Below, one piece after another: positions 1 to 64,000 of a stretch of DNA of 64,000 nt (its first letter is position 1; each line of letters starts with the position of its first letter). The stretch is from a bacterium (GTDB lineage Bacteria > UBA8248), in the NCBI GenBank assembly GCA_965202625.1, contig CBDBBI010000010.1:320001-384000 (forward strand), written 5' to 3'. The notes beneath the pieces are model-generated. The model ran no database searches. It saw nothing but the letters and a program-made list of their open reading frames with translations, and had not been told where the DNA came from. A program made the position numbers and the translations under genes.

Positions 1-2
1 GC

Positions 3-635
3 TATGTTCGCCCGCTCGTCTGGCTCGGCTATGGCTCTATGGGGGTGAACTCCAAGGGATCGCCCACTCATGCGATGGTCGCCGTCTGGAGCTGGGGGGC
101 ATATCTGGGTAAGGAGGGGCTGGAGAAGGGCATTCGCGTCAAGGTTTCATCCTTCACGTCTCACCACCCAAACAGCTACATGACGAAGGCGAAAACCACC
201 GGCAACTACGCCGTCAGCCAGATGGCGAAGCTCGAATCCGTGGCGTCGGGCTACGACGAGGCACTCATGCTGGATTCGGAGGGTCTGGTGGCCCAGGGAT
301 CGGGCGAGAACATATTCATCGTCCGAGACGGCGTGCTCAAGACTCCGCCGTTGCATGGGGTTCTGGCGGGAATTACGCGCGACACCATTATGCGTCTCGC
401 TGATGAGCAGGGTGTGGAGGTTCAGGTCGCCCCCTTCGCCCGTGACGAGGTTTACGTGGCGGATGAGGCTTTCTTCACTGGCACGGCGGCCGAGGTGACC
501 CCCATTCGGGAGGTGGACGGCAGGGACGTCGGTAAAGGAGAACCTGGTCCGCTGACGAAGAGAATCCAGTCCGCGTTCTTCGAAATTGTGAACGGACGCG
601 ACGAGAGTAAGCTCGATTGGCTGACGTTTATTTGA
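3..635 (+). CDS. ilvE: Branched-chain amino acid aminotransferase (5' truncated by window edge)
   Basis: Frame open from base 3 (YVRPLVWLGYGSMG...); class IV PLP motifs KAKTTGNY, GSGENIF, LAGITR, FFTGTAAEVTPI. Confidence 0.95.
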   Translation, partial: YVRPLVWLGYGSMGVNSKGSPTHAMVAVWSWGAYLGKEGLEKGIRVKVSSFTSHHPNSYMTKAKTTGNYAVSQMAKLESVASGYDEALMLDSEGLVAQGSGENIFIVRDGVLKTPPLHGVLAGITRDTIMRLADEQGVEVQVAPFARDEVYVADEAFFTGTAAEVTPIREVDGRDVGKGEPGPLTKRIQSAFFEIVNGRDESKLDWLTFI

Positions 636-654
636 GGAGAAGGAGAACTGCGAA

Positions 655-987
655 GTGCCGATCTACGAATATGAATGCGACGCATGTGGCGATGACCACG
701 AAATTATCCAGAAGATGGGGGCTCGTACGCTCAGGAAGTGCCCGAGTTGTGGTGCGCTCAAGCTCCGTCGCAAAATTTCCCGCTCCGCTTTCCATCTGAA
801 GGGAGCTGGCTGGTACGTGACGGATTACGCCTCGAAGGGTGAAACGAAGGAGGCGAACTCGGAGAGTGCTGTCTCCGATTCTCAATCGCAGGGCAAGTCT
901 GCCGAGAATAAAGAGGCGGCGGCCAAAGGCGGCGGCACCTCATCGGAGACCAAGAAGGAAAAGCCGTCGCCGGTCGCGACTGGCTAG
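655..987 (+). CDS. FmdB-family zinc-ribbon protein
   Basis: MPIYEYECDAC...CPSCG...FHLKGAGWYVTDY signature, low-complexity S/K/E tail; RBS GAAGGAG upstream. Confidence 0.92.
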   Translation: MPIYEYECDACGDDHEIIQKMGARTLRKCPSCGALKLRRKISRSAFHLKGAGWYVTDYASKGETKEANSESAVSDSQSQGKSAENKEAAAKGGGTSSETKKEKPSPVATG

Positions 988-1757
988 TTTTGGGGGAGAA
1001 ACGCCACCATTCTTACGATGCAGCCGTCGCCGCCCGTCCAGCGCCAGGGAAAGGCGGCGACGGCGAAGCGTTTGCCTACGACTTTGTCGATGTCTCCCCC
1101 CACGTTCTCGAAACCCACGATTCCGTTTCCCAGAAGCGCACGGTGGCAAGGCTCCCAGTCGGGGAAATCCGCGCTCACGGCGCGGCCGAAGCGCTTTTCG
1201 TATTCATCCAAGGTGAAGGGGCAGATGGGCTGAGGCCCCCAAGCGATTTTCGTGCCTAATGGATGGTCGAGCGCTTGTTGGTCCACGCCCACGCCCTTCA
1301 CGCCGCGTTCCACGAGCCATTCGCCCGCCTCCCTGTAGAGGCCGGGGGAGTAGATGAAGTACTTGGTTTTGTCGCCGTAATGACGGTGCCAACCGGTATG
1401 CACGATGACGATGTCGCCCGGCTGAATCTCCGGTCTTGCGCTCTCGAGGTCCTCCGACGTGATGACTTCCCACTCCTCTTTCGGAATGTCCACACAGACC
1501 GCATTGCCGAAATAGCTTTGCAGTGGCATCTGATCCATGAACGGGGCACCCTCGATGACGTGGGCGGGAGCGTCGGTGTGGGTGGTGCAGTGCATGAAGG
1601 TAGTGATTTGCTGACTCAGCACCTGGCTTTTGGCGTGGTAGTGAAATCTTTCGATCTTAATATCCGGGAAATAGGGCCACAGCGGGGCACCGTGACCCCA
1701 GGGATGGCTTAAGTCGATGAGGTCGTATCTATCTAGGCGATCCGTGTCGATGATCAT
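984..1757 (-). CDS. Cyclase family metal-dependent hydrolase (kynurenine formamidase-like)
   Basis: DLSHP, HCTTHTDAP, GDIVIVHTGW, GVDQQALDH, GFEN, GDGCIVR motifs; start placed at MIIDTD (ATG 1757). Confidence 0.9.
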   Translation of the reverse strand: MIIDTDRLDRYDLIDLSHPWGHGAPLWPYFPDIKIERFHYHAKSQVLSQQITTFMHCTTHTDAPAHVIEGAPFMDQMPLQSYFGNAVCVDIPKEEWEVITSEDLESARPEIQPGDIVIVHTGWHRHYGDKTKYFIYSPGLYREAGEWLVERGVKGVGVDQQALDHPLGTKIAWGPQPICPFTLDEYEKRFGRAVSADFPDWEPCHRALLGNGIVGFENVGGDIDKVVGKRFAVAAFPWRWTGGDGCIVRMVAFLPQN

Positions 1758-2177
1758 CGCATCTTCATCCTTTCGAGAAAGATGGGAGAAGTTTGTCGAT
1801 GGCTTTGGGCGTAGCGCTAATGTAGCAAATATGGGTGGATCCTGCCATGAACGCGCGTTTTGCGCGGCGGGTAAGGGGAATGCTGAAGCACCCACGGCCC
1901 TTGGGGTTGCGCGTTCGGTGGTGAAGGAGCGAGCGAATGCGGGTTTGCGCGCGCGTCCTCTCTTACGTCGAGACGGAGAGATTGTTGGTCTTGCGGGGGT
2001 GCGCTCGGTTCTCACATTGGAAGCCAAAGGAGCGTGGAACCTAGTCTCGTGTTCTTCTTCGCTCCAGCCCATTTAGGCACATCTTTGGCGGATATGCTTT
2101 CAGCCGCAGACGTGGTATTCTTATGCAGGCGTGGGTCTCCACCTCCGAGTTGACGCCGCAGTTGTTGCTCTCTTTCT

Positions 2178-2264
2178 GCCGGAGTGGCGGAATTGGTAGA
2201 CGCAGTGGACTCAAAATCCACCGGGGGAGACCCCTTGCCGGTTCGAGTCCGGCCTCCGGCACCA
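2178..2264 (+). tRNA. tRNA-Leu(CAA)
   Basis: GCCGGAG acceptor stem, D-loop GGAATTGGTAGAC, anticodon arm GTGGA-CTCAAAA-TCCAC, long variable arm, GGTTCGAGTCC T-arm, encoded CCA. Confidence 0.98.
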
Positions 2265-2314
2265 GCGTGCCGGACCGTATATGAGGAAATACCCTGCGAG
2301 GTAGAAAAATCTTC

Positions 2315-3430
2315 ATGCGCGTCCCCCTCTATGACCTTGAAGCGCAAAACGTGCAGCTGAAATCGCAGATGCTGGCGGCAATCGAAAAGGTGATGGACCG
2401 CCAAGAGTTCATCATGGGTGAGGAGCTCGGCGCCTTCGAATCCGAGATGGCGGACTATTGTGGTGTAGCTCACGCCCTCGGCGTCTCCTCGGGCACGGAC
2501 GCCCTGCTGCTCGCACTGATGGCGAACGACGTCCACCCCGGAGATGAAATTATCACGTCGCCGTTCACGTTTTTCGCCACTGCGGGCGTCATTCGCCGTC
2601 TGGGTGCGAAGCCCGTCTTTGTGGATATCGACCCCGACACGTTCCACCTCGCTCCAGAGTGGGTGGAGGAGGCCATCACGCCGTATACGCGGGGGATCGT
2701 TCCCGTTCACCTCTATGGCCGCTGCGCACCGATGGCGGAGATTCTCGAAATCGCAGAGCGTCGTCAGCTCTTTGTTGTGGAGGACGCCGCCCAATCCGTC
2801 GGTGCGCGGACGAGCCTGGGTGCTGCAGGCGCGATGGGAGACGTGGGTTGCCTCTCTTTTTATCCGACCAAGAATCTGAGTGCGCTCGGTGACGCCGGCA
2901 TGGTTTTAAGCGGAGACGGCGGGCTGTTCGAACGGATGCGTAGGCTCAGGGTTCACGGCTCGCCTGATAATTCCACTTATTTTGAAGCGGGGGGGAATTT
3001 TAGAATGGACACGGTGCAGGCGGCTGTTTTGTCGATCAAACTCAAGCACCTGGATGTGTGGAACGAGCAGAGACGGGAAAACGCGCGAAAATATCAGGAA
3101 ATGTTCGCGGCCGGCGGCATCATTGGGGAGCGTTTCATCCCGCCGGCGATTCCCGGCGAGGGGCATGTGTTTCACCAATACGTGGTTCGCGCGCCCGATC
3201 GGGACGCGCTGTGGGAGTATTTATCTCGAAATGGTGTCGGGTGTGGCGTGTATTATACGCCTCCCCTGCACCTTCAGCCCTGCTTTGATGAATACCGCAA
3301 GGGGGATTTTCCAGAGACCGAGGCCACGGCGGCCCAGGTTTTGTCCCTTCCTGTCTATCCTGAGCTGTCCGACGCGGACCTGGAGATAGTGGCGGAGACG
3401 GTGATTCGGTTTTTTACGTCCTCTTCGTAG
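2315..3430 (+). CDS. DegT/DnrJ/EryC1/StrS family sugar aminotransferase
   Basis: SSGTDAL, PFTFFAT, VHLYG, EDAAQS, SFYPTKNL(PLP Lys)-GDAG, LSLPVYP. Confidence 0.95.
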   Translation: MRVPLYDLEAQNVQLKSQMLAAIEKVMDRQEFIMGEELGAFESEMADYCGVAHALGVSSGTDALLLALMANDVHPGDEIITSPFTFFATAGVIRRLGAKPVFVDIDPDTFHLAPEWVEEAITPYTRGIVPVHLYGRCAPMAEILEIAERRQLFVVEDAAQSVGARTSLGAAGAMGDVGCLSFYPTKNLSALGDAGMVLSGDGGLFERMRRLRVHGSPDNSTYFEAGGNFRMDTVQAAVLSIKLKHLDVWNEQRRENARKYQEMFAAGGIIGERFIPPAIPGEGHVFHQYVVRAPDRDALWEYLSRNGVGCGVYYTPPLHLQPCFDEYRKGDFPETEATAAQVLSLPVYPELSDADLEIVAETVIRFFTSSS

Positions 3431-3846
3431 CGGCGAAAGCAGAATCCGTTCTTGAAGGATCAATCTATCCCCGTCAGAAGGGGGAATGCGCCCGCGCGGC
3501 GGGGATAGCGGATTTTGTTTTGCTCGAAGATTCAACCCTGCCCGCGCGCGATGAATTCTTCAACGCCTGGCGCATTCAGGGCGACGCGGTGAAAATCGAC
3601 ATGGGTGGCCCTGTCGCGAGAGCGCGATCAGATTCGCACCGAGCGAGCCGAGCGATAGGTGCAGGCCGACATTTAGAACGCAGCGCGCTATCGGCAGCGG
3701 CAGCGCCGGTATCCTCATCAAGCGCGAACCCTTCGACTTCGACGCCCCCTTCTAGCCGCAATAACCGCCGCCCTCGCCCCACAAAACCCCATAAACCATT
3801 CCGAAACACATACAAAGCACGTTTAGGTGGCGCGAGGATTTTGCTA

Positions 3847-4257
3847 TCAGCTTTTCAGAGTGAGGTAGAGGAGCGCCAGAAGGAGCCCTCCGATGCCGAA
3901 CCAGAGGATTCTCCCCTCCGTTTTGAGGTAACTCCGCCATTCCGTCTGATCGTATTCGGTGAACGATTTCCTGCGCGCGTCTGAGTTTTGGGTGCCGGTC
4001 ATTTCTTGGTACAAGTCTTTCTCCCGAGGATCATTCTCTCTTTGTCGCTGGCGGCTCTGTGCCGTCCAGTTCAAAAGGGCGAAATAAGAGAGGAAAACAG
4101 TGATTGCTAGAAGACCGGTGATTCGAGCGGCGATGTGATCGCCAAAAATCCAGCTTCCGATTCCCACGCCCAGAATGACGAGAAGAAAAACGGGGGAACA
4201 ACCCGTGAGCATGTTCTCTCCCATGCTTGTGAAAAGCGTCGATGAGCCACGCTTCAC
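3847..4257 (-). CDS. Hypothetical membrane protein (about 3 TM segments)
   Basis: ORF directly downstream of plsY on the same strand; three hydrophobic stretches; no family recognised. Confidence 0.6.
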   Translation of the reverse strand: MKRGSSTLFTSMGENMLTGCSPVFLLVILGVGIGSWIFGDHIAARITGLLAITVFLSYFALLNWTAQSRQRQRENDPREKDLYQEMTGTQNSDARRKSFTEYDQTEWRSYLKTEGRILWFGIGGLLLALLYLTLKS

Positions 4258-4293
4258 GAGACGGTTTATGGTTTGTCGTTTCTGGAAGAAGCC

Positions 4294-4902
4294 TTATCCC
4301 TTCTTCCGGCCGATGCGGTTCTCCTCCCCGCGCATTAATCGTCCGATGTTATCCTGGTGCTTCCAGATCACAAACGCCGATACCACGCTGGACAGGGCGT
4401 ACACCACGTTGGGGTAGCCCATCATGAGGCTCGCCGCTGGTGCTGTCGCCGCGGCGAGAATGGAGCCGAGAGACACGTATCGCGTAGAGGCAACGGCGAG
4501 GAGGAACACGAGGGTGGCGAGTGCCGTCGGCCCCGGAATGAGAAGCGCGAACGCGCCTAAGCCGGTAGCGACGCCTTTGCCCCCTCGAAAGCCCGTGAAT
4601 GGCGAATACATGTGGCCGAGCACCGCCGCTAGGGCGGCGACAGGTTCGAGGGCGGGGGAGGCGACGCGTGAGGTCACGTAGCGGGCGAAGAGGATAGCCG
4701 CGACCCCCTTGAGCGCATCGAGTGTCAAGGTGAGAATTCCGTTTTTCCATCCGCTTGTTCGCCAAACGTTCGTCGTGCCAATGTTGCCGCTTCCCGATTT
4801 TCGTGGGTCTGCAACGCCCAGAAATCGAGTGATCACCACCCCGAAGGGAATGGCGCCCAGGCATCCACCAATCAGGATGACGAGCAGAAAGGCGGGAATC
4901 AA
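4294..4902 (-). CDS. plsY: Glycerol-3-phosphate acyltransferase PlsY
   Basis: GSGNIGTTNV, DALKG, GHMYS...GGKGVATG, HQDNIGRL motifs; TTG start overlapping pgsA stop. Confidence 0.95.
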   Translation of the reverse strand: MIPAFLLVILIGGCLGAIPFGVVITRFLGVADPRKSGSGNIGTTNVWRTSGWKNGILTLTLDALKGVAAILFARYVTSRVASPALEPVAALAAVLGHMYSPFTGFRGGKGVATGLGAFALLIPGPTALATLVFLLAVASTRYVSLGSILAAATAPAASLMMGYPNVVYALSSVVSAFVIWKHQDNIGRLMRGEENRIGRKKG

Positions 4903-5507
4903 GAGAAATCTCGAATGATGCGCCCAAAATAATCGGTCGCAGAGATTACCGCTGTTATCATGGCACCCCAAATTAAGATGGTGCCCGAGGGGGGGAATAT
5001 GTCCAAGATCAGTAGAAAGATCGCCGGAACTTCCAGCCCCATCTTGATTTTCCCGAGCACACCCGCCGGCACCACTACGCCCTGGCGGACGGCCACGGCG
5101 CGCAGGGCAGTCACCAGAAGTTCTCGTCCCATGAGTATTCCCACGATCCAAGCGTCCACCCTTCCAAGTGACACTAGGGGAAGTAAAGCGGCGAGGATCA
5201 GCAATTTGTCGGCCACGGGATCGAGAATTTCCCCCAATGGGGTCACCTGGTTGCGCGTTCTAGCCAGGTGGCCGTCGAGCCAGTCCGTGAAGGCGGCCAT
5301 CACGAACAGGCCGGCCGCGAAGTATTGCGCGGGAGGTGAGCCTTGCAGCAGGAACAGGACGAACAGCGGTACCATCAGGATGCGGGTGAGGGTGAGCCTG
5401 TTGGCGAGTGTGAATTTTTTTCCCGTTCCGCTCGCGATGAGGCGCGAGGTCGCATCCCGCCAGCCGGCGGGGGAGGCGACCGGATTCTCTTCTTTCGCCT
5501 TGGACAT
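4899..5507 (-). CDS. pgsA: CDP-diacylglycerol--glycerol-3-phosphate 3-phosphatidyltransferase
   Basis: NRLTLTRI, TDWLDGHLAR...GEILDPVADK, GRELLVTALR, GKIKM. Confidence 0.95.
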   Translation of the reverse strand: MSKAKEENPVASPAGWRDATSRLIASGTGKKFTLANRLTLTRILMVPLFVLFLLQGSPPAQYFAAGLFVMAAFTDWLDGHLARTRNQVTPLGEILDPVADKLLILAALLPLVSLGRVDAWIVGILMGRELLVTALRAVAVRQGVVVPAGVLGKIKMGLEVPAIFLLILDIFPPSGTILIWGAMITAVISATDYFGRIIRDFS

Positions 5508-5509
5508 GA

Positions 5510-6493
5510 TTAGCTCAGATAATCATGCAGCGTTTGGTGGCTGCCCTGCGCGCGAAAGCGATGGATCACCTTTTTTTCGATTTGTCGGACCCTTTCGCGC
5601 GATAGATGGAGTTTGCGTCCGATTTCCTCAAGCGTCATCGCTTCTCCATCGAAGCCATAACGCATCCGAACGATGTCGCGCTCTCTAGGGTCAAGCTCCG
5701 CAAGGAGGTCTTCCACCTCCTCCTCAAGCAAATGTTGCGTTACGCTTGCTTCAGCAGAGGCGACGCTTCGCTCTTCAAGCAAGTCGAGATAGCTGGTGTC
5801 ATCCTCCGGAGAGAGCGGGGCGTCGAGGGAGAGATAGTTCTGGTTGGCGCGCATGAGTTTCTCGATGTCCGCCACTTTCATGCCCAGACGCTCGGACAAC
5901 TCGGAGGTCGTTGGCTCCCGTTCGAATTCCTGCCTGAGCTTCTCTCGGATTATGGAGATTTTGTGAAGAAGACCGGCCTGCTTGACGGGGAGCCTCACCG
6001 CATTCTTTTGCTCCGCTAGCGCGTGCATGATGCTTTGTCGAATCCACCATACGGCGTAGGTGATAAGCTTCACGCCACGTTCGGGCTCAAAACGTTTGAT
6101 CGCGTTGAGCAGACCGATGTTCCCCTCGTTGATCAAATCCTCAAGCGAGAGTCCAAAAACCTTGTAGCGGTTCGCCACGCTGACGACGTATCTTAAGTTT
6201 GAGCGGACGAGCTGGTCGAATGCTTTCTCGTCTCCCTTCCTCGCCCTGAGGGCGAGCGCGTGCTCCTCCGCGCGCGTGAGGATGGGGTGGGCGCCGATCT
6301 CGCTCATGTAGAGGGATAACGTGTCCGGGCGGGAAGAGGCGGACGTCTCCTCATCGAAATCGTCCGATGAGGAAGCGAGGACGGGTGTGTCGGCGGTTTT
6401 GCTTACCGGGGGGGAATCACCTGGCTTCATCTCGGGTGCGCCTCCATGCGCGGCAGATGAATTTTTGTCTCGAAGATCGCCGGCGCCAGGCAT
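5510..6493 (-). CDS. RNA polymerase sigma-70 factor, RpoD/RpoS-like (lacks region 1.1)
   Basis: NLRYVVSVA, DLINEGNIGL, TYAVWWIRQ, region 4 TLEEIG...SRERVRQIE. Confidence 0.93.
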   Translation of the reverse strand: MPGAGDLRDKNSSAAHGGAPEMKPGDSPPVSKTADTPVLASSSDDFDEETSASSRPDTLSLYMSEIGAHPILTRAEEHALALRARKGDEKAFDQLVRSNLRYVVSVANRYKVFGLSLEDLINEGNIGLLNAIKRFEPERGVKLITYAVWWIRQSIMHALAEQKNAVRLPVKQAGLLHKISIIREKLRQEFEREPTTSELSERLGMKVADIEKLMRANQNYLSLDAPLSPEDDTSYLDLLEERSVASAEASVTQHLLEEEVEDLLAELDPRERDIVRMRYGFDGEAMTLEEIGRKLHLSRERVRQIEKKVIHRFRAQGSHQTLHDYLS

Positions 6494-6543
6494 TGAGGGT
6501 TACCCGAACCGGGCGGAGTCGCTTGGAGAAGCGGGGCGAGAGC

Positions 6544-7329
6544 TCACTTCCTGCCCGTGAGTGCGAGGAGTCTATCGTACGCCAGCGTGGCGTGTTGATC
6601 GTCAGGGTATGATCGTAAAAGGGAATGATAGACTTCCCCCGCCTTTTTGAAACTCTCCTCTATCCTGTAGCTCTCCGCGAGATTGTAGAGGGCTTCGGCC
6701 CGAACGTTGGGGACGTCCTTGAAATCCTGAATGATTTTTTTGTAGCGCGGAATCGCGGAGACGCGCAGATTGGTTTTGAAATAAAAGTTTGCGATGAATA
6801 TGGCGTGTTTGGCGAGGTGCTCTCTCAATTCCGCTATTTTTTGTTTCGCGTCGGCGGCGTACTCAGAGCGAGGAAAGCGACTCACGAGAGTTTGAAAGTT
6901 TCTGAGTGCGTCTTGCGCAACGGATTCGTCCTGGTCGATCTCCAAATTCCGCTGATAGTCACTCATGGCGAGGAAATAATACGCTTTCGGCGTTCCAGTG
7001 CTCACGGGATACAAACGCACGTATTCAGAGTATTGCAGCTTTGATTCAATATATTCTTCCTCGTAGTAGTACGAATCCGCTAGGCGCAGCAGCGCGTTCC
7101 TGCGGTGCTTGCTGTCCGGATATTCCCTCAGCAGACGCTTGAACGCGAGGCGTGCCGCCTCGAAGCGCTCAGCGCGCAAATCCTCCTCGCCGATGATCAA
7201 CAATTCTCCGGGCGATGCTTGCTTCTTCGGGAGCGAGACACACGCGCTCAGGATGAGAAGTAGACAAGCTAGGGAGAAAAAAATAAAAGCGGCATGAAGT
7301 ATAGTGCGAAGTGTAGTGCGATGGGGCAT
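6544..7329 (-). CDS. bamD: Outer membrane protein assembly factor BamD
   Basis: Lipobox LSAC, TPR pattern, 'YP.S', IANFYFK...SAIPRY typical of BamD; start at MPHRTT is a best guess. Confidence 0.88.
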   Translation of the reverse strand: MPHRTTLRTILHAAFIFFSLACLLLILSACVSLPKKQASPGELLIIGEEDLRAERFEAARLAFKRLLREYPDSKHRRNALLRLADSYYYEEEYIESKLQYSEYVRLYPVSTGTPKAYYFLAMSDYQRNLEIDQDESVAQDALRNFQTLVSRFPRSEYAADAKQKIAELREHLAKHAIFIANFYFKTNLRVSAIPRYKKIIQDFKDVPNVRAEALYNLAESYRIEESFKKAGEVYHSLLRSYPDDQHATLAYDRLLALTGRK

Positions 7330-7378
7330 CGTATTCTTTATCCAAAAAGTAAAATGGCGCTGCACGCCTCCAATCTGA

Positions 7379-7408
7379 ATCTTAGGAGAGCATCGGAATG
7401 GGTGTCAA
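7379..7408 (-). promoter_or_regulatory. Putative sigma70 promoter for bamD operon
   Basis: Minus strand TTGACA-18 nt-TAAGAT upstream of bamD. Confidence 0.6.
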
Positions 7409-7421
7409 GAATCCCTTGATT

Positions 7422-9200
7422 CTAGCGGCGAATGATGAGCGTGTTTCCGGGAAAAATCTTCGCCGAGGTGTCCAGCTGGTTCCATAAGAGGAGGGATTTG
7501 CTTGAAACGCCGTATCGTTTGGCGATGAGCCAGATGTTCTCTCCCCGGCCGACGAGGTGGCGCCACGTTTTATCGTTCCCTGTTTTCCTGACGCGCTTTG
7601 CTTTTGTGAAACCCCTTTTGGATGGAAGGTGAATCTTCATCCCGACCCGTATGCGTTTTGGGCGGAGCTTCGGGTTGAGGCGAGTCAGTTGTCGGGTGGA
7701 GACGTTGTACTTTTGAGCAATTCGCCAGAAGCTTTCGCCTCGCTGGACGATATGCGTATTCGGGAGCTTCCCATTTCTCGGTGCGGGTTTTCGCTGGAGG
7801 ACTCTCCTGCTTCTTATGGGTTTGGGGAGAATCAACTTGGTGCCCGGTCGAAGCTTTCGGGGCTGGAGATGGGCGTTCATCTCCAGCAGGTTGGGCAAGG
7901 GAATTCGAAATCTTCGAGCGATGACGTCGAAAGTGTCGCCCCTCTGTATTCGGTAATGGCCACGCGCCACAAGATATTCCTTGGGCAGCCTCGCTAGTTT
8001 CGCGACGACCTTCTTCGCATCTCCATTTGGCAGAAAAATACGGTATCCCTTGATCGGAGGGGTGATGGAGGTTCTCAACTCCGCGTTGATTTCCCTCAAG
8101 GCACGCAAGGAAACGTTCGACACGCGGGAGATCTTTCTGAGATTGACGACGTTAGGGAGCAGGACGGTTTGGTAATCCCAAGGGGCGTCATAACGGACGC
8201 CCACGAAACCGAAAACCTCTGGGTTTTTTGCAATTATCATCCCCGCCAGGTATTTGGCGACATAGTGGCGTGTCTCCCTAGGCAGGTATCTTGTTCTGAC
8301 GAGCGACCAGTAGTCCTTTTTCCTCGATCCACGCATAGCTTTGAAGATGCGGTTCTCGCCCGCATTGTATCCGGCGAGCGCCAGGTGCCAGTCGCCAAAT
8401 TTGGCGTAGAGTTCCGCTAGGTACTTTGAGGCTGCACGGGTGGATTTTATCGGGTGCCGGCGCTCATCCACGTAGAAGTTGATTTTCAGCCCCATCATCC
8501 TCGCCGTGCTCGGCATGAACTGCCATGGACCGACGGCGCCTGCCCTGGAGCGCGCTTTGAGGCTGAAGCCGCTCTCGATCAGGGCGAGGTAAGCCAGGTC
8601 TTGTGGTAAGCCGCGTTCCCTCAAAATCTCGCGGAACATTTTGATGTAGCGTCCGCTTCTGCTCAGCCAAAGCGAGAAAGTAGTGCGTCCGGGGCCTGTG
8701 AAATACTCGATCCACCTGTCTACAATGGTATTGCGTACGACGGGTACGTCATACAAAAACGCCTTGGGCGCCTTCGCGGCCTGCTTTGGCAGAGGATCGA
8801 AATTTTTTTCGATTTCAGGCACTGGTAAGCTGATGTCGTGAGGGGAGGGAGCAGAATTTTCGTCCGCTTTCGCCTTCTCATCTCTTGCTTCTAGGGCGTC
8901 CGGCCGCTTTGCTGTTTGGACTGTCTCAGGGTTGTATCTTCCGGTTTTTCCGTCCTTCGCATCCTTGATGGGGGCGGCGAAGTTCGTGAAGGTCACGGCG
9001 CTTGGCAATTTTTTCTCACCTGGCCCGGGCGACCCGCCTTTGAGGGGAAAGGAGACGGGTGTCCGGGAGAGAACGGGAACTTGTACTCTCACCGATCTGT
9101 TTTTCTGTAAATCGCTCGGCGGAACCTCGTTCTCGACGACAGCCGTTGCGCTACAGCCTGTGGAGAGTATGGAGATGAGAAGAATACATCCTCGCCTCAT
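7422..9200 (-). CDS. mltD: Membrane-bound lytic murein transglycosylase D-like (SLT + 3 LysM)
   Basis: Lipobox STGC, LIESGF, AVGPWQFM, LAGYNAGE, ETRHYV; three LysM repeats; start at MRRGCI (9200). Confidence 0.9.
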   Translation of the reverse strand: MRRGCILLISILSTGCSATAVVENEVPPSDLQKNRSVRVQVPVLSRTPVSFPLKGGSPGPGEKKLPSAVTFTNFAAPIKDAKDGKTGRYNPETVQTAKRPDALEARDEKAKADENSAPSPHDISLPVPEIEKNFDPLPKQAAKAPKAFLYDVPVVRNTIVDRWIEYFTGPGRTTFSLWLSRSGRYIKMFREILRERGLPQDLAYLALIESGFSLKARSRAGAVGPWQFMPSTARMMGLKINFYVDERRHPIKSTRAASKYLAELYAKFGDWHLALAGYNAGENRIFKAMRGSRKKDYWSLVRTRYLPRETRHYVAKYLAGMIIAKNPEVFGFVGVRYDAPWDYQTVLLPNVVNLRKISRVSNVSLRALREINAELRTSITPPIKGYRIFLPNGDAKKVVAKLARLPKEYLVARGHYRIQRGDTFDVIARRFRIPLPNLLEMNAHLQPRKLRPGTKLILPKPIRSRRVLQRKPAPRNGKLPNTHIVQRGESFWRIAQKYNVSTRQLTRLNPKLRPKRIRVGMKIHLPSKRGFTKAKRVRKTGNDKTWRHLVGRGENIWLIAKRYGVSSKSLLLWNQLDTSAKIFPGNTLIIRR

Positions 9201-9313
9201 AACCGAGAAGGTTTTTCCTTGGTTTTTCAATCGTTTTCCAATTCCAAAAGGACGGAGACAGCCATTCCATACTCGGAGAGAATAACAGCCATTGACGCGC
9301 TTGGTCAAATTGC

Positions 9314-10762
9314 TCATGCGCGGTGCTCGGACATGCGGGAATCGCGAAAGAGAGAGAGCTGGTAATCGTTCTGCTCGATGGAAATCGGATATATGCCGGA
9401 AAAACACGCCGTACAAAACGACGCTTCGTTCGGGCACACGCAATTCAGCAAACCTTCGAGGGACAGATAATACAGGCTGTCCGCATCCAGGAATTGCCTG
9501 ATCTCTTCGACGCTGTGCGAAGACGCCTTGAGTTCTGCGAGGGTGGGCATATCGATGCCAAAAAAGCACGGGTGGGTGATAGGAGGGGAGCTGATGCGCA
9601 TGTGCACTTCTTTTGCGCCCGCTCGTCGGATCATCTCGACAATTTTTTGGCTCGTCGTTCCTCTGACGAGGGAGTCGTCGACAACGACCACCCGCTTGTC
9701 CTCCAAAAACTCCTTCATTGGATTTAGTTTTAGTTTCACGCCGAAGTGTCGAATGGATTGTTCTGGTTCGATGAAAGTGCGACCCACGTAATGGTTGCGG
9801 ATCAGTCCCCATTCTAGGGGAAGGCCTGATGCGTCCGCGTATCCGAGCGCGGCGGCGAGTCCTGAGTCGGGAACAGGGATGACGATATCTGCAGCCAGGT
9901 TGTCTTCCCTGGCGAGGCGGGTGCCCAATTTTCGCCTGACGGCGTAGGCGTTCTTGCCGAAGACGAGGCTGTCCGGACGGGCGAAATAGATAAACTCGAA
10001 AATACATTGCCGATGCTGAGCAGATGGAGAATGAACGATACTCCGCATCCCGTCTTGATCGATCACGACCATCTCGCCTGGTGCCACTTCCCGGACGTAG
10101 TGAGCGTCAATCAGGTCGAGCGCGCACGTTTCACTCGCCAGCACCCAGGAATCGCTTTCGTTCTCTAGAGAGGGGAATTTGCCTAAAACTAGGGGGCGGA
10201 AGCCATAGGGGTCTCGAACCCCTATCAACGTATCCTCGGTCATCATCGTGAGCGTATAAGCACCCTCAATGCGCTGGATGGCCTCCACGATGGCGCCCTC
10301 GGTGGTTTTCTCTCCCGAACGGGCGATGAGATGAAGGATGACCTCGCTGTCCGTCGTGCTGCGGAATATGGAGCCGCTCGCTTCGAGCTCCTCGCGCAAT
10401 GCGCCGCCGTTGACGAGGTTTCCGTTGTGCCCGAGAGCGAGTGTTCCTTTCGCGTAGTTCACCAGAAACGGCTGGGCGTTTTTGATGTCGGATTGTCCTG
10501 CCGTGGAATATCGGTTGTGTCCAATGGCGATGCGCCCCCTCAGCTTGGAGATGCGATCTTGCGTGAAAACGTCGGCCACGAGCCCCATGCCAACCTCGCT
10601 GTGTGCCCTCTCTCCATCGGAGGCCACGATGCCCGCACTCTCTTGCCCTCTGTGCTGGAGGGCGTAGAGGCCGAGATACGCCATATTTGCTGCCTCTGGA
10701 TGCCCGTAAATCCCAAAGACGCCACATTCCTCTTTCGGGTGATCGTCGGCCCATGGAAACAT
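9314..10762 (-). CDS. purF: Amidophosphoribosyltransferase
   Basis: Propeptide + ECGVFG, LQHRGQE, HNRYST, HNGN, VVVVDDSLVRGTT, FCTACFSG. Confidence 0.98.
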   Translation of the reverse strand: MFPWADDHPKEECGVFGIYGHPEAANMAYLGLYALQHRGQESAGIVASDGERAHSEVGMGLVADVFTQDRISKLRGRIAIGHNRYSTAGQSDIKNAQPFLVNYAKGTLALGHNGNLVNGGALREELEASGSIFRSTTDSEVILHLIARSGEKTTEGAIVEAIQRIEGAYTLTMMTEDTLIGVRDPYGFRPLVLGKFPSLENESDSWVLASETCALDLIDAHYVREVAPGEMVVIDQDGMRSIVHSPSAQHRQCIFEFIYFARPDSLVFGKNAYAVRRKLGTRLAREDNLAADIVIPVPDSGLAAALGYADASGLPLEWGLIRNHYVGRTFIEPEQSIRHFGVKLKLNPMKEFLEDKRVVVVDDSLVRGTTSQKIVEMIRRAGAKEVHMRISSPPITHPCFFGIDMPTLAELKASSHSVEEIRQFLDADSLYYLSLEGLLNCVCPNEASFCTACFSGIYPISIEQNDYQLSLFRDSRMSEHRA

Positions 10763-10763
10763 T

Positions 10764-13001
10764 TCAGAACACCTCTGAAAGCGCACCCGACCAGGCTGCC
10801 GCGATAGCCGGCATACCCAAATTCACAAGGGGGACATTGTCGGGGGTTTTGACTATGAAAGTACCCTCCAGCACCCGGCCGATGCACGTCAGCTCTGCTC
10901 CGAGACCTTGCACGACATCGCGCAGGGCACCCATCTCCTGAGAGGAGACGCTGACCAATATGCGCGATGCAACCTCCCCATACAACAGGCGATCGGACCT
11001 GTCCTCTCGCTCGGGGAGCCATACTTCTGCTCCAAGACCACTTTTTGGAGAGGCGAGCGCGGATTCGGCCAACGCGATTCCCAACCCGCCCTCGGAAAGG
11101 TCGTGGGCGGAGCGCACTAGACCGGCCTCGACTCCGCGTCTGCACGCAGTCTGCACGGCTTTCTCCGCATCTAGGGATATCTCCGGGGCGTCTCCCCCCT
11201 CCTGACCCGTTTCCACCCACACGTATTCATGGGCGTATGCCCCTGGCAATGGCGGTTCGGCACCGGGGTGAATCAAGGCGATGACGTCCCCTGGGGAGAC
11301 GAACCCGGGGCCGGTTCTCTTGTGGACGTCCTCCAGCAGACCGACCATGCCGACGATCGGGGTGGGGTAGATGTCCACGTGATGTGTCTCGTTGTAAAAA
11401 CTCACGTTTCCACTCACCACGGGCAGGCCCAAAGAGCGGCACGCTTGCGCCATCCCCTCAATTGAGAGGGAGAATTGCGCCATGACGGCGGGACGCTCCG
11501 GATTACCGAAGTTCAGGCAATTCGTGATCGCAAGGGGCCTAGCACCCACGCAGCAGACGTTTCGCGCGGCTTCCGCCACGTTGAGCAGCCCCCCTTTGTA
11601 GGGGTTGAGCATTCCGTATCGCGCGTTCCCGTCCGTGGTGAGGGCGAGCGCCTTGTTCGTGTATTTGAGCCGGATGATGGCGGCGTCTCCTCCTGGGGGA
11701 GCCACCGTATTCGTCCGAACCATGTAGTCATACTGCCGCCATATCGGTTTTTTGTCCCCTTGGTTGGGATGAGCCAGCAGTTTGAGGAGGCTGGGCCCAA
11801 GCAACTCTGGTTCTGGCAGGGTGTGCAGCGGATCGCTTGAAGAGAGGCCGCGCGCGTTCTCTTTTGGGCGGTCGTAGAGCGGAGCGTCGTCAGTAAGGGA
11901 GGATATGGGCAGGTTGGCGACTTCATCCTTTGAGAACGTCACGCGAAGTTTGCCGTCTCCGGTCACTTTCCCCACGACTGCCATCGGCAAGTCCCAACGC
12001 TCGCATATCTCCCGGACTTCGGACTCTCTGCCCTTCTCCGCGACAAGCAGCATCCTCTCCTGGCTCTCCGAGAGCATCATCTCATAGGGCGACATCTCTT
12101 CCTCTCGGCAAGGCACCGCGTCGATGCAAAGGAGGAGACCCGTGCCCGCCCGGCCCGCCATCTCGACGGAAGAGGACGTGAGGCCGGCGGCGCCCATATC
12201 CTGAATGCCGACTACGGCGCCACGCTTCATCAGTTCGAGGCATACCTCGAGCAGGAGTTTTTCCCGAAACGGATCCCCCACCTGCACGGTGGGTCTTTTT
12301 TGAAGAGCCGAGTCATCAAACCCCGCCGACGCCATGGAAGCGCCATGAATGCCGTCTCGTCCGGTGGGCGCGCCGACGTAGATTACCGGATTGCCAACAC
12401 CTGAAGCCGTGCCCCGGAATATGGCGTCTGCGCGCATGACGCCCGCGCACATCACGTTCACCAGAATGTTTCCGTTGTAGCAGGGGTGAAATTTCGTTTC
12501 TCCGCCCACGGTAGGAACGCCGATGCAGTTCCCGTAACCCGCGATGCCGGATACAACGCCGGAGACGAGATAGGGCGTTCGGGAATGCTCCGGCGCTCCG
12601 AAGCGGAGGCTGTCGAGCAACGCGACAGGTCGGGCGCCCATCGTGAAAATGTCCCTCAGAATGCCGCCCACTCCGGTGGCTGCGCCCTGGTGGGGTTCGA
12701 TGAAGGAGGGGTGATTGTGACTTTCCATTTTGAAGGCCACGGCCGCGCCCTCGCCTAGGGTGATGACGCCGGCGTTCTCCCCAGGCCCTTGCAGGACGCA
12801 GGTGCCTTGCGTGGGAAATTTCTTCAGGTGAATGCGGCTGCTTTTATAGGAACAGTGCTCGTTCCACATGGCGGAGAAGACGCCGAGTTCGGGGACGTTG
12901 GGACTGCGCCCCAGGATTTCGATCATGCGTTCCCATTCGGCTGAGGAAAGTCCGTGGTGGAGGGCCATCTCCAGCGTGGCGGCGGTATCTGTTTTGCTCA
13001 T
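10764..13001 (-). CDS. purL: Phosphoribosylformylglycinamidine synthase subunit PurL
   Basis: [53 protein letters not shown]; start MSKTD overlapping purQ stop. Confidence 0.98.
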
Positions 13002-13693
13002 GTGGAGGCCGTCATCTGAACGGCGGAAGCGAACACCCGTAACCCGTCCTCTCCGCCCAGTAAGGGATCGCAGCAGCGCTCGGGGTGGGGCATGAGGCCC
13101 ACCACGTTTCCTTGCAGGTTGCATACGCCGGCGATGTTTCCAAGCGACCCGTTGGGATTCGCCTCCACGCTCACATGACCCTCCAGGTCCGTGTATCGAA
13201 AGACGATTTGGTCGTTGTCCTCGAGCGCAGCGAGCGTTTCTGGCGAGCAGAAGTAGTTTCCCTCCCCATGCGCGATGGGCATTCGAAGAATTTCTGCCGG
13301 CTGAATCCCGCAGGTGAAGGGGGTTCTGGAGGTTTCGCACTTCAGCCAAACGTCGTTGCAGATGAAGCGAAGCGACTCGTTCCGCCTCAAGGCCCCGGGC
13401 AGGAGGCCAGATTCGGACAGACACTGAAAGCCGTTGCATACGCCGAGTAAGGGGCGTCCTTCTCTCGCGTGTGTGGACACCGCTTTCATGATGGGAGAGA
13501 AGCGTGATATGGCGCCGGCCCTCAGATAATCCCCGTAGCTGAACCCCCCGGGGAGTATCACCACCTCCGCGTCTCCCAGCGAGGCGTCCTTATGCCAGAC
13601 GAACCGCACCGGCTGCTTGAGGATGCCCTTTACAGCGCTGTAGCAGTCATGATCGCAATTGGAGCCTGGAAAGACGATGACGGCGAACTTCAT
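12998..13693 (-). CDS. purQ: FGAM synthase glutaminase subunit PurQ
   Basis: [33 protein letters not shown]. Confidence 0.98.
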
Positions 13694-13956
13694 TATCGAT
13701 TCCCGCCATTCGTGGATTCATCCACGACTTCAATGCGATAGTCTTCAATGACGGGGTTGGCGAGAAGTTCCTGACACATGCGCTCAAGGTCGGCGCGGAC
13801 GCGCGTTGAATTCTCGAGCCCTATCTCAATGAACTTGCCCACGCGAACATCCGTTACGCCCTTGAATCCAAGGGAGTATAGCGCGTCCCGAACGGCTTCC
13901 CCTTGCGGGTCGAGCACGCCGGCTTTGAACGTAACGTAAACCAAAGCTTTCGCCAT
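13693..13956 (-). CDS. purS: FGAM synthase subunit PurS
   Basis: VLDPQG, VRVGK, LLANPVIEDY. Confidence 0.97.
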   Translation of the reverse strand: MAKALVYVTFKAGVLDPQGEAVRDALYSLGFKGVTDVRVGKFIEIGLENSTRVRADLERMCQELLANPVIEDYRIEVVDESTNGGNR

Positions 13957-13980
13957 CGTTGTCTCTTGGAGAACGGGGCG

Positions 13981-14694
13981 TTAGTTTTTGACGATCTTTT
14001 CGACTTCAGCGTATGCGTCTTCCACGTTTCCCATGTCTCTGCGGAAGCGATCCTTGTCCAATTTTCGGCCCGTGCCCTTCTCCCAGAGACGGCAGCTGTC
14101 CGGCGTGATCTCGTCGCCCAGCAGTAAATTGCACCCCTCGGCCACGCAACGCCCGAACTCGAGCTTGAAATCCACGAGATCGATGTTGCGCTCCGAGAAA
14201 AACGAGGTGAGGATGTCGTTCACCTGAAGGGCGTATTCGCGCATTCGAGCGAGCTCACCCCTCCTCGCCAAGCCAAAGGCGACGGCTGTGTCTTCATTGA
14301 TGAGTGGATCGTCGAGCCCATCGTTCTTGAGATGCAGATCGACGATCGTGTTGGGAAGGCGCGTCCCTTCCTCCACGCCCATTCTTTTGGCCAGGCTTCC
14401 CGCGATGGTGTTTCTCAGTACCACCTCGACCAAAATGATGTCGAGCTTCTTAACCAGCATTTCCCGCTCCGAGAGTTTTTTGATGAAATGTGTGGGCACG
14501 CCCTGACGATCTACCTCCTGGAGCAGGCGCGAGGAGATGGAGTTGTTGAATACTCCTTTTGATGCGATGGAGCCCAGCTTCTTGGCGTTGAAAGCGGAGG
14601 TGTCATCCTTGAAGAATTGAATGTAGTAGGCGGGGTCGTCCGTCTCGTAGATGATCTTCGCCTTGCCTTCGTACACCTGCTTGCCGCGTTTCAT
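13981..14694 (-). CDS. purC: SAICAR synthetase
   Basis: YEGKAK, FKDD, LVDFKLEFG, DEITPDSCRLW, LDKDRFR. Confidence 0.98.
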   Translation of the reverse strand: MKRGKQVYEGKAKIIYETDDPAYYIQFFKDDTSAFNAKKLGSIASKGVFNNSISSRLLQEVDRQGVPTHFIKKLSEREMLVKKLDIILVEVVLRNTIAGSLAKRMGVEEGTRLPNTIVDLHLKNDGLDDPLINEDTAVAFGLARRGELARMREYALQVNDILTSFFSERNIDLVDFKLEFGRCVAEGCNLLLGDEITPDSCRLWEKGTGRKLDKDRFRRDMGNVEDAYAEVEKIVKN

Positions 14695-14845
14695 GAACAA
14701 TTCTCCATTTGGGGATAACCGCGCCAAGCTTCCTCTCCGCGGTGATCCCATGATCTAAACGGGTTGAAAGATGACTATTCCCGGGCGGCGGGGTCCTCTA
14801 CTATAGCATATCGGAGCCAATTTTTTTCACTTTCGCGTCGGGTTT

Positions 14846-16153
14846 TCATTTGTCATGCGGGCCAAAGACCCGCTCGAAAATTTGGTCCAGGTTTCGCAGG
14901 TGAACGTCCATGTCAAAACATTGGGCGAGTTTTGCCTCCCCCAGAACGCCGCCCACTTCGGAGTCCGCCGCCAGTCTAGACTGAAAGTCATCGCCCTCGG
15001 TCCATGTCTGCATGGCGTGGGCCTGAACACGCGCATAAGCTTCCTCTCGAGTGAGTCCTCCCTTGCGAATCAGGGCAAGCATGACGTGTTCGCTGAGGAG
15101 CAGCCCTTTGGAGCGCGCGAGGTTTTCCTGCATCCTGTTGGGGTAGAGCATCCAGTTTTCCATTAAATTGTTGAGTTTGTTGAGCATGTAATCAACGAGG
15201 ATCGTGCTGTCCGGCAAGATGACGCGCTCCACGGAGGAATGAGAGATGTCACGCTCATGCCAGAGGGGAACGTTTTGCAGAGCCGCTGTCGCGTTTGCCT
15301 GTACCACGCGAGCGAGACCGCAAAGCTGCTCCGAGACGACGGGATTTCTCTTATGGGGCATGGCGGAGCTGCCCTTTTGCCCCTCGCTGAAGAACTCCTC
15401 CGCCTCGCCCACTTCGTTCCTTTGGAGGTGGCGAACCTCCGTTGCTACGCGGGAGATGCTCGCCGCCACGAGGGCGAGGGCGAGGTGATACTCCGCATGG
15501 CGGTCGCGCTGGATGATCTGGCTGCTCACGCGTTCCACCTCGAGGCCCAAGCGTTTGCATATTGCTTCCTCCGCATCCGGCGGAATGTGGGGACACGCGC
15601 CCACGGCGCCCGATATTTGACCGACGCGAACGGTTTCACGCGCGGTGCGCATCCGCTCGCTCGCGCGTTCGAACTCAGTGTGCCAGGTTGCTATTTTCAG
15701 ACCTAAAGTGGTTGGCTCGGCGTGCATTCCATGGGTGCGGCCGGATATGAGCGTGCGCTTTTGCCTGAGCGCGCGCTCTTTAAGGGTCTTCATAAGCTTT
15801 TTAATGTCGGCGAGAATGACGTCGGCCGCCGATACGAGTTGAAGGGCGAGCGCGGTGTCGAGAACGTCGCTGCTCGTCATGCCGAGATGAATGTAGCGCG
15901 AGGAGGGCCCGATGTGCTCTGCCACGCTGGTGAGGAACGCGATGACGTCGTGTTTGGTGGTGCGCTCGATCTGCTTGATTCGCTCCGGGTCGAACCCCGC
16001 CTTTGATTTGATCTCCTCCAGCGTGTCCTCTGGAATCTCGCCTCGCTCCGCCATCTCTTCGCAAACGGCGATCTCCACTTCGAGCATGCGCTGAAGTTTT
16101 TCACGCTCATCCCAAATTTTCGCCATCTCAGGGCGCGTGTATCGCGGAATCAA
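14846..16153 (-). CDS. purB: Adenylosuccinate lyase
   Basis: MIPRYT, HLGMTSSD, GRTHG, GSSAMPHKRNP, WHERDISHSS. Confidence 0.98.
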   Translation of the reverse strand: MIPRYTRPEMAKIWDEREKLQRMLEVEIAVCEEMAERGEIPEDTLEEIKSKAGFDPERIKQIERTTKHDVIAFLTSVAEHIGPSSRYIHLGMTSSDVLDTALALQLVSAADVILADIKKLMKTLKERALRQKRTLISGRTHGMHAEPTTLGLKIATWHTEFERASERMRTARETVRVGQISGAVGACPHIPPDAEEAICKRLGLEVERVSSQIIQRDRHAEYHLALALVAASISRVATEVRHLQRNEVGEAEEFFSEGQKGSSAMPHKRNPVVSEQLCGLARVVQANATAALQNVPLWHERDISHSSVERVILPDSTILVDYMLNKLNNLMENWMLYPNRMQENLARSKGLLLSEHVMLALIRKGGLTREEAYARVQAHAMQTWTEGDDFQSRLAADSEVGGVLGEAKLAQCFDMDVHLRNLDQIFERVFGPHDK

Positions 16154-16944
16154 GAGGCGTCCTCCATCGCTCCTCCGGCACCGATGAGGGGGGTAGGTTT
16201 ATCCTGGCTGGCGCTTAGGAGATTCCCACCACCGTGGCCGTTCAGCGCTTTTCGGGCGGTCTCCCTGAGGAGTCGGTTTTCGTTGTTCTCCTGTGAAATA
16301 TGCGCGCAGACGAGCCATTCGAGGTCAGCCGTAGCGACGTTTTTGAGTAGTCGCGCCGCGTCCTCGTTGCTGAGGTGTCCAAGTTTGCCCCGAATTCTCT
16401 GCTTGATGGACCAGGGGTAGGGACCGTTGATGAGCATCTCCACATCATGGTTGAACTCCAGGACGAGCCCCTGAAGTCCCCTGAGCCGCTGACGTGCCAG
16501 GTTCGTGACGAACCCCATGTCAGTGGCGAAGCCAACGCGGCGCCCGTCCTCGCCGCTTAGTATGATTCCGAATGGATCGGCCGCGTCATGCGGCGTGCTG
16601 AAAGGTTCGATCCGCACGCCGCCGATGTAGAAGGGGAGTCCCACGTCGACTTTCCGCCACCCGGGCGTCTTGCCTATCTTCTCTAGGCTCGCCTTATAGG
16701 TTCCCGCGTTCGTCCAGAGGGGCAAATTCCATCTTCTCGCCAGCGTGCCAGCGCTTCTGACGTGATCGATGTGCTCATGAGTGAGGACTATAGCCATCAA
16801 GTCCTTCGGGTGGAGGCCATAGACTTCGAGGTGTTTGGTGATTTGCCGTGCACTGAGGCCTGCATCCACGAGAAACGCCGCGCCGCCTGAGCGAACCAGG
16901 GCGGCGTTCCCCCGACTTCCGCTTCCTAGAATTCCGATTTCCAC
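16150..16944 (-). CDS. MBL-fold metallohydrolase (WalJ/YycJ-like)
   Basis: LGSGSRGN, THEHIDH, HDAADP, GHLSN, HISQENN. Confidence 0.92.
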   Translation of the reverse strand: MEIGILGSGSRGNAALVRSGGAAFLVDAGLSARQITKHLEVYGLHPKDLMAIVLTHEHIDHVRSAGTLARRWNLPLWTNAGTYKASLEKIGKTPGWRKVDVGLPFYIGGVRIEPFSTPHDAADPFGIILSGEDGRRVGFATDMGFVTNLARQRLRGLQGLVLEFNHDVEMLINGPYPWSIKQRIRGKLGHLSNEDAARLLKNVATADLEWLVCAHISQENNENRLLRETARKALNGHGGGNLLSASQDKPTPLIGAGGAMEDAS

Positions 16945-17759
16945 GTCTCTTGTCCCATCGCTGTTTTTGTGTTCATCGGTTCAGGGGAGGTGTGTCGCCC
17001 GAATTCAAGACAATCTTTTGCATCTCTTTGATCCCCTGGTGAGAGAATTCCCGTCAATTCGGGGAGAGATTATGCCGCAAGGCCATTTCATGCGCTTCCT
17101 GGATGAAATAGCTGTCATTCGGGTGGAGTTTCACCACAGAGTCCGCCGATCCGGAGACCGGCCCCCCGCCGTTTTCCGTCATCGAAACTTCGAGCAGACG
17201 AGGGGCGTGCGCTCCCGCAAGCCGCCGAGTCGATGTTGGAGGAATTGCCGCTCGTGTGCAAGTGCAGGGCCATGCCTTCCCCCTTGCCGATGGACCTGAA
17301 TTCGTCATGGGGGAATATCTCATTTATAGGCGTAATCGTTTTTGGTGGCGGTGAGTGCGCCCATACTGCCGCTGAGGCGAATGGCAGGGAGGGGAGCACG
17401 GTCGGCCCGAAAGTGGATCCAACCATGTGTTCGTCCATGAAATGCATGGCCAGCGCGGTACTTTCCCCATTGCTGGGGCGGTGATTTTTCTTTTCGATTC
17501 CAGACATTCGGTATAATTTTGCGGATATTGTCCACCTGTCCGGAACAATCGTTCTCGGTGAGCGATTGACGCCTCGTGGCGCGCTCAGCCCCGAATTGCT
17601 TTGCCGAGGGCTCCAAGCCAAGGGATACCTCTGCGTCAGTGGGCGGTGGAGATAATGAAACGGGCGAACACCCGCAACACCCTATACTTTAGCCGATCCG
17701 CGCCTTGGATTTCAAGACGCCTTGATGAAGAACATTAAAGACGTGAAGCGTGCGCGGGC

Positions 17760-18716
17760 TTAGCGTTTTGCGTTCAATCGTTCCCTGAAATCATTGATCG
17801 TGGCGAGAAGCCCTGTTTCCAGTGAAACCTTTGGCTCCCAGTCGAGATATTTTTTCGCCTTTTGAACGTCTGGCTGCCGAATTCTCGGGTCATCTACGGG
17901 CAAGGACTTGTGGTGAATTTCCGAGTCCGCCTCTGTGAGGGTGATGATTTTTTTTGCAAGGCCGAGAACGCTCATCTCGGAGGGATTCCCAAGGTTGACG
18001 GGCTCATGAATTTCGCTGTCCATCAGTTTGATGAGGCCGTGAATGAGGTCGGTGATAAAGCAGAAACTTCTCGTTTGCCGGCCGTTGCCAAAGACGCTGA
18101 TGGGTTCGTTTCTGATGGCCTGGGAGATGAATGTGGGTATCGCGCGTCCGTCCGCGATTCGCATTCTCGGGCCGTAGGTGTTGAAAATGCGCGCGATGCG
18201 CGCGTCAAGGCGGTGTGTCCGGTGATACGCCATCGTCATCGCCTCGGAGAACCTTTTCGCCTCGTCGTATACCCCGCGCAGACCAATGGGGTTGACGTGG
18301 CCCCAGTATTCCTCGTGTTGCGGGTGGATTTGGGGGTCGCCGTATACCTCCGAGGTCGAGGCGAGAAGAAAACACGCCTTTTTCTCTTTGGCGAGTCCCA
18401 GAGCGTTATGCGTCCCGAGTGATCCGACCTTGAGCGTCTGGATGGGAAGTTTCAGATAGTCATTTGGGCTGGCCGGACTCGCGAGATGGAAAACCGCGTC
18501 CACGCTTCCCTCGATGTGGATGTGTGCGCTCACGTTGTGGTCGATGAGTGTGAAATTGAGGTTTTTGTTTTTGGAGAGGTGCTCGACATTTGTCCATTCT
18601 CCCGTGATGAAATTGTCCACGCATACGACATGGTTACCCAGAGTGATAAGTCGGTCGCACAAATGAGAGCCGATGAAGCCTGCTCCACCCGTTACCACGA
18701 CGCGGGAATTTTTCAT
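17760..18716 (-). CDS. UDP-glucuronate decarboxylase family (extended SDR)
   Basis: [44 protein letters not shown]. Confidence 0.95.
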
Positions 18717-20044
18717 TTTCGAGGCCTAGCCGGCGTTTTTCCGATGCTGTGGTGTTCGAATCCCGCATCCGTCAACTGTTCTGAGGAATAGACGTTTCGC
18801 CCGTCGAATATGATCGGCTCCATCATCTCCGCTTGCAGGCGACTCAGGTTCAACTGAATGAATTCCCGCCACTCGGTGACGATGACTACCCCGCTCGTGC
18901 CTTTCGCCGCATCATAGGGGTTTCGGCAATACGTCACCCGATCCTCCCCGATGATTCGCCGGGCGTTCTCCGTGGCGATAGGGTCGTAGGCGCGCAGTCT
19001 CGCCCCTGCGCCTCGAAGCGCGTGGCAAATTTCGATGCTCTTCGCCTCTCGCATGTCGTCGGTGTTCGGCTTGAACGACAGCCCCAGAATGCCGATGGTT
19101 TTCCCTTCCAGCGGCACCCCGATTTTCTTGCCCAGTCTGTCGATGATTCTTTTCGCGAATCGGGGTGCCCGGCTGTCGTTCTCCTCTTTCACCGATTCTA
19201 AAATCTTCATTTCCGCGCCGAGCTCCTTGGAGGCATGCAACAGGGCGTCCACGTCTTTCGGAAAACAGGAGCCGCCATAGCCCAGACCCGCCTCCAGGAA
19301 GGCGGAGCCAATTCTCGAATCCGCGCCCACACCCTTGGCGACGTCCCGAATGTTGGCTTGCGTCCGCTCGCAAAGGTTCGCCACCGCGTTGATGAACGTG
19401 ATTTTTGTCGCCAAGAATGCGTTCGAAGCATATTTTATCAACTCAGCGCTTTGTGTGTTCGTGATCAGGAAAGGGGCGTTCAGAGCTTGATACATCATCT
19501 GCACGGTCTTCGCCGCTTTCTTCGATGCGGAGCCGATGACGATGCGATCCGGCTGGAGTGTGTCTTGCACCGCTTGCCCCTCGCGCAAAAACTCCGGATT
19601 GGAAACCAGGTCGAAATTTTTTGGAGCGACACCGTTTCTTTCGATGATGCTTCGGACGAATTCCCCCGTACCGACGGGCACGGTGCTTTTGTTGACAATG
19701 ATCTTGTAGTCGTTCATCGCGTGGGCGATGTCCTTCGCCGCCGCTTCCACTTGCGAGAGGTCCGTTCCGCCGTCCTCGGCCGGAGGCGTGCCCACGCAAA
19801 TAAAAATGATCTCGCTTCTTGAAGCAGCCTGGGAGATAGAGGTAGTGAACGTGAGTCTGCCTTCTTTGAGATTGTGCTCCAAGAGTTCAGGTAATCTGGG
19901 CTCGTGAATGGGGCAGCGGCCCGAGTTCAGGGTGTCCACGCGGCCCTGGTCAACGTCCACGCCGATGACGGCGTTTCCCAAATTTGCGAATACCGCCCCT
20001 GTCACCAATCCGACGTATCCACAGCCAATAACGCAAATATTCAT
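18713..20044 (-). CDS. ugd: UDP-glucose 6-dehydrogenase
   Basis: [43 protein letters not shown]. Confidence 0.96.
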
Positions 20045-20134
20045 TCATCCCATCCTTCTTGAAATGGGCAGCTCGCCTAGGCACTTGAAACAGAGGTCGC
20101 GCCCTTTCGCCGAAAAGGCGGAGGCGCCAGTGAG

Positions 20135-22414
20135 TTACTTCTCGAAAATTTGCTTCCTGAACCTCGGTGCCCTCTCTCCTTCGAGCACGCCGAGGAGGCT
20201 GAAGCCGAAAAAAACTTCTCTTTCGTCTTGCGTGTCGCTGAGAGTGAGTTCCAGCCCCCAGCAACATCCCCGGTAGAGTGCGCTGATGCTTTGCTCAAGC
20301 CTGGTGCTCTCCGTTCTGTTCAAGCGCGTAATGTATTCAAGGAATAGATTTCCGCCGATGGAGAACCCACCGGAGAAATTTAAAAAGCTGCTCCCCTCGC
20401 TTTTAGGGAAATCATTCCTCTGGCGCGTCCACGTCCGATCGACGTTAAGATACCAATTTTTGCCGCCATCAAGGAGGAAACCCGTCGAATGTTCGCTGAT
20501 TTCTGATTCGTATGGATTGTATTTGATCTCTTGTAGGAGGCGAACCCTGGGCGTGGGCCGAGATTCGAGTCGGAAGGTGATGTCGCTGAAAGGGCGCTTG
20601 GGTTTCGTGGATAGATTTTGTGTCCTTCGCTCCTCAGCGAAATCGTAGGTCTGGCTGATTCGGTAGCGAAACAACTGTGTCGTCTCTTCTCCTTCTTCTT
20701 TGAGCAGCTTCGTCAGTAAGCGGTTCACGAGCGCGTATTCGACGACGTTTTCGTCCTCAAGGGAATCCACCGCATCCAGTGGGATGATCAGGCGTCGGTC
20801 TTGCGCGTCGTGGTCCGGGCTGTATCGATACGTCGTCTCAAGCGACAGGATGTGCTTGAAATCTCGGAAGGGGCCGAGGTCTGCTTTGTAGATTCTGCTG
20901 TAGCGAGGGCCGACCGTGTGGAGCCTGGCGAACCACATTTCACGCGAGAGGCCCGATTCTGCCTGTTGCATGGAATCGGGGTTGTCGCCCACGCTCGCGT
21001 CCCTTTTCTGATGGGTCCAGTAGGTTTCGCGAAATCCGATTTCGGGCGTCACCTTTAACCAGGGGACCGTCTCTAGTTTAAGCGAAACGGACGGCTCGAC
21101 GTGGAGACGACCCAATTGAATCGTATTCTCTTCCTCGATTTTTCTGAAATGAACAGCAGAAGAGTCCAGGTTAAAGTAAAAATCGCTCGTTCCAAGACGC
21201 TTACTCTGAATGTCCAGGGTGATTTCTGGTTCCTTTTGAAATAGTTCCCCCTCGTTTTCGTTCAACCCTTCGCGTCGCCTCATTCCTACCTGAATCTGCC
21301 CGGAAATCTCGGGGAAGTTTTGCGTGAAAGTGAAGTGAGAGTCCGTATCCTGGCGCGTGCGAGCCAGCAAGTCGCTTTCGAGGGAACGGTCGATCGCCGG
21401 GCGTTTATCGAAGTCGAACACGGCGCGCAGATGCGCGTCTTTGAAACTGGTATGGTGGTAGCCTTTGACGTCCCAGAAGGCCGCTCGCTCGCTCTTGTCC
21501 TTCAAGTAGCGACCCGCTATCTCGCCGGATGTGTCTCGGCTCAGCGCGTAGCGGTATTCTCCCTTGTAGCGGATGCCGCGTTTGCTGAAATAGTCGAATC
21601 CAGCAGTGGCGTCTGACCAGTCGTTGATGGCCCAAAAGAATGAAGGGGAGAGCTCCAAGCCATCCTTGTCGCTAGAGCTGACGCCGAGGGGGAGAAAGCC
21701 GGTTGCTCTTTTCGTTTTTACTGGCAGGATGGCCCATGGAAAATATGCCGCCGGCGCGCCCTTGATCGTCACGGTCGGGGCGTGGAGTTGGGCGTAGCCC
21801 TCGACTTGAAAGGTGGCGCGCTTGAAGCCGAAGGCCCAATCCGGAAGATCGCCTTCGCACGTGGTAAAGGTGCCTCCCTGGATTTCGTATCGATCCTCGG
21901 ACAAGCGTCGCATCACTTGTCCCGTCAAGTAGTAAGTGGCGCCTATGAAGCCGCGCGCGTTGAATATGACCATACGCTCAGTATCGAGATTGAACTCGAT
22001 ATGGGTGGCCACGATACGGTCGTTTCTGGTTTGAAAGACGACGTTTCCCGTGGCAACGCCATCGCGCGTCGATGTTTGAACTTCAATATGGTCCGCTTGG
22101 ATCCTGTTGTCCAAATACCGAATGTCTGAAAATCCGCGGCCGATAATTCGCTGTCGTTCCCGATCTTCTCGTATCTGGTCGGCCGTGATGTCGATGGAAG
22201 CGTTGGGATCTCTGAAAACCCAGGGCTCCTCGTCGTTTTTTTGAGATGAGGCGGGCGCGGTTTGGTTTTGTGATCTGGGGGTGAATTGTGCCTCCGGGCA
22301 AGGAGGTTCCCAGAAAAGACTGAGGAGGAGAAAGATGAATGCGAAACGAAACGCTCGGGGTCTCAAAAAAGCGGCGACCTTTGATGCACTATGTAGCATG
22401 AGAACGATCGTCAT
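20135..22414 (-). CDS. lptD: LPS assembly protein LptD
   Basis: N-terminal beta-jellyroll (FTTC...W), LPVKTKRATGFL, long beta-barrel, YRGCCWG near C-terminus. Confidence 0.88.
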   Translation of the reverse strand: MTIVLMLHSASKVAAFLRPRAFRFAFIFLLLSLFWEPPCPEAQFTPRSQNQTAPASSQKNDEEPWVFRDPNASIDITADQIREDRERQRIIGRGFSDIRYLDNRIQADHIEVQTSTRDGVATGNVVFQTRNDRIVATHIEFNLDTERMVIFNARGFIGATYYLTGQVMRRLSEDRYEIQGGTFTTCEGDLPDWAFGFKRATFQVEGYAQLHAPTVTIKGAPAAYFPWAILPVKTKRATGFLPLGVSSSDKDGLELSPSFFWAINDWSDATAGFDYFSKRGIRYKGEYRYALSRDTSGEIAGRYLKDKSERAAFWDVKGYHHTSFKDAHLRAVFDFDKRPAIDRSLESDLLARTRQDTDSHFTFTQNFPEISGQIQVGMRRREGLNENEGELFQKEPEITLDIQSKRLGTSDFYFNLDSSAVHFRKIEEENTIQLGRLHVEPSVSLKLETVPWLKVTPEIGFRETYWTHQKRDASVGDNPDSMQQAESGLSREMWFARLHTVGPRYSRIYKADLGPFRDFKHILSLETTYRYSPDHDAQDRRLIIPLDAVDSLEDENVVEYALVNRLLTKLLKEEGEETTQLFRYRISQTYDFAEERRTQNLSTKPKRPFSDITFRLESRPTPRVRLLQEIKYNPYESEISEHSTGFLLDGGKNWYLNVDRTWTRQRNDFPKSEGSSFLNFSGGFSIGGNLFLEYITRLNRTESTRLEQSISALYRGCCWGLELTLSDTQDEREVFFGFSLLGVLEGERAPRFRKQIFEK

Positions 22415-22576
22415 CGTGATTTGCTGAAAATCTCTTGAACTTCAGAGGAACGTAGATTTGGGAAGACGGATTTTTAATGAACACGATTATGATGGGTATT
22501 TCATCAGATCGCAATCAGGGAAGCGATTGTGAAGAAAGGTCGCCGTCACAGATGCGGGAACGCGGACTGGGGAGGG

Positions 22577-23413
22577 CTACGCGGATTCGGGTTGTTTCTC
22601 CTCCAGGGCGCCTGGAGTGGGCGTTCGCTCTGCTTTTCGCCATCCCGCCACCATCCAAACGGGGCCGGAGGCGGCGTAGCCGGCGAATGCGAGACAGGCG
22701 ACTACCTGGGGGATCGCCGCTGCCACGAAAAGGGCCAGCACGACGCCGACGAGAACACGGAATGGTCTTTTGAGAGGCCCACTCAGACTCTTGAGGCTCT
22801 TGTAGCGAATGGAGCTCACCATCAGAAACGCTAGAATATAGCCGAGCGCTGCAATCATGGTGAGAGGGACATAGTCTTTGAGCGAAAAATCCTCCGCTAG
22901 ATATACGATGGACGCCAGTACACCGGCCGCCGCCGGTATGGGCAACCCTCTGAAGTCCAGAGAACCGCCGCCGGCTTGGGACAACACGTTGAAGCGCGCT
23001 AGCCGCAGAGCACCGCAGGCGGCGAATATGAACGTGGCGAGCCAGCCAATTCTCCCATAAGGAGCGAGAACCCAAGTATACATCATCACGGCCGGCGCGA
23101 TGCCGAAAGCCGTCAAATCGCACAACGAGTCGTATTGAAGCCCAAAAGCACTCGTGCTCTTCGTCAATCGTGCGACGGTCCCATCGAGTCCATCCAAAAC
23201 GATGGCGAGCAAGATGGCTAGGGAGGCCCATGTGAAATCTTCTTGGATCGAGGCGACGATAGCGTAGAAGCCAGCAAAGAGGCTCCCCGTCGTCAGCAGG
23301 TTGGGGACCAGAAATATCCCCCTCTGCAGGGAGCGTCTTCTGGCGCGGCGCTTTCTCCTGCGTGAGCGACGGCTGAATTTATTCCGTGGTCGCTCGGTTT
23401 CTTGCTCGTCCAA
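22577..23413 (-). CDS. pssA: CDP-diacylglycerol--serine O-phosphatidyltransferase
   Basis: PNLLTT, DGLDGTVAR...FGLQYDSLCD, ALRLARFN, GLPIPAAA; TTG start at 23413 chosen from upstream GGAGG. Confidence 0.95.
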   Translation of the reverse strand: MDEQETERPRNKFSRRSRRRKRRARRRSLQRGIFLVPNLLTTGSLFAGFYAIVASIQEDFTWASLAILLAIVLDGLDGTVARLTKSTSAFGLQYDSLCDLTAFGIAPAVMMYTWVLAPYGRIGWLATFIFAACGALRLARFNVLSQAGGGSLDFRGLPIPAAAGVLASIVYLAEDFSLKDYVPLTMIAALGYILAFLMVSSIRYKSLKSLSGPLKRPFRVLVGVVLALFVAAAIPQVVACLAFAGYAASGPVWMVAGWRKAERTPTPGALEEKQPESA

Positions 23414-24035
23414 GAATGGTTTCTCCTCCACGAACGCGCTCACCATACTCTACGGATATATCATACCCTCTAGGCAAGTAAAGGTCGGTTCGTGAGCCAA
23501 ACTGAATCAGCCCGAAGCGCTCTCCTGCACTTAAGGCGTCGCCCGCGTTGCGCCAGCAAACGATTCTGCGGGCCAGAACGCCGGCGATTTGCACGACTCT
23601 GAAATTATCCCCCGCGTTCGTTTCGATTTCTAAGGTATTTTGCTCGTTCACGTTTGAGGCGTCCTCTTTATAGGCGGCCATGAATCTGCCCTTTCGATAA
23701 TGTATGTTCGCTATTTTTCCCTCCACGGGCGATCTGTTGATGTGAACGTCCAGAGGGGAGAGAAAAATCCGCACTACGCCTCTGCCCTCCTCCGTGGAAG
23801 CGACCTCCACGATTCGGCCATCCGCAGGGGAGAGAACGGCGCCCGGCTCATCGGGCGGGGTGCGATGGGGATCTCTGAAAAAAGCGGCCACGCTCGCCGC
23901 CAGCCCAAAAGAGAGAATCGCCCATGTCCATCCCCCTAGGAAGATAGCGATGAGGCCAATGACCAACAAGCCCGACACGTAGCCCCAACCCTCTCTCGCG
24001 ATGAATGATCTGTGGGAGTCATTTTTCTTTCTCAT
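23379..24035 (-). CDS. psd: Phosphatidylserine decarboxylase proenzyme
   Basis: FFRDP, SPADG, IFLSPLDVHINRSP, FGSRTD autocleavage motif. Confidence 0.96.
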   Translation of the reverse strand: MRKKNDSHRSFIAREGWGYVSGLLVIGLIAIFLGGWTWAILSFGLAASVAAFFRDPHRTPPDEPGAVLSPADGRIVEVASTEEGRGVVRIFLSPLDVHINRSPVEGKIANIHYRKGRFMAAYKEDASNVNEQNTLEIETNAGDNFRVVQIAGVLARRIVCWRNAGDALSAGERFGLIQFGSRTDLYLPRGYDISVEYGERVRGGETILGRARNRATTE

Positions 24036-24037
24036 GG

Positions 24038-24571
24038 TTAATTTTTCGCGCCTTTGAGGGTTTTGGCCCCTCGGGTGAGGGCGACTTTGCCCGTGCGGGC
24101 GATCTCCTTGATGCCGAATGGATGAAGCAAATTTAAAATGGCTTGGATTTTCCCCTCGTCTCCGGTGACTTCGGTCGTCATTGTGTTGGAGGACACGTCG
24201 ACGACGCGCCCGCGGAAAACGTCGACGATTTGAAAGATGTCCGGGCGCGAGGATTTTGGTGCCGAAACCTTAATGAGAATCATCTCGCGCTCGACGCTTT
24301 CCGATTCGCCCATGTCCATCACCTTAAAGGTGTCGATGAGCTTGCTGAGGTGCTTACGGATCTGTTCGAGGATTTTTTCGTCTCCGCGCGTGACGAGGGT
24401 GATTCGAGATACGCTCGGGTCTTGCGTCACGCCCACGCAGAGGCTGTCGATGTTGTAACCCCGAGCACTGAAGAGACTCGCCACCTTCGCGAGAACGCCA
24501 AATTTGTTCTCTACCAAAACCGCTATCGTGTGCGTCTCGTTCGCGTCGATTTTGTTTGATCCTTTTGACAT
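24038..24571 (-). CDS. ilvN: Acetolactate synthase small (regulatory) subunit, copy 1
   Basis: ACT domain LVENKFGVL...RGYNIDSL, EIARTG; ATG overlaps upstream TAA. Confidence 0.95.
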   Translation of the reverse strand: MSKGSNKIDANETHTIAVLVENKFGVLAKVASLFSARGYNIDSLCVGVTQDPSVSRITLVTRGDEKILEQIRKHLSKLIDTFKVMDMGESESVEREMILIKVSAPKSSRPDIFQIVDVFRGRVVDVSSNTMTTEVTGDEGKIQAILNLLHPFGIKEIARTGKVALTRGAKTLKGAKN

Positions 24572-25074
24572 TATGAGATGGGCTCCCAATCCGCGGGCAT
24601 CCCGTCGTAGGGGAGCGAGATCATGCCCGTGCGCGCCATTTGTGTTATCCCGTAGCTCTCGAATGCCTTGATGAGGGTTCGTACCTTATGGTCGTTGCCG
24701 CTCGCCTCGAGCGTGACGGTATCGTCGGTTACGTTGATCACCTGCGCACCGAACGCGTTGGCAAGCTGGATGACTTCGCTTCTCTTGCTGATGGGTACGT
24801 TGATCGTCGTGAGAACGAGCTCGCGCGTGACGGCCTGGTTGTAGGATATTTGCTCAACCTCGCGCACGTCGTAGAGCTTGCGGAGCTGCTTGGCGATCTG
24901 GTCGAGTTCGTTTTCCTCGCCGATGGCGACGATGACGATGCGCGTTATCTTGTTGTTCTCCGTCGGTCCGGCCGCGATGCTCTCGATGTTGTATCCGCGC
25001 CGCGTGAAGAGACCGGCCACGTGGGAGAGCACGCCCGCGTGGTTGTTGACGAGAATGGAGTAGACCTGTCTCAT
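24571..25074 (-). CDS. ilvN: Acetolactate synthase small subunit, copy 2
   Basis: LVNNHAGVL...RGYNIESI, KQLRKLYDV, MARTG. Confidence 0.93.
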   Translation of the reverse strand: MRQVYSILVNNHAGVLSHVAGLFTRRGYNIESIAAGPTENNKITRIVIVAIGEENELDQIAKQLRKLYDVREVEQISYNQAVTRELVLTTINVPISKRSEVIQLANAFGAQVINVTDDTVTLEASGNDHKVRTLIKAFESYGITQMARTGMISLPYDGMPADWEPIS

Positions 25075-26771
25075 GGCTTCGCTTCTTTCGAGGGCGGCGC
25101 GAGCTGCATCTCATCGTTTCCCGCGCCGGCTGGAACCATTGGCCAAACATTTTCCTCTTTGTTGACGATGAAGTTCAGGACGGCCGGGCCATCGTGCGCA
25201 GTCGCCGCTTCGAGCGCGTCGCGCACTTCATCCACCTCCTCGACGTGGACGCCCTTCACGCCGTAACCCTCAGCGATGGCGGCGAAGTCCGGGTTTTCCG
25301 GATAATGTGAGTGCGCGTAGCGTTTCTCAAAGAACAGCTCTTGCCATTGGCGGACCATTCCAAGATACGCATTGTTCAGGATAGCGACTTTCACGGGAAC
25401 ATTATAGGTTGCCGCTGTGGCGAGTTCGACGAGCGTCATCGCGAAACTACCGTCCCCGTCGATGAGCCAGACGTCTTTCTCCGGACGGGCGAATTTCGCA
25501 CCGATAGCGGCGGGAAGGCCAAAACCCATCGTGCCGAGTCCGCCGGAGGTAACCCACGCCCTGGGCGCGTTGAAACGGATAAACTGCGCTGCCCACATCT
25601 GGTGCTGGCCCACGCCGGTAACATAAATGCCGTCGCCTTCGGTGAGCTCCTGAATCTGATCGATCACGTATTGGGGCTTTATGGTGCCATCCGCGTCGTA
25701 TTGCAGGGGATAGTCCTTTTTCCAGCTCATGCAGGTCTCTCGCCACTCCTCGTAATCGCGGCCGCCAGGCGTCAAGCACTGATTCAACGCGACCAGCACG
25801 TCGCGCGCGTTTCCGACAATCGGAATGTGGGCGTGCACCCGCTTGTTAATCTCGGCGGCGTCGATGTCGATGTGTGCGATGACCGCTCTGGGACAAAAGC
25901 TCGATACCTTGCCCGTCACGCGGTCGTCGAACCGGGCGCCTAGATTGATGAGCAAATCGCATTCACAGAGGGCGAAATTCGCATAGGCGGTGCCGTGCAT
26001 CCCCGGCATCCCCAGGAATAAGTCGTCCGTTCCGGGAAAGCCTCCGAGCCCCAGCAACGTGTTGATGACCGGAATCCCCGCGGTTCTCGCGAATTTCGTG
26101 AGTTCGGCGGACGCTTCGGACTTGATGATGCCGGCGCCGCCGATGATGACGGGCCGCTCGGCCAGCTCCATCGCTTCGAGTAGTTTGTCGATTCCCTCTG
26201 TATCGAGTTCCGGGTGCGCTTCGGGGGTTGGAAGCGAGGCTTCTGCGGATTTTTGAGGGACGTATTCCGTTTTGGCTATTTGGATGTCCTTTGGAAAATC
26301 AAGTAAAACGGGGCCGGGGCGTCCCGTTGTCGCCACGCGAATCGCTTCGCGCGCGACACGCTGAATTTCCCGAACATCCTTGATGAGCCAGTTGAATTTG
26401 GTGACGGGAATGGAGCAGCCATACATGTCGGCTTCCTGAAAAGCGTCGGTGCCGATCATGCCGGTCGCCACTTGGCCCGTGATGGCGATGAGCGGCACGG
26501 AGTCCATCTGGGCGTTGGCGAGCCCGGTGATGAGGTTCGTGGCCCCGGGGCCGGACGTAGTGACCACAGCGGCCACCTTGCCGCTCACGCGTGCGTATCC
26601 ATCTGCCATGTGGGTGGCGCCCTGCTCGTGCCGGGTGAGAATATGGGGAAAGTCCGACTTCATGAGTTCATCGTAGAAGGGCATGATGGCGCCGCCTGGA
26701 ATGCCAAAAGCCATCTCCACGCCAGCCGCCTTCAACTCTTCAATGAGGATTTGCGATCCATTGCGCTCCAC
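25071..26771 (-). CDS. ilvB: Acetolactate synthase large subunit, copy 2
   Basis: RHEQG, TSGPGATN, AFQE, RFDDRVTG, GDGSF...NN, LGMVRQWQ. Confidence 0.95.
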   Translation of the reverse strand: MERNGSQILIEELKAAGVEMAFGIPGGAIMPFYDELMKSDFPHILTRHEQGATHMADGYARVSGKVAAVVTTSGPGATNLITGLANAQMDSVPLIAITGQVATGMIGTDAFQEADMYGCSIPVTKFNWLIKDVREIQRVAREAIRVATTGRPGPVLLDFPKDIQIAKTEYVPQKSAEASLPTPEAHPELDTEGIDKLLEAMELAERPVIIGGAGIIKSEASAELTKFARTAGIPVINTLLGLGGFPGTDDLFLGMPGMHGTAYANFALCECDLLINLGARFDDRVTGKVSSFCPRAVIAHIDIDAAEINKRVHAHIPIVGNARDVLVALNQCLTPGGRDYEEWRETCMSWKKDYPLQYDADGTIKPQYVIDQIQELTEGDGIYVTGVGQHQMWAAQFIRFNAPRAWVTSGGLGTMGFGLPAAIGAKFARPEKDVWLIDGDGSFAMTLVELATAATYNVPVKVAILNNAYLGMVRQWQELFFEKRYAHSHYPENPDFAAIAEGYGVKGVHVEEVDEVRDALEAATAHDGPAVLNFIVNKEENVWPMVPAGAGNDEMQLAPPSKEAKP

Positions 26772-26782
26772 GGGCGAACCTC

Positions 26783-28567
26783 CTAGTTATCGGGCAAGGC
26801 GCTGAACTTGCCGCGAAGAATCTTTTTGCGACTGTCCCGAATGATCATATCTTTCGTCGCCCCGCCTGCAGGCACCATGGGGAACACCAGTTCGTCAGGG
26901 TCAACGATCACGTCTAAAATATATGGACCTGGCGTAGTGATCATTTCCTGAACAGCGGGTCTGAGGTCTTTCTTGTCCACAACCCGCCGGCCGCCGGCGC
27001 CGAACGCCTCGGCGAGCTTGACGTAGTCGGGTGAGGAGTCGAAATCCACTTCGCTGAAGCGCCTGTCCATGAACAAATCTTGCCATTGGCGAACCATGCC
27101 CAGCGTAGCGTTGTTCAGCAGGAACACTTTGACGGGGATGTCATATTGGACGGCCGTAGCGATTTCCTGCATCACCATCTGAAAGCTACCGTCGCCGGCG
27201 ATGTCGATGGCGAGCTTGTCGGGTCTCGCCAGCGCGGCGCCGATCGCCGCGGGAAAGCCAAACCCCATTGTTCCGAGGCCGCCGGAGGAGATGAACTGAC
27301 GCGGGAAGGTGAAGTTATAGAACTGGGCGGCCCACATCTGGTGTTGCCCCACCTCGGTGGTGATGATGGCCTTCTCGCCCACCTCCTCGCTTAAGGCGAG
27401 AATCGCCTCTTGAGGTTTGATCGGCGTGCCCTCTGGGGAGTCGAAGGTGAGCGGATATTCCGCTCTGAGGTTTTGTGTCCGCTTTTTCCACAAGGGGCGT
27501 TTTTGGGGCTTGACGAGTGTATTGATCTCGGCGAGCACCTGGCGCGCGTCCCCAACTACTGGAATGTCCGCGGCCTTGTTCTTGCCGATGGCCGTGGGGT
27601 CGATGTCGATGTGAATGATTTTCGCGCGGGTGGCGAATTCCGATACCTTTCCGGTGACGCGATCGTCAAATCTCGCGCCGACGGCGATGAGTAGATCGCA
27701 CTCCATGGTCGCGTAGTTGGCGTATGCCGTCCCGTGCATCCCGAGCATCCCTAAGCAGAGCGGATGGGCGCTCGGAAAGGCACCTGCGCCCAGTAGGGTA
27801 TAAGTTACGGGAATCTCCGCCGCCTCCGCCAGCTTGACGATTTCCGAATGTGCCTCTGCGTGGATGGCGCCGCCGCCCACGTAGAGCAGGGGCTGTTTGG
27901 ATTCCTTAATGGCTTCAGCCACGCGCTGAATTTGCCTGGGGTGTCCCCTCGTCGTGGGCTTGTAGCCGCGCAGCTCCACCTTTTCAGGGAGCTGGTAGTT
28001 TCCATCGCCAAGGAGGACGTCTTTGGGCAGATCGACGAGGACGGGGCCGGGCCTTCCCGTGCGCGCGATATAGAAAGCCTCCTGAATCGTCTCAGCGAGC
28101 TGGTCCGTACTCTTCACCAGATAATTGTGTTTGGTGATGGTTCTCGTCATACCCACGATGTCGGCTTCCTGGAAGGCGTCGTTGCCTACCATTGAGGTGG
28201 CGACCTGTCCCGTGAAGCACACGATGGGAATCGAATCCATATAGGCGTCTGTAATGCCCGTGATGAGGTTTGTGGCGCCCGGTCCGGAGGTGGTGAGGCA
28301 TACGCCGACTTCACCGCTGGCGCGCGCGTAGCCTTCCGCCATGTGCGCGGCGCACTGCTCATGTCGGATGAGCAAATGCTTGATTTTGCTTCTTCTGAGA
28401 AATAGGTCCAAAACCGTAAGAAGTATAGCGCCCGGGTGCCCGAAGACGTATTTCACTTCCTCACGCTCGAGGCTGCGGTAGATGATCTCAGCGCCCGGAA
28501 TTTTTTTTGGTTTCAGGTTCTGCGGTTTTTTTGAAGTGGGTTTTTTTGTTTTAGTCGCCATGGCCAT
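26783..28567 (-). CDS. ilvB: Acetolactate synthase large subunit, copy 1
   Basis: RHEQ, TSGPGATN, AFQEAD, GMLGMHG, GDGSFQM, LGMVRQWQ. Confidence 0.96.
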   Translation of the reverse strand: MAMATKTKKPTSKKPQNLKPKKIPGAEIIYRSLEREEVKYVFGHPGAILLTVLDLFLRRSKIKHLLIRHEQCAAHMAEGYARASGEVGVCLTTSGPGATNLITGITDAYMDSIPIVCFTGQVATSMVGNDAFQEADIVGMTRTITKHNYLVKSTDQLAETIQEAFYIARTGRPGPVLVDLPKDVLLGDGNYQLPEKVELRGYKPTTRGHPRQIQRVAEAIKESKQPLLYVGGGAIHAEAHSEIVKLAEAAEIPVTYTLLGAGAFPSAHPLCLGMLGMHGTAYANYATMECDLLIAVGARFDDRVTGKVSEFATRAKIIHIDIDPTAIGKNKAADIPVVGDARQVLAEINTLVKPQKRPLWKKRTQNLRAEYPLTFDSPEGTPIKPQEAILALSEEVGEKAIITTEVGQHQMWAAQFYNFTFPRQFISSGGLGTMGFGFPAAIGAALARPDKLAIDIAGDGSFQMVMQEIATAVQYDIPVKVFLLNNATLGMVRQWQDLFMDRRFSEVDFDSSPDYVKLAEAFGAGGRRVVDKKDLRPAVQEMITTPGPYILDVIVDPDELVFPMVPAGGATKDMIIRDSRKKILRGKFSALPDN

Positions 28568-28618
28568 TCCCTCTCAACCAGTTGAGTTCGCTCTCATTCT
28601 GGCAATGAAGTCGATCCG

Positions 28619-28640
28619 AAAAAAGCCGATGATGCCGGCT
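28619..28640 (-). terminator. Intrinsic-terminator-like hairpin in ilvB leader (possible attenuator)
   Basis: Minus strand AGCCGG-CATCA-TCGGCT running into a T6 tract, about 50 nt upstream of ilvB start. Confidence 0.5.
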
Positions 28641-29021
28641 GGTCGTCAACGAGAAATCAGGGGACGGCGTGCAAGGGTACACCGCCCCCCGCTTACGCCA
28701 GACTCCTTATTCCGCAACGTTTCTTCCGGACCCATATGGCCGCATTCCATATTGTAGTGTTCAGACACAAACTTGCAAAGACGGTCCAAAACATGTCTAG
28801 GCGAATTACTCCACCTTTTAATGCTTTAGGTGGGAAGCAAGAAATATTAGCGCATGTTTTCCATTCCGGGTCAAGGGGGAAACCGGACAATTTTTCATTG
28901 TAATGATCGAGCGTATTTCACCGGGCACGTCGGGTGGAATGCCGATTTTCAGTAATCTCTAATGGCTGAGGCGGGGTTCGTCGCTCACGACGCCTCAGGA
29001 TAGTAGCAAAACGCCGGATTT

Positions 29022-29228
29022 TCAGTTGTTTTCCAATGTCTTCAATTGCGTCTTGACCGCGAGTTTCTCCTTTTTGAGCGATTTGATCTGCCGTTGCTCT
29101 TCCTGGGATGGGAATCGGATGTTTTCGAGAGCGAGAATTTTTTCATCTAAAACGGCGTGGTCTTTTTTCAGGTGCGCGATTTCATTGGCCACATTCAGTG
29201 CTTCCTCCACCTTTTCGGTTGTCTCCAA
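29022..29228 (-). CDS. DUF465/YdcH family small coiled-coil protein
   Basis: LKKDHAVLDEKI...LKKEKLAVK pattern; TTG start after GGAGGT. Confidence 0.85.
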   Translation of the reverse strand: METTEKVEEALNVANEIAHLKKDHAVLDEKILALENIRFPSQEEQRQIKSLKKEKLAVKTQLKTLENN

Positions 29229-29344
29229 TTCAAAACCTCCTCTGGAAGTTGAGTTCAATGGCTGGCTAGGGGTTCAGTTTCCCACGCCCTTTCGCACGCT
29301 TGACGATGAATAAGCGTTAAATCTACGAGATATTACGCTTGGAA

Positions 29345-30106
29345 TCAACCTTGCAGGTCCGCCCATTTGGTTTGCGCTTGCGGTTTTCGACAATAGTTTA
29401 GCGTGACGTTCGAGTCGGACGGGGAGGTTTGGTTCTCGATCGCCCTGCGAGTGAGCCATGCGGCCGCAATGGCCGAGGAATCCATTTCATGGTGGATGAT
29501 TGCCCCTCCTGAGACGCTAGGTGCAAGAGTTTCCGGCAGCTCTTCCTTTTTTCCCACGATAAGCGTATGCCCATCCTCCGGAAGGCGAAATTCGTCTCGC
29601 GTGACGATTTCATCTGCCTGGACGCGTAAAAGGCGACTTGCCAGAGGGCGCCTCGGGTTTTGGGATATTCGAAATAAGGCGGTGAACATCTCGCCATGCC
29701 TCGCGTCTCGATAGGGAAGAAAATAGTCGGGGGATTCCTGCTGCGCCCACGGTGCGTGGAGCAGGGTGTCCATCGCCATGATTTCCAAAGATGAAAAGCC
29801 GTATAGCGGGCGCTTTAAGCCCAGGGATAGTCCTTTCGCGCAAGAAAGTCCCACTCGAAGCCCGGTAAAGGTCCCGGGACCGATGCTCACCCCGATGGCC
29901 TGTATCGTCCCTGGGGAGATGTTCTTTGAATTCAAGAGTGCTGCTATTTGGGGCAAAAGCGTTTTGGAGATGCGGATTTCTTCTGTGAGAAGCGCCTCCT
30001 CCGCGTTTCCCGTTGCGCTTAGAAGCGCGCACTTTCCGCTCGGCGTCGAGGTATCGAAGGACATGATATATGAGGTTTGTGATTTCAAGGTTCGGGGTCT
30101 CATCAC
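29345..30106 (-). CDS. tsaB: tRNA threonylcarbamoyladenosine biosynthesis protein TsaB
   Basis: FDTST, GPGTFTGLRVG, DARHGE, C-terminal NYCR. Confidence 0.93.
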   Translation of the reverse strand: MMRPRTLKSQTSYIMSFDTSTPSGKCALLSATGNAEEALLTEEIRISKTLLPQIAALLNSKNISPGTIQAIGVSIGPGTFTGLRVGLSCAKGLSLGLKRPLYGFSSLEIMAMDTLLHAPWAQQESPDYFLPYRDARHGEMFTALFRISQNPRRPLASRLLRVQADEIVTRDEFRLPEDGHTLIVGKKEELPETLAPSVSGGAIIHHEMDSSAIAAAWLTRRAIENQTSPSDSNVTLNYCRKPQAQTKWADLQG

Positions 30107-30121
30107 GCAGCCACGCGCACT

Positions 30122-30730
30122 TTAAGTGTTTTGCAAGGGATAATAAGAGAGGTGTTCCAGTTCGCTTCCCAAATCCATCTTTTTTACCTTAACATGTCGC
30201 GGCGTTTGAGTTTGGATAGCGGCGAAATTCAATGTCCCCTTGATGCCCGCGTGAACGAGCGACATCCCCACGTTTTGTGCACTTGCGCTTGGCGCGGCGG
30301 TGGTACCAATCTTGATGTCCTTCTCTTTCGTGACTCCATGCAGACTCGTCATTGGCAGTACCGTGGGGAACTGATTCAATGGACGGGGAATTTGTCGAAT
30401 ATCGTGTTGCTCTCGAAACCATGCGCTAGAAAGCCCTTGTGAGACAACAAAGCGGAGCTGAGATTTCCCACTCCGACGAGCACGACTTCCCAAGTTTGGG
30501 TCACCCCGAAATTTTTTGAGTTTGTATCTTAACCCCTTGATATAATAGCCTTTGCCCTGAAATCACCGAAGTAGGCGAGATCCTTTCTGATTTGCGCGGG
30601 CTTGAATCCGCATGGCCGCACCAAGTTGGCAGAGGTAATGGGGCTTGGCCCCGTCGCTTTTCGCCTGCTCCAAAATGCGGGCGTAAGTGGATAATCGGTT
30701 GACCATTGCCTTGGGAACCCGCACTTTCAT
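30122..30730 (-). pseudogene. rex: Redox-sensing repressor Rex, multiply frameshifted
   Basis: Successive frames give [12 protein letters not shown] / [14 protein letters not shown] / GKGYY / WEVVLVGVGNLSSALL / AGIKGTLNFA...DLGSELEHLSYY; at least 4 frameshifts. Confidence 0.9.
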
Positions 30731-30874
30731 GTTTTCGCACGTCACCTTTCCGTTCCTCTGAGAATTTCGAGGTGAACGCAAAACCTGAGAAGAATGTGCG
30801 GCGTCTTGATGACGCTGAGATTCTATGCGTTTCGATGAGAAGGGCAAACGAGAGCTGCTCCAGCTCATCTCTCG

Positions 30875-30908
30875 AAAAGGGAGGAGCTTTGCGGCTCCCC
30901 CCCTTTTT
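30875..30908 (-). terminator. Rho-independent terminator after atpE
   Basis: Minus strand GGGGGGAGC-CGCAAA-GCTCCTCC stem followed by CTTTT; A/T tracts on both sides. Confidence 0.75.
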
Positions 30909-30929
30909 CTTTTGTGAATACTTGTTTAT

Positions 30930-31250
30930 CTAGCCAAGGATGATGATGAGGCAGATAACGAAAGTGTAGATGACGAGCGACTCAATCAGGGCGAGACCGA
31001 TGATCATCGACACGCGGAGGTCTCCGCCCGCCCCCGGGTTGCGCGCAGTGCCGTCCAAGGCGCTCGCAATGCTCTTGCTCTGGGCGAAAGCGCCAGCAGT
31101 GGCGGCGATGGCCAAGGCGAATGACGAGGAGATCATTCTCCATTTCAGAACTTCGCCGCTTCCAGCATCGCTGGCAGTGGCGGCGAACGCATTGGTGGCC
31201 ATGGCTACGAGACTGGCGAAAGTGAACCCAATCATTCCCAAACGTTTCAT
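30930..31250 (-). CDS. atpE: ATP synthase F0 subunit c
   Basis: ARNP loop, GLALIESLVIY ion-binding helix; N-terminal signal-like extension. Confidence 0.96.
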   Translation of the reverse strand: MKRLGMIGFTFASLVAMATNAFAATASDAGSGEVLKWRMISSSFALAIAATAGAFAQSKSIASALDGTARNPGAGGDLRVSMIIGLALIESLVIYTFVICLIIILG

Positions 31251-31296
31251 GCCTTACATCTCCTTGTTGAAGTGATTCCTGAGTGGGACGCTGTTA

Positions 31297-32016
31297 TTAA
31301 TGAGCATGGGCGGCCTCATGCCCATGGTCTTCATCGTGATCGTGTTCTTCAAGCGAGCCGGCGATGTATATCATGGTCAAGAGGGTGAAAACAAAGGCTT
31401 GAATGAAACTTCCGAAAATCACGAACATTTGCATCGCCCAGGGAAGGGGAAGAAAAATTTGCAGGCACAGTAGCATTAGAACACCGAGCACCAATTCTTC
31501 TCCCGTGATATTTCCGAAAAGGCGCAAGGTGAGCGATAGGGGACGACTGAGGTGAGAGATGATCTCAATGGGAATCATGAGCGGGGCCAGCCAGATGATG
31601 GGCCCCGTGAAATGCTTGAGATACGCCATTCCGTTTCTCTTGAGTCCGACGTAATGCGTTGCGAAAAAGACGGTGAGGGCACAGCCCACGTTGGTGTTCA
31701 AATTGCTCGTAGGCGCCATAAAACCGGGGAGAATACCGATGACGTTGCACAGAAAAATGTAGACGCCCAGCGTGAATACAAGGGGAAAGAAAGGCTTCCC
31801 CTCCTTGCCGAGCGGGCCTTCCATGAAGGCGGAGAAAGCGTCGAAAATGGCCTCGAACACGTTTTGCCCGCCAACAGGTATCTTGTGAAGCGCTTTGGTG
31901 ACGAGGAGCGCACTCCCGATGAGGAACAACATCACCAGCCAGCTGTACACGATGTTGGGGTAGGCGGATAGGCCGGGGAAGATGTCGAAATACAGAAACG
32001 GGTGGAATTTTTCCAT
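31297..32016 (-). CDS. atpB: ATP synthase F0 subunit a
   Basis: APTSNLN, RPLSLTLRLFGN, IQAFVFTLLTMIYI. Confidence 0.97.
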   Translation of the reverse strand: MEKFHPFLYFDIFPGLSAYPNIVYSWLVMLFLIGSALLVTKALHKIPVGGQNVFEAIFDAFSAFMEGPLGKEGKPFFPLVFTLGVYIFLCNVIGILPGFMAPTSNLNTNVGCALTVFFATHYVGLKRNGMAYLKHFTGPIIWLAPLMIPIEIISHLSRPLSLTLRLFGNITGEELVLGVLMLLCLQIFLPLPWAMQMFVIFGSFIQAFVFTLLTMIYIAGSLEEHDHDEDHGHEAAHAH

Positions 32017-32019
32017 GTG

Positions 32020-32415
32020 TTATGCCCTTGTCGATCCCTGTATTCGCAGAGCGCTGCGCGCCCCATGAACGAAAATGGCCAATGGCAGAATGGATAACCC
32101 TATCACCACGCCCACGACGGGAAGACGAACCCAACCTATCGCAAGGGTTACAATCCCAATGAGCGCAACGAATCGCAATACGTATAAAAGATGGTGCCAC
32201 CATTTGGGGCATCGCGCGTTCTTCGAAAATATACGTACGAAGTATACATCCATCAGCCGAAAACTTCCAAGTGCGCACGCCCCCCCAATCGCTACTCCAA
32301 TAGTCGCCAAGAATTGCCCCAGAATCAGCCCAGCCAAGCTCATGACTGATAGTATTAGCCAGCCGGAGTTCTCGATGCTTCTAAGGTCGAGCGATGGGAG
32401 GTCCCATTTTTTCAC
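32020..32415 (-). CDS. atpI: ATP synthase subunit I
   Basis: Four hydrophobic helices, immediately upstream of atpB. Confidence 0.8.
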   Translation of the reverse strand: MKKWDLPSLDLRSIENSGWLILSVMSLAGLILGQFLATIGVAIGGACALGSFRLMDVYFVRIFSKNARCPKWWHHLLYVLRFVALIGIVTLAIGWVRLPVVGVVIGLSILPLAIFVHGARSALRIQGSTRA

Positions 32416-32715
32416 CTAACGAACGCCTTTGATGAGATCGATGAAAGCAGAGACGAAGCCCAACAACAACGCTACCACCATCGCCCACGGGTATGAACCG
32501 AGGAGCCAGTCTATGCCGTATCCCATCCCACCGCCTACGAGTGGGGCGGTCACAAAGTTCCATCCGAGCGTCGCCAAATGAATGTTTCGCACGCCTTTTC
32601 GAATTCTCTCATCGCGTGACCCTGTCGTTTTTCGCGCTGGCGCCTTGCGCCTTGCTCCTAGAGAAGGAGCAGGGGACATGCCTTTTTCCCTCCTATGATG
32701 AATCCGCGGGGCCAT
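32416..32715 (-). CDS. atpZ: AtpZ/AtpI family protein
   Basis: GYGIDWLLGSYPW...LLLGFVSAF pattern; first gene of F0 cluster; start uncertain. Confidence 0.85.
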   Translation of the reverse strand: MAPRIHHRREKGMSPAPSLGARRKAPARKTTGSRDERIRKGVRNIHLATLGWNFVTAPLVGGGMGYGIDWLLGSYPWAMVVALLLGFVSAFIDLIKGVR

Positions 32716-32730
32716 AATTTTACGGGCGGG

Positions 32731-32759
32731 AACATATCAGCATGGCAAGCGGGTGTCAA
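32731..32759 (-). promoter_or_regulatory. Putative sigma70 promoter of atp F0 cluster
   Basis: Minus strand TTGACA-17 nt-TATGTT. Confidence 0.65.
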
Positions 32760-33139
32760 GAGAGGATGCGAGGACGCACATCCGAGGGGCGACCGCATGG
32801 CTGCGCCATTGCGGGGGAGGGGGATGCGTCCGACGCCGGCTGCGGGCTGCGGCCCGGGCGAGAGCGACGGGGCAGGCGTGGGACGCAGGTATACGTCTCT
32901 GAGGGCTGCGGATGTCGCTTGAAATCTTGATGATTCCTCCGTCCGCCACTCAGAATGAAATGTGCAGATCACCCCAAAGCACCTTGCTTTTTAGAGGCGT
33001 CGCTTTTCCGCGATCGGGACTCCAAGGTTTCACGTCATGAAATCCGGCGACTGTAGCTTGTCGGCATGTATGCGAGCCATTGATGGCAATAAAGATCTGG
33101 AGCCGGAAAATTCCTTCGACGTTTGTTGCATTAGTTGCA

Positions 33140-34444
33140 TTACCCTGTGGTCTGAACAAGGGGGCGCGTCACTCCCTTTTCTCTGCTTGGCTTTTCCCTT
33201 GAGGGATAAGAGAGCACAAAGAGCAGCGACGCGACACCGGACAGGAAGCTGAAAAGGATGGACAGCGTATACGTTGCCGGTCAGGTCGTGTAGCAATCCG
33301 CCGATGAACCCTCCCGTGGCCATCCCTGAACTCGCGCCGGTAATGAAGGTGCCGAACAGGATGCCCACCCTCTTTGGTCCATAGTATTCGCGCGTTATCA
33401 CGGGATACATCGTCCCATGTCCTCCGAGGCCGATGCCTACCATGAGGGCGACGGCGTAGAATGTGAAGGGAGAATCTATCCAGAAAAGCAGAGGTACTGG
33501 CAGCGTTTGCGTCGTAAGCGCAGTGAATAATGCGCGCTTTGCGCCAATACGGTCCGCTAGCATTCCTCCGCTGATTCTGCCGATGAGCGTTCCCAAGCCC
33601 AGGACGCCAACGAGGCTCGACGCCTGCACATGAGATATACCCGCCTCAATGGCGATGGGCACCAGATGAACGATGAGAACCGAGTGGCACATGCAATCCG
33701 TAGTATGGCTCGAAATGATCATCCAAAAGGGCTTGCGCTTTAGAATCTCTCGCATTCCCAAGGACGCCTCAGGAAGTATCTGGAGCGATTCTTCTGGTGT
33801 ATCGGAGAGATTTTTTGAGTTTTCACCCCTCATCCCGCGCTGTTTGTGAGATTTTAGGGCGATTACCGCAGGCGTGGCGACGACGAGAAAAAGGATTCCC
33901 AAGTACAAGTAGGAGGATCGCCATCCGTGAACGCTTATAAGAAAGCCCGTGAGAGGTGCCAGAATCAGTATGCCGAGGCCGGCTCAGGCGCCGGTCAACC
34001 CGGTGGCCAGTCCCCGATTTTTGTTTATGTTGCGCTGTATGAAGGCTTGGACGGGTGTGGCGATGGCGGCGCGCCTAGCCCTGCCAACACGCCCGTCAAC
34101 AGGAGATATTGCCATAAGTTTTGAATGAAAAAGGAGAGGATCAGCGAACCGCCGGCGATTAAAACGCCGGCGAGGAGTACAGGCCTCGTCCCGAATTTAT
34201 CGGAGAGACCGCCGGCGATGATCGAACTGAACGCTATCATGAACATATTGATGGAATATGCGGCTGAGGCTGTGGAACGATTCCAGCTGAATTCACTTAT
34301 TAGGGGGTTTAGGAATATGCCGAAGAGGAAGTTAAGACCCGAGAAAAGTCCCAGAAGCACAAAGGCGGAGACGATGAAAATCCACTGTGTGGGTGGACGG
34401 AAAGAATCGATATGTTCGGTCCAAAGGATTCCTTTCAACGACAT
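33140..34444 (-). pseudogene. MFS transporter (OFA/MCT-like), disrupted
   Basis: GGLSDKFGTR and GMLADRIGAK motif A in different frames; frameshift near 34070, in-frame TGA at 33984-33986, further frameshift near 33270. Confidence 0.85.
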
Positions 34445-34741
34445 GCGGGCGGAAAAACGCTCTTAAATGAATTGGGTTTACAAAACCTCTATCCTAGGAT
34501 AAACGCCTGCCCGCCTGCAAGCAATCTGGTCTGTTCTTCGCCTTGCGCTTGAAACCACTACCATGCTTTTGAGGGCGTGGTCCGTTGTAGGAACGGGAAA
34601 TCGACATTGCATGGGGTTCTGGGGCTCTCTGGTTCTCCTGCATGGTTGCCTTTCACGCCTCCTATCGTGTAAGCAGTTCTCCTCAGTCTCTCGGACGCGA
34701 AATTTCCGAGGGAGACGCGGTTCAAAGAGGGAACGTCCAGG

Positions 34742-36154
34742 ATGCCTAAGAGCGAGGCGAAATCCGATCAGGTGAGAATCCCGAAGCCCTGGGGCGGAAG
34801 GTTTCAAGGGGAAACCGATGCGCGTGTGGAGAGGTTTACCGAGAGCGTCTCTTTCGATCATCGCCTAGCGGCGTATGACGTCATCGCCTCTATTGCGCAT
34901 GCGGAAATGCTGGGGGCGCAAGGGGTCATCACGAAAGCGGACGCCATGAAGATAATCTCCGGTCTCAAGGCCATCCTGAGGGACGTGGAGGCGAATCGAT
35001 TCAGGCTCCGGTTAGACCTTGAGGATGTGCATATGAACATTGAGGCGGCGCTCACGGAGCGAATCGGCGCCGTCGGCGGTCGATTGCACACGGCGCGGAG
35101 CCGAAACGATCAGGTGGCCACGTCGCTCAGGCTATGGCTACGAAATCAGATTGATGAGACGCAAGAGGCGCTTTTCGCTCTGAGGCGTGCCTTGCTGATC
35201 CAAGCGGAGTCGCACGTCGATACGGTGATGCCGGGCTACACGCACTTACAGCGCGCGCAGCCCGTTTCCCTCGCGCATCATTTGCTCGCGTATTCCCAGA
35301 TGTTGCGACGCGACGGAGAGCGTTTTGGAGAGGTTCGCACACGAGTCAACGTGTTGCCGCTGGGTGCGGGCGCGCTTGCGGGCACGAGCCACCCGATAGA
35401 CAGAAAAAGCGTGGCGAAAACGCTTGGATTTGACTCCGTAGCGGAGAATAGCATGGATGCGGTGAGCGATCGGGATTTTGCCCTGGAGTTCGCGTCGGCC
35501 GCCTCCATAGCGATGATGCACCTCAGCAGATTGGGAGAGGAGATCGTCCTTTGGGCGAGCGGGGAGTTCGGCTTCGTCGAAATGGCGGATTCCTTCTCCA
35601 CGGGAAGTTCCTTGATGCCACAAAAGAAAAATCCGGACGTAGCTGAAATCGTAAGGGGCAAAAGTGGGCGCGTTTTTGGAGATTTTATCGCTTTGCTCAC
35701 CTTGATGAAGGGATTGCCGTTAACATACAACCGGGACATGCAAGAGGATAAGGAGTCCTTGTTCGACGCTGCTGATACGTTACTGGCTTCTTTGGGAGTC
35801 ATGGCGCCCATGGTCGCATCGATGCGTTTTCAACCACAAAGGATGGCGCGGGCTGCCGAGGGCGGCTACATGACGGCGACGGATCTGGCGGACGCCATGG
35901 CAAGGCGAGGCGTCCCTTTTCGCCAAGCGCACGAGGCGGTGGGGCGAGCTGTGAGAGTTGCCATCGATAAAGGGGTGGCACTGAGCGAGTTGGACGCTTC
36001 GGACTTAAAGCGAGCCGACTCTCATCTCATCGCGGATGATTTGGAGGAGACGTATTTGGAGCGAGCCTTGCGCTCAAGAAACAGTGTAGGCGGCGCCTCA
36101 AGGAGAAGCGTTGCGGCTCAGATACGGGCGGAAAAAAAGCGTTTGGGAATATAG
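34742..36154 (+). CDS. argH: Argininosuccinate lyase
   Basis: [48 protein letters not shown]. Confidence 0.98.
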
Positions 36155-36393
36155 GAGGCAGCGGGAGTTTTCTATGTGTTGGAGACGTCTCGCTCGAGAT
36201 TTCGAATGGACGTTTGGCGTGTTCATCCATCCGTCTATCGGCGTCCTATATCTCTCCACGCCACCTCAAAAGTGTTCTCCCAGGCGTCGTGCGCGAGTTT
36301 GCGTCCACGGGGCGTTATGGTCGTTTCCTTGCGTTTTTCGGATATGCGCGGCAGCGGCGGAGCCATGAAAATCGAGATGGAGTCCACGGGGCG

Positions 36394-36510
36394 ATGAAAA
36401 AAATTCTGCTCGCGATCATCTTGACGACCGCGGTGATGGGGATGGTCGGGGGTTGTGGCGTTAAGGGATCGCCAACCCCTCCCAGGAGTCCGATTATTAA
36501 GGGTTTGTGA
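36394..36510 (+). CDS. Small lipoprotein, LptM/YifL-like (38 aa)
   Basis: MKKILLAIILTTAVMGMVGG-CGVKGSPTPP: signal peptide II plus CGxKG motif; sits just before lysA-dapF. Confidence 0.75.
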   Translation: MKKILLAIILTTAVMGMVGGCGVKGSPTPPRSPIIKGL

Positions 36511-36555
36511 GAAAAGCCCCTGCTTTGTGAAAGTGTTGGGAAGAGAGGGTGAAAC

Positions 36556-37833
36556 ATGCGCCATTTTGAATACAAGAACGGTGAATTGTGTGCGGAGGAC
36601 ATATCTCTGACGCAGTTGGCGGAGGAGGTGGGCACGCCTTTTTACGCCTACAGCCATGAGACGCTCTTTCGCCATTTCCGCGTGTTTGAGGAGGCGTTCT
36701 CCTCCGTTCCCCATCTCATTTGCTTCGCCATGAAGAGCAATTCGAACCTGGCGATACTCCGGCTGTTCGGGACCATGGGCGGGGGGCTGGACATCGTTTC
36801 GGGGGGTGAATTGTTTCGCGCGCTCAAGGCCGGAATGCCGACAGAGCGCATCGTGTTTGCGGGCGTCGGCAAGTCGGATGATGAGATTGCCTTCGCTCTC
36901 GAACAAGGCGTGTTGCTCTTTAACGTAGAGAGCGAGGAGGAGTTGGTGAACATCGACGAAGTGGCGAGACGCTTGAGAAAACGCGCGCAAGTCGCCATTC
37001 GGGTCAACCCCGACGTCGACCCCCAGACCCATCCCTACATCGCAACGGGATTGAGGAAGAGTAAGTTTGGCGTCAACATCGACCGGGCGAGGGAGCAATA
37101 CAAGACGGCCGCTAGACTCGAGGGTGTCGAACCCTCTGGAGTGCATTGCCACATTGGAAGCCAGATAACGACGAGCGCGCCCTTCGCCGATGCGGTAGAA
37201 ATTTTGGCGCGCTTGGTGGGCGGGCTGCGCGATGACGGGCGCGACATCCGCTACCTTAACTTGGGTGGTGGCCTCGGGATCACTTACAACGATGAGGCAC
37301 CGCCCCTGCCCAAGGACTATGCGGCGGCCATATTGCCGAAGATAAAGGATTTGGGGTGCACGCTTATTTTTGAGCCCGGGCGCGTCATTACAGGCAACGC
37401 GGGTGTTCTCGTCACGAAGGTGCTGTATGGAAAGAAAAACCCCGACAAGCGCTTCGTGATCGTTGACGCCGGAATGAACGATCTCATCCGCCCTAGTCTT
37501 TATCAAGCGTTTCAAGACGTGTGGCCCTTGGATGAAGGCGTCAAGGAACGGGCGAAGTATCTCACGGATCTGGTCGGCCCCATCTGTGAAAGCGGCGACT
37601 ATCTGGCCAAGGGTCGCGACTTGCCGGAGCTTCAAAGGGACGATTTGGTGGCCGTCATGAGCGCGGGCGCCTATGGGTTTACCATGGCGTCGAACTACAA
37701 TTCCCGCCCCAGGCCGCCTGAGATTCTTGTGCGAGGGAGCACGTATCACGTCATTCGAGAGCGTGAAACCTATGATGACTTGATTCGCGGCGAGCGCATA
37801 CCCGCGTTCATCAAGGAAAGGCGGATTGCGTGA
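36556..37833 (+). CDS. lysA: Diaminopimelate decarboxylase
   Basis: FAMKSNSN, DIVSGGE, HIGSQ, EPGR, GPICESGD, MASNYNSR. Confidence 0.98.
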   Translation: MRHFEYKNGELCAEDISLTQLAEEVGTPFYAYSHETLFRHFRVFEEAFSSVPHLICFAMKSNSNLAILRLFGTMGGGLDIVSGGELFRALKAGMPTERIVFAGVGKSDDEIAFALEQGVLLFNVESEEELVNIDEVARRLRKRAQVAIRVNPDVDPQTHPYIATGLRKSKFGVNIDRAREQYKTAARLEGVEPSGVHCHIGSQITTSAPFADAVEILARLVGGLRDDGRDIRYLNLGGGLGITYNDEAPPLPKDYAAAILPKIKDLGCTLIFEPGRVITGNAGVLVTKVLYGKKNPDKRFVIVDAGMNDLIRPSLYQAFQDVWPLDEGVKERAKYLTDLVGPICESGDYLAKGRDLPELQRDDLVAVMSAGAYGFTMASNYNSRPRPPEILVRGSTYHVIRERETYDDLIRGERIPAFIKERRIA

Positions 37834-38654
37834 ATAAAATCCTGTTCACCAAGTTCAGTGGAAGCGGCAACGATTTTATATTTATCGACAACAGGAAATT
37901 GGCGTATCAAGCCGATGAAATGATCGGTTTTATCCAAAAAGTTTGTCGCAGGGGCCAATCCGTGGGTGCCGACGGATTGATGTTTATCGAGCCGAGCGAA
38001 CGGGCCGATTTCAAGTGGCGGTTTTTCAACGCCGACGGCTCGGAGGGCGAGATGTGCGGAAACGGGGGACGCTGCGCCGCGCGTTTCGCGCAGGAGTTGG
38101 GCATCGCGACGGATGCGGTGTCGTTTGAGACCCTGGCAGGCGTCATTGACGCGACGATGAGCGATTCGAGAGTGAAACTGCGAATGACCCCGCCCTTCGA
38201 CTACCGCGCGGGGGTCGCGTTTGACGTCAACGGAAGGAAGGCGCTCCTTGAATACGTGAACACCGGCGTCCCCCATGCCGTGGAATTTGTGGACGATGTC
38301 GAGGCGGTCGATATCGTGGCTGATGGCCGGGCGATTCGGACCCACGACGCGTTTGCGCCGTCGGGGGCGAATGCGAATTTCGCGCGAGTGAGCGGTGCGC
38401 ATTCCCTGATTTTGAGAACCTATGAGCGAGGAGTGGAGGACGAAACCCTCGCCTGCGGCACGGGCGCCGTAGCCGCGGCGATACTGGCCGCGGCCCGTGG
38501 TCTTCTCACCGCGCCCGTGGACGTAGAAGTGCGAAGCGGAGAGATTTTGAAAATCTACTTTGAGGGCGTGGGCGCCGAGGTGCGCGACGTTTATATGGAA
38601 GGGGAGGCCCGGCTCGTTTACGTGGGAGAGATGACGCGAGAAGCGTTGCTTTGA
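37830..38654 (+). CDS. dapF: Diaminopimelate epimerase
   Basis: GSGNDF, EMCGNGGRC, TGVPH, RTYERGVEDETLACGTG. Confidence 0.98.
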   Translation: MNKILFTKFSGSGNDFIFIDNRKLAYQADEMIGFIQKVCRRGQSVGADGLMFIEPSERADFKWRFFNADGSEGEMCGNGGRCAARFAQELGIATDAVSFETLAGVIDATMSDSRVKLRMTPPFDYRAGVAFDVNGRKALLEYVNTGVPHAVEFVDDVEAVDIVADGRAIRTHDAFAPSGANANFARVSGAHSLILRTYERGVEDETLACGTGAVAAAILAAARGLLTAPVDVEVRSGEILKIYFEGVGAEVRDVYMEGEARLVYVGEMTREALL

Positions 38655-38732
38655 ATGTTTGGATGAAGAAGTGAAAATTGAGCGATGAGCCGCCTTCTCT
38701 CCCGGCTTTTGAATGGCTGGATTTGGGCGGCG

Positions 38733-38954
38733 TTATTCGTATCGGCCGAATGTGTTCGCGTTCGAAAAATTGTCTCGACAGAGTTCTCGAAGAAGAGCGT
38801 ATACCGCGCCTAGATCTATGATAATGGTGCCCACCAAGGTGAAGTCGAGTAAGTCATAGCCAGCGTATATCTCATCCATCAAAATCCATATGACCTGGTC
38901 CAGGGGTATGCCTGTGGCACGGCGTGAAAAGAAAGCCGCGCCACAGGCGGTCAA
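38733..38954 (-). pseudogene. Possible remnant of a DMT/EamA transporter C-terminus
   Basis: PLDQVIWILM...FTLVGTIIIDLGAVYALLRE resembles the last two EamA helices; no upstream part present. Confidence 0.3.
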
Positions 38955-38965
38955 AGATGTTCGAT

Positions 38966-39553
38966 TTAGTAGGGCTGGCTACGGCCTCCGGGACCATAGT
39001 GCCCCCTGAACCCGCCTCTCCAGCGAGGATGCTCGTCATTGACTCGCCGCATCAGCTGTTTTCTCTGCTCGGCGCTCAGAATGGATTTTCCTTCCTGGAT
39101 AGCTTTGAGGCGCATAATCCGCAAGTTCACCCGCATATCCGCAATTTTGCGTATCCTCTTCTCTACGTCGACGAAATCGATCTTCTCGGCGTCGAGCGCG
39201 CGCCTGAGGTCAATGCGGCTGGCTTCCATTTCAGCGCGTTCCTTCGTGAATTTCTTGGAGAAGGAGTCTCTGACATCCTTGAGACGGTTGATTTGAGAGT
39301 CGGTGAGCTTGAGTTCCTCATGATTTCTCAGCGCAATGGAAACCAGTGGGCGCGCCGCCAGAGGGAATCTGTGACGCCTTGCGTGACGTCCGCCGAAATG
39401 CGCGTTTCCCTTCATTCTTTCCCGAAAATCCCGTGTGAAGTCTTTTGGCGATTCGTCGCTGTCAGCCAAGGATGCGCCGGCGACGCCGAGGCATAGAGCG
39501 GCGGTGATGATGGTGGTGGACGCGGCACGGCGTTTTCGTAGTTTCATGTTCAT
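38966..39553 (-). CDS. Spy/CpxP/ZraP-like periplasmic protein
   Basis: Signal peptide, LKLTDSQ and ILSAEQRKQL (LTxxQ) repeats. Confidence 0.85.
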   Translation of the reverse strand: MNMKLRKRRAASTTIITAALCLGVAGASLADSDESPKDFTRDFRERMKGNAHFGGRHARRHRFPLAARPLVSIALRNHEELKLTDSQINRLKDVRDSFSKKFTKERAEMEASRIDLRRALDAEKIDFVDVEKRIRKIADMRVNLRIMRLKAIQEGKSILSAEQRKQLMRRVNDEHPRWRGGFRGHYGPGGRSQPY

Positions 39554-39611
39554 TCTCCTCCGATATGGCGATGGTGCTTTGTTTGGCGGCATCACGTCTG
39601 TTGATACGCGT

Positions 39612-40088
39612 TTATTGCCTTTCCAGCGGAACGGCCGAGGCGCCCGGATGACGCCCTCTGAACCTCCCCCGCCTTTTTCTGCGTCTTTCCTCAAAGCTTT
39701 CGACGAGGCGATCAAAAGACACCTTTTGATTGTTATCCAGGAAGGATCGCACGTCTTGGCGTACCTCCCGCATGATCGCGTTGAGCTGAGGTCTCATTTG
39801 GCGTCTGATGTTGCGGATTCGCTCGTAGTGGCGCTCGAGGGCGCCATTCACTTTTACGCGTTGCCTGGGGTCCAGGTTCAGGTCTCGTTCCAGCCAGTGC
39901 ATGAAGCGTCTGCCGTATGCGCCGCCGCGGGAGTGCACCCCGCGCGTGAAGAGGGTTCGCTCATCTTTCAGGAACATATACTGCGCGTGTTTGCGTCCGC
40001 TGACGTAGCCTGTTCCCGCGCCGGCGACGAACACGAAGAGAAGCACCGCCGACGCCTTCATGAACTCTTTCGTGAACCGGATTTTCAT
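39612..40088 (-). CDS. Membrane-anchored periplasmic heavy-metal-sensor-like protein
   Basis: N-terminal TM (LLFVFVAGAGTG), LNLDPRQ and FLDNNQKVSF LTxxQ-like repeats. Confidence 0.7.
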   Translation of the reverse strand: MKIRFTKEFMKASAVLLFVFVAGAGTGYVSGRKHAQYMFLKDERTLFTRGVHSRGGAYGRRFMHWLERDLNLDPRQRVKVNGALERHYERIRNIRRQMRPQLNAIMREVRQDVRSFLDNNQKVSFDRLVESFEERRRKRRGRFRGRHPGASAVPLERQ

Positions 40089-40093
40089 TGTCT

Positions 40094-40561
40094 CTATCTC
40101 GAAGGTGGGCGATCTGGCGAATCATAGGCGATATATTGAAGTAACTCTTGGCCCGTCTGCGTCTCAAGGCCGTTGCCGATCGCATGAATGGGGTTCATGG
40201 GATTCTCGAAACTGACCATCAAATTCGTTTGAGGGGGCATGAGATTCATACGTCTCTCCGTTCCCAGTCCCCAAAGCAAGCTTGCCGTCAGAAGAAACAC
40301 ACCTAAGGTGGCCATGGCGAGCCTTGGTCCCGTTGATGCCAATGTCGAGACGAAAGATAAGGGGTAATGGTCTTCTGGTTCATGAGCGGCAAGTTGGGGG
40401 TGCAATCTCTCCCAAAGTTTCTCATCAGGGGTGGGGGCGTCATCGCGCGCGGCTTCGAACAAGGCGCGAAGGGCGGATATTGTCTCGTTTCCCGGCCGGG
40501 GGGCATCCCAGTCCCGGGCATTTTGACCTCTTTCAAGTATCCTTTTCCATGAATCCATCAC
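40094..40561 (-). CDS. Putative anti-sigma factor (single TM)
   Basis: Overlaps ECF sigma stop; cytoplasmic N-terminus with LWERL, one TM helix, short periplasmic tail. Confidence 0.6.
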   Translation of the reverse strand: MMDSWKRILERGQNARDWDAPRPGNETISALRALFEAARDDAPTPDEKLWERLHPQLAAHEPEDHYPLSFVSTLASTGPRLAMATLGVFLLTASLLWGLGTERRMNLMPPQTNLMVSFENPMNPIHAIGNGLETQTGQELLQYIAYDSPDRPPSR

Positions 40562-41184
40562 TTCTTCTCCCGAGCGTTTTCCGCGACCCGCATGATGCGC
40601 GCGCGCGCGCGATTCAGCCTCGAACGCACCGTTCCGGGCTTGATCCGCAGCACATCGCCGATCTCATCGTAGCTCATTCCCTCTAGCTCGCGCATCACCA
40701 GAATGCGGCGATGGGCTTCCGGCAATCGCGACAAGATATTTTCCAGCGCATCGCCGGCGCGCTTCTCTCGCGTCCGCCGAAACTCGTCCCGATGTTTCTC
40801 ATCTTCCGCCGGTGCCACGCTGTCAGCGAGTTGCTCCTCCGCAAACTCCGTTGGCGTTGGTGCACTGCGCTTCAGATAGTCGCGGCAATGGTTGACCGCG
40901 ATGCGGTAGAGCCAGGTCGAGAACTTTGCGTCCCCTCTGAACTTGGGCAAGGCGATGTATGCTTTGAGAAATATCTCTTGCACGACGTCGTCGGCGTCTT
41001 CTCTTCGATCACCGAGCATTCCCCACGCGAGGCGTTGGATTTTTCCGGCGTTTTGACGGACGAGAGGCTCAAAAGCGTCTTTGTCTCCGTTTTGGCAACG
41101 TTTGATCCATGAAGATTCTTCATGCGCGTGAGATGGGGTTTCCAAAAGGCAAAATTCCCATGTCTGGGCTGCGAGAGGTCTCAT
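40558..41184 (-). CDS. ECF sigma factor (RpoE-like)
   Basis: DADDVVQEIFLKAY, FSTWLYRIAVNHCRD, MSYDEIG...GTVRSRLNRAR. Confidence 0.95.
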   Translation of the reverse strand: MRPLAAQTWEFCLLETPSHAHEESSWIKRCQNGDKDAFEPLVRQNAGKIQRLAWGMLGDRREDADDVVQEIFLKAYIALPKFRGDAKFSTWLYRIAVNHCRDYLKRSAPTPTEFAEEQLADSVAPAEDEKHRDEFRRTREKRAGDALENILSRLPEAHRRILVMRELEGMSYDEIGDVLRIKPGTVRSRLNRARARIMRVAENAREKK

Positions 41185-41372
41185 GTGTATTGTCCTATAC
41201 TATAAAATCATTCGCTCAAGAACGGGCGTTTATGCGCCTTCGCTTCCTTCTATGATTCATCTTTCTCTCTCTCCCATTATGACGAGGACGGGTTCCCACT
41301 TTAGGGTAAAGCGCATATAATGGGCGATACGCTCAATCTGTTGTTCGTTCTTGGCGAGGAGGGGAGAATCCT

Positions 41373-42170
41373 GTGTCAATGCGAGTCGTCGTGGCTGGAG
41401 CCGGCGGAAGGATGGGGGCCCGTATCATCTACCAAATCGCCTCCTTGAAGGACCTCTCCCTCTCGGGCGCGCTTGAGCGCGAGGGTTTCGATGGATTGGG
41501 TGAGGACGCGGGCCGCCGCGCCGGCGTGGCGGAACTGGGCGTCATCCTCACTTCCGATGCGTCCCTATTGGGCGGCGACGTCCTGATCTCCTTTGCGGTT
41601 CCAGAGGCGAGCATCTCTCACGTGCGGTTGGCGGCTGAAAAAGGGATGACGGCTGTTGTCGGCACCACGGGTTTTAGCGACGCGCAGCGCGAGGAGATCG
41701 CCAGCTTCGGCGAGAAGATCGCCTGTGTCGTCGCGCCCAATATGAGCGTGGGGGTGAACGTCACCTTTCGCCTGATAGAGGAGGCGGCCAGACTCCTCGG
41801 CGGAGGTTACGACATTGAGGTGATGGAGACGCATCACAACCAGAAAGTGGATGCGCCTTCGGGAACGGCGGTGCGCATGGGTGAGATTCTGGCCGAAGCG
41901 ATGGAAAAAAGATATCCCCAAGACGCAATTTTTCACCGCCAGGGGCATACTGGAAGGCGCCCGGAGGGTAGCATCGGCATGCAGACGCTGCGCGGAGGTG
42001 ACGTTCCGGGCGAGCACACGGTGTATTTCTTCGGAATGGGTGAGCGGGTGGAGATCACGCACAGGGCGGGCAGTCGGGATAATTTCGCGGCCGGGGCGAT
42101 TCGCGCGGCCCGATGGGTGGTTAACAAGCCCCCCGGCATATATGGCATGGCGGAAGTGTTGGGGCTTTAA
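41373..42170 (+). CDS. dapB: 4-hydroxy-tetrahydrodipicolinate reductase
   Basis: GAGGRMG, VGTTG, APNMSVGVN, ETHHNQKVDAPSGTA. Confidence 0.98.
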   Translation: MSMRVVVAGAGGRMGARIIYQIASLKDLSLSGALEREGFDGLGEDAGRRAGVAELGVILTSDASLLGGDVLISFAVPEASISHVRLAAEKGMTAVVGTTGFSDAQREEIASFGEKIACVVAPNMSVGVNVTFRLIEEAARLLGGGYDIEVMETHHNQKVDAPSGTAVRMGEILAEAMEKRYPQDAIFHRQGHTGRRPEGSIGMQTLRGGDVPGEHTVYFFGMGERVEITHRAGSRDNFAAGAIRAARWVVNKPPGIYGMAEVLGL

Positions 42171-42230
42171 GGAAATGCGTCAGGTGCTTTTGGAATCGGT
42201 GATATTGTTTGACATTGTGGAGGAGGCGCG

Positions 42231-42755
42231 TTGATGGCGCAAGAAATCGAAGCGGCGGGCGTCGAATACGTAAGGGCTGCGGACGGCAGGACGCTGGCAC
42301 TGATCGTGAGGAATGATTTTGAGGATTACGCGGCCTTTCCCCCTTATCTGGATTCAGAGGCCGAGCGCGCCCATCTGACCGAGGCCTACTCCGGTGCTGA
42401 TCCGGAAACTGAGAGAAGGACGAAGGCGCACATGACGCCGGATGCAGATCCTCTCCAGATCGTTATGTTGAACAGAAACCCGGGTGCTGTGGTGAACCCG
42501 CACTACCATGAGGTGACCGAGCGGCCCAAGAACGCGACGCGCCATCAAATCATGATCTGCCGCTCCGGAAGAATGCGGATCGGCGTATACGCTAGGGAGG
42601 GGGACCATGTCGCCGAAGTAGATTTAGAGCCTGGCGATTTGATCCTCATGTATGAGGGACACCGCATCGAATTTTTGGAGGAGGGGACCAAGGCCATCGA
42701 GATCAAGGAGGGCCCTTTTCCGGAGACCGATGAGGTGGATAAGGTTGATTTTTAG
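42231..42755 (+). CDS. Cupin-like hypothetical protein
   Basis: PHYH...GRMRI...LEPGDLIL.EGH...EIKEGP resembles a cupin fold. Confidence 0.65.
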   Translation: MMAQEIEAAGVEYVRAADGRTLALIVRNDFEDYAAFPPYLDSEAERAHLTEAYSGADPETERRTKAHMTPDADPLQIVMLNRNPGAVVNPHYHEVTERPKNATRHQIMICRSGRMRIGVYAREGDHVAEVDLEPGDLILMYEGHRIEFLEEGTKAIEIKEGPFPETDEVDKVDF

Positions 42756-42772
42756 CAGGCGTTGTTATTGCG

Positions 42773-43729
42773 CTAGGTGCCCGATTTTATAATGCCGATT
42801 TGATTCGCGAGCATTCTCGCCTCCTCCTGATAGGATTGCTGGAATTCAGGATTTGGCGGAATCGGGTTGTGGTATCGGCCTAGGAAGCGGTTCTCTTTGC
42901 TCCAGATTTCTCGAACCTGAAGAATGGAATCCACCGTTCCATCGCTCTTCTCGTCAACGTACACATGGTAGTAGCGGCTGTATTGGTTCGAGACGTTTGA
43001 GAAGAATTTCTCATTCTTATGATATATCTTCTGAATCGGGCCGGCTGGCGTCTGGAGCCGCAGAGTCCGCCCGCCGAGTATCGAATCCGATACCATGAGT
43101 GTATACCTTTCGTCGTCGATCATTTGGTTGACGGCGTAAATGCCGCCGGAGAGGGTTGGTTTTTTGCTCCCCAGTGCAAAGGCACTCAGCTTTCCATAAA
43201 TGCTGGTGTTGAAGCTTTTGGAGAAATTGTTTGAGATGGCATACACCATGAGTAATATAACCGCCGCCGCCAGGAAAACGAGGACGGTAGATCGCCTTGC
43301 CGCGTCTCCCTCATTTTCCTTACCGCGATTGATAGCGACGTCCCCCCTGAGCTCGGAGAGTTGCTTGTACATGTTCTCTGGTTTGAGTTCCAAAGGCTCG
43401 GGCAGGGGTTCGGGTGCTGTTTTCTTCTTTGCCGGCGCGGCGCCGGATCCAGTGCTGGCCGCCGCAGGCGCGGCGACGGCATCGCTTACGAAGAAATCCG
43501 CGTTCATCTGCGTGTATTTACTCCATTGTGAGGGCAAATCCCCTTCTGCGAAAATGGCGTCAACCGGACAGGCGGGGACGCAAGCCGCGCAATCAATGCA
43601 TTCCACAGGGTTGATATACAACATGGGACTTGAACCATCCGCGGCTTGGTGGATACAGTCCACTGGGCATACATCTACGCATGCTGTATCCTTTGTGCCG
43701 ACGCATGGTTCGGCGATGACGTGGGTCAT
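42773..43729 (-). CDS. Dicluster ferredoxin fused to TM helix and unknown C-terminal domain
   Basis: CVGTKDTACVDVCPVDC and CIDCAACVPACP motifs; Ala/Pro linker; TM STVLVFLAAAVILLMVYAIS; about 150 aa soluble tail. Confidence 0.85.
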   Translation of the reverse strand: MTHVIAEPCVGTKDTACVDVCPVDCIHQAADGSSPMLYINPVECIDCAACVPACPVDAIFAEGDLPSQWSKYTQMNADFFVSDAVAAPAAASTGSGAAPAKKKTAPEPLPEPLELKPENMYKQLSELRGDVAINRGKENEGDAARRSTVLVFLAAAVILLMVYAISNNFSKSFNTSIYGKLSAFALGSKKPTLSGGIYAVNQMIDDERYTLMVSDSILGGRTLRLQTPAGPIQKIYHKNEKFFSNVSNQYSRYYHVYVDEKSDGTVDSILQVREIWSKENRFLGRYHNPIPPNPEFQQSYQEEARMLANQIGIIKSGT

Positions 43730-44173
43730 CGGGACGTAACTCCTTCAGGCTCGTTCATTCAATGGGTATAATTTCGTCACCTCATCAGAGTTTGCAATAA
43801 CGAAAAATATGCTATCATTTTTCTCGCCCGAAACACAAGGGATGCGACGCCATCGGCCAAGTTTTGAATGGATAAACAATGGATAAACGAGATAAGAAGA
43901 CAAGAGAAATGAAACGCCTGCTGGTGAAACGTTGTTTTTTCGATGAACACAATTAAGTATGAGCCTTTTCGTCTTAAGTCTTGCGCGTGCTGCTGAAACC
44001 TTGCCGTATCTTTAGCGGCGTGCTAAATTTCACTTTCGCATAAGAGTAGCGCAACCCGGTAGGTTACCTGCGCAATTTTGCTGGTGAAAATCATACATAG
44101 ATACAATCGAAGTTGCGGTCGATGGCCACCATCTCCATTTCTGTCCATCATCATTTTTGAGGAATCTAATCTC

Positions 44174-45349
44174 ATGGTGTCAATCAACATCGAACGTGCT
44201 CACCGCTTGAAGCGTTTACCTCCCTACCTATTTGCAGAAATCGACAGAATGAAACAAGAGGTCGCCGATTCAGGGATGGACATCATCAGTCTGGGCATCG
44301 GCGATCCGGATTTACCAACTCCCGCTCATGTCATCGAAGAACTCCATGTGGCTTCACAGAAAACCTCGAATCACCAATATCCCTCCTACGAGGGTATGCC
44401 GAGCTATCGCAAGGCTTGCGCCGATTGGTATCAGTCGCGATTCGGGGTTTCACTCGACCCGAGCTCCGAGGTGCTATCCTTGATTGGCTCTAAAGAGGGC
44501 ATCGCCCATATGCCTTTGGCTTTTGTGGACCCTGGCGACTATGTGCTCGTTCCGGATCCGGCGTATCCCGTTTATGAAATCGGGACATACTTCGCCGATG
44601 GGAAGGCGCATTTCATGCCGCTCACCTCGGAGAATGATTTTTTGCCGGAGCTGGGCGCGATTCCAACGGATGTAGCGCGACAAAGCAAACTTTTGTTCGT
44701 CAATTATCCGAACAATCCTACTGCTGCTTGCGCGGAGGTAGACTTCTATAACGAACTCGTGGAGTTCGCGCGCTCGTATGATGTCATCGTGTGCAGTGAC
44801 AATGCCTATTCGGAGATGTCTTTTGACGGTTATAAACCCATCAGCTTTTTGAATGCGGATGGCGCGAAGGAGTTGGGCGTCGAGTTCCACTCGTGCTCGA
44901 AGACTTACAACATGACTGGTTGGCGCATCGCGTGCGCGGTGGGGAACGCAGAGGCTCTCGCCGGCTTAGGGGAGGTCAAGACGAACGTAGACTCTGGTGT
45001 ATTCGGCGCGGTTCAGGAAGCGGGAATCAAGGCGATGAGCGCGGATCAAAGCTGCGTCGCCGAAATGCGCGAAATATACCAAGGCAGACGAGACGTAGCG
45101 GTGGATGGCTTGAGAAATCTCGGGCTCGAAGTGTCGAAGCCAAAAGCCACGTTCTACATGTGGGTGAAATGTCCCAAGGGTTTCACGTCCAGCGAGTTTA
45201 CGGCGCATATTCTCAGGAATTGCGGCGTTGTCACGACCCCTGGAAACGGTTTTGGCCCCTCTGGCGAAGGATATGTTCGCATGGCCTTAACGGTTCCAGA
45301 AGATAGGATCAAAGAGGCGCTCGCACGAATCGAGAAGGCGGGCTTTTGA
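44174..45349 (+). CDS. dapL: LL-diaminopimelate aminotransferase
   Basis: LPPYLFAEID, LGIGDPD, GSKEG, NYPNNPT, SKTYNMTGWR; lysine-pathway context. Confidence 0.92.
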   Translation: MVSINIERAHRLKRLPPYLFAEIDRMKQEVADSGMDIISLGIGDPDLPTPAHVIEELHVASQKTSNHQYPSYEGMPSYRKACADWYQSRFGVSLDPSSEVLSLIGSKEGIAHMPLAFVDPGDYVLVPDPAYPVYEIGTYFADGKAHFMPLTSENDFLPELGAIPTDVARQSKLLFVNYPNNPTAACAEVDFYNELVEFARSYDVIVCSDNAYSEMSFDGYKPISFLNADGAKELGVEFHSCSKTYNMTGWRIACAVGNAEALAGLGEVKTNVDSGVFGAVQEAGIKAMSADQSCVAEMREIYQGRRDVAVDGLRNLGLEVSKPKATFYMWVKCPKGFTSSEFTAHILRNCGVVTTPGNGFGPSGEGYVRMALTVPEDRIKEALARIEKAGF

Positions 45350-45852
45350 GCCGCGGGGCGCGTGCTTTTATCAGTGCGGGTGCCAACCTGGATGAGCCGA
45401 TTCGACAAGTCCAAAGAGCGATGGATGCGCTGAGGGAAGCCTCAGGGGTGAGGCTTCTAGGCGCGTCATCTTTTTATCGCACACAACCTGTGGGCCCTGT
45501 CGTCCAACCTCCCTTTATCAATGCCGTTTTCGCGTTCGAGTGTGGAATCCGTCCCACGGAGCTTCTCGATCTTTTATTGAGGGTCGAGCGAAAAATGGGG
45601 CGTGTGCGAAAAGAACGTTGGGGGCCTCGGGTAATCGATCTGGATCTGCTCCTCTACGGCAAGGCTATCATCCATGAGGAGAGCCTGAAAGTGCCGCACC
45701 CGCGTCTCCATGAGAGGCGCTTTGCGCTCGCTCCCTTGGCTGAGATGGCGCCCGACGTTGTTCATCCGGTCATCAAAAAATCCGCTTTCGATTTGTTGAC
45801 CGCCCTTCCTCTGGGCGGTCCATGGGTGGAAAAATTACAACGAGAGAAATGA
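45346..45852 (+). CDS. folK: 2-amino-4-hydroxy-6-hydroxymethyldihydropteridine diphosphokinase
   Basis: SSFYRT.P, RWGPRVIDLDLL, PHPRLHERRF. Confidence 0.97.
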   Translation: MSRGARAFISAGANLDEPIRQVQRAMDALREASGVRLLGASSFYRTQPVGPVVQPPFINAVFAFECGIRPTELLDLLLRVERKMGRVRKERWGPRVIDLDLLLYGKAIIHEESLKVPHPRLHERRFALAPLAEMAPDVVHPVIKKSAFDLLTALPLGGPWVEKLQREK

Positions 45853-45985
45853 ATAAGGGGTTTGCCGTCGGCGACCAAAGCGACGACTCATCTTTTTCGT
45901 CCTTGTCTTTTCCGCTGGAAATTTGAGATGATTTCTTATATTTATGTGCTTTGGTGCCCGCCTTTCGTTTTCCCAGAGATTTCGC

Positions 45986-46840
45986 ATGAAAGTTGTCGAT
46001 ACGCCTCAAAAAATGCGTGAATTCGCGGAAATTCTCAGGCGAGATAAAGCGCCGCTCGGCCTTGTTCCGACGATGGGCGCGCTGCATAAAGGGCACACAA
46101 GTCTGATCGCTCGGGCGATGAATGATTGTGGTGCCGTCGTCGTGAGCGTTTTCGTGAATCCGGCGCAATTCTCTGCTGGCGAGGATTACCAGACCTACCC
46201 CCGAACCTTTGAGGTTGACCTGCGAGTTTGCCGACAGATGGGAGTTTGTTCTGTCTATGCGCCGAAGGTGCATTGCATGTATTCCGACGGATACGACACA
46301 TGGGTGGACGTGCCTGGCTTGGGCGCGTTTCTTTGCGGAGGCCATCGACCGGGGCATTTCCGGGGCGTGGCCACCGTCGTGCTTAAATTGTTCTGCGCGT
46401 GTCTTCCACATCGGGCGTATTTTGGCGAAAAAGATTATCAGCAACTCGTTTTGATCGAGCGGATGGCGCGCGACTTGGATGTCGGTGTGGAGATTGTGCC
46501 TTGCCCAATAGTTCGAGACCGGGATAGGTTGGCCTTGAGCAGTAGGAACGCTTATCTATCGGAGGAGGAGCGTTTGCGGGCGCGTTCTATTAGCAGTGCT
46601 TTGTTCGACGCGAAGAAGAGGGTGGCGGCCGGAGAGCGACTTTGCGCACCTTTAATTCAAGAGTGCATGGATGAATTGGAGAAAGCGGAAGTGAAGGTGG
46701 ATTACGTGCAAATCGTGAATCCGGTGACGCTTGAGAAGATAGAAAAAATCAACGGCGCCGCTCGAATGGCCATCGCAGCCCATATCGGTAGAACCCGACT
46801 TATCGACAACATCTCCTTGGTGTCTGGCGATGAGACATAG
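45986..46840 (+). CDS. panC: Pantoate--beta-alanine ligase
   Basis: VPTMGALHKGH, FVNPAQF, RPGHFRGV, FGEKDYQQ, LSSRN, RLIDN. Confidence 0.98.
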   Translation: MKVVDTPQKMREFAEILRRDKAPLGLVPTMGALHKGHTSLIARAMNDCGAVVVSVFVNPAQFSAGEDYQTYPRTFEVDLRVCRQMGVCSVYAPKVHCMYSDGYDTWVDVPGLGAFLCGGHRPGHFRGVATVVLKLFCACLPHRAYFGEKDYQQLVLIERMARDLDVGVEIVPCPIVRDRDRLALSSRNAYLSEEERLRARSISSALFDAKKRVAAGERLCAPLIQECMDELEKAEVKVDYVQIVNPVTLEKIEKINGAARMAIAAHIGRTRLIDNISLVSGDET

Positions 46841-49493
46841 TATTTTCTCCGTCGTGGCGTTCGTTCTTCTGGGGTTTGTCTTCCTTCCATTCCCCTTGGC
46901 CCAAGGGCAGCTGAGCGTGCGCGCGCAGGCCCACCTCGAATTTGGATTAAAGGCCTATCGGGATGAGTTTTTTGAACCTGCAATAGACTCTTTTAGAGCT
47001 TACCTCAAGAGGGCGGGTGGAAGTCCCGAGGCCCCGCGCGTTCATTATTTGCTCGCCGAGGCGCTGCGCCGAGACGATCGGCTCAAAGAGGCGATTGCGG
47101 CGTATCAATTATTCTTGGAGCGATATCCTGGGCATGAAAGGGCCGATGCGGTTCGATTTCGCGTCGGAGAACTTTCGGAGAGAAGCGGGAATAGACAAGA
47201 GGCGATAAGCGCCTATGCTTCCGTCCAGCCCGGAATCTACCGAACGGAGGCCGTCTACCGGATTGCCGCCCTGCGGCTGGCGGCGCGTGCATGGACGGGC
47301 GCAGTCGGTGCGCTTGATGAGTTCATTGAATCCGCCCCGAAAGACCCACGGGTGGAAAACGCGCTCTTCGAGCGCGCCGTCGCCCTGGAGCGCATACCGA
47401 GAATGCGCGCGGCTGAGAGAGCCTATGCACTTGCGATACGCCGTTTCCCCCAAAATCCCCGGTCGCATGCTTTTGCTGTGCGGCTTGCGAAAATACAGTT
47501 GCGACTCAAGAAGTTTGCCGAGTCGGAGAAAACGCTCGACTCTTTATTTCGCCAACACCCAGAAGACGCAAAGCGCGCTGGCTTGAAGCTAGGGCAAGCC
47601 ACGAGTTTTTTCGCGCAACAGAAATACGCGAAGGCGAGCGAGGCGTTCGAAGCCGCTTTGGGCATGGATCTCGCAAAGTCGCAGCGCATGATGGCCGAGC
47701 GAGGTTTAGCGTTTTCTTGGTGGCACGCGGGCAAATACGCGAGAGCTGCTAAAGCCTACCAACGACTCATTCGCGAGCCAGCGAAGGACGGCTCTTATCT
47801 CCTGTATTTTTTGCAGAGTGTGAAAAAAGCGGGAGCTTGTCGGGAGGGGGGCAAAGAGTATCTCATTTTCGCGCTTGACGTAATTGGCAAAGGCGCGCTG
47901 CTTCCTGCTTCCGCTAGGTTTCAGATGGCGGATTGTCTGTTTGACGCGGGTTTACGAAAAGAGGCGGTAACCCAGTATCACGAACTGATTCGGCGCGCAC
48001 CGAATGCGCGTGAGGCGGTATGGTCGGAGCTACGCCTGGTGGGTATGTTGGAGGAGGACGAGGAGCGAAACAGGGAAGAAATTTTGAAGCGCTATGGGCG
48101 GATATGGGAGTCGTTCAACGGGCTCAGAAAATCGGCGGGGAGTGTCGATCCCGAGCTGGCGCAATCCGTATATCAAGGCATCTTGCGCGCGGCGTCTCTG
48201 CACAGCGCTCGAAAAGATTGCGCCCAGGCTGTTCGTTTGGTGAAAACGGTTCCCAATGAATATGTCCCCGAACCCCTGCGAGCGGAAGTGGCGTTTCTCA
48301 GAGCAGAGTGCGCATGGGAAAAGGAGAAGCTCGATGAAGCGGAACATTACTTCTCCCAGGTGATTGCTGGCGCAAATCGCCCCGCGCTCGCCGCTCGGGC
48401 GCGGTATCGCTTGGGTGAGGCGGCGCAGAGGCGCGGCGACAGGAAAGAGGCGTTAAAACGTTTTCAGGGTGCGCTGCCGTTTCTCTCTGAGGAATTCAAG
48501 CGCGAAGCGCGCTTGAAAATTGGCGGTCTTTATCGTGAGGAGGGCGATTTTCAAAAGGCGCGAGCGTTTCTCTTGCCGCTTGCGAACGATGCGAAGGTGA
48601 GCGATGCGAGGAGACGTTCCATCTGGTATTTCCTAGCGCGTAATTCAGCCAGAGAGAGCGATTGGAAGAGCGCGGACGAGGCGCTCTCGTCTTGGGACGC
48701 GCTCATGCCGCTCGAATCTGCGGAGGGTCTCAGGCTGTGGGCGTTCGTGTTGTTTCAGCGAAAAGACTGTGGGAGCGCGGTGAAAATATCAGGGCGGGCG
48801 CTGGAGTTGACGAGTTTGAAAAATGAGAGGTTGGCGCTATATCGGCTTCGGGCGTCGTGTTTTTTTCAAGTGAAGGACTTGAAAGAATTCTCAAGGGCAC
48901 TACGCCAAGTTTTGACTTTGGACCCCCGAGACGCCGAGGCGGCTTTCGGGTTGGGGGAAGTTTTTGAAAATATGGGAGACTTTGACCAAGCTGCTCGTGC
49001 CTATGCTCGTTTTTTAAGCGAATTCCCCCAAAATCGCAGGGCGGACGCCGTGGCCTTGAGGTTGGGAATGCTCGAAATGACAAGAGAGAGGCCGGAGGAG
49101 GCGGAAGCAGCGTTTAGGGCGGCTTCGAAATCTAGCGATGCGCGTATCTCTGGCCCCGCGCTCTTTCAAATCGCGGCGCAGCTTGAGAGAGATGGCAAGA
49201 GGTCCGAGGCACTTGAAATTTTTGAATCTTTGTTGCGCCCCGGAATGGGGTGTGGGGAATGGCTGCGCTCAGCGGCTTGGCGCGCAGCGGCGATTCGCGA
49301 ATCGCGCAAAGAGTGGGGGAGGGCCGTTCGTTATTATCAGAGCATTCTGGCGCTTGAAAAACCAGGCGTCTCTCTTCGCATAAAGGAGGAGATCAAGCAG
49401 GCTAAAATGAGAATCCGCCAGCTGGAGTCCTACCTGGCCGCGGTCAAAGAGCGTGAATTCAAAATGAAAAATCGCGAACTACTGCTTCGATGA
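46830..49493 (+). CDS. Secreted large tetratricopeptide-repeat protein (887 aa)
   Basis: Signal peptide; many CpoB/BamD-like TPR pairs (FLERYPGH, FPQNPR). Confidence 0.85.
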   Translation: MRHSIFSVVAFVLLGFVFLPFPLAQGQLSVRAQAHLEFGLKAYRDEFFEPAIDSFRAYLKRAGGSPEAPRVHYLLAEALRRDDRLKEAIAAYQLFLERYPGHERADAVRFRVGELSERSGNRQEAISAYASVQPGIYRTEAVYRIAALRLAARAWTGAVGALDEFIESAPKDPRVENALFERAVALERIPRMRAAERAYALAIRRFPQNPRSHAFAVRLAKIQLRLKKFAESEKTLDSLFRQHPEDAKRAGLKLGQATSFFAQQKYAKASEAFEAALGMDLAKSQRMMAERGLAFSWWHAGKYARAAKAYQRLIREPAKDGSYLLYFLQSVKKAGACREGGKEYLIFALDVIGKGALLPASARFQMADCLFDAGLRKEAVTQYHELIRRAPNAREAVWSELRLVGMLEEDEERNREEILKRYGRIWESFNGLRKSAGSVDPELAQSVYQGILRAASLHSARKDCAQAVRLVKTVPNEYVPEPLRAEVAFLRAECAWEKEKLDEAEHYFSQVIAGANRPALAARARYRLGEAAQRRGDRKEALKRFQGALPFLSEEFKREARLKIGGLYREEGDFQKARAFLLPLANDAKVSDARRRSIWYFLARNSARESDWKSADEALSSWDALMPLESAEGLRLWAFVLFQRKDCGSAVKISGRALELTSLKNERLALYRLRASCFFQVKDLKEFSRALRQVLTLDPRDAEAAFGLGEVFENMGDFDQAARAYARFLSEFPQNRRADAVALRLGMLEMTRERPEEAEAAFRAASKSSDARISGPALFQIAAQLERDGKRSEALEIFESLLRPGMGCGEWLRSAAWRAAAIRESRKEWGRAVRYYQSILALEKPGVSLRIKEEIKQAKMRIRQLESYLAAVKEREFKMKNRELLLR

Positions 49494-49508
49494 TAGGAGA
49501 GGAAAAGA

Positions 49509-52500
49509 ATGCGATTTCGCGCGTTTGATTTTGGATTTAGGTTTCTCTTGGGCTTGATGGTTGTATCCTGCACCTGTTTCGGGAGCGCGACTGCCATACG
49601 AGCTCAGGATGGCGGCTCGGCGAAGGGGAAGCGGCTATCAATCTCCTTGCCGGAAATCGTGGTGGAGTCGCCAAACATTGAGCATCTCATCGGTTCTCGT
49701 TTGCGTCCCATACCACCGAAGCGACTAGGTGTTCACCTTCCCGCCGTTTTCGTAGAGCTGGAAAATCCGCCCATTCGCTTACCCATGCGCCCGATTCCGC
49801 CTGATAAGGCGCTAAATCCGGGCCAAACACGCTTGTTCGGCGGTTTGTTGGGTGATTTTATTGATGAGAGTGAACAATTCGGCGCGGCGCTCACCTATTT
49901 GCGAAAGGACGCGCCCATAGAGGCGCTCTCCCTGTTTGATGGGTTGGCGAAAAAAACAGAACTTCATTTCTGGCGCGCGGCAGCTCTTTTCTGGGCGGGG
50001 GAGACGCTTTTGCAAATGAGAAAGGCGGAAGAAGCCCGGTCGCGAAGAAAGAAGTTGTTGCGGTTGCTTTTGACCGATGGCTTTCGCTACGTGGCGGCCG
50101 CAAGATACGCCTTGGCACAGGAACGCTTCGAGGCGCGCGACTACCAAGGATGTCTCGCTCTGCTGGAAGGACAAACGTGGGTTCAAGGAACGTTCGCCTA
50201 TGAGGAGGCGATTTTTCTGAAAGGTTGGGCCCAGGCGAAAACAGGTTCTGTGCATAAGGCGATCGACGCATGGACGACGCTTGCGAATGCCCGGGGGCGG
50301 CTAGCGCTTCGGGCGCTCGTCGTTCTCGGGAACTTCCATCTAAAGAGAGGGGATTACGTTGAGGCGCAAAAACGCTATGCGGCGGCTGAGGCGCTCGGGT
50401 CAAGGAGAGGCGGTTTTGATGACACGCTTCGCGGAGAAGCGCATCACGGCATGGGCTGGGCGCGATTGTTTTTGGGCCAGGTTGAGGGGGCAAAGCGCGC
50501 TTTTTCGAGTTTCGCGCGTCGGCGCCTAGTGCATCCGCTCAGAGTTTCCGTCCAAGCGGGTTTGCTTTCCGCTGATGTAGAATCCATACGAACTCCTCGT
50601 GAAAACCTCGACAAATTAAAGGCTCGCATTCTGAAATTCTCGACTGCCAACCGTCCCAATATGCTCGTTGGCGCCTTGCGTCTTCAGTTGGCCTGGAAAT
50701 TGTTCCGAATCGGCGCGTATGAGGAAGCGTCGCTTCTGGCGGGAAGGGTAAGCGATGAATTTCCGCTCGGTAGAATCTATCGCATAGCGAGAATCGTGGA
50801 GGGTCTCTCTCAATATCATCTCGATAAAGTGAAGCGCGCCTATGGTATTTTGCGTTTAGGCGCCGACTCCCCACCCGATTCCATTCATCGCCTGGCGGAG
50901 CGGAGTGCGGCTCGTTCCGCAGCGATGGCGACCGCTTTTGCTGCATTTCGACTCAAGGATTTCCGCGGCGCGCGGGATTTACTCAAGCATTGGGTTTTCC
51001 CGCCGGGCGGCGCTTCTACGATCTCCAAAGATGGTTTGGCGATCCTGTGGTATGGAGAGGCGGCCTTTGAATTGGGAAATCTTGATGATGCCGAGCGCGC
51101 TTTTCGGGCGGTTCCTGATGATGCGCCCGAGTTTTACCGCGCTTTGGGGGGGATTGCTTGGGTTCAATATAGGAAAAAAAACTGGAGAGAAGCCGCACTC
51201 GCCTTCGACCGCGTTTTCGAGTACGAACCGAGTGGCGCATTGGCGGCGGAGGCACTCGCCCGTTCCGGAGAAGCGCGCTTCAACCTAAGAGACTACGATG
51301 GCGCCTTGCAGTCTTTCGAAAGGGTGGAGAAAAAATACAGGGGAAGTGGCGTCGCGCGCGAGGTGCTGTATCAAAAGGCGAAGTTATTATTCAGACGCAG
51401 CCGTTTTGATGCGGCGGAGGAGAACTTTCACGCCTTTTTGAGTCGCTATCCCAAAAGCGAGGCGGCTCCTGAAATCAAGTACCTCCTGGCACTGATTCCT
51501 TTTCGCAGAGGTCATTACTCCCTAGCGCGGGAGAAACTTCACCCCTTCCTTAAAGCACATAAAGATTCATCCTTTGCGGGTGATGGTTATTTACGACTGG
51601 CCGATTCCTCCTACAACGAGGGACGCTACAGAGAGGCGAGCCGTCTATACCGGCGCATGATGAGCCAATATCCTTCTCATCCCAAATTCTCGGAAGCTGT
51701 CTATGGCCTTTTGCTCAGCCAGCTTCACCTCAGCGAGTATGCGCGCTTCCTGGCGGGCGCGCGCGAGTATATTGACCTGTATCCAGAGAGTAACCTAAGC
51801 ATTTCCCTGGCTTTTCAAATCGGCGAGGTGTTGTTCACCCGGAGAAAGTTGGAGGGGGCCCTAAAAGCGTATTCAGACGTCATCGCCCGCTATCCGGATA
51901 ATGCTCTGGCTACGCACGCCATGTTGCGAATTGCGGGCATCCATCGGAGCAGAAAAGATATTGATAAGGCTCTTGATGCGTATGAGATTTTGCTGACTCG
52001 GTATCCGACGAGCAGTCTCCATGCGAATGGGCTTTTTGGAGTCGGTGAGACCTTGGCCAGCATCGGCCGGTGCACGGAAGCGAAAAAGAATCTCGCGGAA
52101 TTTTTGGAATCATACCCGGGACATGCTTATGAAACGCTGGCCCGGTTGACGCTGGGGCACTGTCTGGTTCGGTTGCTCGAATACGATGCCGCCTTGCCCC
52201 ATCTTGTGATGGTCATGAGCGATGCGCTCACCGCAGGCGCTGATTTGCGCAGCCAATCTGCATTCCTGGCGGCTGGAATTTACGTGAAGCGAAAAAGATA
52301 TACTGATGCAGAGCGTGCCTTGGAGTTGACGGTCGAATTCGGGGAGCCGGAGCTGGCGGCGGCGGCGTTCTTTGAGCGCGCGCGTATATTTTCTGAGCGC
52401 GGAGAGCCGAAAGCGGCGGCGGAGTATTTGAAGTTGACCTATCGCTATCCAGATCAGAATATATGGGTGGCGCGCGCGTTAAAGAGTGCAGGCGAACTCT

Positions 52501-52649
52501 ATGAAAAACAGGGCAAGCACCTCATCGCCCTTAGGGTCTATCAAAAGATGGGGAAGGTTGCGAGAGGCGCCACATTTCAGAGAGAGGCGCGGATCGCGAT
52601 TAAGCGAATTACGCAACAAATGAAAGGTCGTGCTAGTGATGAGAATTGA
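49509..52649 (+). CDS. Secreted large tetratricopeptide-repeat protein (1046 aa)
   Basis: Signal peptide, Pro-rich N-region, many TPR pairs with 'YP.S..A' linkers. Confidence 0.85.
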   Translation: MRFRAFDFGFRFLLGLMVVSCTCFGSATAIRAQDGGSAKGKRLSISLPEIVVESPNIEHLIGSRLRPIPPKRLGVHLPAVFVELENPPIRLPMRPIPPDKALNPGQTRLFGGLLGDFIDESEQFGAALTYLRKDAPIEALSLFDGLAKKTELHFWRAAALFWAGETLLQMRKAEEARSRRKKLLRLLLTDGFRYVAAARYALAQERFEARDYQGCLALLEGQTWVQGTFAYEEAIFLKGWAQAKTGSVHKAIDAWTTLANARGRLALRALVVLGNFHLKRGDYVEAQKRYAAAEALGSRRGGFDDTLRGEAHHGMGWARLFLGQVEGAKRAFSSFARRRLVHPLRVSVQAGLLSADVESIRTPRENLDKLKARILKFSTANRPNMLVGALRLQLAWKLFRIGAYEEASLLAGRVSDEFPLGRIYRIARIVEGLSQYHLDKVKRAYGILRLGADSPPDSIHRLAERSAARSAAMATAFAAFRLKDFRGARDLLKHWVFPPGGASTISKDGLAILWYGEAAFELGNLDDAERAFRAVPDDAPEFYRALGGIAWVQYRKKNWREAALAFDRVFEYEPSGALAAEALARSGEARFNLRDYDGALQSFERVEKKYRGSGVAREVLYQKAKLLFRRSRFDAAEENFHAFLSRYPKSEAAPEIKYLLALIPFRRGHYSLAREKLHPFLKAHKDSSFAGDGYLRLADSSYNEGRYREASRLYRRMMSQYPSHPKFSEAVYGLLLSQLHLSEYARFLAGAREYIDLYPESNLSISLAFQIGEVLFTRRKLEGALKAYSDVIARYPDNALATHAMLRIAGIHRSRKDIDKALDAYEILLTRYPTSSLHANGLFGVGETLASIGRCTEAKKNLAEFLESYPGHAYETLARLTLGHCLVRLLEYDAALPHLVMVMSDALTAGADLRSQSAFLAAGIYVKRKRYTDAERALELTVEFGEPELAAAAFFERARIFSERGEPKAAAEYLKLTYRYPDQNIWVARALKSAGELYEKQGKHLIALRVYQKMGKVARGATFQREARIAIKRITQQMKGRASDEN

Positions 52650-52678
52650 GAATTCCCATTTTATGAAGGTATTTGCTG

Positions 52679-53278
52679 ATGTTTGAGTTTTTGACCAAAG
52701 GCGGAGTGTTGATGGTTCCGCTGGGCGTGTGCTCCATTTTCGCCGTTGCCATCATCTTGGAGCGAACGCTGAATCTGCGCACCAGGAAAATCATTCAATT
52801 CGACGTCCTCCAGCAGGTCAGGGACTTGGTCGCGGGCAACCGCGTTTCTGACGCCATGACGTTGTGCCGGCGCTATCCTTCCGTGATGGGCAGGGTCCTG
52901 CTCATGGCGATAGCGAATCACAACAGGCAGTGGGGTGAACTTCGATCCATCGTGGAGGACGCGGGCAGGCAGGAGGTCACCGCTCTCGATAAGAACTTGG
53001 GCGCCTTGGGCACGATTGCCGCCATCGCGCCGTTGCTGGGCCTCACTGGGACGGTTTTTGGTATGATTCGAACCTTCGCCATCATTAGCGAGAAGGGAAT
53101 CGCTCACCCCAGCCAACTCGCCGGCGGAATCAGCGAGGCGCTCATCACTACGGCGACCGGCCTCGTCATCGCGATACCCGCGCTCATTTTTTACAACTAT
53201 TTCACGAATAAGGCGGGCCGCCTCCTTCTGGAAATAGAAAAACACTCCTACCGAGTCATTGAAACGCTGAAGCGGTGA
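52679..53278 (+). CDS. exbB: MotA/TolQ/ExbB proton channel protein
   Basis: LGTIAAIAPLLGLTGTVFGMI, GISEALITTATGL. Confidence 0.93.
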   Translation: MFEFLTKGGVLMVPLGVCSIFAVAIILERTLNLRTRKIIQFDVLQQVRDLVAGNRVSDAMTLCRRYPSVMGRVLLMAIANHNRQWGELRSIVEDAGRQEVTALDKNLGALGTIAAIAPLLGLTGTVFGMIRTFAIISEKGIAHPSQLAGGISEALITTATGLVIAIPALIFYNYFTNKAGRLLLEIEKHSYRVIETLKR

Positions 53279-53285
53279 AGATAAA

Positions 53286-53711
53286 GTGAGCTTTCAAGAG
53301 ACTAGGCGCGTGCGGGCAGAACCCGGTATGACCGCCATGATCGATATTATCTTTTTGTTACTCTTATTCTTTGTCCTGAGTTCTTCATTTGTTCTGCAAC
53401 CGGGTGTCAAAGTGGAGTTGCCGAGGACCGTCACGCAGGAGCATTACGTGCGCAAGGATTTGATCCTCATAATAGCGCGCGACAAAAGAATTTTTTTGGA
53501 CAACGAGCAAGTGCCTCTCGAAGCTCTCTGGGGTCGTTTGATAGAGGAGCTCAAGGTGCAGCGCGAGGGTGTAATCATCATCCGGGCTGACAGGGACGTG
53601 CCTCATGGCTTGGTGGTGAAAGTCATGGATATTGCCAAGCAAGCAGGAGCGTTGCGGATGTCGATTGCGACGGCGCCGATAAAGCGGGTGGAGAAGAATA
53701 CGACGAAATAG
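53286..53711 (+). CDS. exbD: ExbD/TolR family protein
   Basis: MTAMIDIIFLLLLFF with conserved Asp; IRADRDVPHG...VMD. Confidence 0.93.
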   Translation: MSFQETRRVRAEPGMTAMIDIIFLLLLFFVLSSSFVLQPGVKVELPRTVTQEHYVRKDLILIIARDKRIFLDNEQVPLEALWGRLIEELKVQREGVIIIRADRDVPHGLVVKVMDIAKQAGALRMSIATAPIKRVEKNTTK

Positions 53712-53738
53712 CCCGAAGGAGAGGACGGCTCGGAGATC

Positions 53739-54575
53739 ATGAGCTTTTCGTTAATATTCACTTTATTGATTTCCATCGTTCTTCACGTGGGATTGGTTCT
53801 GCTCGGTCCTGCCATCAAACTCTCACCGATATTCGCTAAGCAGCCTGATAGAACGGAAGTGGACCTTGTGCGCCGCAGGGTACCGATACCGGAAGCCCTG
53901 CGGCCGAAGCCATTGCCCCAAGTTCCCTTGCCCAAACCATTGGATTTGAAGCGCTTGCTGCAAAGAAAGACGGCGAATGAGCGCACCTTGAACCTTGCTG
54001 TGAAGCCGAAATTTCAGGCGCCTGAGCCCGGGGCGTTGCCCAAGAGCAAACAGCTGCCTGCACCTCCCTCGTTCAATATGCCGAAACCCGTGCTCGGGCC
54101 CGGAAAGATACCCCCACCCAAGATCCTGGAAGGGGTAGAAGCGATAGGGGAAATCGTTTTGCCGGCGGACACAGCGGGAGAATCAAAAGGCTTGGAGGGC
54201 GGGAAAAAAGCGTCGTTCCTAGATTCCAGAACAGATCAGAGCATATTGGGTGAATTATGGCGATCGAGTTCCTCGCGCGCCTCTCGGACGAGGAGAGGAA
54301 CCTTCATCAAAGGACCTGCGGCGCAGCGGAGAATCCTGTTTCGGCCAAAGCCGCCCAAACTGGAGAGACTCGAAAGCACTGCGGAGGTCGTCCTGAAATT
54401 TTGGGTGTTGGCCGATGGCGCCGTTGGCCGCGTAATTCCGATTAGAAAGGCGAACGCATACCTAGAGGGTTTGGCTTCGAATCACGTCAAGCGCTGGCGT
54501 TTTAGCCCACTTCCTCCAGGCGCTGACGACACGGAGCAGTGGGGCGAAATCACTTTCCGCTTCGTTTTGCGCTGA
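53739..54575 (+). CDS. TonB-like energy transducer
   Basis: TM with SxxxH (SIVLH), Pro/Lys-rich linker, C-terminal VVLKFWV..DGAV...WRFSP...ITFRF. Confidence 0.85.
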   Translation: MSFSLIFTLLISIVLHVGLVLLGPAIKLSPIFAKQPDRTEVDLVRRRVPIPEALRPKPLPQVPLPKPLDLKRLLQRKTANERTLNLAVKPKFQAPEPGALPKSKQLPAPPSFNMPKPVLGPGKIPPPKILEGVEAIGEIVLPADTAGESKGLEGGKKASFLDSRTDQSILGELWRSSSSRASRTRRGTFIKGPAAQRRILFRPKPPKLERLESTAEVVLKFWVLADGAVGRVIPIRKANAYLEGLASNHVKRWRFSPLPPGADDTEQWGEITFRFVLR

Positions 54576-54584
54576 GGGGGTGCT

Positions 54585-55049
54585 TTGGAATACAGAGCGA
54601 CGGGCTTGTTTTACGAGGAATTTGAAGAGGGCAGGTCGTGGAAGACCGCCGCGAGAACGATAGGGGAGTCCGATGTGAACGCCTTTTCCGCTTTGACGGG
54701 CGATTACACTTATCTACATACCGACGCCGAAGCAGCGGCCAAAACGCCTTTCGGGCAAAGGGTGGCGCATGGATTGCTTGGCCTCTCCTTTCTCATCGGG
54801 CTGGTGACGAGGCTGGGAATCATTGAGGGAACCGTCGAGGCGTTTTTGGGGTTGGAGTGGTGCTTCCGCGGTCCGATTCTCTTCGGAGATACGATTTATG
54901 GAGAGGTCGCAGTGAAATCCAGGCGTATCTCCAGTAAAGAGCAGGGGCTGGTGACGCTCGCTCTGCGGCTCGTGAATCAAAGAAAAGAGATCATACACGA
55001 GGGAGATGTCACCATTATGGTGGAGAGGAAAGATAAGAGCGTGGAATAG
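54585..55049 (+). CDS. MaoC-family dehydratase
   Basis: FSALTGDYTYLHTD, FGQRVAHG, FRGPILFGDT. Confidence 0.92.
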   Translation: MEYRATGLFYEEFEEGRSWKTAARTIGESDVNAFSALTGDYTYLHTDAEAAAKTPFGQRVAHGLLGLSFLIGLVTRLGIIEGTVEAFLGLEWCFRGPILFGDTIYGEVAVKSRRISSKEQGLVTLALRLVNQRKEIIHEGDVTIMVERKDKSVE

Positions 55050-55072
55050 TGCCTCTTATGTTCTTCGCCTGA

Positions 55073-55315
55073 TTATCCGCCTACAATCGGCGGAAACACG
55101 CAAATCTCCGCTCCATCTGGTATCAGGGCGGATTTTTTCGCATGTCGCCCATCCAGCAAGACGATATAGGCCTCCTCATGAGGTATTTCAAAGAGATCAA
55201 GCACGTCACACACCCTTGTGGTATCCGGCAGCGCAATTTCGGCCACGCCGTTTGCATCCTGCTCAGGGGGCATTTTCTTCGAAAAATCGGCAAACAGCTT
55301 GAGGCGGATTTTCAC
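55073..55315 (-). CDS. MoaD/ThiS family ubiquitin-like sulfur carrier
   Basis: 80 aa beta-grasp pattern ending FPPIVGG; GTG start overlaps larC stop (GTGA). Confidence 0.92.
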   Translation of the reverse strand: MKIRLKLFADFSKKMPPEQDANGVAEIALPDTTRVCDVLDLFEIPHEEAYIVLLDGRHAKKSALIPDGAEICVFPPIVGG

Positions 55316-56544
55316 GACCGACTCCCTTGCGTTTCTCTGGCGCGTGAGGCGGCTGCTTCCATCACTTGCTTGAGGGGAACGCCGTTTTCTTCCGCCAATC
55401 GCTTGCAGTCTTCATACTCCGGCGCGAGATTAATGAGTTTGCCCTCAAACGTTCCTTTTTTGACGCGTACTTGACCCCACGGAAGCGTGACGTTCATCCA
55501 TTGTCGCTCGGCTATGGAGCGATGCATCGTGCGGTGGCGAACGCCGAGCGTTGACGTCTCTTGAAACACGAACCGGGTGAGCGCTTCTTTTTTAGACACG
55601 GGACTCAGGATGGTGAACAATTGCGCGGGCCTTCCCTTTTTGCCTACAATGGGGGTGGAAAACGCGTCAAGCGCGCCCGCCTTTAATGCGCCTTTTATGA
55701 GATAGGGAAAAAACTCTGGACTCATGTCATCAATGTTGGTTTCGAGCACGGCGATGATGGCGGGAGGATGGTTGTCGTTGCGGCTCGGTTGGCTCTCCCC
55801 CAAAAGAGCGCGAACGACGTTGGGCATGTTTTTCTGGTCTTTCTCGCCCGCCCCATAGCCTACTTTTGTTATTTTCATTTCAGGGATAGGTCCGAAAGAT
55901 TCCGCGCTCTCGCTCAACAGTAAAGCACCTGTGGGCGTCAGTACCTCGCCCTTAAGACCGTTGTCCATCACGGGAACGCCTTCAAGCAGCTTCGCGGTGG
56001 CGGGAGCGGGAATGGGCATCCGCCCGTGCGCGCATTCTACGTATCCGCGCCCTACCGGCAGCGGGGACGACACGACCCGTTCGATTCCCAACATGTGGAG
56101 ACCCAAAAAATAGCCCGTTATGTCAATGATGGAATCAACCGCGCCGACCTCGTGGAAATGAACGGATTCGATGTCAACGCCGTGGATTCTGGCCTCCACC
56201 ACCCCGAGGCGATGGAACGCGGAGACGGCGCGATTTTTAGGGACGTTGGGAATGGATGCGCTTTCGAGAATTTCTCTAATGCGTGCGTAGGAGCGCCCAT
56301 GTGGAGTGGTGGAATGCATCCTCCCGTGGTGTTGATACTGCGTTTTTTTTGTGAGGGTCACGTCGAATTTTTGAGACGTAACGTTTTGTTTAACAAGTCT
56401 TCTTGTAGAGATTGCATAATCCGCGATCGAGAGTTTTCTCAATTCGCCTTCAAGTGCGGAGAAATCAAGGCCGACATCAAGCAAAGCACCCAGGAGCATG
56501 TCGCCGGCAGCGCCCGCGAAGCAGTCAAAATAGATCGTTTTCAC
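55312..56544 (-). CDS. larC: Nickel pincer cofactor biosynthesis protein LarC (nickel insertase)
   Basis: YFDCFAGAAGDMLLGAL, VHFHEVGAVDSIID, LTPTGA, LETNIDD, KKGRP, APEYEDC; start GTG 56544. Confidence 0.96.
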   Translation of the reverse strand: MKTIYFDCFAGAAGDMLLGALLDVGLDFSALEGELRKLSIADYAISTRRLVKQNVTSQKFDVTLTKKTQYQHHGRMHSTTPHGRSYARIREILESASIPNVPKNRAVSAFHRLGVVEARIHGVDIESVHFHEVGAVDSIIDITGYFLGLHMLGIERVVSSPLPVGRGYVECAHGRMPIPAPATAKLLEGVPVMDNGLKGEVLTPTGALLLSESAESFGPIPEMKITKVGYGAGEKDQKNMPNVVRALLGESQPSRNDNHPPAIIAVLETNIDDMSPEFFPYLIKGALKAGALDAFSTPIVGKKGRPAQLFTILSPVSKKEALTRFVFQETSTLGVRHRTMHRSIAERQWMNVTLPWGQVRVKKGTFEGKLINLAPEYEDCKRLAEENGVPLKQVMEAAASRARETQGSRS

Positions 56545-57299
56545 GAAGCGGTCGTTTGCTTGTTGATGAGGTGACCTTGGCAAGCCGCTCCAAAGCCGTT
56601 GTCGATGTTCACTACGCTGAGTCCAGAGGCGCAGGAGTTTAGCATCGCGAACAGTGCTGTCATCCCACCTAGGTTGGCACCATAGCCTATCGACGTGGGC
56701 ACCGCGATGACGGGACAAGCCACGAGACCGGCGACTACGGAGGGGAGAGCGCCCTCCATGCCCGCCACTGCGATGATGACGTTGGCGTTGCACAGGGTTT
56801 TCATTTCGGCGAGGAGGCGGTGCAGGCCCGCCACCCCCACATCATAGATGCGCCGCACTTGCGATCCCAAAATTCGCGCCGTCACGGCCGCTTCTTCAGC
56901 CACGGGGAGATCCGACGTGCCAGCGCAAAGCACCGTGAGACAGCCAATGGGAGCAGGCGGTTTTTTTGATGGTATTTCTACGATGCGCGCTATTTCGTGG
57001 TGATTCGCATGGGGGGATAATTCTAGCAGGGCCTCGGCGTGCTCCGCTTTCGCGTGCGTGAGAAAAACTGTTTGCTCTTTTGCCAGCAAACTTTTGGCGA
57101 TTTCAACAACCTGCTCTTTGGTTTTTCCAGTCCCGAAAACGACCTCGGGAAACCCGTTTCTCAGAGCGCGGTGATGGTCCACCCGCGTGTGGCCCAGATT
57201 TTCGAACGGCAACTCTCGAAGGCGTGCGAGGGCACCGTCCGGAGCGAGTCGGCCTTCTCTCACCCGCTCAAGGAGTTCGAGTATCAGGTCAGGGTTCAT
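56541..57299 (-). CDS. larB: Nickel pincer cofactor biosynthesis protein LarB
   Basis: DHHR..R.GFPEVVFG.GK, AGTSDLPVAEEA, DVGVAGLHRL, AGMEGALPS, NIDNGFGA. Confidence 0.97.
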   Translation of the reverse strand: MNPDLILELLERVREGRLAPDGALARLRELPFENLGHTRVDHHRALRNGFPEVVFGTGKTKEQVVEIAKSLLAKEQTVFLTHAKAEHAEALLELSPHANHHEIARIVEIPSKKPPAPIGCLTVLCAGTSDLPVAEEAAVTARILGSQVRRIYDVGVAGLHRLLAEMKTLCNANVIIAVAGMEGALPSVVAGLVACPVIAVPTSIGYGANLGGMTALFAMLNSCASGLSVVNIDNGFGAACQGHLINKQTTAS

Positions 57300-58162
57300 A
57301 GGAGGACGAGAAGATCGGACATACGCTCGGATTTGAGGGTTTCGTTCATGCTGCCCGAACGGAATCCTTCCAGGTCGATGGTCACATACGTGAAGCCGGC
57401 CTCTTTTATGCCATGAATCACCTTCTCAGAGAGCTCCTCGCGTATCAAGCGCGAGATATCTCCCTTTGGGACTTCAATTCTTGCGACGGCGTCGTGGTGG
57501 CGCACCCTCAGTTGCCCAAACCCCAATTTACGCAAGGCACTTTCCGCTTTTTCTACTTGGGCGATTTTCTCGGGGGTGATACGATCCCCATAGGGAAATC
57601 GGCTCGACAAACAGGCTTGCGCCGGTTTGTTCCAGTTAGGAAGGTCCAGTGATTGAGAGTGCGCGCGAATGTCTTCTTTCGTCATTCCCACTTCCATGAG
57701 TGGGCTTCTCACGCCCAGTTCTCGCGCCGCCTGCATTCCGGGGCGATGATCCCCCACGTCATCGGCGTTTGAGCCATCGACGATAACGGCCATCCCCTCT
57801 TTAGACGCCACGCGACCCAGAATCGAATACAGCTCGTTTTTGCAAAAATAACAACGATTCGGTGGGTTGTTTCCAAAGGATTCGTCGGCGATCTCATTTG
57901 TGTCCACGATGACGTGCCGAATTCCGATCTGACTTGCGAGTGCGCTTGATGCTCGCAACTCCGACGCGGCGAGGGTGACAGAGCGGCCCGTGGCGGCAAG
58001 GGAGCGCGCACCTAGGACCTGGTACGCTACTTTGGCCAAAAAGGTGCTGTCCACGCCGGCAGAGAAAGCGACAAGAACGCTCCCCATCTCTCTCAGAATT
58101 CGTTCAAGGTCCTTCAGTTTTCTGTCCAGCTTCGCATCGCTCAAAATATATCTCCGTTCCAT
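57296..58162 (-). CDS. larE: ATP-dependent sulfur transferase LarE (CxxC...C type)
   Basis: PP-loop SAGVDS, RCYFCK, DHRPG, ACLSSRFPYG, GFRSGSMN. Confidence 0.96.
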   Translation of the reverse strand: MERRYILSDAKLDRKLKDLERILREMGSVLVAFSAGVDSTFLAKVAYQVLGARSLAATGRSVTLAASELRASSALASQIGIRHVIVDTNEIADESFGNNPPNRCYFCKNELYSILGRVASKEGMAVIVDGSNADDVGDHRPGMQAARELGVRSPLMEVGMTKEDIRAHSQSLDLPNWNKPAQACLSSRFPYGDRITPEKIAQVEKAESALRKLGFGQLRVRHHDAVARIEVPKGDISRLIREELSEKVIHGIKEAGFTYVTIDLEGFRSGSMNETLKSERMSDLLVLL

Positions 58163-58414
58163 GAATAATTTTCACTTATTCTAATCCATCCGATGCTCCG
58201 GGGGCAACGCATCGACATTCCAGGTTCCATAGCGTATTACAATGTCGAGCTTTTCGATAATGCGTAGTTGTTCCCATGCTCGGATAGATAGTTGTGAGAA
58301 TGCAGGGTTTTCTACGCTCCTCAAGAGCACACGGTTCGCTCCATCGCGCTTAAGCCAAATGGCACTGAACGAGACGTATGCGCGTCGTTTAAGGAGCGCT
58401 AAACAGAAGGGAGG

Positions 58415-59512
58415 GTGAATCCTTTGAACGTAGAGAGCCTCTTGAGGAAGGGCGTCTCGTCCCTTCACGCTTATGTTCCGGGTCGTTCCATCGAAGACGT
58501 GGCCGCCGAGTATGGGGTGAGCGAAATCATTAAGCTCGCTAGCAACGAGAATGCACTCGGACCCACGCCCCAAGCGATTGAGGCGATTCGGAGTGCGTTG
58601 GACGCCCTGCATCGCTATCCAGATGGAGGGGCGAAGGCGTTGCTTAGATGCCTGTCCAAAAAACTGGGTGTGGCGACGTCACAGGTGTTCGTGGGCAACG
58701 GGGGGGATGATGTGCTCTCCGTTTTGGGTAGAACTTTTCTAAACGATGGAGATGAAGTCGTGATACCCCGACTGACCTTCAGTCCCTATGCGCATGTGAG
58801 CCAAGTGATGGGTGCCCATGTTATTTTTTCGCCCTTACAGGATATGAAAATAGATTTAAGCGATGTCCTCGCCAGAATTTCCGGGCGTACGAAACTCATC
58901 TTTTTGTGCTCTCCGAATAATCCCACGGGCGGTATAATAACTGAGGATGAACTGGTTTTGTTTTTGAGAAAATTGCCACGGGACATATTGGTTCTCCTGG
59001 ATGAGGCCTATGGCGATTTTGTGGACGCTCCGTCCTATCCCGATAGCCTGTCCTTGGTAGAGCGTTTCCCGCTCATCGTTTTGCGTTCGTTTTCCAAGAT
59101 TTACGGACTTGCGGGTCTTCGCGTGGGATTTGGCGTTAGCCGGACTGAGGTGGTGCAATATATGAACCGTGTTCGTGAGCCGTTTAATGTGAATCAACTC
59201 GCGCAAGCGGCGGCTTCGGCCGCACTGGAGGATGACGATTATAAAGAGAGGGCCATTGCCCTGGTTCGAGAGGGGAGAGAAACGCTCTACCAAGCGTTCG
59301 ATGTCATGGGGCTCGAATACCTCGAGAGCCATGCGAATTTTGTTTTTGTGCGCGTAGGCGACGGGGATGGGACGATGAGGAAGCTAATGGAGAGGGGCGT
59401 CATCGTTCGGCCGGGTAACGTGTTCGAGTGTCCCGAATGGATTCGCGTAACAGTTGGACTCCCAGAGGAAAATAAACGCTTCCTCCAAAAGCTCAAGGCC
59501 GCTCTTGCCTGA
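58415..59512 (+). CDS. hisC: Histidinol-phosphate aminotransferase
   Basis: KLASNEN, RYPD, PNNPTG, DEAY, RSFSKIYGLAGLRVG. Confidence 0.96.
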   Translation: MNPLNVESLLRKGVSSLHAYVPGRSIEDVAAEYGVSEIIKLASNENALGPTPQAIEAIRSALDALHRYPDGGAKALLRCLSKKLGVATSQVFVGNGGDDVLSVLGRTFLNDGDEVVIPRLTFSPYAHVSQVMGAHVIFSPLQDMKIDLSDVLARISGRTKLIFLCSPNNPTGGIITEDELVLFLRKLPRDILVLLDEAYGDFVDAPSYPDSLSLVERFPLIVLRSFSKIYGLAGLRVGFGVSRTEVVQYMNRVREPFNVNQLAQAAASAALEDDDYKERAIALVREGRETLYQAFDVMGLEYLESHANFVFVRVGDGDGTMRKLMERGVIVRPGNVFECPEWIRVTVGLPEENKRFLQKLKAALA

Positions 59513-59596
59513 AGCAACTTCTGGGCGAGATAAAGCTTTTCAAGGGTTGCGAGCAGGGCCCGCTCTCGGGAGAGACCGCACTCCCTTCAGGGAAGC

Positions 59597-59872
59597 CTAT
59601 CCGTTGAGTGCGTCTTTCAGTTTTTTTCCGGGAGAGAACTTGGGGGTTTTGTTGGCCTTGATCTGGATTTGCTCGCCCGTTCGCGGGTTGCGTCCCATAC
59701 GCGCGGCCCGTGCCGAGACGGAAAACGTGCCGAAGCCGACGAGTGAGACGCGATTTCCTTTTTTCAGTGTCTGTGTGATGGAGCCAAGCAGAGAGTCGAT
59801 TGCCCGACCTGCCGCGGCTTTGGAAATACCCGCATCTTCCGTTATTTTTTCCACCAGATCAGATTTTTGCAT
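59597..59872 (-). CDS. hup: DNA-binding protein HU
   Basis: MQKSDLV...VSLVGFGTF...GRNPRTGE...[11 protein letters not shown]. Confidence 0.97.
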
Positions 59873-59900
59873 TTGATAGGGTCCCTTTGAAATTTGAGCG

Positions 59901-59929
59901 AATATATTGTTCCTTGTTGGTGAGGTCAA
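59901..59929 (-). promoter_or_regulatory. Putative sigma70 promoter of hup
   Basis: Minus strand TTGACC-17 nt-TATATT. Confidence 0.6.
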
Positions 59930-59966
59930 GGGGAGTTTTTTTAAGACGCGGGGACCGACCTCGAGG

Positions 59967-61679
59967 CTAGCGAAGCGACAAGCCGGTCCGGCGCGGCATT
60001 TTGCGAAGGCGGTCGTAGCGTGCGACGATGGGCTGGTTGCGCAGGGGCTTGGGTTCATCCTCAAGGTTTTGTTGATGGACGTCGTCTGAAAAACCTTGAA
60101 TGCCGACTCTGGGTAGAGCCTTGCCGATGAAGCGTTCGATATTTTTTACAGGTGTGATTTCGCCGGGCGACATGAGTGTCATCGCGTAACCGATGCGGCC
60201 CGCGCGAGCCGTCCTGCCGGCTCGGTGCACATAGTCCTCTGGATATTCGGGCGCATCATAGTTGATGACGTGCGAGATGCCCGTCACGTCGATGCCTCGT
60301 GAGACGATGTCCGTCGCCACGAGAACGCGATGCTTCCCTTGCCGAAATCCTGACAACGCACTCTCTCTTTGACGTTGACTTCTGTCAGAGTGAATCTTGG
60401 CGACGGAAATTTCCTCTTTCTCTAGAAAGCGGCAAAGCTGATCAGCACCCGTCTTGGTTCGCGTGAAAATGAGGACGCTCGTAGCTTCGTATTTCTCGAT
60501 AATGCTTAGCACGCTTCGGGGTTTGTTCGCCATGCTGATGGGGTAGACGCCGTGGTGAATGCCCTCGGCCGGAGTCGATGGCGGTGAGATGTTGATTTGT
60601 ATGGGGTTGTCCACCGCCCGATTCGCTAGTTCCTGGATTTTAGATGGCATGGTGGCGGAGAAGAGCATGGTTTGCCGTTTTTTGGGCAAACGTTTCAAGA
60701 TTTCCGTAATTTCTTCGGCAAAGCCCATGTCCATCATACGGTCGGCCTCGTCAATGATGAGTATCTCCAGTTTCTTGAAATTAACGGATTTTCGGTTCAA
60801 ATGGTCGAGCAGCCTGCCGGGCGTCGCCACAACGACGTCTACGTCGTCTCGGAATACCCGAAACTGTGGCTCATAATCCACGCCGCCGTAAATGACGGCG
60901 CACGAGGTTTTAAGGTGCTTTCCGAGTTTATGAAATTGTTCTGAGACCTGAATGGCCAGCTCGCGCGTGGGCGTGAGGACGAGACACCGAGTGCCTGAGT
61001 CCGCCTGTAGGCGTTCGAGCGTTGGCAGAGCGAACGAAGCCGTTTTCCCTGTCCCGGTCTGAGCGCAGCCGATGATGTCTTCACCTTTGCGCGCGAAGGG
61101 GATCACTTTTTTTTGAATGGGAGTCGGCGCACCGAATCCCATTGTGTGAATCCCTCTGAGCAACTCTGGCCTCAACCCGAGTTCCCTAAAACCCTCGGGC
61201 GCCTGGTTGACGTCGAAGTCACCCATTCCTAATTCGGTTGCTTCTTTGTGGTAGGTGACGCCATTGTAGGAGGTATTAGTGGTTTCCCGGTGGTTTTGGC
61301 GCTTTGCTTCAGGCTCCAACGCGTCGGTTTTCTTTTTTCGGCGCCTTCCCCTTCTGTGGGGCTTCGATTGGTTGTCCTCGTTTTTTTGTTTGTCGGCTTT
61401 TGCGGCCACTTCGTTTTGCTTATGCAAAGGTTCTCCGTTACTTTGTTTTTTTCTTGGGCGTCTGCGCCGGCGGCGCGGGTTCTTGACGTTCGGGTTGACT
61501 TTTTCCGGTTGGGATTCACCATGAGTGCGTTTGGAGGCGGAACCGTGATCGCTCTGGCCAGCGTGATTTCCTGACGGCGCAGATGCAAGGTCCCTCACCT
61601 TATGGGGTGAATGGTTCTCAGGAGTTTCTTTTTTGTTTTTGGAGCGCAGGGTGCTCACTAGGTATTTAATAATCCTCAC
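59967..61679 (-). CDS. DEAD-box RNA helicase with long basic N-terminal extension
   Basis: Q motif [38 protein letters not shown]. Confidence 0.95.
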
Positions 61680-61687
61680 GGTGAACG

Positions 61688-61716
61688 TTTATAGGGAAGA
61701 CGTTCGCGTCTGTCAA
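61688..61716 (-). promoter_or_regulatory. Putative sigma70 promoter of DEAD-box helicase
   Basis: Minus strand TTGACA-17 nt-TATAAA just upstream of the GTG start. Confidence 0.6.
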
Positions 61717-61758
61717 GCGGAAAATCCCAAGAACTTGCTATTCGAGGAGAGTTGATTC

Positions 61759-62760
61759 ATGGCGAAAAAGGGGGTCGTTTTGTGGCGTCAGGAGAGCATT
61801 GATGCGAGGGATATTCCGCAATTCGCCAAATGGTGCGAGGATGCGGGCATGGACTCGTTGTGGTTTCCCGAAACCTGGGTGCGCGACGCCAGTGTTCACA
61901 TTGCCATGGCGGCGCAAGCGGTCGATAAAATGAAACTGGGCTCTGCGGTATTCAACGTTTATGGGAGAAGCCCGGGCCTTATGGCGCAAACGGCGGCGGA
62001 GCTGGACATTTTAAGTGATGGCCGCTTCCACTTGGGCATTGGCTCAAGTGGTCGCGCGGTGATCGAGCACTGGCACGGAATTCCATTCGGAAGTCCCCTT
62101 AAGCGCTCTCGGGAGATGGTGGACGCGCTGCGCCAGGCGTTCAGGGGGGAGAGGGTGGAACTGAATGGCGAGGTCTACAAGATGAGCGGTTTTAAGCTGA
62201 GACGAAAGCCGATTCAAGAGCGGCTGCCCATCTATCTGGGGGCAAACGGCCCTAATTATACGAAATTAACCGGAGAGATTGCCGATGGTTGGATTCCTTT
62301 CTGTATACCATTTTCTAGAACGTGGGACGCGCTGAAAATGTTGGAAGAGGGCGCAAAATCGGCCGACAGGGCACTCTTTGAAATTGATGTCGCCCCCTTC
62401 ATCTACGCGGTGCCCTTCGATGACGTTAAGCGCGCTCGCGCCCTCGTGAAGCCGGAGCTGGGTTTCTACATAGGCGCGATGGGCGATTACTACCATGCCC
62501 AGCTCACGCGCTGGGGCTATGGCAAAGATGCGGACAATATTCGGGCAGCCTGGAGGAGAGGAGGTCGGAGGGTGGTCGGAGAGGCTCTCTCGGATGATCT
62601 GGTGGACGAACTTGGTATTTGCGGTCCCAAATCAAGGTGTAACGAGGCTCTTGCGGCTCTGCGGGAGGTGGGCGTCACGCAGCCGCTTTTCCGGGTGCCA
62701 GATGAAATGGGGGAAGAAGACGTGAGGCGCGCGATCCAAATCCTAGGAGAACTCGACTGA
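61759..62760 (+). CDS. LLM-class (luciferase-like, possibly F420-dependent) oxidoreductase
   Basis: WFPETW.RDA, RSPGLMAQTAA, SDGRFHLGIGSSG, PIYLGANGP, GEIADGW. Confidence 0.9.
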   Translation: MAKKGVVLWRQESIDARDIPQFAKWCEDAGMDSLWFPETWVRDASVHIAMAAQAVDKMKLGSAVFNVYGRSPGLMAQTAAELDILSDGRFHLGIGSSGRAVIEHWHGIPFGSPLKRSREMVDALRQAFRGERVELNGEVYKMSGFKLRRKPIQERLPIYLGANGPNYTKLTGEIADGWIPFCIPFSRTWDALKMLEEGAKSADRALFEIDVAPFIYAVPFDDVKRARALVKPELGFYIGAMGDYYHAQLTRWGYGKDADNIRAAWRRGGRRVVGEALSDDLVDELGICGPKSRCNEALAALREVGVTQPLFRVPDEMGEEDVRRAIQILGELD

Positions 62761-62764
62761 AATC

Positions 62765-63285
62765 CTATTTTGGATATCGTCCCCAGCCTGCGATATGGCT
62801 CCTCAGGTAGTAAATTTGTCCCATGTGAGAGAGATGGTCGCCGAAGTATCGGCCCAATGCCAAGCCAATCTTGATGCGCTCTGCGCCGGCGAAATCGGTT
62901 TTTCCCTCATCGAGGTCCGCCGCGCGTAATTCCAATAGGCAGGCGAGCGTTTTCTCGCGTAGGTACTCAAAGTAGCCCCGCAAATTTGTTGACTGTGAGT
63001 GCTAAGACCTGCTCGAGCGTGTCGCCCATGCCGTCTCGGTTAGGCTCTGGCGCCATGACGAAGCGCTCGTGCCATCTCGCCGCTATCCAAATCTGCGAGG
63101 TTTCGCTGATAAATGAGAATGTTCTGTCCTCAAAGCGTTTCATATGTCAGATGAGCCAGCCCATGGTGTTGTCGTTTGTCCGGGTTGAATCGTGAAGTCC
63201 GTGCGTCCCTGACGTCTTCCACCGCTTCTCGAAGCCTTATGCCATAGACGTTCAGGCGTTGGGAAATGAGTGTGGGGGCGTCCAT
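62765..63285 (-). pseudogene. DinB-family protein, disrupted
   Basis: ATG 63285; NTMGWLI*H (TGA at 63147-63149 where Trp is expected); C-terminal DHLSHMGQIYYLR; two frameshifts. Confidence 0.8.
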
Positions 63286-63362
63286 CCGGGTTTTCCTTCG
63301 CGTATGATGCAGACAAAAGCGCGTGCGCCTCTCAGGGGAGCGTTTTTTGGCAGTTGACTTCG

Positions 63363-63998
63363 CTAGATCGCTGTGCTAGCGTGAGCGGTGAATATGTTGT
63401 GCTCCATTTTGGGCTTGCCCTCGAACGCAGGGTCCTCGTTCACCATCTTGGCCAGATATTCATCGACGTGCTCGGCGTTTGACCAAGTGCATTTGTAGGC
63501 CACTTTCTCGTCTTTGCCGATCAGCCAGACGGTGTTCGGAAGGTCTCCGAGCATGGCGTGGACCTTTTGATCCATCTCATCGACCAGGACGTTGGTTTTC
63601 ATTTTTTTGATATAGACTAACTCTTTGGCATAGATCAGCTTATGCTCATAGGATTCATGATTTCTGATCTCGGGGAATCCACGCTCGCCCGCGTGAGGTT
63701 CCCTGACGTAGAGATTGAATACGACGACATCGCGCTCCGCGTATTTTTCCTGCATTTTTTCATAAAACGGCACCTGCCGCCGGTAGGGAGGTCACGTAAT
63801 GGCACCCGTGGTGACCACCATGTATTTTTTGCCCAAATAATCCCCCATACAGTGGAGGTTGCCGTGAATGTCCTTGAGAGCGAAATGGGGAAAAGTACTG
63901 CCCGGAGGAAGAAGGTCTGGAAATTTGCCGTAGAAACTTTTCACCCGCTTACTCGTGACGAGTTTGATAGTTTTCCAAAGGTTCAGATATTGCCAGGA
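63363..63998 (-). CDS. Iodothyronine deiodinase-like selenoprotein (5' end outside window; UGA=Sec at 63794-63792)
   Basis: Frame open from window edge through PGSTFPHFALKD...MVVTTGAIT-UGA-PPYRRQV into the listed ORF with LYVREPH; matches deiodinase FGSCTUPPF / YIEEAH layout. Confidence 0.85.
63766..63794 (-). promoter_or_regulatory. Bacterial SECIS-like element
   Basis: UGA-CCUCCCUACC-GGCGGC-AGGU-GCCGUU: hairpin 10 nt after UGA with G-containing apical loop, similar to E. coli fdhF GCAGGUCUGC. Confidence 0.75.
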
Positions 63999-64000
63999 CC

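Follow-up and report, generated by a model that had tools for sequence, protein, structure and literature searches.

A probable deiodinase-family selenoprotein of the phylum Nitrospinota, split by gene callers at an internal UGA codon

The gene and its reading frame

The window analysed here is a stretch of 64,000 nucleotides of a bacterial genome (G000:C10:320001-384000). Its last part is occupied by two small open reading frames on the minus strand, 63363..63773 and 63792..63998, which are the only two pieces of the gene that the ORF list holds. The initial annotation, which named the first of the two, described a single frame that is open from the window edge apart from one TGA, and inspection of the minus strand confirms this. 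In the frame 63998..63363, the sole in-frame stop before the end is the TGA at 63794-63792, which stands in the context ...VVTTGAIT-TGA-PPYRRQVPFYE..., and the long frame terminates at a TAG (63365-63363).

The window edge cuts the gene. Nineteen further codons lead to an ATG whose position corresponds to 64055 (G000:C10:384055); it is 55 bases outside the window and has a Shine-Dalgarno sequence, AAGGAG, 9 nt to its 5' side. A TGA stop is found 35 codons 5' of this ATG. The whole product is 230 residues long, and the internal TGA is its codon 88. The features of the locus are the following.

63363..64000 (cut by the window edge), minus strand: probable deiodinase-family selenoprotein gene of 230 codons and a stop; supported by the frame, the start, the Shine-Dalgarno sequence, PF00837, full-length matches throughout the phylum and dN/dS
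63792..63794, minus strand: UGA codon, putative selenocysteine (Sec) residue 88, in T-U-P-P-Y after strand 78-84 and at the start of helix 89-104; a Cys column in homologues
63766..63781, minus strand: SECIS-like hairpin with a 6-bp stem and a 4-nt loop; supported by pairing, covariation and low synonymous variation
63363..63773, minus strand: the 136-residue ORF as called, the C-terminal 59% of the protein, with an artificial GTG start inside the hairpin
63792..63998, minus strand: open-ended N-terminal ORF piece, from the ORF list

The two small ORFs at the window end are very probably one mis-split gene. The same kind of product fills the databases: 35 of the 36 relatives returned by a word-indexed search are C-terminal fragments of 127-137 amino acids, which are called 'hypothetical protein' wherever a source gives names. 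The annotation error corrected here recurs throughout the phylum.

Conservation of the UGA codon and selection on the two halves

The read-through protein was used to search 51 genomes of the phylum, which is Nitrospinota going by the source names of the nearest database matches. Strong homologues (best E 3.3e-42 or lower) are present in 48 of these genomes. The remaining three are G013, which is 90% complete and gave no match, G011, which is 67% complete and has a best E of 2.3e-5, and G008, which is 99% complete and has a best E of 1.5e-5. An in-frame TGA is found in 108 of the 109 matches at E <= 1.4e-35, as counted by hand; a second stop accompanies the TGA in three of these 108. The sole strong match that has no TGA aligns to residues 1-87 only and ends 6 bases from the end of its contig. 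Some of the TGA-bearing matches are paralogues, with identities as low as 37%. The genome under study has a paralogue of its own at C10:982684-983298, which contains one TGA and scores 66.8 bits with PF00837.

According to the selenocysteine reading put forward in the initial annotation, homologues would have Cys or Sec at the column of the UGA. An exhaustive library search returned 899 matches at E <= 0.001, and the residues at this column were counted in the listed matches of 180-400 amino acids (n=113), with shorter fragments and longer multidomain proteins dropped. A Cys stands at this position in 101 of these 113 distant homologues; the others have Ser (5), Gly (2), Thr (2), Asn (1), Asp (1) or a gap (1), and Trp is found in none of the homologues within this length range. 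The search also turned up N-terminal fragments whose last residue is exactly 87, as well as C-terminal ones that start at about residue 95. Gene callers would be expected to produce such fragments from other family members that contain a UGA.

The similarity reaches upstream of the UGA, a point on which the reading of a single gene depends. Residues 1-87 align in every orthologue, and the dN/dS ratio of codons 1-87 is 0.05-0.19 in 10 orthologue pairs, dS being estimable in 4 of the 10 and saturated in the other 6. For codons 89-230, the ratio is 0.05-0.16 in comparison with ten orthologues. These values indicate purifying selection on both halves of the gene, before and after the TGA. Since dN/dS is low on both sides, both halves are translated in the same frame.

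The SECIS-like hairpin

A spacer of 10 nt (63791-63782) separates the TGA from the hairpin GGCGGC-AGGU-GCCGUU (63781-63766); both the hairpin and its distance had been described correctly in the initial annotation. The stem is formed by GGCGGC and GCCGUU, and the small apical loop, AGGU, contains a G. The hairpin covers codons 92-97 (R-R-Q-V-P-F), and the GTG that was called as the start of the 136-residue ORF falls inside it. The stretch that forms the hairpin also codes for a conserved R-R-Q-V/L-P motif, and part of the nucleotide conservation is therefore at the level of the protein.

When the single sequence is folded, the minimum free energy is -11.2 kcal/mol with z = +0.94, and 168 of 200 shuffled sequences are at least as stable. 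The hairpin is thus not unusually stable alone, and its support comes from the comparison across genomes. When 50 distinct segments of 60 nt, taken from orthologues and paralogues, are aligned without gaps, the six proposed pairs form in 91.7% of the cells, and three of the six have changes on both sides. Pair 21:34 is GU in 31 sequences, GC in 11 and CG in 7; pair 22:33 is CG in 38 and AU in 5; pair 24:31 is GC in 45 and AU in 1. In pair 22:33, an Arg codon changes from CGG to AGG and a Pro codon from CCG to CCU; both substitutions are synonymous, and they compensate each other. Neither the covariation score nor the count of doubly changed cells is reached in any of 500 shuffles. The synonymous entropy of codons 93-96 is 0 in 29 distinct orthologues, the mean of the gene being 0.73, and the six-codon window that starts at codon 91 has the second-lowest synonymous variation of 218 windows. 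The location proposed for the SECIS element, directly 3' of the UGA, agrees with a hairpin that is kept with compensatory changes in the 50 sequences.

Sliding the proposed pairs by +1 gives a covariation score of 0.201, compared to 0.212 observed, and after a slide of -3, 82% of the cells still pair because of the GGC repeat. RNAalifold recovers only three of the six pairs, probably because a 5-nt loop in several of the paralogues shifts the register. A scan of positions 63600-64000 against Rfam at E <= 10 gave no SECIS family and two chance lncRNA rows; Rfam may hold no general bacterial SECIS model.

Selenocysteine machinery of the genome

All four components of selenocysteine insertion that the initial annotation had listed, selA, selB, selC and selD, are found in the genome. 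A single tRNA-SeC with the anticodon tca was located by ARAGORN at C10:1674549-1674645. The matches to selA (495 bits), to selB (361 bits), which directly adjoins selA, and to selD (333 bits) are all over their curated cut-offs. The selD gene has one in-frame TGA of its own, followed by a similar hairpin, which has a GGA loop and whose stem begins 12 nt after the UGA. TGA also serves as an ordinary stop in this genome, an example being the one upstream of the deiodinase-like gene.

Family assignment and structure

The initial annotation had proposed that the protein is related to iodothyronine deiodinases, and it passes the Pfam model of that family. T4_deiodinase (PF00837) is the top-scoring Pfam model, with 36.4 bits against a cut-off of 27, which is a modest margin; Redoxin scores 33.3 bits, and AhpC-TSA scores 31.7 bits against a cut-off of 26. 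In a six-frame search of the genome, PF00837 gives 30.7 bits for the same gene, and none of 14 control genomes has a match to this model. The NF038285 profile, 'deiodinase_rel', scores 56.5 bits against a cut-off of 250. This match is partial, spanning residues 34-170 of the window-truncated protein and only positions 180-324 of the 347 profile positions. The catalytic domain of deiodinase_rel is matched in part, and the gene represents a different subfamily.

Among solved structures, mouse Dio2 is the closest relative by sequence (9h48, E 1.6e-4). In this alignment, the TGA column coincides with the Sec-to-Cys residue of Dio2, and Y-V-R-E-P-H of the gene coincides with Y-I-D-E-A-H. The likeness to the vertebrate motifs T-U-P-P-F/Y and Y-x-x-E-x-H, which had been noticed by eye, is thus borne out. 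It had also been stated that the Cys two residues before Sec in the vertebrate enzymes is replaced by Ile. This does not hold for Dio2 in 9h48, which has Ala there, and it is correct only for isoforms that have Cys at this position; such deiodinase isoforms presumably exist.

A model of the protein was built with AlphaFold2 from a 126-row alignment (pLDDT 96.0, pTM 0.92). Residue 88 sits in it between strand 78-84 and helix 89-104, which is the classical position of the active site in the thioredoxin fold. The N-terminal 45 or so residues form three confident helices and carry a conserved P-P-G-P-x-x-G-x-W-S motif. The 136-residue piece alone would be without the active site and without the first beta strands of the fold. 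No transmembrane segment is detected in the protein, the maximum hydropathy over 19 residues being 0.57.

In the structural comparison with VIA-align, the top rows are Dio2 (9h48; Z 17.4, rmsd 2.8, 161 residues aligned) and Dio3 (4tr3; Z 17.3, 164 residues aligned). Chains of the ResA, DsbE and Bcp type trail these two by less than one Z unit, and Dio2 and Dio3 align the most residues. The Foldseek E-value puts ResA-like chains first. A deiodinase-type fold, with a thioredoxin core, a peroxiredoxin-like module and the Dio insertion, is a possible assignment. The sequence identity to Dio2 and Dio3 is 18-23%.

The proton relay of Dio2 consists of Thr129, Tyr157, Glu160, His162, His182 and Ser127 (PMC11592359), and these residues map, in the same order, to T87, Y116, E119, H121, H133 and A85 through the alignment with 9h48. 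T87, U88, P89, Y116, E119 and H121 are each at least 90% conserved in the 126 sequences, and H133 is present in all 32 Nitrospinota rows. The position three residues before the Sec, that of Ser127 in Dio2, is Ala in 30 of the 32 Nitrospinota rows and Ser in 72 of the 94 distant rows, most of them Cys forms. Throughout the 32 Nitrospinota sequences, position -7 is L, I, V or F (Val in the window gene), and position +3 after the Sec is Y, F, T or S. Thr154 takes the place of the distal Cys of Dio2 in the alignment, and the other two cysteines of the protein, Cys69 and Cys189, are not conserved. Judged from the alignment, the protein has no conserved resolving Cys. A Pro173-Asn174 pair that hardly varies in the bacterial family replaces Phe224, the residue that gates the substrate in Dio2. 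Between the relay His residues there are 11 residues here and 19 in Dio2, in the numbering of PMC11592359.

Distribution, gene neighbours and habitat

A quick maximum-likelihood tree was calculated for the 126 sequences. Its root is arbitrary, and its 'distant' rows are unsplit proteins, so that Sec forms of other phyla are absent from it. The 32 Nitrospinota sequences lie on one side of a branch with an SH-aLRT of 97 and form three starred sub-clades, with 21, 9 and 2 rows, the window gene belonging to the one with 21. The three paralogue clades have diverged to 37-47% identity and have retained the TGA.

The neighbours of the gene in the window are a luciferase-like monooxygenase, a DEAD-box helicase and a small DinB-like gene, and they are retained within the genus, in 19-22 of 29 loci. 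The paralogue stands next to a GNAT gene and a glycosyltransferase gene. No hint of a pathway is given by the neighbours at the window locus, at the loci of the genus or at the locus of the paralogue.

Contigs in four marine metatranscriptome libraries, which come from one study, match the gene at 99-100%. The organism is regarded as marine because contigs that are 100% identical occur in these libraries. The TGA is bridged without letter differences by two of the contigs, X1 record 3 (63714-63973) and X4 record 10 (63752-63955). Contigs from RNA libraries do not prove transcription, and these serve as a hint only.

Reading of the UGA codon and function of the protein

The gene is very probably a real selenoprotein of the deiodinase family PF00837, with Sec at residue 88, that has been split by gene callers, and its internal UGA almost certainly encodes selenocysteine. 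Those checks and refuting conditions of the initial annotation that a computer can run all turned out in its favour. A genuine stop at the UGA, which would leave two small genes or a dead gene and a hairpin without a role, is extremely improbable. It would be in keeping with the splitting of the gene everywhere by gene callers, 35 of the 36 matches being the fragments of 127-137 residues, and with a hairpin that alone is not significantly stable. The TGA, however, falls on the column in which the family has its catalytic Cys, and it is present in 108 of the 109 strong matches, across three paralogue clades at 37-47% identity. Decay would leave neither one stop at one column nor a dN/dS of about 0.1 on both sides of it. 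The downstream piece of 136 residues would moreover have neither the active site nor the first beta strands, and the genome has the complete Sec machinery. The presence of a dedicated tRNA-Sec, selA, selB and selD also argues against decoding of the UGA as Trp or Cys by a variant code or by near-cognate reading, which is very unlikely. TGA is an ordinary stop of the genome, the 113 distant homologues have no Trp at the column, and a conserved hairpin is found at SECIS distance. In favour of such decoding, Cys is inserted at the UGA of some selenoproteins when selenium is short.

Given a selenocysteine at residue 88, the protein could be a true reductive dehalogenase, one of the two functions suggested in the initial annotation, although this is rather unlikely. 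Sec88 would then form a halogen bond to an iodinated or brominated phenolic compound and take X+, the relay would protonate the ring carbon, and thiols would reduce the Se-X. The deiodinase relay (Thr, Tyr-x-x-Glu-x-His and a second His) is conserved, and to our knowledge proteins of the ResA or peroxiredoxin (Prx) type in general have not been reported to share it. The active site, T-U-P-P-Y, resembles the vertebrate T-U-P-P-F and has neither a CxxC nor the Pro/Thr pattern of Prx, and the structural matches with the best coverage are Dio2 and Dio3. The organism is marine, and organohalogens are common in the marine habitat. The relay and the T-U-P-P-Y site thus speak for deiodinase-like chemistry. 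A specialised dehalogenase is opposed by the changes in the thyronine-binding elements (Pro-Asn in place of the gating Phe, and 11 instead of 19 residues between the relay His residues), by the predicted cytoplasmic location of the protein, by neighbours that give no sign of halogen metabolism, and by the view of the authors of PMC1088965, who expect a different, redox function. The parts of PMC1088965, PMC9312934 and PMC13188914 that were consulted describe no bacterial member of the family with demonstrated dehalogenase activity.

Proposed mechanism and substrate

By combining the parts that are present in the gene and in the genome, it is possible to outline how the selenoprotein might be made and how it might work. 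The hairpin 10 nt after the UGA would recruit SelB with Sec-tRNA(Sec), and the UGA would then be read as Sec and not as a stop. The product is predicted to be a soluble, cytoplasmic enzyme with a thioredoxin fold. Its selenolate would be located at the N-terminus of helix alpha-1, backed by Thr87 and by a hydrogen-bond relay of Tyr116-Glu119-His121-His133, as has been described for Dio2 and Dio3.

The catalytic cycle is likely to involve one selenol. An electrophilic atom in the substrate would be attacked by Sec88, with the Thr/Tyr/Glu/His/His relay supplying a proton to the leaving group. An external thiol, possibly thioredoxin, glutaredoxin or a small thiol, would then reduce the Se-OH, Se-X or Se-S intermediate so formed, since the protein has no conserved second Cys. 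As for the substrate, an oxidant of the peroxide, sulfenate or disulfide type is tentatively favoured, its chance being somewhat short of even. A halogenated aromatic compound is a considerably less probable candidate, and something else could account for the rest.

Relation to known systems

Deiodinase-like selenoproteins in bacteria are not new, as the initial annotation rightly pointed out. Zhang, Fomenko & Gladyshev reported members with a bacterial SECIS element, together with Cys homologues, from the Sargasso Sea in 2005 (PMC1088965) and considered a general redox role to be likelier for the family. Two reviews, of 2022 and 2026, list the family under PF00837 with the redox motif UxxC (PMC9312934, PMC13188914). 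Like these prokaryotic proteins, the gene has a UGA at the catalytic position, Cys homologues, and a downstream hairpin with a G in a small loop. It differs from the motif listed in the reviews, having U-P-P-Y/F with no Cys at +3. The conserved N-terminal extension of about 45 residues also sets this clade apart from the prokaryotic deiodinase-like family, going by those parts of the published descriptions that were consulted. The gene thus belongs to a family first published in 2005. It does not represent a novel type of system and would not surprise a selenoprotein specialist.

With the vertebrate enzymes Dio1-3, the protein shares the thioredoxin fold, probably with a Prx-like N-terminal module, the T-U-P-P-aromatic motif, and Tyr-x-x-Glu-x-His with a second His. 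The bacterial gene differs from them in having no membrane anchor and in having its SECIS element inside the coding region instead of the 3' UTR. The protein has Ala in place of Ser at position -3, Thr154 in place of the distal Cys, Pro-Asn in place of the Phe224-Glu of Dio2, and a shorter loop between the relay His residues. One would not expect its substrate to be a thyroid hormone. The 1-Cys peroxiredoxins and the ResA/TlpA proteins have the same fold (Z 16-16.7), and the AhpC-TSA and Redoxin models were also passed. The protein resembles a 1-Cys Prx in having a single redox-active residue without a resolving partner. It differs from the ResA/TlpA and Prx proteins in the absence of a CxxC, of the Prx Pro at position -7 and of Thr or Ser at position -3.

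Genomes that are named Nitrospinota and filed as UBA8248 have 48-54 selenoproteins according to the 2026 BSepDB paper. The word 'deiodinase' is absent from the main text of this paper, and the clade may already be catalogued in the BSepDB tables.

The conserved, multi-copy redox enzyme implies that marine nitrite oxidizers need selenium for it, which bears on their trace-element requirements. Its soluble, anchor-free bacterial relatives could serve for the study of deiodinase-type chemistry. It may further be speculated, with a low probability, that each genome of the phylum to which the main marine nitrite oxidizers belong has between one and at least three unannotated cytoplasmic Sec-deiodinase paralogues, all selenium-dependent and of one clade, which are true dehalogenases or iodine- or bromine-handling enzymes acting on small halogenated phenolics. 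If this were true, selenium supply and marine halogen chemistry would be linked to the nitrite oxidizers, and there would be a simple and soluble bacterial protein on which to model deiodinase catalysis.

The searched passages of the Nitrospina gracilis genome paper contain no word starting with 'seleno', and superoxide dismutase and catalase are reported as absent in that paper. An argument for a peroxidase role that is based on the defence against reactive oxygen species was considered and found to be weak. No catalase match is found in the genome studied here (completeness 99.69%), but an Fe/Mn superoxide dismutase is present, with a match of 126 bits.

Other selenoprotein genes of the genome

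The deiodinase-family selenoprotein gene of the window has a counterpart elsewhere on the same contig, and the contig also carries a selD gene with an in-frame TGA. Both lie outside the window:

G000:C10:982684-983298 (L067:4670-5308), minus strand: second deiodinase-family selenoprotein gene
G000:C10:1611050-1612009 (L012), minus strand: selD, with an in-frame TGA

The product of the paralogue is 212 residues long, is 41% identical to the window selenoprotein and matches PF00837 with a score of 66.8 bits. Its single in-frame TGA is found in the context G-A-I-T-U-P-P-F, and the hairpin is present here as well, with C-G where the window gene has G-U. A gene for a GNAT acetyltransferase adjoins this paralogue. 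In a related genome, G039, two members of the family are arranged in tandem, about 160 nt apart and with a TGA in each (L048, G039:C1:2278983-2280450), and the same arrangement is found on contig C50 of another, G038.

The TGA of selD is in the context G-G-U-G-S-K, and 12 nt beyond it comes a stem capped by a GGA loop. These two features of the sequence indicate that the selenophosphate synthetase of this genome is itself another selenoprotein.

The residue three before the catalytic position

Residue 85 is Ala in 30 of the 32 Sec forms of the phylum in alignment A2, whereas Ser occupies this column in 72 of the 94 distant forms, most of which are Cys forms. The Ser may be dispensable in the presence of Sec, but as the Sec forms make one clade, this contrast has the weight of a single event.

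Other genes of the window and oxidative-stress enzymes

window 62765-63143, minus strand: small DinB-like gene, broken into two frames, which follows the selenoprotein gene at a distance of 220 nt
window 55312-57299, minus strand: neighboring ORFs with matches to PF01969 (nickel-insertion protein family, 455 bits) and PF00731 (AIR carboxylase, 55 bits)

The two frames of the DinB-like gene overlap and encode 58 and 72 residues; in all four congeneric loci that were translated the gene is a single frame of about 129 residues, and both pieces have contiguous matches in 19 of the 29 orthologous loci. The gene is frameshifted in this genome, either by mutation or by an assembly error.

No match to catalase (PF00199) was found in the whole genome, which is 99.69% complete; an Fe/Mn superoxide dismutase is encoded at C10:1546365-1546649 (126 bits). 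The PF01969 and PF00731 pair is reminiscent of LarC and LarB, the genes for the nickel-pincer cofactor.
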